Assembly: GCA_050261115.1 (NCBI GenBank)
Contig: JBLNCY010000066.1
Location: forward strand, 1 to 28,759
Origin: Methanocella sp.
GTDB taxonomy: Archaea > Thermoproteota > Bathyarchaeia > Bathyarchaeales > Bathycorpusculaceae
Reading direction: 5' to 3'
DNA: 28,759 nt
How positions within the stretch are numbered: the stretch's first letter is position 1; the number at the start of each line of letters is the position of its first letter. Shown piece after piece: positions 1 to 28,759 of this stretch. The notes under the pieces are model-generated. The model was given only the letters and a program-made list of their open reading frames with translations, searched no databases and was not told the origin of the DNA. The position numbers were made by a program, and so were the translations under genes.

Positions 1-112
1 TCCCTTGTAGCTGAAAACAGTGGGGGTTGTCTTGAAGAAGCGTAAAGCCCACATGGAAGGGGTGTATTTCAGGTTTTTATATCTAGTCGGCGAGTAGAGT
101 CTCGCGATACTC

Positions 113-2098
113 TTGCCTAAGGAACAACCAGACTCTAGAGACGCCCAAGCTTTAGGCTCCCTGGACACCGAGTTTGAAGCGTGGACACAAGAGCCAGAGG
201 CCCAATCAGGCGCTAAAGAGGCTAAAGTAGCAGTAGCTAAGCCTAAGAAAACCAAAAAGCCACTGCCTAAAGGGGAAGAGAAAAGCTACCGCTACGAATA
301 CGAAGACCTCATCGGGGGTAAGAGAACCAAACAAAGCTACACCTGCACCTATTCTGATCCTCACAACATAGTTGAACTCATCCAGAAAAACAGGTTTCAG
401 CCCTTCCAAGCCTTCAAGCTTAATCTAGAAGCGCTAAGGCTTAAGCAGACCGCAAAAATTGACCGCTTAATCGCCGTCGACGCCATCCGCACTAAGCTTG
501 TGCCCTACAACTTCCAGCTAAAAACAGCGCTTCAAGTCATCAACGAAATGAATGCTAATGCAATATTGGCGGATGAGGTGGGGTTGGGTAAAACCATCGA
601 GGCAGGCCTTATCATGAAGGAGCTTCTGCTTCGAGAAGAAATTAACTCTATTCTGATAGTTGCACCCAAAAGCCTGCTGTCTCAATGGAAAAGCGAAATG
701 CAGGAAAAATTCGGCGAAACCTTCCTCATCGCCAACAAACCCGGCGAACGTGCGAACTTTAAAACAGGCAACCGCATCCTCTGCTCACATACGCTTTTGC
801 CGCGAAAGTTCGAGCAGATCGCTAAGCGTACTTGGGATCTTGTGGTGGTAGATGAGGCACATGCCTTCCGAAACACCCACAGCAAAGGCCGGAACTGCCT
901 TTCCGAACTGCGGAAAAACCATCTTTTACTCCTCACAGCCACACCCCTATGTAACAAACTCACTGACCTCTATAGTTTAGTGGATTTGATTCAGCCAGGG
1001 ATGCTTGATAGTGAACGCGCCTTCATATCCCGATTTGCTGAGGATCACCGGAGCCGCGTTATCCGAGAGAGTGAAGCGTATGCTTTGCGGCAGAGACTTC
1101 GAGACGTTATGTGCCGGACAAGACGCGAACAGACAGGTATCCCCTTCACTAAACGCATCGTGGAGTCTAGGACTCTGGAACCCACAGTGGAGGAGCGACA
1201 ATTCATCGACGCCGCCACCGAGTACCTCCGAGACGTCAGCAAAAACAGCTTTAAAACCATCGAAGCCCTCATCGCCGAGAACCCCAACCGAAAATTCACC
1301 GAGGCCCAAAGTAACGCCATACTTGTCTTCCAAGCAATCACTTTACAGCAATCCTTCTCTAGCTCTCCAGCGGCTTCAATTCAGTCACTGCTTAAACGTC
1401 AACAGCGGTTCCCTACAGAAGCCCAAGCCACAAGCAAACTAATAGAGATGGCAAGCAAAGTCAAAAGCGCCAAGATGGAGCTTCTACGCAGCATCCTCAA
1501 AGAGACCCCCGGAGAGCAAGCATTAATTTTCTGTCTGCGAAAAGTCACTGCATACCAGATTAAGCAGATGCTAGACGGGGAGTTTGGTAAGGCTGCAGTT
1601 TTCCTTGGCGACATGGATCAAACCGAGCGGGATGAAACTATAGCAGCGTTTAGGAGCGGCGAAGTCAAGTACCTAGTGGCTACGGATGCAGCCGCGGAAG
1701 GTCTAAACCTGCAGAACTGTTGCCTCATGTTCAACTATGACTTACACTGGAACCCCATGAAGATTGAGCAACGCATCGGCCGCATCCATCGCTTCAAACA
1801 GGACCGAGACGTAACCATATTCAATTTAGCCGTCAAAGACACCATCGACGACTACGTCTTGCATGTGCTTTACCAAAAAATTGACCTCTTTACCATGACC
1901 ATCGGTAAAATGGAGACCGTTCTAGCTGAACTAAAAGACGGAAACCAAGACATCCAGAAAACCATCGCTGAAATCCTCCTGCGTAGCGGCAGCCGCATTG
2001 ACCTGCAGAGAGAACTTGAGAAACTTGCAAGCGACCTTAAAGTGGCAAAGCAGAACCAAGAGTTAGCCGAGCAGTTTACAAGGGGGGTGCTGGATTGA
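113..2098 (+). CDS. SNF2-family helicase/ATPase (RapA/YqhH-like)
   Basis: Motif I ILADEVGLGKT, motif II VVVDEAH, motif III LLLTATP, motif V TDAAAEGLNLQ, NYDLHWNP and motif VI EQRIGRIHR. TTG start, with TATA-like TTTTATAT about 30 nt upstream. Confidence 0.95.
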   Translation: MPKEQPDSRDAQALGSLDTEFEAWTQEPEAQSGAKEAKVAVAKPKKTKKPLPKGEEKSYRYEYEDLIGGKRTKQSYTCTYSDPHNIVELIQKNRFQPFQAFKLNLEALRLKQTAKIDRLIAVDAIRTKLVPYNFQLKTALQVINEMNANAILADEVGLGKTIEAGLIMKELLLREEINSILIVAPKSLLSQWKSEMQEKFGETFLIANKPGERANFKTGNRILCSHTLLPRKFEQIAKRTWDLVVVDEAHAFRNTHSKGRNCLSELRKNHLLLLTATPLCNKLTDLYSLVDLIQPGMLDSERAFISRFAEDHRSRVIRESEAYALRQRLRDVMCRTRREQTGIPFTKRIVESRTLEPTVEERQFIDAATEYLRDVSKNSFKTIEALIAENPNRKFTEAQSNAILVFQAITLQQSFSSSPAASIQSLLKRQQRFPTEAQATSKLIEMASKVKSAKMELLRSILKETPGEQALIFCLRKVTAYQIKQMLDGEFGKAAVFLGDMDQTERDETIAAFRSGEVKYLVATDAAAEGLNLQNCCLMFNYDLHWNPMKIEQRIGRIHRFKQDRDVTIFNLAVKDTIDDYVLHVLYQKIDLFTMTIGKMETVLAELKDGNQDIQKTIAEILLRSGSRIDLQRELEKLASDLKVAKQNQELAEQFTRGVLD

Positions 2099-3456
2099 GC
2101 GAAGAAGCAGGGAGCGAAATTCGAGGATTCATACGAGCCTACATTCAATCCAAACAGGGTAGTATCAAGGGGGATGAAGAGCAAATTTTCACAGTAACTT
2201 ACCCCGAGGAGGAGTCTCCCTGCGAGTACACCTACAACCCTGCCATTGCAAGAGAGAAGGGTATTGCGTTACTTACTGCGGGCAGCCCAGCTTTCCAACA
2301 TATCCTAAAAGCCTGCCTAGAAAATGGTGCACTAAGCCAAGTCCAAGTTAAACCCAAAGAAAACACCGAAACCCTCATCAAAAAATACTACCGAGACACA
2401 GCCAGCGAATGCCCAAACTGCCACATAACAAGCATCGACCAAGAATCAGTTTTCATCTGCACTAAACAAGATGCCTGCCACCACACAATAAACAACGGCA
2501 AAATTACCAGCATAGACATCGGCAAATCCGAACCCCAAAAGTACTTTTTGTTTTACTATGCAGCGACGTTTTCGAGCAAGCTCCGGCCCAAAAACGAGGA
2601 GCTTATAGCGATATTGCTCGATGAAGACGGCCACCTCATTGAAGGCTTTGATGAAGAGAACCTCTTAGGTAACGAGACACTGGAGCTTACCGATGTTAAG
2701 AGCAAGCTAAAACCGGGGTTATTTGAGAAGCTAAAGGCAGCTGCAGACAAAAAGCTAACGGCTACCCTTCAGGAATTAGTAAAGCTTTATGATTTGCCGC
2801 TTGCTAAGGAGAAGCGAGCCAAAATCAGAAGTTTTGAGCGGCGGCTACGCAGGGAACGCCGAGAACAAGTCATCTCCAAAAAGCATGATTTTGACTATGT
2901 AAACTGGCAACAAAACTATGAGGCGCTACTGCAGCGCGAGGAGGAGTCCTGCACTACTTGCGTCTCGGCGCGGTTCACCAACCTCTTAGTGGTTAACACG
3001 GCTAAAGTCAAGTTCCAAATAAACTTAGACAACAAAGCAGCCATTCCCGGGAGCCTCATCATGGGCATAACCAAGCCGCTTGAGGCAGTTTGCCCCATTT
3101 GCCACGGCGTCTTCACAGAGGGTTATGCAACTCAAGACGGCCAATACGTTTGCCCAAACTGCACACGCCAATCCATAGATACCGGCAAAATCTACTCGAA
3201 AAAATCCAACCTTTCGCTTGACGAGAAACTAAACGAGTACATCGAACGCGAGGGCGGGTTCGTCTGCAGTGTATGCGGCAAAAAATATAGCAAACTCCTC
3301 GAAGTCAAATGCAGCCACGACAACTCCAGCGTCTGCCTCTACCATTACGGGACATGCGACGTATGCGGCAAGGCCTTTAGCAAGCTCAACCTCACCTACA
3401 CAGACGAGTTTAAACGCAAACTGTGCCCCAAGCACGCAAAATCCAAGGAGGCCTAA
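2095..3456 (+). CDS. YqhG-like protein with multiple C-terminal Cys/His zinc fingers
   Basis: 4-nt TTGA overlap with the helicase stop. Many CxxC/CxxH pairs (CPNC, CPIC, CPNC, CSVC, CSH, CLYH, CDVC, CPKH) and a central charged helix. The YqhG resemblance is inferred from layout and gene context. Confidence 0.7.
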   Translation: MSEEAGSEIRGFIRAYIQSKQGSIKGDEEQIFTVTYPEEESPCEYTYNPAIAREKGIALLTAGSPAFQHILKACLENGALSQVQVKPKENTETLIKKYYRDTASECPNCHITSIDQESVFICTKQDACHHTINNGKITSIDIGKSEPQKYFLFYYAATFSSKLRPKNEELIAILLDEDGHLIEGFDEENLLGNETLELTDVKSKLKPGLFEKLKAAADKKLTATLQELVKLYDLPLAKEKRAKIRSFERRLRRERREQVISKKHDFDYVNWQQNYEALLQREEESCTTCVSARFTNLLVVNTAKVKFQINLDNKAAIPGSLIMGITKPLEAVCPICHGVFTEGYATQDGQYVCPNCTRQSIDTGKIYSKKSNLSLDEKLNEYIEREGGFVCSVCGKKYSKLLEVKCSHDNSSVCLYHYGTCDVCGKAFSKLNLTYTDEFKRKLCPKHAKSKEA

Positions 3457-3458
3457 AC

Positions 3459-4382
3459 ATGCGCTGCAACCACTATAATGGCGTTTTTAGGGAGATTTGT
3501 GAGCAGTACCCTGACATTGACTTGCCAGGGTATCTGTGTGATAATTTGCAGTTGCCACTGGATAAGGCGGAGATGCTTGCAGAAAGAATTGAAAGGCAGC
3601 TCCAAAAAACAGCAGTAAACAAGAAACCCCGCAGCCTAAGCCTTATAGAGAAAGGCACCGCCGAAGAGGCGCCAGCTAAGAAGCTAAACTATTGGGTGGA
3701 TCGCCTTGCTCCTAGAGAGTTTGAGTACTTCCTCAAATGGCTCCTGTCTGATTTAGGGTTTGAAGCGAAGTCAGAGATGTTTGCAGCCACCCCATGGGGC
3801 ATCGAGGTAGTAGCCACAAAAGACGCCCAGAAAATTGCTATCCAAGCAATAAGGTGCCCAACAACCCATCGAGTCACCCAAACCGCCATAGAACTCACGC
3901 AGGAAACTAGAGGCGACTGCCCCCAAGCCCTTGTAATCACGACCGCCTACTTTACTCAAGCAGCAAAAGAAGCGGCTGAACGGGCAGGCATCGAACTCTG
4001 GGATATAGAAGCACTCAACCAAAAAATCACGCAAGCAAAGGAAAAAGTTGACTTAGAGGAACAGGCAAGTTTTCCCGAATTCCAAGGTTCACTGCTACAG
4101 AGTCTTCATGCTTTGGGTAAATCCAAGATTTTCCTCATCGAAGCCAAAGCAGACGGCAAATATGATTTGCATTTGCCAGGCGTAAAATATCCGCTTCTGA
4201 CTTTTCAAGCCCAAAACGGTATCGTAACCCGCTGTGTCCTGCGCATAAAATACAACGAACCGGTCACAGAAGAGCAGGGCGAAGTAATAATCGGCTATGA
4301 CGAAAACAATCAGCCTGTAGGTCCCTCTGACGAGGAAGCATACAGGTTAGTTACGCAGTATCTTGAGCAGTTCCTCGAATAG
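3459..4382 (+). CDS. Mrr-like restriction endonuclease-fold protein, probably catalytically degenerate
   Basis: LAPREFE..LL..LGF, GIEVVA..IAIQAIR and ALVITTAYFT.AAKEAA...GIELWD follow the Mrr_cat pattern. ATG at 3459 follows AAGGAGG and lies 2 nt after the upstream stop. Confidence 0.85.
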   Translation: MRCNHYNGVFREICEQYPDIDLPGYLCDNLQLPLDKAEMLAERIERQLQKTAVNKKPRSLSLIEKGTAEEAPAKKLNYWVDRLAPREFEYFLKWLLSDLGFEAKSEMFAATPWGIEVVATKDAQKIAIQAIRCPTTHRVTQTAIELTQETRGDCPQALVITTAYFTQAAKEAAERAGIELWDIEALNQKITQAKEKVDLEEQASFPEFQGSLLQSLHALGKSKIFLIEAKADGKYDLHLPGVKYPLLTFQAQNGIVTRCVLRIKYNEPVTEEQGEVIIGYDENNQPVGPSDEEAYRLVTQYLEQFLE

Positions 4383-4443
4383 CAACCACTTTCTTTGCAC
4401 AAGAGCGTAATGTAGAAAAAGAGCGTCCCCTGACAATAAGCCT

Positions 4444-5223
4444 ATGACAGCACCAAATAAGCAGCGTTCTATCTGGCTTGACGAGTTGAGCAGCAAAGAA
4501 GCCGCCGAAGCAGCCAAAGAAGGCACTGTTGTAATCTGGCCGTTGGGTAGCGTTGAAGCTCACAGCGATCACCTTCCCCTATGCACTGATAGCATCCAAG
4601 CGGAATACGTAGCTCAGGAAGTGGCTAAAAGGACTGGGAGTCTTGTTGCGCCGCCGTTCCGCTATGGCATCTGTAACGCTACCCGCAACTTTAAAGGCAC
4701 CCTCACGATTCAATTCGACACCCTTTATCGCTTGGCGCGTGATGTGCTCTCGGAGCTTGTTCGCAGTGGGTTTTATCGTATAATTGTTGTTAGTGGTCAT
4801 GCGGGGAACTCGCATATGGTGGCTTTACGGCTCGCAGCCCAAGACATCGTCATAGACAGCGAGGAGCGGCTTGGGAGAGGTAAGGTTCGGGTTATGGTTC
4901 TTTCCGACTTTGACTTCGCAGATGAACTTATCCCAGAATACGCCGTTAAAGGCGACGGTCATGCGGGAACAGTTGAGACTTCGCGGGTTATGGCAATCAA
5001 CCACGGTCTGATAAAGAGAAAGGGTGAGGCTGATGTTTGGAGCTTACCACGCTTTGAAGTCGTTGCTCACCCGGAGGAGCTGATTCCAAGCGCAACTAAC
5101 GGTGACCCCACAGCTGCCACGGTGGAGAAAGGGCAAAAAATCAATCAATATATTATGGAACAAATGGAGAAACTGGTAAGAGAGCTTCAAGAAGAAGCAG
5201 GTAGCTCAAGGCAAGCTAGTTAG
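4444..5223 (+). CDS. Creatininase/creatinine amidohydrolase family protein (ArfB/MftE-like fold)
   Basis: PLGSVEAHSDHLPLCTD, SGHAGN and DGHAGTVETS metal-binding motifs. Confidence 0.92.
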   Translation: MTAPNKQRSIWLDELSSKEAAEAAKEGTVVIWPLGSVEAHSDHLPLCTDSIQAEYVAQEVAKRTGSLVAPPFRYGICNATRNFKGTLTIQFDTLYRLARDVLSELVRSGFYRIIVVSGHAGNSHMVALRLAAQDIVIDSEERLGRGKVRVMVLSDFDFADELIPEYAVKGDGHAGTVETSRVMAINHGLIKRKGEADVWSLPRFEVVAHPEELIPSATNGDPTAATVEKGQKINQYIMEQMEKLVRELQEEAGSSRQAS

Positions 5224-5381
5224 GACTTCTTCTCTTCACCTTCTTTTTCTTCCTCGACACGCTTCATCGGCGCCTGGCAGCAGACCAATTCACAGGATTC
5301 GTCACATTCGCAAGGAACACTTACGGTGACGACTAAACCGCATTCTTCACACTTATACTCTTCACCTTTATCTTTAACCAC
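5220..5381 (-). CDS. 53-aa desulforedoxin-like Cys-rich microprotein
   Basis: Manual translation MVKDKGEEYKCEECGLVVTVSVPCECDESCELVCCQAPMKRVEEEKEGEEKKS. YKCxxCG...LxCCxxPM pattern; GTG start after GGTAGGTGA. Confidence 0.85.
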   Translation of the reverse strand: MVKDKGEEYKCEECGLVVTVSVPCECDESCELVCCQAPMKRVEEEKEGEEKKS

Positions 5382-5469
5382 AAAATTCACCTACCTAAAA
5401 CATAGTACATTACACTGTAGGTTAGGTAGAAATATAAGACTGCTGACGAGTAACCCCAAAAAAGCTAGC

Positions 5470-6015
5470 CTAGGGTTTGCCTGCTTCTTCTGCACTTTTC
5501 CTATAGAGTGCTTTGTCGATAACTCGTGCGTCCAAGTTATGCTTCTTGGCGGATTTACGTAAGGCAGCAAGCAGGCGAATATAGTTCTGGGCAGTATAGA
5601 GCCCCGGCGGCGGGTTGCCAAGCAGTCCCTTCCAGACGCTTGGTTCAAAGGTGCCATAGTTTTTTGGGTCAAAAAAGGTCAATATTACGCTGGCTAATAT
5701 GGGGCTTATGCCTTCTAAGATTATGAGGCAGTTGATGCGGTATGTGTCGTCGGCGTTTGGGAGGCTGAGGCTTTGGCTGGTGATTCGTTGAACTTTTTCG
5801 TCGTCGTTTCGGGCTACTAATTCTTGGGTGCGTTGGAGCTTGTCGGCTTCGTTTTTGTATTTCCACTCAACCACAGCGGCGAGGTCTTTTGTGGTTAAGA
5901 CTTTGTTTTTTCGGAATTTGGCGCCGAGTTCCCGTTCGCGTTGGGCTTGCCAACCATAGGCTTTGTCGTATTTGCGGCTCCACATAAGGTATTCTTGCTT
6001 GTCCAATGCACTCAC
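5470..6015 (-). CDS. Hypothetical protein with HhH / DNA-glycosylase-like features
   Basis: L..VVEWK and LEGISPILASVILTFFDP.NYG resemble a helix-hairpin-helix region. The start may be TTG at 6006. Confidence 0.6.
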   Translation of the reverse strand: MSALDKQEYLMWSRKYDKAYGWQAQRERELGAKFRKNKVLTTKDLAAVVEWKYKNEADKLQRTQELVARNDDEKVQRITSQSLSLPNADDTYRINCLIILEGISPILASVILTFFDPKNYGTFEPSVWKGLLGNPPPGLYTAQNYIRLLAALRKSAKKHNLDARVIDKALYRKSAEEAGKP

Positions 6016-6253
6016 GTTTATGCATTGTATTGCAGGTCTGGAATTTCAGCTTTTGCATCCTCTACATCAGATTCTACTCAAAATGTGCAACCAACTGCAA
6101 ACTAAATTCAATCGCTAAATGGTTAGTAACGTATTGCGAAGGCACTTGGAACAGTTTAGGTTAATTCATTTTTTGTTTTTTTATTCAGGGCTTTTACGCT
6201 TAGGGATAGGGTTTTATTGCCGTTTCCTGCTAGATACCTTTGGATTTGTATCT

Positions 6254-6493
6254 ATGGCTACACAATCAGACTTTTTACGTGACGCACTCTCAGGATACAA
6301 CCAAAGAGACCTAACCGCCATAATTGACAGGCTAGCAGGCGACAAAGATAACCTGCGCATAGACCTCAACCACGTAAGACTCTCTGCAGGGAACCAGAAA
6401 TTCGAGCTTAACGGGATGGTTAACTTCAAAATCTTCCACAAACCCCCAAACGCACATACAACTATCAAGGATACGGTGAAGAAAGATGTCTGA
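6254..6493 (+). CDS. Hypothetical protein (79 aa)
   Basis: ATG at 6254 (MATQSDFLRD) is preferred over the T-rich upstream extension. Overlaps the next gene by 8 nt. Confidence 0.7.
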   Translation: MATQSDFLRDALSGYNQRDLTAIIDRLAGDKDNLRIDLNHVRLSAGNQKFELNGMVNFKIFHKPPNAHTTIKDTVKKDV

Positions 6494-6899
6494 GCCGCAG
6501 CCTAGTGGAATCCCCAATTTTGAGGGCGGCGAAGTGCTGGTCTCCACAGGGGACCTTAAGGTTATGCAAGTTAACTTAAGTAGCGCCCGTATTGACGTCA
6601 ACGTGGAGGACAAGGCGTTCATCAAGCGCCTCATCGCCATGCGCAATCAACTGATACCCAAAAAGCAAGGGGCTGAGGAAAAGGAAGCGAAGCAGCCTCA
6701 AGCCGGCGGCATCCTGTCAACCGCGCGTAAAATCGCCGACGCACTATGCAGCCGAGGCATAACCATAACCGTCTCCTATAGGGGGCAGCGGATCGCAACC
6801 CTCGGCGCAGAAGCCCACCCCACTCTGCTGCAGTACATAACAAAAACCCGCGGAATAGCCCTAAACAGCGTAGTTGCCGCCATAAAAATGGTCATATAG
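6486..6899 (+). CDS. Hypothetical protein (137 aa)
   Basis: GGTGA upstream of the ATG, coupled to the previous ORF, protein-like composition. Confidence 0.75.
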   Translation: MSEPQPSGIPNFEGGEVLVSTGDLKVMQVNLSSARIDVNVEDKAFIKRLIAMRNQLIPKKQGAEEKEAKQPQAGGILSTARKIADALCSRGITITVSYRGQRIATLGAEAHPTLLQYITKTRGIALNSVVAAIKMVI

Positions 6900-6907
6900 T
6901 GAGAGCT

Positions 6908-7051
6908 ATGAATAAGCGACAGTTCCTGGGGCTTCTGGCCAAGTTTTCGACGCGGCAAAAACACGACCCTCGTCCCGAAGTTGACCACATAGAGATTGCA
7001 ATTGAGGTAAGCGTGAAAATAGAGGATAATAAAGTATCAAACAAAAAGTAA
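6908..7051 (+). CDS. 47-aa hypothetical microprotein
   Basis: Manual translation MNKRQFLGLLAKFSTRQKHDPRPEVDHIEIAIEVSVKIEDNKVSNKK. Starts 8 nt after the upstream stop with GTGAG upstream, and is followed by T-rich sequence. Confidence 0.55.
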   Translation: MNKRQFLGLLAKFSTRQKHDPRPEVDHIEIAIEVSVKIEDNKVSNKK

Positions 7052-7175
7052 GCTTTGTCTTCTGTTTATTCCTTAAGGTTTGTGGGGTTTAGCCTGTTTT
7101 TATTTATCTTTGTTAAGTCGAGTTTTTATATTCCTATGCAGTATTGGCTTGCGAAGAGAGAGTGAAGTAGACAGA

Positions 7176-7853
7176 TTGACGCTTATTGTTGACGACGCAG
7201 GCAGCGGCGACTTGCTTTTCGGTGTAGTCATCGGCGCTTATCATGACGAAACCGGCACTTTCAAGTATGACTTGATCGACGTCAGGTTCTATCAGGATAT
7301 CTTTCGCGAAAAAGAGTACCTGCAAGAATCCAGCCGTGTAGTGTCCCGATTAGTCTCCAAGTTTACCCTCAGACCAGACGAAGCCATCCACATATGTCAG
7401 GGCTGCATTTTTGATGTGGCCGCCGAAGAGCTACAGAAAGTTTACGGACAAGACAGAGTTAAGCGTATACACGTCGAAGGCGAAACGCAGCGTCTTGTCG
7501 AAATCGCCTACCTAGATGAAATACGCAACTTAGGCTACGAACCTCTCGCAGAACGGGAAGAGAAACGAGGAAAAAACTTCTTCCACATGATGCGCTGGCT
7601 AAAAGAAAACCCAGAAATGCTACGCTACGCAAAAACAGGTTGGCCCCGACTGAAAAAGTATCAGCTATTCAAAGCCTTCCATGAACCCCACACATATGAA
7701 GCCGTCTGCAGTGAATGCGGCACAGAATGCGAAGTACCTTTTCAACCCAAAGCTGACAAACCTGTCTTCTGCCAGAAATGCTGGTCCAACCATAAACCTG
7801 CGCATCCTCATCCACGCAAAAGCCGAAAAAACAAGAAAATAATAAAACACTAG
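7176..7853 (+). CDS. RNase H-like domain protein fused to a C-terminal CxxC-x17-CxxC zinc finger
   Basis: N-terminal IVDDAGSGDLLFGVVIGA resembles the RNase HII DEAGRG motif. C-terminal CSECGTECEVPFQPKADKPVFCQKC. TTG start at 7176 is inferred. Confidence 0.75.
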   Translation: MTLIVDDAGSGDLLFGVVIGAYHDETGTFKYDLIDVRFYQDIFREKEYLQESSRVVSRLVSKFTLRPDEAIHICQGCIFDVAAEELQKVYGQDRVKRIHVEGETQRLVEIAYLDEIRNLGYEPLAEREEKRGKNFFHMMRWLKENPEMLRYAKTGWPRLKKYQLFKAFHEPHTYEAVCSECGTECEVPFQPKADKPVFCQKCWSNHKPAHPHPRKSRKNKKIIKH

Positions 7854-7867
7854 TTGGTTAAGAAATA

Positions 7868-8185
7868 ATGAATGTATTCTTTGACTTCAATGCAAGTTGG
7901 TATATCCTATTATTGGCCTTCCTAGGCGCCTGGGCACTGCTCATGGTGGCTAGACGCAGATGGAATGCTAAACATGAGATAAAAGAACAACTATTCCTAG
8001 CCCTTGGAGGCATGATATCTCTAATTATGATGGAGTTCTATGCTGTCTCCACGGGTCTTTGGCATTACACGCCCGGTAACTGGCCTGTAATCTTGTGGCC
8101 AACCTACTTCGCAGCCATACTATTTGGGTATCAACTGCTTCGGTCAGTTGAACGAGTGTTGCTGCGTAGGCCCATAATGGCTTGA
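7868..8185 (+). CDS. Small membrane protein (about 3 TM helices)
   Basis: Three hydrophobic stretches; GLWHY motif. Confidence 0.75.
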   Translation: MNVFFDFNASWYILLLAFLGAWALLMVARRRWNAKHEIKEQLFLALGGMISLIMMEFYAVSTGLWHYTPGNWPVILWPTYFAAILFGYQLLRSVERVLLRRPIMA

Positions 8186-8233
8186 ACACTTAAATCACCG
8201 ATCACCACTTTTTCTAGTGGTCGTGTTTTTTCG

Positions 8234-8749
8234 TTGGTTTCCAGCAGTAGGCGTGTTTCTCATGGCGTTGTTGTTTGGTCTGGGAAACCCTGGGTTATCC
8301 CTGCGGCAATCTTTCGCACCGCTGCAATAGTTATCACCGCAATAATCGTTCTGTTTTTAGAAATGAACTTTGGATTTGCCTTAATAGTTATAGCTGGACT
8401 GCCAGTTTTCATGTGGACGCTACTCATATTCGTACTCATCTGGGTGTTGAGTCTACTGAATTTACTGATTTTCTGGGCAAGCCACATCTATGTGCTACGG
8501 CAGGATGGCTTAGAGGTGCGGCGAGGGATTATTCAGCTGCACTCATTTGTTGTGACACCCTCCGGCTTTGGGGATTTGGCGGTTTTTCAATCGTTTGGTG
8601 GCCGGATCTTTGGGTATGGGGATTTGACGATTAATTCACAGGGAGAGCGACATACGAAGCTTGCTCTGGTACGGGCACCGTATGTGACGGCTGATATAAT
8701 TCGGGACATTATGGGCAAACCAATCGTACGTATCGATGCTAAAGATTAA
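8234..8749 (+). CDS. Membrane protein with bacterial PH (bPH_2-like) domain
   Basis: Two TM helices followed by Y.L....LEVRRGII and QSFGGRIFGYGDLTI. Confidence 0.8.
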   Translation: MVSSSRRVSHGVVVWSGKPWVIPAAIFRTAAIVITAIIVLFLEMNFGFALIVIAGLPVFMWTLLIFVLIWVLSLLNLLIFWASHIYVLRQDGLEVRRGIIQLHSFVVTPSGFGDLAVFQSFGGRIFGYGDLTINSQGERHTKLALVRAPYVTADIIRDIMGKPIVRIDAKD

Positions 8750-8987
8750 AATTTTCGCTCAAAGCATACTGCAGCTACTTCGCTGCGTTGTCAACTTCCA
8801 CTATTAGCTAGAGTGGTGAACAAGCTAATCGTGTTGATAGCCTTCTCCTTTCTCCTCGCATGACCTCGCTCAGCCACGACCTGCTGCTCTAAAAATATAG
8901 TTCTAAGGTATTCATTTTAACAACGCTTCGCAGGTCCCAACGTATCAGAACTCGATAGATCTATGTTTCTACTGAGTCCTTACCTTT

Positions 8988-9952
8988 TCATTCAATAACC
9001 CGTTTTTGTCTAGACAGGAGAATGAATCGGTTTGTGTTAATTTCTTTTGATTTAATCGCCATGGCGGCAACCGTTAGTAGGAAGAGCATAGAAGTAACTG
9101 ACAATGCCCCATAGACTAATGCTGCTATTTCACTTTGGAAAGCTAATTCGACTAATAGTGCAAAAATAGAAATCAGATAAAAGAGCAGCCCTGTGATAAA
9201 GAGATTGATGATTTTCGCGTTTTGTCTTAGTGCTAACAGGAGTACCTCTACTGCGCATAGTAGTACTCTTATGAGGAAAAATTGTCTATGTCTCTTTTCT
9301 GCTTGGCGTTCGCTTATAGGGAGCTTTAGGCTGTGTAGGCGGCGAGAAGTGGCCTCAAGAACGATGAATATCATCAGAGTTAAAACAGCCAGATTGATTA
9401 ATGCAAGTGTGAGGGATGAGAACTGGAGAGTCGTCAGGTAAGTTAGGTACAGGATTACGCTGTAGGCTAGAAAGTATGCTAAGGATATTCCTGCGATTAT
9501 GGTGCTTGAGAAAGCGTAGAGGTTGGCGATGTTTTTTTGGGCACAGAAAACCGTGTTAAACCATCTCTCAAGGGAATAACCCAATAAAAACGCAAGCAAT
9601 AGAAAAAATGAATAAAACAAGATGCCTAATGAGCCATACCGCAGCAGAAAGAACGCTGCAAAAGCAGTTATCCCAATCACGAGATACACCCAGCCGCGTA
9701 ATCTTTCAGTTATAATATCCCCATACTCGATTGCGCCCCTTACATACCCTACATAAACGGGTAACCCCACACCAAGTAACAGTATTGGGGAAATTTCGAT
9801 AAAGCCAATATTCCAATAGTTAAGACTTGAATGATAGTGAATAGCAGACCTATGGTGCTTATTGTGAAAAGAAAAAGATCATCAAGCCTTTCCAGTTTAT
9901 TATTCCATTCTGGGGTTAATTCATGATTGCAGCAAAAATCCGAACAGGACAC
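8988..9952 (-). pseudogene. Multi-pass membrane protein split by a frameshift near 9815
   Basis: The 9749-9952 ORF (…LFTIIQVLTIG) continues sensibly in the frame of ORF 8988-9770 (NIGFIEISPILLLGVGLPVYVG), giving continuous TM helices. Confidence 0.6.
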
Positions 9953-10085
9953 CTGTTATGCCCTAGGAATAATTTGGGTTTGATTAATAATAGCTTTCTT
10001 GGCGTTTAGCTTCCCTTTCACCGGTTGGTTGAGGCAAAATCAGGTTTATTAGCGGCGACTTGGAATAAAAAAGTCTGATAGTGCC

Positions 10086-11330
10086 ATGTCTGAGATAAAG
10101 TCTGAAGCGCAACGTTGCTTAAAATGCAAAGTTTCTGGTTGCTCGAAAGGTTGCCCCGTCTCGACCCCTGTTCCGCAGGTACTCAACCTATTTCTAGAGG
10201 GCAAACTTCGAGAGGCAGGCGAAGTACTTTTCAACAACAACCCTCTATCAGCCGTAACATCCATAGTTTGCCCCCATGACCGCAACTGTAAAGGCAACTG
10301 CATACTCGGCAAAAAAGGGCAGCCTGTTGAATTCTACAAGGTAGAACAGTACATTTCAGGCTTCTATTTAGAAACATATCAGCCGCCCGCCATCCAGAAG
10401 AACGGTAAAAAAGTCGCTGTGGTCGGCGCTGGCCCAGCTGGGATAACCATGAGCATTGTTTTAGCCCAAAAAGGCTACTCCGTTACCCTCTTTGACGCGA
10501 TGGACAGCATTGGCGGCACACTCCGCTATGGTATCCCCGAATTCAGACTCCCCAAAAGCATCCTTGGCACATACAAAAAAATCCTCGACGCACTCGACGT
10601 TAAATTCCGCCCCAACACACGAATAGGCACAAACATCCAAACCGAAGACATGATCCTTGACGGCTACCAAGCCATCTTTCTCTGCACAGGCACCAGCCGA
10701 CCAAACCGCCTAGGCCTTCTGGGAGAGACTCTTGGGCATGTGCATTTTGCCATCGACTACTTGAAGTCACCCGACGCCTACCGACTAGGCAGAAAAGTTG
10801 CTATAATCGGCGCTGGCAACGTTGCAGTGGACGCTGCAAGAACCGCTATTCGAAAAAGCCATTCAGACGTAACCATACTTAACTATAAAGGACCTGAAGA
10901 TATGTCGGCTGATAAAGCAGAGCTTGAAATGGCACTAATCGATGGGGTGAAAATGCTTCATCACTGCCAAGCTGTCCAGATCGCCGACGATAGAGTTAAG
11001 TGCGTTAAGGTTCAGAAGGATGTGGCTGAGGATGGATCGGTGACGTTTACGGAGGACTATCAGGCTGCCTTTGAGGTGCCAGCTGATTCGGTTATAATCG
11101 CCATCGGTCAGGGCCCTGGCGCTGACTTGGCTAATGCTGGTGCTGTGAATGTTACCCGAAGTGGTCTTCTTGAGGTTGACGCGTTTGGGCAAACCTCCCA
11201 GAAGGGCGTATTTGCCGCGGGAGACATTGTGACTGGCCCTAAAACGGTTATTGAGGCTGTGGCTTTCGCCAAGAGGGTAGCTGCAAAAATCGACGAGTAC
11301 TGCCAAACATCCGGCCAAAGCCACTGTTAA
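10086..11330 (+). CDS. GltD/SudA/NfnB-like NAD(P)-dependent Fe-S flavin oxidoreductase
   Basis: RCLKC....CSKGCP, VCPHDRNCKGNC, VVGAGPAG, GGTLRYGIPEFRLP, IIGAGNVAVDAAR and GVFAAGD. Confidence 0.93.
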   Translation: MSEIKSEAQRCLKCKVSGCSKGCPVSTPVPQVLNLFLEGKLREAGEVLFNNNPLSAVTSIVCPHDRNCKGNCILGKKGQPVEFYKVEQYISGFYLETYQPPAIQKNGKKVAVVGAGPAGITMSIVLAQKGYSVTLFDAMDSIGGTLRYGIPEFRLPKSILGTYKKILDALDVKFRPNTRIGTNIQTEDMILDGYQAIFLCTGTSRPNRLGLLGETLGHVHFAIDYLKSPDAYRLGRKVAIIGAGNVAVDAARTAIRKSHSDVTILNYKGPEDMSADKAELEMALIDGVKMLHHCQAVQIADDRVKCVKVQKDVAEDGSVTFTEDYQAAFEVPADSVIIAIGQGPGADLANAGAVNVTRSGLLEVDAFGQTSQKGVFAAGDIVTGPKTVIEAVAFAKRVAAKIDEYCQTSGQSHC

Positions 11331-11408
11331 ACACACTTACTCGTACCTCTTTTGGTTTAACTAACATTTTTATGCAAAGGTGGTTATAGCTTAGTTGAGG
11401 TGTAATTT

Positions 11409-11696
11409 TTGCAGAACAATTCAAAGGTAGACCTTGATCAGGTTATTGCAGTGGATATGAACGCAAAAAGGGTTCTTGAGGTCCTTGCAGAGTTCAAGCC
11501 AGGTGAACTCGTGAGGGGCGAACAGATACAGCAAAAAACCGGCTTTTCCCCAGAGACTATTAACGGTGCAGTGAAGGTGTTGGAGAAGTCTCTGTTTGTG
11601 CAGAACCCCGATATTTCGGATTCAGCGCCGCCCTACGATTTTAAAGCGGTAGCTATAACCGATTTTGGGCGCCAAGTTCTCGAGCAGTACGGCTAG
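11409..11696 (+). CDS. Small winged-helix-like protein
   Basis: IQQKTGFSPETINGAVKVLEKSLFV…ITDFGR pattern; TTG start after GAGGTG. Confidence 0.65.
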   Translation: MQNNSKVDLDQVIAVDMNAKRVLEVLAEFKPGELVRGEQIQQKTGFSPETINGAVKVLEKSLFVQNPDISDSAPPYDFKAVAITDFGRQVLEQYG

Positions 11697-11726
11697 CCTA
11701 GTTGCGCTTCTGCCCATTCCGCCAAG

Positions 11727-11834
11727 TTAGATGAAAATTACCAGCACCACAATTTCTGCTATAACCGCCACTGTTAAGATGCGATTGAGGCGCTCTACCT
11801 TTTTTATCATACGCTCAAGCTCCTCGTTAGTCAC
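11727..11834 (-). CDS. 35-aa tail-anchored membrane microprotein
   Basis: Manual translation MTNEELERMIKKVERLNRILTVAVIAEIVVLVIFI. GTG start after GGTGGTGA, 14 nt downstream of the previous stop. Confidence 0.7.
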   Translation of the reverse strand: MTNEELERMIKKVERLNRILTVAVIAEIVVLVIFI

Positions 11835-11848
11835 CCATTCACCACCGT

Positions 11849-12082
11849 CTAGACGAACGCAATTATTATAAGAACTGCAAAGATGGCTAAGCCTAATCCA
11901 GCTGCGGCATAACTCAGCAACTCGGTTCTTCGCAGAGCCTTCTCTAGCCGTGCGTTTAGCTGTTTGGTATTTTTGTCTGTGTCTACTGCTTTATTGGGGG
12001 TGGTTGTGATTACGGCGTTGCAGGTTTCACAGACAACCCTGTCTTCGTCAATGTTCTCGCCGCATTGTGGACAAACAGCCAA
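11849..12082 (-). CDS. Zinc-ribbon protein with C-terminal TM helix
   Basis: CPQCG…CETC, a charged helix and a hydrophobic C-terminus. TTG at 12082 follows GGAGGG. Confidence 0.8.
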   Translation of the reverse strand: MAVCPQCGENIDEDRVVCETCNAVITTTPNKAVDTDKNTKQLNARLEKALRRTELLSYAAAGLGLAIFAVLIIIAFV

Positions 12083-12228
12083 CTTGATTACCCTCCATAT
12101 ACCCATAGCGGAACAGAAATTATAGCTTTCCTATCTTTAGACGCAGATCACCTGTTTACCGTAAGGAATAAATCGCCAACCAGTCACCATTTCAACGATT
12201 AACTCTCCACGCTAAATGGAGACAGCCA

Positions 12229-13173
12229 ATGAATCTACCGCTAAACAGAAACACCGCGATAATTTCAGTCATCATTTTAGCATTAATCCTTAACTTCTCG
12301 ATATTCCTCAAAGCGTACCCCGAGACGTTTGTACCCCAAACTCCGACTCTGGAGCGAGACTTCTCAGCTTACTATATGGGTGCCTGGCGACTCTTCAACA
12401 ACCCCAGCCAAGTTTACTACGACGGCAGCTTACCCGGCGATTACCCATTAGTTGGGGCACCGCAACCTTTCAAGTACCTGCCTAATTTTCTGATTTGGTT
12501 TTCGCCTTTTTTGTTGCTAAGCTACCAGAATGCGCTTAACGCTTTTGACATCCTGATGTTTCTCTCTATGATACCGCTGGCTTTCTTTGTTTATAGGCTG
12601 GTGCATGGAAAGAACCTGTTTCTCTCTGTAGCCGTCGTTTTGATTGTGTTGCTTCAGCCTATTCTGATTTCGCCCTCAATCGGCTATGATGACTTGAACT
12701 TTCTGCATTACCGCATCATTAGTCTCGATGTTCAAACCATCTCTCCCAGCTACCTCTGTGGATATACACTAGCAAACGCTCATGTCCTTCAAAACACGCT
12801 CTTAGTCGGCGCCATATACTTCGCCTACATAAAAAAGCCGCTGATATCTGCATTGCTACTCACGTTTGCGGCGTTTGATCCGCGTGTTGCATTGGTTGCC
12901 CTTCCGTTGTTGCTGTGGTACAATCGAGAGTCGCTGGTAAAGTTTGTTGGGGGCACGGCGGTTCTGCTTTTAGCGACCAACCTGCCCATATTTTTGTACG
13001 GCGGGGTTGGAGAGTCGTTTCTGAGTATGGTTGTCCATGCTTCGGTTGTTTCTCAGATGTACCTATACGAGTATATTCCGCTCTACGCTATTGGCGCTTT
13101 AACCTTACTAGAGCTGGTGACGGAAATCAGCAAGAGGCGAATCAAAAATCGCAAGGTACCCCTAAAGAGGTAG
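12229..13173 (+). CDS. GT87/DUF2029-like membrane glycosyltransferase (GT-C fold)
   Basis: RDFSAYY.GA..L and FKYLP.F..WFSPF..L.Y, followed by multiple TM helices. Confidence 0.7.
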   Translation: MNLPLNRNTAIISVIILALILNFSIFLKAYPETFVPQTPTLERDFSAYYMGAWRLFNNPSQVYYDGSLPGDYPLVGAPQPFKYLPNFLIWFSPFLLLSYQNALNAFDILMFLSMIPLAFFVYRLVHGKNLFLSVAVVLIVLLQPILISPSIGYDDLNFLHYRIISLDVQTISPSYLCGYTLANAHVLQNTLLVGAIYFAYIKKPLISALLLTFAAFDPRVALVALPLLLWYNRESLVKFVGGTAVLLLATNLPIFLYGGVGESFLSMVVHASVVSQMYLYEYIPLYAIGALTLLELVTEISKRRIKNRKVPLKR

Positions 13174-13338
13174 ACGGTTGATTTAGTACTAAAAACGTGG
13201 ACATCAAGCAGCTTAAACATAGCGTGGTTACGTTTTAGAAGAACAGACGATAGTATTGGAGGGAAAGAGTAGAGAACTTTTATCTAATAGTCACATGAAA
13301 GAAGTGTACTTAGGCGTGTAGAGCGAGGGAGAGAAAGG

Positions 13339-14658
13339 ATGGCCGACGGTAAATATTGGAACCGAGAAATCGAAACTATGCCCCGAGCGGACATACAAAA
13401 AATCCAACTACAGAAACTCAAAGAACTTGTCAAGTACTGCTATGAAAACAGCAGATTTTACCGCAAAAAATTCGATGATGTCGGCCTAAAACCCACCGAT
13501 ATCCAAACATTAGCAGACCTCAAAAAGATCCCCTTCACAGTAAAAAACGACCTAAGAGACAGCTATCCTTATGGCATGGTTACCACTAAACCCGAAGACA
13601 TCATAGAAATCCATGCCTCAAGCGGAACGACAGGCAACCCCATTGTCGGTGCCTATACAAAAAACGACATGGACGTCTGGTCTGAACTCATGGCAAGATG
13701 CCTCTACACCTCCGGCAACAGACCCGGGGACATCATTCACGTGTCCTATGGTTATGGGTTATTCACTGGCGGATTAGGCATGCACTATGGAGTACAAAAG
13801 CTCGGTGCACGAGTAGTTCCAGCCAGCGGCGGCATGACCCAGCGCCAAATCAAACTCATGAAAGACCTCGGCGCCACCACCATCGCATGTACCCCCAGCT
13901 TTGCTGTGTACCTTGCGGAAACCATGGCGCAAGAGGGCGTAGACCCCAAAAAGGACCTCAAGCTAAAACGCGGCATATTTGGCGCCGAACCCTGGTCGGA
14001 CAAGATTCGGGAGCGCATCGAGGCGGAGTTGGGGTTAGAAGCTTTTGATATTTACGGGTTAACTGAACTGTGCGGTCCAGGTGTTTCTATTGAATGCGAG
14101 GAGCATGCGGGGTTGCATGTCTGGGAGGATCACTTTATAGTTGAAACCATTGATCCTGAGACTGGCGAAAACGTGGCGCCCGGAGAAGAAGGCGAACTCG
14201 TCTTTACAACTTTGACAAAGACGGGGATGCCTATGCTGCGTTACCGTACACGCGACATCTCAAGGCTGGTAACGGAACCCTGTAAATGCGGCTGTACGCA
14301 TACGCGTATGATGCGGGTTAGCGGCCGAAGCGACGACATGCTAATCATCAGAGGCGTAAACGTGTTCCCCTCCCAAATCGAGTACGCCGTTATGTGTTTC
14401 CCCGAACTCGCCGCTCAGTACCTCATAGTTGTCGACCGTCCAGGTGCCCTTGACAGCTTTGTCATTAAAGTCGAGTTATGCGAGAAGGCAGCCTGCAACC
14501 CCAAGATTGACATTGTCAGCTTAAAGCGTGAAATCGCCGGCAAAATCCAGGTAGTTACGGGAATTTCTGCAGAGATAGAAATCGTTAAGCCCGGCGAGCT
14601 GCCCCGAACCGAAGGGAAAGCTAAGCGGGTAATGGATTTACGTAAGGGCAAAATGTAG
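13339..14658 (+). CDS. paaK: Phenylacetate--CoA ligase
   Basis: HASSGTTG, YGYGLFTGG, FGAEPWS, DIYGLTE, RYRTRD, GRSDDMLIIRGVNVFPSQIE and EGKAKRV. Confidence 0.96.
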   Translation: MADGKYWNREIETMPRADIQKIQLQKLKELVKYCYENSRFYRKKFDDVGLKPTDIQTLADLKKIPFTVKNDLRDSYPYGMVTTKPEDIIEIHASSGTTGNPIVGAYTKNDMDVWSELMARCLYTSGNRPGDIIHVSYGYGLFTGGLGMHYGVQKLGARVVPASGGMTQRQIKLMKDLGATTIACTPSFAVYLAETMAQEGVDPKKDLKLKRGIFGAEPWSDKIRERIEAELGLEAFDIYGLTELCGPGVSIECEEHAGLHVWEDHFIVETIDPETGENVAPGEEGELVFTTLTKTGMPMLRYRTRDISRLVTEPCKCGCTHTRMMRVSGRSDDMLIIRGVNVFPSQIEYAVMCFPELAAQYLIVVDRPGALDSFVIKVELCEKAACNPKIDIVSLKREIAGKIQVVTGISAEIEIVKPGELPRTEGKAKRVMDLRKGKM

Positions 14659-14670
14659 TGGATAAGACTT

Positions 14671-16863
14671 ATGGGTAGCAAGATTACTGTAGATAAGCCG
14701 GGCAGTTATGTCCTGCTTAACGGCGACGAGGCAGTTGCCCGTGGCGCTATCGAGGCTTCACTTAAAGTTGCAGCCGCCTACCCCGGTACGCCTTCTACAG
14801 AAATCTTAGAGACGCTGGCCTCGGTTTCTAAAGAGGTCGGTTTGTATTCGGAATGGAGCATAAACGAAATCGTCGCCGCCGAAGTAGCCGCTGGCGCATC
14901 CATGGCAGGTGTACGCGCGTTAACCTCCATGAAGCATGTGGGGCTTAACGTTGCAGCGGATGCCGTCATGACCTTAGCCTACACGGGCGTCGAGGGCGGC
15001 TTAGTAATCGTAGTATGCGACGACCCCGCCTTGCATAGTAGCCAAAACGAACAAGACACCAGATACTTTGCGGTCCACGCCAAACTACCCCTGCTTGATG
15101 CCGGTAACCCTCAAGAAGCCCACGACATGGCAAAAGAAGCTTTTGAAATCAGCGAAAAACTCCATCTGCCAGTCATCCTTCGCTTAACCACAAGAGTTGC
15201 ACACGGGAAAGCCCGGGTAAAACTAGGTCACTTCACCAACATCCATCGCAAAGCCGACTTCGACAAGAACGGCAGCCGCTGGGTCATGATCCCAGCAAAC
15301 GCCATACGCCAACACCGCGTACTAGAAGTTCGCTTGGCACAAGCCAAAACCATGGCAAACCACTCGCACTTCAACACAATAGAAGACAACGGCGCCGAAA
15401 TCGGCATCATTGGAAGCGGCGTAGGCTACTACTATGCCCGCAGCGTGCTTGACACCAAAAAGTTTTCTTGGCTAAAACTCGGCTTCGTTCATCCCTTCCC
15501 TCAGGAGATCGTGCGGCGATTTGCACTTAAAGTTAAAAAAATCATAGTTATAGAGGAACTTAGGCCTTATCTGGAGGAGAACATTCAGCGGCTAGGCATA
15601 CCGTTTGCTGGCAAAAACGAGTTGGGTTTAGAGGAAATCGGAGAGTTAACCCCTGACAATGTACGCGTCGCCTTAGCTAACTATGGCTTAACCCAACACG
15701 CACCAGAACCCCCGCGGCCCGAATTGCCCCAACGACCCCCCGCGCTTTGCCCCGGATGCCCCCACCGCGCCTTCTACTACGCGCTAAATGCCGCTAACCA
15801 ACACATAGAATGCAATAGCGACAAATGCGTCGGCTGTGACATCTGCGAATACGCCTGCTCCTTTGAGAAAGAAGGCGTCTTCAACCCGCTTAAGTCACGC
15901 ATCCGCTCGGTGCGCATGAATCTAACATTTAACTCGGCAATTACCTGTAAAGCCTGCATCAATGCTCCCTGCGTTGCGGCTTGTCCTGAAGAGGCACTCA
16001 CACAATCTCTCCAAACAGGCGTCGTAACTGTTGACCAGACGAAATGTAAGGGCTGTGACTGGTGTATAGAAGCCTGCAAATACGGCGCCCTCACTTTACA
16101 TCCAACCACCAAGAAACCCCAAATCTGCGACACCTGTGACGGCGAACCCAAATGCGTCTCCGCCTGCCCCGAGAGCGCCTTGAGCCTCGTCGGTAGACCT
16201 AACGATAAAATCGTTGCGGGTGACATTGGCTGCTACACGCTTGGTGTGCTGCCCCCTTTGAGCGCGGTTCAGACCTGTCTCTGTATGGGCGGAGGCATCG
16301 GGCAAGCCGCAGGCATGTACCATGCAGGTGTAAAAGACAAAGTCTTTGCCGTTTTGGGGGACTCCACGTTTTTCCATGCAGGCATGCCCAACCTGCTCAA
16401 TATAGTCTACAACAGAGCCAACGTATGTGTAGTTGTAATGGATAATAGTGTCATCGCGATGACGGGGCATCAGCCGACGCCGGGTTCAGGGAAAACTGCA
16501 ATGGGCGACGTAGCTGCAATAGTTGATATCGAAAAAATTGTTCGCGCAGTTGGAATCCAGAAAGTCATAACCGTAGACCCCTATGACATCCACGCTGCAA
16601 CTGCCGCAGTCAAGGAGATGGTTGACTATAAGGGGCCTTCAGTCATCATATCCAAACGCACCTGCCCCCTGCTAACCGAGAGAGGTAGACCCTATGAAGT
16701 CACCGATAAATGCAACAACTGCGGTGTCTGCACCAAATCCTACGGTTGTCCCGCCATATCAGTAGCAAACGGGAAAGCCAAAATCGACATGACCCTATGT
16801 AGTGGCTGTGGCGTCTGCAAAAAAGTGTGTCCTTTTGGCGCAATCAGGAGAAAAGAGCCATGA
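14671..16863 (+). CDS. iorA: Indolepyruvate:ferredoxin oxidoreductase alpha subunit with an inserted polyferredoxin domain
   Basis: AYPGTPSTEI, MKHVGLNVAAD, SSQNEQD, RPPALCPGCPHR, GDIGCY, GDSTFFH…N, AMTGHQP and a C-terminal 2x[4Fe-4S] domain. Confidence 0.95.
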   Translation: MGSKITVDKPGSYVLLNGDEAVARGAIEASLKVAAAYPGTPSTEILETLASVSKEVGLYSEWSINEIVAAEVAAGASMAGVRALTSMKHVGLNVAADAVMTLAYTGVEGGLVIVVCDDPALHSSQNEQDTRYFAVHAKLPLLDAGNPQEAHDMAKEAFEISEKLHLPVILRLTTRVAHGKARVKLGHFTNIHRKADFDKNGSRWVMIPANAIRQHRVLEVRLAQAKTMANHSHFNTIEDNGAEIGIIGSGVGYYYARSVLDTKKFSWLKLGFVHPFPQEIVRRFALKVKKIIVIEELRPYLEENIQRLGIPFAGKNELGLEEIGELTPDNVRVALANYGLTQHAPEPPRPELPQRPPALCPGCPHRAFYYALNAANQHIECNSDKCVGCDICEYACSFEKEGVFNPLKSRIRSVRMNLTFNSAITCKACINAPCVAACPEEALTQSLQTGVVTVDQTKCKGCDWCIEACKYGALTLHPTTKKPQICDTCDGEPKCVSACPESALSLVGRPNDKIVAGDIGCYTLGVLPPLSAVQTCLCMGGGIGQAAGMYHAGVKDKVFAVLGDSTFFHAGMPNLLNIVYNRANVCVVVMDNSVIAMTGHQPTPGSGKTAMGDVAAIVDIEKIVRAVGIQKVITVDPYDIHAATAAVKEMVDYKGPSVIISKRTCPLLTERGRPYEVTDKCNNCGVCTKSYGCPAISVANGKAKIDMTLCSGCGVCKKVCPFGAIRRKEP

Positions 16864-17453
16864 AAAAGCTGGACATAGTTTTTAGCGGCGTGGGAGGCCA
16901 AGGGGTAGTTGTTTTAAGCGACATTTACTGTGAGGCGGCGATGCTTGACGGCTTTGATGTAGCTAAAGCAGAGATTCATGGCATGGCCCAACGCGGCGGC
17001 TCCATAGTAGCATACACGCGCATCGGTGACAAGGTGGAGGCACCCCTAATCGAAACAGGCAAAGCTGACGCCATTATCGGGTTTGAAGTGCTAGAGACCG
17101 CTAGGGTGTTGCCCATGCTAAAGCCCAACGGGTCTGTGGTTGTGAACAAGAAGTATATTCCGCCCATCTGTACCGGTAAGGGCGTTAAACCGAAAACTGC
17201 CCAGGAACTGATAGACTTGATATCCGCAAAGGCGCCGAATGCTTATCTGGTTGACGGCACAGGCATAGCCCTCAAAGTAGGCAACCCGTTGGTTGTTAAT
17301 ACTGTTCTGCTGGGTGCTCTTTCAGCGTTACCCGAGACGCCGGTGCAGCGGGAGTCATTTGAGAGGGCAATGGCGCTTAGACTAAAAGAGAAGTATCTCA
17401 GCGTTAACTTACGAGCGTTCCAGATGGGCCGTGAAACCATACAAAGCCAATAA
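16860..17453 (+). CDS. iorB: Indolepyruvate:ferredoxin oxidoreductase beta subunit
   Basis: GVGGQG, EIHGMAQRGGS and NTVLLGAL; ATGA overlap with iorA. Confidence 0.95.
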   Translation: MKKLDIVFSGVGGQGVVVLSDIYCEAAMLDGFDVAKAEIHGMAQRGGSIVAYTRIGDKVEAPLIETGKADAIIGFEVLETARVLPMLKPNGSVVVNKKYIPPICTGKGVKPKTAQELIDLISAKAPNAYLVDGTGIALKVGNPLVVNTVLLGALSALPETPVQRESFERAMALRLKEKYLSVNLRAFQMGRETIQSQ

Positions 17454-17534
17454 TCGCGGTATTTGGATGCTCTCGTTTATTCCCCAAAACTTATAACCGC
17501 CCCAAGGAAACCCAAAACAGACGGAGGCTAAGCA

Positions 17535-17909
17535 ATGAAGGGAACCGATTACTACGCGGAATACTTAGGCATTAAACTCCTCGAATCAAAGGATGGCTAC
17601 TGCAAAGTCACCATGCAAGTACAGAAGAACCACACAAACGCCTACGGCATGACACATGGCGGCGTACTGTTCTCGCTGGCCGACTACGCGTTTGCGCAAG
17701 CATGCAACTACGGCGAAAACATGGCAGTAGCTCTACAGGCCAGCATAAACTACCTCAAAGCAACCAGCGAAGGCGACGTGCTAACGGCTGAAGCACAGCG
17801 GGTTTCTGAGGGGCGCACCACGGGTTTGTATCATGTTACGGTTCGTAAGGATGAGACGGCAGTGGCCTTCTTTTCGGGTGTAGCCTACAAAAAAGCTCGT
17901 GCGGTATAA
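17535..17909 (+). CDS. paaI: PaaI-family hotdog-fold thioesterase
   Basis: N..G.THGGVLFSLADYAFA.ACN and INYLK; GGAGG ribosome-binding site. Confidence 0.92.
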   Translation: MKGTDYYAEYLGIKLLESKDGYCKVTMQVQKNHTNAYGMTHGGVLFSLADYAFAQACNYGENMAVALQASINYLKATSEGDVLTAEAQRVSEGRTTGLYHVTVRKDETAVAFFSGVAYKKARAV

Positions 17910-18013
17910 TCTTTCTATATAAGGGAGGTCGGTCTCTGTATGAGCACAACGCTGACTCTCATAATTTGGCTTCTAGGGCAAACTGGAAAGAAAATGTGCC
18001 CGTTTGAAGATAA

Positions 18014-18036
18014 ATACAAAAAATAAAAAAGAAAAT
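18014..18036 (-). terminator. T-tract terminator after the CxxC-x17-CxxC gene
   Basis: Successive T runs on the minus strand about 35 nt after the stop; typical archaeal oligo-T terminator. Confidence 0.55.
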
Positions 18037-18068
18037 TACTTAGTGACGAAAGATGCATAAGCTTACGC

Positions 18069-18212
18069 TTAGTATCTTCTTGGTGGTCTGCGTTTTGCGT
18101 AGCACTCGCGGCAATAAACTGGTCTTGTGCCGTCTGGCTTGAAAGGAACGTCGCATTCTTTTCCACAGTCAGCGCAAGTTGCCTTGTGCATCTCTCGGTT
18201 ACCGTATGACAT
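18069..18212 (-). CDS. 47-aa stand-alone CxxC-x17-CxxC domain protein
   Basis: Manual translation MSYGNREMHKATCADCGKECDVPFKPDGTRPVYCRECYAKRRPPRRY; AGGAG upstream. Confidence 0.93.
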   Translation of the reverse strand: MSYGNREMHKATCADCGKECDVPFKPDGTRPVYCRECYAKRRPPRRY

Positions 18213-18515
18213 TTTTGCTATTTCAACTCCTACTTACGTTGTTGGCGAAAAACACTTTTTCGCATTTACCCAATAGACCCTCGAGGCTTATAAAGTAGGT
18301 GCCTCCTGAGGTCGCGTTACTCCCTAAGTGTCCATGTGCAGGCGCTTGCTGGTTTGCCTAAGAGAGGCGAGCGGAGGGAGGGATTAATAGTCAAACTAAT
18401 ATAGGTAAAATACTCATATAGGTGGTTAATTCGAAAAAAATGGTGAATTATTGGAGAAAAAGATGAAAAAAGGTGATAATGGCTTTTTCTCCACTAAAAA
18501 AGATAGTGAGGCCCA

Positions 18516-19154
18516 GTGAGACAGAAAAAATCCAGCTTAGGCGAACATCTCGCGTTACTTTCAGTGAAATACGGCGTTTACCCCAACGAAGTCTTCCAAG
18601 CACTCGTGGAAGCGAAAAAGAATGAACACTCAAAATGTGGCTGCCTAAAAATAGAGTTCCGCGGAAAAGTCAAAGGCGAAACCATATTTCTCATAACAAA
18701 AAACAACGACGTTGTGGCACAGTTCCGCTGTGAAGAAGAGTTCTTGCTGCGCAAAGACAACCCCTTTGAGAGCTGGATGAGCACCGAGAAAATCAAAAAG
18801 AAAATAGCAAAACAAAACACCGAATCACTCTACATTCAAGTCAAAGACCTACGTGCAGGCATGAAAAAAATCAACCTTAAAGCACGAGTGGAAGAGTTGC
18901 CCAAACCGGCGCAGGTCCGCACACAATTCGGCAACACCGTTAGCGTAGTTAATGCTCTTGTCGGGGACAATTCTGGTAAAATCAAGCTATGCCTTTGGGA
19001 GGCACAGATTGGCCAAATCAGCATCGGAGACAGCATAGAAATAAAAAATGGCCAAGTGTGCGTATTCCGAGGAGAAAAACAACTGCGACTGGGCAAAAAC
19101 GGCTCCATCGTGGTACTCCAGCATGCCGAAGTGAAACAGATCGCGACGGCTTAA
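18516..19154 (+). CDS. OB-fold single-stranded nucleic-acid-binding protein (SSB/RPA-like) with extra N-terminal domain
   Basis: VKDLRAGMKKINLKARV…VGDNSGKIKLCLW…GDSIEIKNG.V..FRGEKQL.LG; GTG start after GTGAGG. Confidence 0.88.
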   Translation: MRQKKSSLGEHLALLSVKYGVYPNEVFQALVEAKKNEHSKCGCLKIEFRGKVKGETIFLITKNNDVVAQFRCEEEFLLRKDNPFESWMSTEKIKKKIAKQNTESLYIQVKDLRAGMKKINLKARVEELPKPAQVRTQFGNTVSVVNALVGDNSGKIKLCLWEAQIGQISIGDSIEIKNGQVCVFRGEKQLRLGKNGSIVVLQHAEVKQIATA

Positions 19155-19296
19155 CCACCTCTATTGAATACTGCAAGCGCCCAAACTAGGTGCTGATGGC
19201 GCTGTTTTAGGCTTCTGCCTTACTCTATACAACTGTTGCTATGGTGGAGACCTCAAGGCAGAAAAAGCCACAACTTTATGATAAAAAAAGAAAAAG

Positions 19297-19422
19297 TTAG
19301 TTTTGGTCGACTAAATGTGCTGTACCGTCTGGGCAGTAAACCTTCTCGTCTTTTCCTACACGACGGTACCTTTCGCTACACATATGCAGCATTTCGCATC
19401 CGTCGCAGTCTCGACTCAACAC
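19297..19422 (-). CDS. 41-aa Cys/His-rich microprotein
   Basis: Manual translation MLSRDCDGCEMLHMCSERYRRVGKDEKVYCPDGTAHLVDQN. AGGAGG RBS, CTTATAAG TATA-like box at about 19469-19476, and a T-tract right after the stop. Confidence 0.75.
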   Translation of the reverse strand: MLSRDCDGCEMLHMCSERYRRVGKDEKVYCPDGTAHLVDQN

Positions 19423-19487
19423 TTCTTGTTTCGCCTCCTGTGGGGATTGTGTGCGTTGGCGTTTTTGACTTATAAGAGTATGTAATA

Positions 19488-19528
19488 TGGATGTATATAC
19501 AGGGCAATCTTTTCAAGCTATACATCCA
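19488..19528. promoter_or_regulatory. 10-bp perfect inverted repeat, candidate operator
   Basis: TGGATGTATA-N21-TATACATCCA, upstream of the 41-aa gene promoter. Confidence 0.5.
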
Positions 19529-19707
19529 ATAAAACGCTGACAAAAAGCTGGCAATAAAGCTTAAAAGTTGATTCTTATGCAAATATTAAAATACTTTCAT
19601 ATGGAGTTTGCTAAATTTTTTTAATTGATGGCTTGCTGAAGAGTCAACAATAAAGGGTGCTAGCGCGGGAAATTGCCATTGGCATGACAGCTTTTCTTTC
19701 AGTAAGC

Positions 19708-21708
19708 CTATTTGTGCTTGATTCTTAGAGTTAAAACAGAAATTGTTGCTACTGCGGTAATTGTAACTGCGATTACAAGGGCTAATGTTGTGTTTATGGT
19801 ATAGTCTTGAGGTGGCGTAATTGGGGTAGTTGTTGGGATTATGGAGGGTATTGGGGTGGCGGTTGGTGTGGGAGTTGGCGTCGGCCTAGAGGTTGGTGAA
19901 GGTGCGGGCATTGGGTTTTTGGTGTGGCTTGGGTTTAAGGGCAATGGTAAAGTTACTGTAGGTGTGGGTGTTGGTGTTATGTTGGGCGTTGGGGTTGGTA
20001 GATGAGGAGTCTCTGTGGGCTCAGGCTCATAGGTTAGTGCTAATATGGCTAGGGCGGTGGTTTCTGTATTAGTTTGGTTATTTGTCTTGTTGTTTTCTGT
20101 GTAGTAGGTTGCAAATCCGCCCCTGTTTTCTAGGCCGCTAGCACCTGTGCCTATCTGGCAGGACAGAAGGTTATTGTAGGCACATATGTCAAAGTATTGA
20201 TTGAGCGTTTTTGAAGCACAGATATAGAGGGCTAGTTTAAAGGTATCATAACCGCGAGTGCTGTTATAGGCGTTATCTGTAAAGCCGGTTCCATCCCATT
20301 TGGCAATGCCACATTGGTAGGCTTGGATGGCGTTTTCACTTTGACCGATATTTTGGTAAGCTATAGACTCTAAAAATGCGATATCAGCGTAGTCTTCGGC
20401 ACTTAGAACCCCTGTCCCGTTATTTATAGTACAATTGATATACGCTCCGTTTATCCTTCCGATTTCTATGTTGGATGCATTACTGATTGGCAATGAAAAC
20501 GCTGAGCAGTTTAAGATTTGATATTGATTAAGAATGACGGATTGATTTTTTGTCCACTCTATTGAAGCATTCCTTATAGTGTTCAGCAGATCGGCGATAG
20601 ATTCATCCTGCATACCGTAGTGGGATAGGGCGAGTTGGACCAAGTAGTTATCTGAGTAGACCCAGTAAGTCTTATTGTCACAATCGGGAGTTTCATAGAC
20701 TAAGCCAACTTCAGGATTAAAACTTCTAACGATATACCCTAATGCTTCCTCCAAGATGGCGGCTTCAGATTTAACCAGCCTGTAAGTTTGAAATGACATT
20801 TTAGGCTTCGAATCTACATCGAATAGCCCAAAGGTATCTTCTGCTAAAATGTCACCTTCAGTTTCTGACAATTCATACCATATGTAAGCTGACACGTTTT
20901 GGGATTGCAGAAGCTTGTAGCTATTATAGAGAAAGTGTGCTTGCTCTTTTTCGTCGTGGCCTCGACTGTTTGAGTGTTGCCCAGCCTCGGTAATCCAAAT
21001 GTCTTTTTGTGTAATGTTTCGGTATTGTTCAAGAGATTGCGTAATTGCCTTCTCAACTTCGGCGGTATAGTTCCCCCAGGGGTAAGCATGGAGGCTTACT
21101 GCGTCACAATGGTCCATTCCACCTAAAGCAGTTACGTTTTTTGCGAAATCAAGCCCTTTTGATACCCACTCTTCTTCTCCACTGTAGAGATGTAATCCAG
21201 CTAAACCTATAACAACTGCATCTGGCGAGAGGTTTTTTATCGTTTGGTTAGCGACTTTTAACATCTCTGCGTAGTTGGAGGCGTTTCCAATAAAGAATTT
21301 GGGGTCTGTTGGCTCGTTCCAAATTTCCCAATATTTTACCACATCGCCGAAGTTGCTAACTGAAGTCTGTATAGTTCGAACCCAGTCACTCATGCTGGGA
21401 ACTTCCTCGCTTCCGTTCATGGTATTGTGGCATAGTTTACCTATCAAAGAAATATTGTATTGTTTGCATAGTGAATAGATTGTTTGCCAACGACTGTCTT
21501 CACCGAGTTCAACGTCTGCTTCGACAAAAAATCCATTCTCTGATAGGCGTTTGGCTTGGAAGTCAGTCATGTTATGCGCCAAAACACCGCTAATCATGGG
21601 CTGCTCTGGTAGGTCGTCGGCTTGTACCCCAATTGACAGAGAGGAAGGCGCGAGCGCTATAAGTAGGAGTAGAAGGGGTAGGAGCTTGCGCATTTTTGAT
21701 TTAGCCAT
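19708..21708 (-). CDS. Secreted, membrane-anchored clan GH-A glycoside hydrolase with a second unknown domain
   Basis: Signal peptide; WEIWNEP acid/base, SLHAY, IWITEAG nucleophile, FGL; Pro/Thr linker; C-terminal TM helix plus basic tail. Confidence 0.85.
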   Translation of the reverse strand: MAKSKMRKLLPLLLLLIALAPSSLSIGVQADDLPEQPMISGVLAHNMTDFQAKRLSENGFFVEADVELGEDSRWQTIYSLCKQYNISLIGKLCHNTMNGSEEVPSMSDWVRTIQTSVSNFGDVVKYWEIWNEPTDPKFFIGNASNYAEMLKVANQTIKNLSPDAVVIGLAGLHLYSGEEEWVSKGLDFAKNVTALGGMDHCDAVSLHAYPWGNYTAEVEKAITQSLEQYRNITQKDIWITEAGQHSNSRGHDEKEQAHFLYNSYKLLQSQNVSAYIWYELSETEGDILAEDTFGLFDVDSKPKMSFQTYRLVKSEAAILEEALGYIVRSFNPEVGLVYETPDCDNKTYWVYSDNYLVQLALSHYGMQDESIADLLNTIRNASIEWTKNQSVILNQYQILNCSAFSLPISNASNIEIGRINGAYINCTINNGTGVLSAEDYADIAFLESIAYQNIGQSENAIQAYQCGIAKWDGTGFTDNAYNSTRGYDTFKLALYICASKTLNQYFDICAYNNLLSCQIGTGASGLENRGGFATYYTENNKTNNQTNTETTALAILALTYEPEPTETPHLPTPTPNITPTPTPTVTLPLPLNPSHTKNPMPAPSPTSRPTPTPTPTATPIPSIIPTTTPITPPQDYTINTTLALVIAVTITAVATISVLTLRIKHK
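19810..20030 (-). repeat. Low-complexity Pro/Thr linker-coding region
   Basis: PTPTP repeats in the translation. Confidence 0.8.
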
Positions 21709-21759
21709 AGCCTGCTATAGAGGTGACAAAGCCCTTTATTTTTTTTTTAACATTTTGCC

Positions 21760-22152
21760 TTAACTCGCGTCATGCTTCCCTTTTGAGGTTCCATTTTCTG
21801 GTCGTTTATTTTCTTTTGTTTTTACTAGTATTTCCATTTTTGTTCGGGTTTGGCATCGGGGGCATTTTAGGTAGGTCCAGCCGCCGCCTTCTTTGGTTAC
21901 TCCGTGGGGGCTAAAGAAGTCGGTTAAGAAGGATATCTCAAATTCGTTACCGCATTTAGGGCAGCGGTAAGCCGTGGACTCTTTGTGCCATAAAACAATC
22001 AGGAATAACCCGACTGCAACAATCGATAGCCAAACATACCAATAGGTTACGAGTAGAAGAAAGGCGCTGATTGTTACGGCTGCAATGTAGATGCCTATAA
22101 AGAGCAGCGACACTGCCCAGTCGCCTGATTTCGGTTTACGATATGCTGGCAT
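21760..22152 (-). CDS. Membrane protein with zinc ribbon
   Basis: Two TM helices followed by YRCPKCG and YLKCPRC. Confidence 0.85.
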   Translation of the reverse strand: MPAYRKPKSGDWAVSLLFIGIYIAAVTISAFLLLVTYWYVWLSIVAVGLFLIVLWHKESTAYRCPKCGNEFEISFLTDFFSPHGVTKEGGGWTYLKCPRCQTRTKMEILVKTKENKRPENGTSKGKHDAS

Positions 22153-22157
22153 TCAAC

Positions 22158-22634
22158 TCACCGAGCCCTGTTTATGGCTCTGCAGACTTGGTCTGGCTGT
22201 TTTGAAGAGAAAACAAACACTTGTCCCTCTTTAGGTGTTACTTCTACTGCATCTCCAAACGACGTAGTATATGCAACTGAGCCATCCGTGCCATACCGGA
22301 CGCCTATCCCAAAGTACCGCCCAAAGCCAGCTTTAGTTCTTTTACAAGAAGCCAAATCGTCTAATGCGTAGGATTTCTTGTTGAACCTGCCATATGTCAC
22401 GGTAAGCCTGCCGTCGCTTACCTGGATGCAAAGTCCGCGGTAATTCCAAAACAAGAAAACTATCAACGCTAAAATGCCCCAGGCAATTGCAACCCCAACA
22501 AGACTCTCCATCGATAAGCCATCGAAATACAAAATTGTAAAACTGACGAAAACCTCTAAGCAAACAAACATAGCCACAAGACCCTTAACTAGCCGGCCCA
22601 TCGGTACCCATTCGGAATAATCTACAGCTTGCAT
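22158..22634 (-). CDS. Membrane protein with PH-like C-terminal domain
   Basis: Two TM helices, then GIGVRYG…AY…GDAVEV…FVFSSKQP. Start at ATG 22634 is inferred. Confidence 0.75.
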   Translation of the reverse strand: MQAVDYSEWVPMGRLVKGLVAMFVCLEVFVSFTILYFDGLSMESLVGVAIAWGILALIVFLFWNYRGLCIQVSDGRLTVTYGRFNKKSYALDDLASCKRTKAGFGRYFGIGVRYGTDGSVAYTTSFGDAVEVTPKEGQVFVFSSKQPDQVCRAINRAR

Positions 22635-22808
22635 AACCCAAACAAAGGGACATCTCATCATTTATTTTTTCTTACGTCATTTTTGGGATATTAATGCTCA
22701 TACCGGCAGTTTCACTAAGATTCATATTAAGGCTAAGATTGACTGCCCGACATTCTAGAAGATTCTATTAACCCCTTGCAGCTATATCCCTTCTTGAAGC
22801 GATGGCAA

Positions 22809-24164
22809 TTGGTTAAGCTAACCTTCTATGGTGGGGTCAACGAGATTGGCGGCAATAAAATCCTGCTACAAGACAAGAAGACTCGGGTGATGCTTGATTT
22901 TGGGCAGTCTTTCACGTTTGGCGCGGACTACTTTGCAGGTTACTTATCTCCCCGCTCCGTGAACGGTTTAGGCGACTACTTAGCCTTCGATCTGCTGCCG
23001 CGGCTTGAGGGCCTCTACTCAAAAGAGATGCTTACCCACTGTGACCTGCCGTATTGCAAGCCAAAGATTGATGCAGTGTTTATTTCTCATGCTCACTTCG
23101 ACCACATCAATCATTTACGATTTCTGGATCCGGCTATACCCGTCTACTTGGGGTATGGCACGAAGCTCTTTATGGAATGCATGGAAGAAACAGGCTATTC
23201 CTGCAACTACGGCGATCATGACTTCTACCAGTTCAGGACGGGCGACAAGATTAAAGTGGGTAGCTTAACTGTTGAACCCGTGCATGTTGACCATTCGATT
23301 CCGGCAGCCTACGGCTTCATTATCGAAACATCCAAAGGCAATATCGTATACACTGGTGACCTGCGTAGGCATGGACCACGAAGCGACTTAACCGAGGATT
23401 TTATTGAGCGAGCTAAAGCCGCCGACCCAGTCGCTATGATATGTGAGGGCACCCGAATGGCCACTTCTGAGAATCGCCAAGACATAGGTGAACCTGACGT
23501 TAAAAAGTACGCTCAGCAAGTCATAGCTGGCACAGACAAAATTGTGTTTGCCTCACATTACAGCCGAGACATAGATCGCTTTAACAGCTTCTACAAGGCC
23601 ACCAAAAAAGCAAAGCGCAAGCTAGTCATAACACCCAAAACTGCATATCTGCTAACTAAGCTCCAGGATGATAAACATTTGAAAGTGCCTGATCCAATGA
23701 AAGACGACAACCTCCTAGTGTATTATAAGCGTAAGAAAAGCGGCAGCTATGACGACAAGGACTACTTCCTATGGGAGAGAGCCTTCATGGATAAGATGGC
23801 GACCTATGACTATGTCCGAAAACACCAAAAAGACCTCGTCATGGATCTAGATTTCTACCAGTTCACTGAATTAATAGACATCAGACCCCAACCTGGCAGC
23901 CACTTTATCCATAGCATGAGTGAACCCTTCAGCGAAGAAGACATAGAAGACCAAGTCATGCACAACTGGATTAACCACTTCCAACTGCTGTTCCATCAGA
24001 TGCACGCCTCAGGACACATGAACAAAGAACAACTAGCCGAAATGGTAAACTACATCAAACCAAAAACTCTGTTTCCGGTTCATACAGAAAATCAGTTGCT
24101 CTTCAAAACGTACTATAGCAGTGTCCAAACAATTGCGCCTAGGCAAGAATACGAGATACGCTAA
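22809..24164 (+). CDS. Metallo-beta-lactamase / beta-CASP ribonuclease (RNase J-like)
   Basis: GGVNEIGGN, SHAHFDH, VDHSIP, YTGDLR, HASGH and PVHTE. TTG start at 22809 is inferred. Confidence 0.92.
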   Translation: MVKLTFYGGVNEIGGNKILLQDKKTRVMLDFGQSFTFGADYFAGYLSPRSVNGLGDYLAFDLLPRLEGLYSKEMLTHCDLPYCKPKIDAVFISHAHFDHINHLRFLDPAIPVYLGYGTKLFMECMEETGYSCNYGDHDFYQFRTGDKIKVGSLTVEPVHVDHSIPAAYGFIIETSKGNIVYTGDLRRHGPRSDLTEDFIERAKAADPVAMICEGTRMATSENRQDIGEPDVKKYAQQVIAGTDKIVFASHYSRDIDRFNSFYKATKKAKRKLVITPKTAYLLTKLQDDKHLKVPDPMKDDNLLVYYKRKKSGSYDDKDYFLWERAFMDKMATYDYVRKHQKDLVMDLDFYQFTELIDIRPQPGSHFIHSMSEPFSEEDIEDQVMHNWINHFQLLFHQMHASGHMNKEQLAEMVNYIKPKTLFPVHTENQLLFKTYYSSVQTIAPRQEYEIR

Positions 24165-24336
24165 TGGCTTGTTTGGGTCTATTCTGCCTATATTCCTTGT
24201 TCATCGAAAAACAGGTTTTCAGAGTTCTTGTTACCGCCCGTATCACCGATATTGTCATCTCTCGCGAGGCGCCGCAGTTTTCACAATAGGTTGAAGCTTC
24301 GTCATTTTCCTGCCCGCAGCCCCAGCAAAGCCACAT
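24139..24336 (-). CDS. Small zinc-ribbon (RanBP2-like) protein
   Basis: MWLCWGCGQEN…YCENCG; GTGAGGGG upstream. Confidence 0.7.
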   Translation of the reverse strand: MWLCWGCGQENDEASTYCENCGASREMTISVIRAVTRTLKTCFSMNKEYRQNRPKQAISVSRILA

Positions 24337-24345
24337 AAAATCCCC

Positions 24346-24492
24346 TCACAATAACTCGTCAAACATGCTGTCGGACTCTTCAGTTAGCCGATCGTCCCAG
24401 CATTCCCAGCACATGCCATCATAGTCTTCGTATTCGCCCCTAGAGACTTCTCTCCCACACACAGCACACTCATATTTTTTATGAGACATCAT
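24346..24492 (-). CDS. 48-aa acidic zinc-finger microprotein
   Basis: MMSHKKYECAVCG…GMCWECWDD; GGGGTG before the ATG. The longer 5' extension looks non-coding. Confidence 0.75.
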   Translation of the reverse strand: MMSHKKYECAVCGREVSRGEYEDYDGMCWECWDDRLTEESDSMFDELL

Positions 24493-24787
24493 GGCACCCC
24501 CATTTTTTATTTGAGCATAGGTTCCTAATTGATTTTGCGGAAAACCACAACACGCCCATTTAACGGTTCTAAATTCATTTTCCTTAAGAGGTGCATTCTT
24601 GAGCAAAAGCAACTGAAGGATTACCAATATTTGCAATTTCTTAACTGCATTATCGTTTCAGTTTCTTGCGTTGTTTTGGTAGCGCTCTTAGTATCGGGAT
24701 AAGCGTTTATAGCGGTAAATAGTAAGGCTTGAAAATTTTCCATTCTTCCTACATGCTTATAAGCGCTAAGTTGATAGGTGTGAAATA

Positions 24788-26788
24788 TTGGAAAAGAAAA
24801 AGACATTAGGTTTGACATTAGCACTTGTACTTGTTGTTGTAATATTAACTCCATGCTTGAATTTGGGCTATAGCAGTGGTCAAGCAAGCCTCAGTGATAG
24901 AATGACTTTGATAGACAGCTCCTCTGGTATTAGCCTAAGTTATCACAAGATTACCTCCTCAGAGATATCGGACCTAAAAGCAACCTTGGAGTCTACCAGG
25001 AAGGAACCGACTACAATGTTGTGATTAACGGTCACGGAACAGTGCCTTATATCGAAGACAACTATACCTACTGGCCTTCGGAGGCTGCTTGGACAGAAGC
25101 GGCATACTACCGCGGCAGCGGTGGGTACCAGTTTCTCTATGTTGACTCCGACGAGGGAATCACAAATCTAAAGCGCCTTCTAGCAGCAGGTAATTTAGCG
25201 GTTACTACAGTCAACGCATACAGGTTCGTCGAATTTACAGACAACGACGTTTTGGTTGTGGACCGATACGGTCGTCCTCCGATAAATCATGCTGCGGCAA
25301 TAGTTGGCTACAACGATAGCATAACATACATTGAAAATGGACAAAACCGTTCTGGCGCTTTCAAGGTTGCAAACTCTTGGGGCATCGGAACACCACATCT
25401 TACATCAATCATAAATGCGACTAACTGGGAGCACGTAGTTGATGGCTGTTACTGGATTTCATATGAAACCATGAAGCAATCGCTGAGTTGGTGTGCCTTC
25501 TTCGAGGACAGAATTGGCTATGAACCCACTTTATTGGCTAAATTCCAAATCGACCACCCATTTAGACAAGAAGTATCAATTACCGTTGGCTTGGGAACTC
25601 CCAACGCTACGATTGCCAGAAAAGTCTTCAGCCATTACGAAGTGTACAGTGATATTAGGCATGGGTACGTTTTTGGCGGTGGCCACAGCTTCTGCCCCAA
25701 CAAAATCGTGCTAGACATAAGCGAATTTCTGAACTATGTGCCAGACATGTATCATCAGCCCTTCTACTTTGAAGTGAATGATGGAGAATTGAACGACGAT
25801 ACACTCAGCTACACACTTGGAAACATAACGCACTTTTCAATCCAAGACGTAACCTGCGATCAAACGCCGATCCAAACCAGGCACTATAACACCGTATATC
25901 TTACACTCAACTATTCCGTTGCTAATGCCTCACTTTCTATTTCACCTGGCTTTGGGTCGCCATCAGGTGAACTAACGCTAGATGGGGTGGGCTTTACTCC
26001 CGGGGGTTCTGTAACCCTCTCGTACCTCAATCCAGTAACCAGAAACTGGGCTACGCTTACTGAGCTAGCAACTGCCACACATAACTTTAGCTACATCTTA
26101 GAGGTGCCTGACTTGCTCAAGAATAACCCCCCAGTAGACCACACACCCCTATCTGATGTAATAGTGTTTAGGGCGCAAGACAACGTTGACGGCTACACCT
26201 GTAACGCGTCGACGCCCTATACGCAGTGGCGAAGAGGCCTAACTCAGCTTGGAAGCGTGAATGCTGCTGGAGTCTTTGGCAACAACACCGACTTATCAGA
26301 CACCGTTAACCGTCCAAAGAGGCCAATTACTGATTGTTGCGGGGAAATGGTTCTGTCCGGGCAATGGAACACTGCTCTGGGATAACCTTACAAACCTAGG
26401 ATCAGTGGCTATCGCTCCATCAGGAGAATTCAACACAACCATTAAGGTGCCCTACACCACCGCAGGCAAACATACCCTAGTAATAAACGACGGCAACTCC
26501 GACTTCAGTGTCACACTAACAGTCACCGTTCCTCAACCAGCCTCGACCTCAACCCCCACTCCAGCCCCGACAAAAGCGCCATCCACACCCAGTCCCACGC
26601 CAAGCCCAAGCGCATCTCCCTCGCCTACAATACCCGAATTCAGTGCTCCAGCTATCTTAGTGCTATTTGGTCTGGTGACTTTGCCGTTTATTCTTGTGCT
26701 GAAAATATACCGAAACGGTTCGATGCGCATTGAAGCAGGTGTTGGGTTCGGAAAAGCTGCCAAAAAGCAAATTGAAAGGAGGATTTGA
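24788..26788 (+). pseudogene. Disrupted secreted C1 (papain-like) peptidase with PEF-type C-terminal sorting signal
   Basis: Three consecutive ORFs are joined by frameshifts near 24988 and 26308. Signal peptide, NHAAAIVGYND, FKVANSWG, Pro/Thr/Ser linker and IPEF+TM+basic residues are present. No catalytic Cys motif. Confidence 0.8.
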
Positions 26789-26934
26789 AGAAGTCAGGCG
26801 GAGCCTTTTCTGCATAAGAGTTCGCGGAGTCTATGACTGAGGCGGGGAAGTCCACTTTCAAGGTAACCGTATCTGACGATTCCGACCATCAACCTTTAAT
26901 TCCCAAAAACAATTCCTAACAATTACTCACACTG

Positions 26935-28326
26935 GTGAATTACTTGTTCAAGAAAACAAAGATCATCTGTACCGTTGGACCCGCAAGCCTCCAAAAAGAC
27001 ATCATCAGAAGAATGTATCAGCTGGGCATGAACGGAGCCCGAATCAACACCGCATATGGCGGCATCTCACAATACCTATCCACAATCGAAACTGTACGAG
27101 AGGTCGCTGAAATCCCAATTATCCTTGACCTCAAAGGCCCCGAAGTCAGACTACGCGCCACACAACCAAAAAACATCAACCCCAACGACGTGTTTGACGT
27201 GGGTTTCAAAACTGGCGACATATGCTTTAATCACAACTTCTACGACCAGATGGACATCGGAGACATAATCCTCATCGACAACGGCAAACTCCGAACCAAA
27301 ATCATAGAGAAAAGCAACCAAAAACTAAGCCTACAAGCCCTAACAGGAGGCAAAATAGAGGACGGCAAAGGCGTCAACATCCCAAACAAGCATCTCCCCC
27401 TCTCAACCCTCTCCAAAAAAGACATAGAACTAATAGAGCTCGCAAAAAAACACGACATCGAATACATCGCACTCTCGTACACTAGGTGCGCTGCTGATGT
27501 GGAAGAGCTCTCTGTGGGTAAAAACTTCCAAGGCGGCATAATCGCTAAAATCGAAAACAACGAAGGCGTCAAAAATTCCGCTGAAATCCTAGAAGCCGCC
27601 AACGGAATTATGGTTGCCCGCGGCGACCTAGGCATCGAGATCGAACCCGAAAAAGTTCCGCTGGTCCAGAAATCACTCATAAAACAGTGCAACCAACGCG
27701 GCAAGCTGGTGATAACTGCTACTGAGATGTTGGAGTCGATGATTTCTCAGCCAAGCCCAACCCGTGCTGAGGTTAGCGATGTTGCTAATGCGATTCTTGA
27801 TGGGTCCGATGCTATTATGCTTTCAGGAGAAACAGCTGTGGGCAAATATCCTGTTGAAGCTGTTGATATGATGGCGCGGATTGCACATGAGACTGAATCG
27901 GCGGTTAAGAGCAAGGTTGAAGCCACGCACTTCATCAATATCTCTGACACAGTAAGTAAGGCAATTCAGGAAATTTGCCAAAGCATGCCCCTTAGCAAAG
28001 TCGTTGCCTTAACGCGGACTGGCTACACGGCTCGTATGATTGCCCGCTTCAAGCTGACTCAGCCCATCTATGTGGTTACTCCTGATTTGGAGGTGAAGAA
28101 GCAGCTTGAGTTGGTGTTTGGCGTCAAACCGATCTTTATCGATTATCTTGGGGAGAAGGATATGGTTGCTGCTGTTGCTCGGCGGCTGTGTGAGCTTGGG
28201 GTGATTGATTCTAAGGAGACGGTTCTCTTTACGGCTGGCAAGCGCACTAATGTAAAGCATGCTAGTAACACTATTGAGATTCACAAGATTGATGAGCTTC
28301 TGAGCTTTTCTTCCCCTCATCCTTAG
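26935..28326 (+). CDS. pyk: Pyruvate kinase
   Basis: KTKIICTVGPAS, LDLKGPEVR, IIAKIE, IMVARGDLGIE, ATEMLESM, PTRAEVSDVANAILDG and MLSGETA. Confidence 0.98.
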   Translation: MNYLFKKTKIICTVGPASLQKDIIRRMYQLGMNGARINTAYGGISQYLSTIETVREVAEIPIILDLKGPEVRLRATQPKNINPNDVFDVGFKTGDICFNHNFYDQMDIGDIILIDNGKLRTKIIEKSNQKLSLQALTGGKIEDGKGVNIPNKHLPLSTLSKKDIELIELAKKHDIEYIALSYTRCAADVEELSVGKNFQGGIIAKIENNEGVKNSAEILEAANGIMVARGDLGIEIEPEKVPLVQKSLIKQCNQRGKLVITATEMLESMISQPSPTRAEVSDVANAILDGSDAIMLSGETAVGKYPVEAVDMMARIAHETESAVKSKVEATHFINISDTVSKAIQEICQSMPLSKVVALTRTGYTARMIARFKLTQPIYVVTPDLEVKKQLELVFGVKPIFIDYLGEKDMVAAVARRLCELGVIDSKETVLFTAGKRTNVKHASNTIEIHKIDELLSFSSPHP

Positions 28327-28400
28327 GGCTCTATTTAGTTGGGGCTGTTTTGTTGGTTTAGGGGCTGGTTGAGAAAACGCGAAAGCTATCGCGCGTTAGC

Positions 28401-28442
28401 TTTATATGGTGTGCTGCGTAATTAAGCTAACAGATGTTAGCT
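28401..28442 (+). promoter_or_regulatory. TATA box and palindromic operator of the TetR gene
   Basis: TTTATAT at 28401-28407; AGCTAACA-GA-TGTTAGCT at 28425-28442. Confidence 0.8.
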
Positions 28443-28455
28443 AAGTGATGCGGCC

Positions 28456-28759
28456 ATGACAATGAAAAGAAAAACCGGAAGACCACCCAAAATCCCCGGC
28501 CAACAACAGACAACCGAAAAAATATTCGAAGCAGCAATCGACCTCTTCGCACAAAAAGGCTACAGCAACATCTCAATACGCGACATAGCCAAAACAGTAG
28601 GCATCAAAGAAAGCTCCATCTACAAACACTACAAAAGCAAAGAAGAAATCCTCCAAAAAATCATCCAATACCCCCTAGCAAAAATGTACACCATATCAAC
28701 CCGCCCAGAAACCACTGAACAACTCATCGCAACAAGAGGCGTCGACGGATTCTTAGCCG
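28456..28759 (+). CDS. TetR/AcrR-family transcriptional regulator (truncated by window end)
   Basis: Manual translation [66 protein letters not shown]. Confidence 0.95.

Follow-up and report, generated by a model that had tools for sequence, protein, structure and literature searches.

The three co-oriented genes at the beginning of the window (the whole 28,759-nucleotide stretch of DNA analysed here, which is one entire contig) are best explained, with confidence and doubt about evenly balanced, as a RapA/HepA-type SNF2 DNA translocase distributed over separate chains, which would then serve as an accessory genome-maintenance factor rather than in restriction-type defence. The view of the trio as a single machine draws on the tiling of RapA by the first two gene products, the joint inheritance of all three genes, the distant fusions between gene 2- and gene 3-like sequences, and the degenerate catalytic motif of gene 3.

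Organization of the Locus

All three genes lie on the forward strand. Gene 1 (positions 113–2098; 661 aa) encodes an SNF2 ATPase core, gene 2 (2095–3456; 453 aa) an N-terminal module followed by a zinc-ribbon array, and gene 3 (3459–4382; 307 aa counted from its ATG, with an alternative GTG start upstream at 3423) an Mrr-fold protein. The 4-nt overlap and 2-nt gap reported in the first-pass annotation are confirmed by the ORF coordinates and the junction letters. At junction 1 (2082–2098), a G-rich Shine–Dalgarno-like run (2082–2087) precedes the letters TTGA, in which the TTG start of gene 2 (2095–2097) overlaps the TGA stop of gene 1 (2096–2098), a layout that suggests translational coupling of the two genes. 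Junction 2 (3445–3461) comprises AAGGAGG at 3445–3451, the TAA stop of gene 2 at 3454–3456, the gap and the gene 3 ATG. Metatranscriptome contigs from four runs, possibly including DNA carry-over, lie over all three genes as pieces of 91–330 nt at a depth of 2–8, and a single RNA-library contig (X16, record 15, 1992–2133), subject to the same possibility, bridges junction 1; the gene 2/gene 3 junction is covered by none of the contigs from these four runs. Promoter and terminator scanning of the archaeal sequence, with a bacterial promoter model, returned chance-level signals only. The first 121 bases of the window overlap the end of contig C16, so the upstream context of the trio lies on that contig.

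No DNA methyltransferase was detected among the 22 of 32 window ORFs of at least 100 aa that were scanned, and within this set the earlier statement that the window lacks such an enzyme is borne out; the nine ORFs outside the scan are one end fragment open on its 3' side and eight that sit within longer ORFs or overlap them. A CRISPR mini-array and a cas4 fragment adjoin the trio in the present genome.

A Proposed RapA-like Motor in Two Chains

RapA-type motors remove RNA polymerase left on DNA after termination or stalling, as established in E. coli. Gene 1 matches the Pfam families SNF2-rel_dom (7e-36) and Helicase_C (1.4e-27), and reading its translation by eye suggests that helicase motifs I, II (DEAH), III and VI are intact, in agreement with the first description of the SNF2 motifs as intact. 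Its residues 78–599 align to residues 106–638 of E. coli RapA (hhalign Prob 99.9, E 2.8e-32, 501 columns), and the RapA model NF003426 matches in one colinear stretch (gene 1 95–613 on model positions 120–643 of 959) with 181.2 bits and an E value of 3.2e-53, below the equivalog cut-off of 576. The first ~77 residues are of low complexity, poorly conserved and unaligned to RapA; the RapA N-terminal domain (residues 1–107), which binds RNA polymerase and gates the ATPase, was not detected in gene 1 by sequence comparison.

The region following the ATPase core in RapA finds its likeness in gene 2. Residues 1–305 of the gene 2 product (positions 2095–3009, forward strand) comprise an alpha+beta domain, a Cys4 site (C106, C109, C122 and C128), a beta-sheet and a long two-helix coiled-coil insert, and give a fold match to RapA 707–968, the Spacer and C-terminal domain (CTD) region. 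Genes 1 and 2 together therefore tile E. coli RapA 106–968 in order, which shows that the trio does not stand far from everything known. The RapA Spacer touches the zinc-binding domain of the RNA polymerase beta' subunit (PMC8501970) and wedges into the open RNA polymerase cleft (bioRxiv 10.1101/2024.09.28.614012). Residues 326–453 (3070–3456, forward strand) form a zinc-ribbon array, with a CxxC...CxxC arrangement formed by C333/C336/C353/C356 and, at about 385–453, a cross-braced FYVE/LIM/PHD-like double finger; this is the part of gene 2 most conserved within the genus and shows a weak TFIIB-ribbon-like match. At the sequence level, no Pfam family matches gene 2 with a score exceeding its curated cut-off, hhalign comparison of its family with RapA gave no significant similarity, and a PDB sequence search yielded zinc-finger noise only. 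A search for fused forms, in which 7999 candidates were compared, found no longer relative of gene 2 at E≤0.001, a result of little weight.

Gene 2 had initially been labelled YqhG-like. In favour of this label, the YqhG family PF11079 matches 5 of 14 bacterial-branch relatives of gene 2, colinearly and over the N-terminal 30 residues, at 12.6–14 bits against a cut-off of 25; it weakly matches one of nine relatives in another set and is the nearest named Atlas cluster to gene 2 (score 0.78). Against it, PF11079 does not match gene 2 itself at E≤0.1 or anything in the whole present genome at E≤1, and residues 1–335 of P0163, compared with shorter proteins, retrieved only two fragments of their own family and no bridge to YqhG. 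The label is thus a tenuous one.

The Mrr-Fold Protein

Gene 3 matches Pfam Mrr_cat (3e-13) and has the Mrr-type PD-(D/E)xK fold, the catalytic motif of which is D ... (Q/E)xK. The full canonical D...QxK motif is absent from all 25 aligned members of the gene 3 family: position 116 is D in 16, E in 4 and another residue in 5; position 129 is L in 12, Q in 11 and another residue in 2; and position 131 is R in 11 or hydrophobic in 14. The domain has probably lost its cutting residues and, with them, nuclease chemistry, so that the earlier Mrr-fold designation holds for the fold and not for the catalytic motif. A PDB sequence search with gene 3 returned nothing at E≤1, and RapA is not among the 50 gene 3 matches listed, which does not speak against a relation.

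Proposed Mechanism

In the proposed three-chain machine, gene 1 would form the ATPase core, gene 2 would provide in trans the post-core Spacer and CTD region of RapA together with the zinc-ribbon array, and gene 3 would be a third subunit whose probably non-nuclease Mrr-fold domain binds or senses DNA. Such a complex may be driven by ATP along duplex DNA, where it would strip off stalled RNA polymerase or other firmly bound proteins. The zinc ribbons, together with the product of gene 3, could stand in for the missing RapA N-terminal domain as targeting parts. Among the functions first entertained for the trio (defence, repair, or displacement of RNA polymerase or chromatin), the evidence favours remodelling or RNA polymerase displacement, and defence less so. 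A more specific version casts the trio as the archaeal counterpart of RapA, that is, a three-subunit remover of stalled or post-termination RNA polymerase in which the zinc ribbons and the Mrr-fold subunit take over from the RapA N-terminal domain and attach to DNA or to the archaeal polymerase. In this version, which we regard as unlikely, the cassette would have passed between Bathyarchaeia and Firmicutes-like bacteria. Literature searches turned up no archaeal ATPase of the RapA type described as dedicated to recycling RNA polymerase.

Distribution and Co-Inheritance

All three genes are present, contiguous and in the same order, in the same 33 of 60 other genomes of the genus, and genus genomes without gene 2 are also without close SNF2 homologues. 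All 33 carriers keep the same gene order and the same tight spacing although the flanks vary. In all four metagenome loci that reach far enough upstream (L007–L010), an SNF2 gene (41–45% identity) is followed by a gene 2 relative (20–22%), and an Mrr_cat protein comes next in L007, L009, L010 and L012. Clostridia-like metagenome contigs also show the three genes in this order. The idea of a coupled three-gene unit is accordingly upheld by co-inheritance within the genus and by the order kept on distant bacterial contigs, which at the same time show that the unit is not specifically archaeal, as had been supposed. In addition, P0151 and P0157 are fusions of the gene 2 N-terminal module to a gene 3-like Mrr domain (hhalign Prob 96.5, E 9.8e-10 and Prob 72, E 3.3e-5, respectively). 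That three unrelated genes merely came to lie side by side is extremely improbable, given their invariant arrangement amid varied flanks, its recurrence in bacteria and the existence of these fusions.

The family is scattered across the domains of life and has few representatives (48 at 50% clustering), and the cassette is most likely common to the Bathyarchaeia genus and Firmicutes-like bacteria via horizontal transfer. Queries with gene 2 or the bacterial-branch alignment found no relatives on viral contigs, and an empty-site comparison with two genus genomes without the trio (G246 and G187) was uninformative, as no synteny was found around the creatininase gene. Mean pairwise identity is 74% for gene 1, 57% for gene 2 and 48% for gene 3, and copies of the trio are broken in 8 of the 33 carriers.

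Genomic Context and Defence-Related Alternatives

The trio could instead be an undescribed antiviral or anti-plasmid system of the BrxHII/BR-helicase/ZorD type split into three chains, in which zinc-ribbon and Mrr-fold sensors would load the motor on foreign DNA and either block replication or recruit a nuclease encoded elsewhere; this explanation appears unlikely. It gains from the PADLOC matches of gene 1 to DrmD (1.9e-71) and BrxHI/II (9.4e-61), and from those of gene 3 and its bacterial relatives to the C-terminal Mrr region (about 926–1064 of 1071) of the ZorD model PDLC00631 (1.3e-7 to 1.8e-8). The series of SNF2 core, inactive-REase-like alpha+beta domain, C-terminal domain and further REase-fold domain also parallels the helicase of the BREX-related BR systems outlined in PMC12839542. 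However, the NCBIfam equivalogs fall far under their cut-offs, with DrmD at 240.5 bits against 950 and 238.8 against 610, DpdE at 207.8 against 500, and ZorD at 75.4 against 1500. No defence system was therefore matched above threshold by PADLOC or the NCBIfam equivalogs, in line with the first-pass annotation, which could assign no named system.

The scattered occurrence of the family, the faster evolution of genes 2 and 3 relative to gene 1, the broken copies and the adjoining CRISPR and cas4 remnants would likewise suit a defence function, but the absence of relatives on viral contigs and of a conserved nuclease motif in the gene 3 family speaks against it. Patchy distribution was considered as a defence signature and rejected: pyruvate kinase, used as a control, was found in just 29 of the same 60 genomes, and the patchiness of the trio is thus not diagnostic. 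Moreover, the SNF2 protein is more conserved than pyruvate kinase within the genus (68–84% vs 63–79% identity). The flanks, for which Pfam scans covered 93 proteins of 17 genus loci, 24 around the present locus and 19 of bacterial loci, consist mostly of housekeeping genes and are not defence islands. No restriction-modification, BREX, Zorya or DISARM partners were found in the flanks of the 17 genus loci or the bacterial loci, and the Pfam-scanned flanks yielded no DNA methyltransferase, PglZ, BrxC/DUF499, ZorABC or DrmABC partner, but only a small-molecule-type methyltransferase (L025) and cas4. Twelve neighbouring proteins of the present genome, scanned with PADLOC, gave no match to ZorA, ZorB or ZorC.

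Repair genes also occur beside the trio, which would fit a DNA-damage-specific remodeller acting independently of RNA polymerase, with Mrr-fold and zinc-finger subunits recognising lesions or branched DNA and the motor exposing them to repair enzymes. Yet each repair neighbour is found in only 1 of 17 loci and is therefore likely to be there by chance, and the link of YqhH/YqhG to the trio is weak. This proposal, which the data do not separate from removal of RNA polymerase that has stalled at lesions, is decidedly unlikely.

Implications

If genes 1 and 2 represent RapA cut in two, orphan partner proteins would gain a testable role as a polymerase-contacting rear module, and the separate chains would let the Spacer/CTD contribution be tested in trans. 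The apparently nuclease-dead Mrr-fold subunit, which marks a sub-branch common to one archaeal genus and bacteria, suggests that a restriction-enzyme fold may be reused as the targeting part of a motor. Caution is also warranted, as an SNF2 protein and an Mrr domain beside a CRISPR remnant mimic a defence locus and score against DrmD, BrxH and ZorD models.

Comparison with Known Systems

The trio resembles E. coli RapA (HepA) in its homologous, colinear ATPase core and in the gene 2 N-terminal module, which has the fold of the Spacer/CTD region. It differs in its two-chain build, with the break at about RapA residue 700, in the lack of a detected N-terminal domain, in the about 130 extra residues of zinc ribbons in gene 2, and in the Mrr-fold subunit, which has no RapA counterpart. 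In addition, gene 1 scores well under the NCBIfam RapA cut-off, gene 2 shows no significant similarity to RapA in sequence, and the host is an archaeon.

The Bacillus YqhH (HepA)–YqhG pair is likewise a short SNF2 gene tightly coupled to a function-unassigned partner gene, an arrangement seen here in the 4-nt overlap and in the adjacency of genes 1 and 2 in all 33 genus carriers and in L007–L010; the pair is not known to include a zinc-ribbon array or a third, Mrr-fold gene. PMC7385302 gives B. subtilis YqhH the name HepA/RapA and counts it among the translocases that interact with RNA polymerase; the pair remains poorly characterised.

BrxHII of type 3 BREX and the BREX-related BR helicase-nucleases, for which PMC12839542 describes an SNF2 core, an inactive REase-like domain and a RapA-like C-terminal alpha+beta domain, share this domain series with the trio and, in the case of BrxHI/II, the PADLOC match of gene 1. 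In contrast, each of them is one polypeptide bearing an N-terminal Tudor domain, and their partners are a BrxC/DUF499 ATPase and a methyltransferase, which the examined flanks of the trio lack; the further C-terminal REase of type 1 BR is described in the same text as active, whereas the motif of gene 3 is degenerate. ZorD of type I Zorya also combines an SNF2 motor with an Mrr-fold domain, the latter being the region matched by gene 3 and its bacterial relatives, but both domains reside in one chain and ZorABC is required.

ZorD is an active nuclease. The trio has none of the defining features of the DrmD, BrxH or ZorD systems; with a DNA motor, a zinc protein resembling the rear of RapA and a probably non-cutting restriction-enzyme-like protein so tightly linked, it gives the impression of a known kind of motor enzyme in three pieces rather than of a new defence system.

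Organization and domain content of the trio

ORF and junction reading bears out the three co-oriented genes, with an overlap and a 2-nt gap, described in the first-pass annotation. The SNF2 ATPase core (gene 1; 113-2098, + strand) is 661 aa long, the zinc-binding protein (gene 2; 2095-3456, +) 453 aa and the Mrr-fold protein (gene 3; 3459-4382, +) 307 aa. At the first junction, TTGA, the TTG start of gene 2, preceded by a G-rich run at 2082-2087, overlaps the TGA stop of gene 1; the second consists of a TAA stop, 2 nt and an ATG, with AAGGAGG ahead at 3445-3451. Gene 1 matches the Pfam families SNF2-rel_dom (7e-36) and Helicase_C (1.4e-27), while for gene 3 the matches are to Mrr_cat (3e-13) and, at a weak level, to NA-iREase1, an 'inactive restriction endonuclease' family (0.0017). 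ORFs, junctions and Pfam matches together confirm coupled SNF2, zinc-protein and Mrr genes. For gene 2, no Pfam family exceeds its curated cut-off, the hits being sub-threshold zinc-ribbon families only. The window had also been said to lack a methyltransferase, and none was found in the 22 of 32 larger ORFs scanned, nine ORFs (eight nested or overlapping, one end fragment) being left out.

The window is one entire contig, C66 (28,759 bases), of the 2.15 Mb, 66-contig Bathyarchaeia bin G000. Both its ends (1-121 and 28639-28759) share 121-base overlaps with other bin contigs, C16 and C14 (reverse strand); it is therefore likely that all three adjoin in the genome and that the assembly broke at graph branches. 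Metagenomes of digesters, sludge, compost, biofilm and soil from eight studies (sequencing runs X1-X13) contain near-identical DNA (0.94-0.97 of sampled words), and the G000 population seems to be widespread in engineered anaerobic systems.

The structure model of gene 3 (pLDDT 87.3, pTM 0.52) has three parts, the N-terminal one being a three-helix unit. The positions of the Mrr catalytic motif, D ... QxK, are not kept in an alignment of 25 members: position 116 is D in 16, E in four and another residue in five, position 129 is L in 12, Q in 11 and another residue in two, position 131 is R in 11 or hydrophobic in 14, and a basic residue at position 132 is the sole universal one among them. The window protein carries E116, Q129, I131 and R132. 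This pattern suggests an Mrr domain that would bind or sense DNA without catalysis; an active site of unorthodox type is a conceivable alternative. Within the genus, the C-terminal domain of gene 3 is more conserved than the Mrr domain (59% versus 43% identity).

Distribution and co-inheritance in the genus

In a class-level survey of 201 genomes, G000 included, gene 2 relatives were present in G000 and in nine of the 11 other genomes of its genus; outside the genus, the sample gave two short, weak zinc-region matches only (E 3.4e-5 and 9.1e-4), and none of the 16 genomes from other genera of the family had a relative. Genes 1, 2 and 3 were each detected in an identical set of 33 of 60 other genus genomes sampled, and 25 of 38 high-quality genus genomes (G000 counted in) possess the trio. 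Co-occurrence in other genomes, on which the first-pass annotation had made its proposal depend, is observed: in 33/33 carriers the genes lie adjacent on one contig, with SNF2 first, the zinc protein second and Mrr third, and the trio is absent from the remaining 27 of the 60 genomes. Two extra genomes encode distant SNF2 proteins only (34% identity, ORFs of 1057-1119 aa). At least one trio gene is split or has internal stops in eight of the 33 carriers (G209, G217, G220, G231, G236, G237, G248 and G254), where assembly errors are possible. The 18 archaeal copies compared share, on average, 74% pairwise identity in SNF2, 57% in gene 2 and 48% in gene 3.

The downstream neighbours in the window, a creatininase and a 181-aa hypothetical protein, are common to only three of 17 flank-fetched genus loci, so the conserved block is precisely the trio. 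The same pair follows the trio in 3/3 other close loci. The 181-aa protein (5470-6015, - strand) has no Pfam match, shows 67-80% identity and adjoins the creatininase gene in all six loci with the downstream context of the window.

Other neighbours vary. A TFB (TFIIB) paralogue lies at most two genes from the trio in four of the 17 loci (L025:1795-2763, L028:10582-11589, L029:4944-5906, L031:11442-12413), immediately following gene 3 in two cases; the four genomes have ~3-6 TFB genes each, and the three TFB genes of G000 are all on contigs other than C66. The four loci may be of common ancestry and hence reflect a single event. Repair genes, namely UvrB-UvrA-UvrC (L033:73-4959), an RNase H-like protein with an MrfA-type helicase bearing an MZB zinc domain (L025:10883-14478), a Hel308-like helicase (L032:3356-5629) and a DNA alkylation repair protein (L027:13015-13686), each occur beside the trio in one of 17 loci, possibly by chance. 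One locus has contractile-injection-system genes ~1 kb from the trio (L030:4006-5044; Pvc16_N 3.5e-32, T4 gp19-like tail tube 1.1e-41), and another a tyrosine integrase 1.2 kb downstream (L023:11372-12241).

Relatives outside the genus

Exhaustive HMMER searching with gene 2 as query gave no more than 48 representatives at E<=0.001, many being fragments. Distant full-length relatives comprise Cys-rich proteins of 660-709 aa (P0149, P0159, P0163) and the fusions P0151 and P0157. Residues 451-566 of P0151 (675 aa) match Mrr_cat, to which P0157 gives a weak match; in hhalign, the gene 3 family aligns with P0151 444-571 (Prob 96.5, E 9.8e-10) and P0157 421-570 (Prob 72, E 3.3e-5). When metagenomes were scanned with the Cys-rich group, 12 loci came back, and six of these were examined. 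In L007-L010, the gene 2 relative (20-22% identity) is immediately preceded by a SNF2 gene (41-45% identity to gene 1). In L007, L009, L010 and L012, the last having no upstream sequence, it is immediately followed by an Mrr_cat protein. A further candidate, L014, was rejected as an unrelated Cys-rich match without SNF2. The bacterial loci are flanked by housekeeping genes that vary by locus (a sporulation 'Germane' domain protein, amidase, QueH, ValRS, AraC), and one member of the relatives' cluster is labelled Clostridiaceae. The three-gene unit predates the genus, and the three genes almost certainly work together.

A longer gene 2 form of 571-578 aa (L025:6980-8710, L029:6929-8662 and proteins P0121 and P0123) has additional Cys-rich repeats and, at the C-terminus, a small conserved domain absent from the window protein. 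The 660-709 aa proteins of the bacterial branch share this tail behind ~40 invariant Cys residues.

Defence or housekeeping

The main rival, a defence role like that of BrxHII or ZorD, is unlikely on balance. The first-pass annotation could match the trio to no named system, and PADLOC and NCBIfam likewise gave similarities only: gene 1 resembles DrmD (1.9e-71), BrxHI/II (9.4e-61) and HmaA, and gene 3 resembles PDC-S02 and the Mrr end of ZorD, yet every NCBIfam defence equivalog falls far below its cut-off and no flank scanned contains BREX, BR, Zorya or DISARM partner genes. The flanks hold metabolic or informational genes rather than islands, no relatives were found on viral contigs, and gene 3 has no conserved nuclease motif.

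Scattered distribution and some broken copies would fit defence. However, pyruvate kinase (window 26935-28323), used as a control for patchiness, was found in only 29 of the same 60 genus genomes (63-79% identity; 21 of 38 high-quality ones, G000 counted in), several having two or three matches, and SNF2 is the more conserved of the two (68-84%). Because gene content in the genus is generally variable, patchiness is no evidence for defence here; the low pyruvate kinase count reflects either unusually variable gene content or copies missed by the first-look filter.

A CRISPR mini-array of two 39-nt repeats spaced by 75 (C16:367-480, upstream of the window start) ends ~360 nt before gene 1 and is accompanied by a truncated cas4, also counted in favour of defence. 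Its repeat is identical to those of arrays C9:8862-10150 (17 copies found) and C16:30215-31131 (13 copies). The Cas4 (C16 locus L003, 636-1064; 143 aa) is N-terminally truncated (PF01930 6.5e-8, profile 53-158 of 160; PADLOC Cas4 2.7e-18), and the pair looks like a decayed CRISPR remnant.

Comparison with YqhG and RapA

The description of gene 2 as 'YqhG-like' is weakly supported. The YqhG profile PF11079 has no match anywhere in G000 at E<=1, gene 2 included; colinear N-terminal matches of 12.6-14 bits (cut-off 25) occur in five of 14 bacterial-branch proteins, these five belonging to a single sub-family, and in one of nine of a second set of relatives. The nearest named Atlas cluster, with PF11079 on 44% of members (score 0.78), is a lead only. 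In the literature, B. subtilis YqhH, called 'HepA' and also 'rapA', is grouped with RNA-polymerase-interacting translocases (PMC7385302), and yqhH deletion makes B. thuringiensis UV-sensitive (PMC10054049); no account of YqhG as a RapA rear module was among the papers listed.

The AlphaFold2 model of gene 2 (45-sequence alignment; pLDDT 86.6, pTM 0.66) has an alpha+beta domain at the N-terminus, a Cys4 site, a beta-sheet that a pair of very long helices (207-260 and 268-285) interrupts, and zinc ribbons from ~residue 326. A recent comparative study covers the RapA and BrxHII regions behind the SNF2 core, and their layout is that predicted for gene 2. Sequence-level comparison of the gene 2 family with RapA gives no support (hhalign Prob 1.5). 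RapA residue D744 belongs to the 'Spacer' domain, whose contact on RNA polymerase is the beta' zinc-binding domain (PMC8501970); a preprint places the Spacer wedged into the opened polymerase cleft of a post-termination complex (bioRxiv 10.1101/2024.09.28.614012). The N-terminal domain (1-107), described in PMC8501970 and PMC8666675 as the polymerase-binding and autoinhibitory part, has no counterpart detected in the trio.

With 181 bits against the NCBIfam RapA model (cut-off 576), gene 1 is not a RapA equivalog. Its family aligns with E. coli RapA (hhalign Prob 99.9, E 2.8e-32; gene 1 78-599 on RapA 106-638), and its C-terminus extends 62 residues past the aligned part, with gene 2 beginning at RapA 707; the two genes therefore cover RapA 106-968 in order, with a break near residue 700. 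The trio is likely a RapA/HepA-type SNF2 translocase whose core and rear module are separate chains, supplemented by a zinc-ribbon array and by a third subunit of Mrr fold that is probably nuclease-dead. Given this architecture, the trio may clear stalled RNA polymerase or other roadblocks, a function with at most an even chance of being correct.
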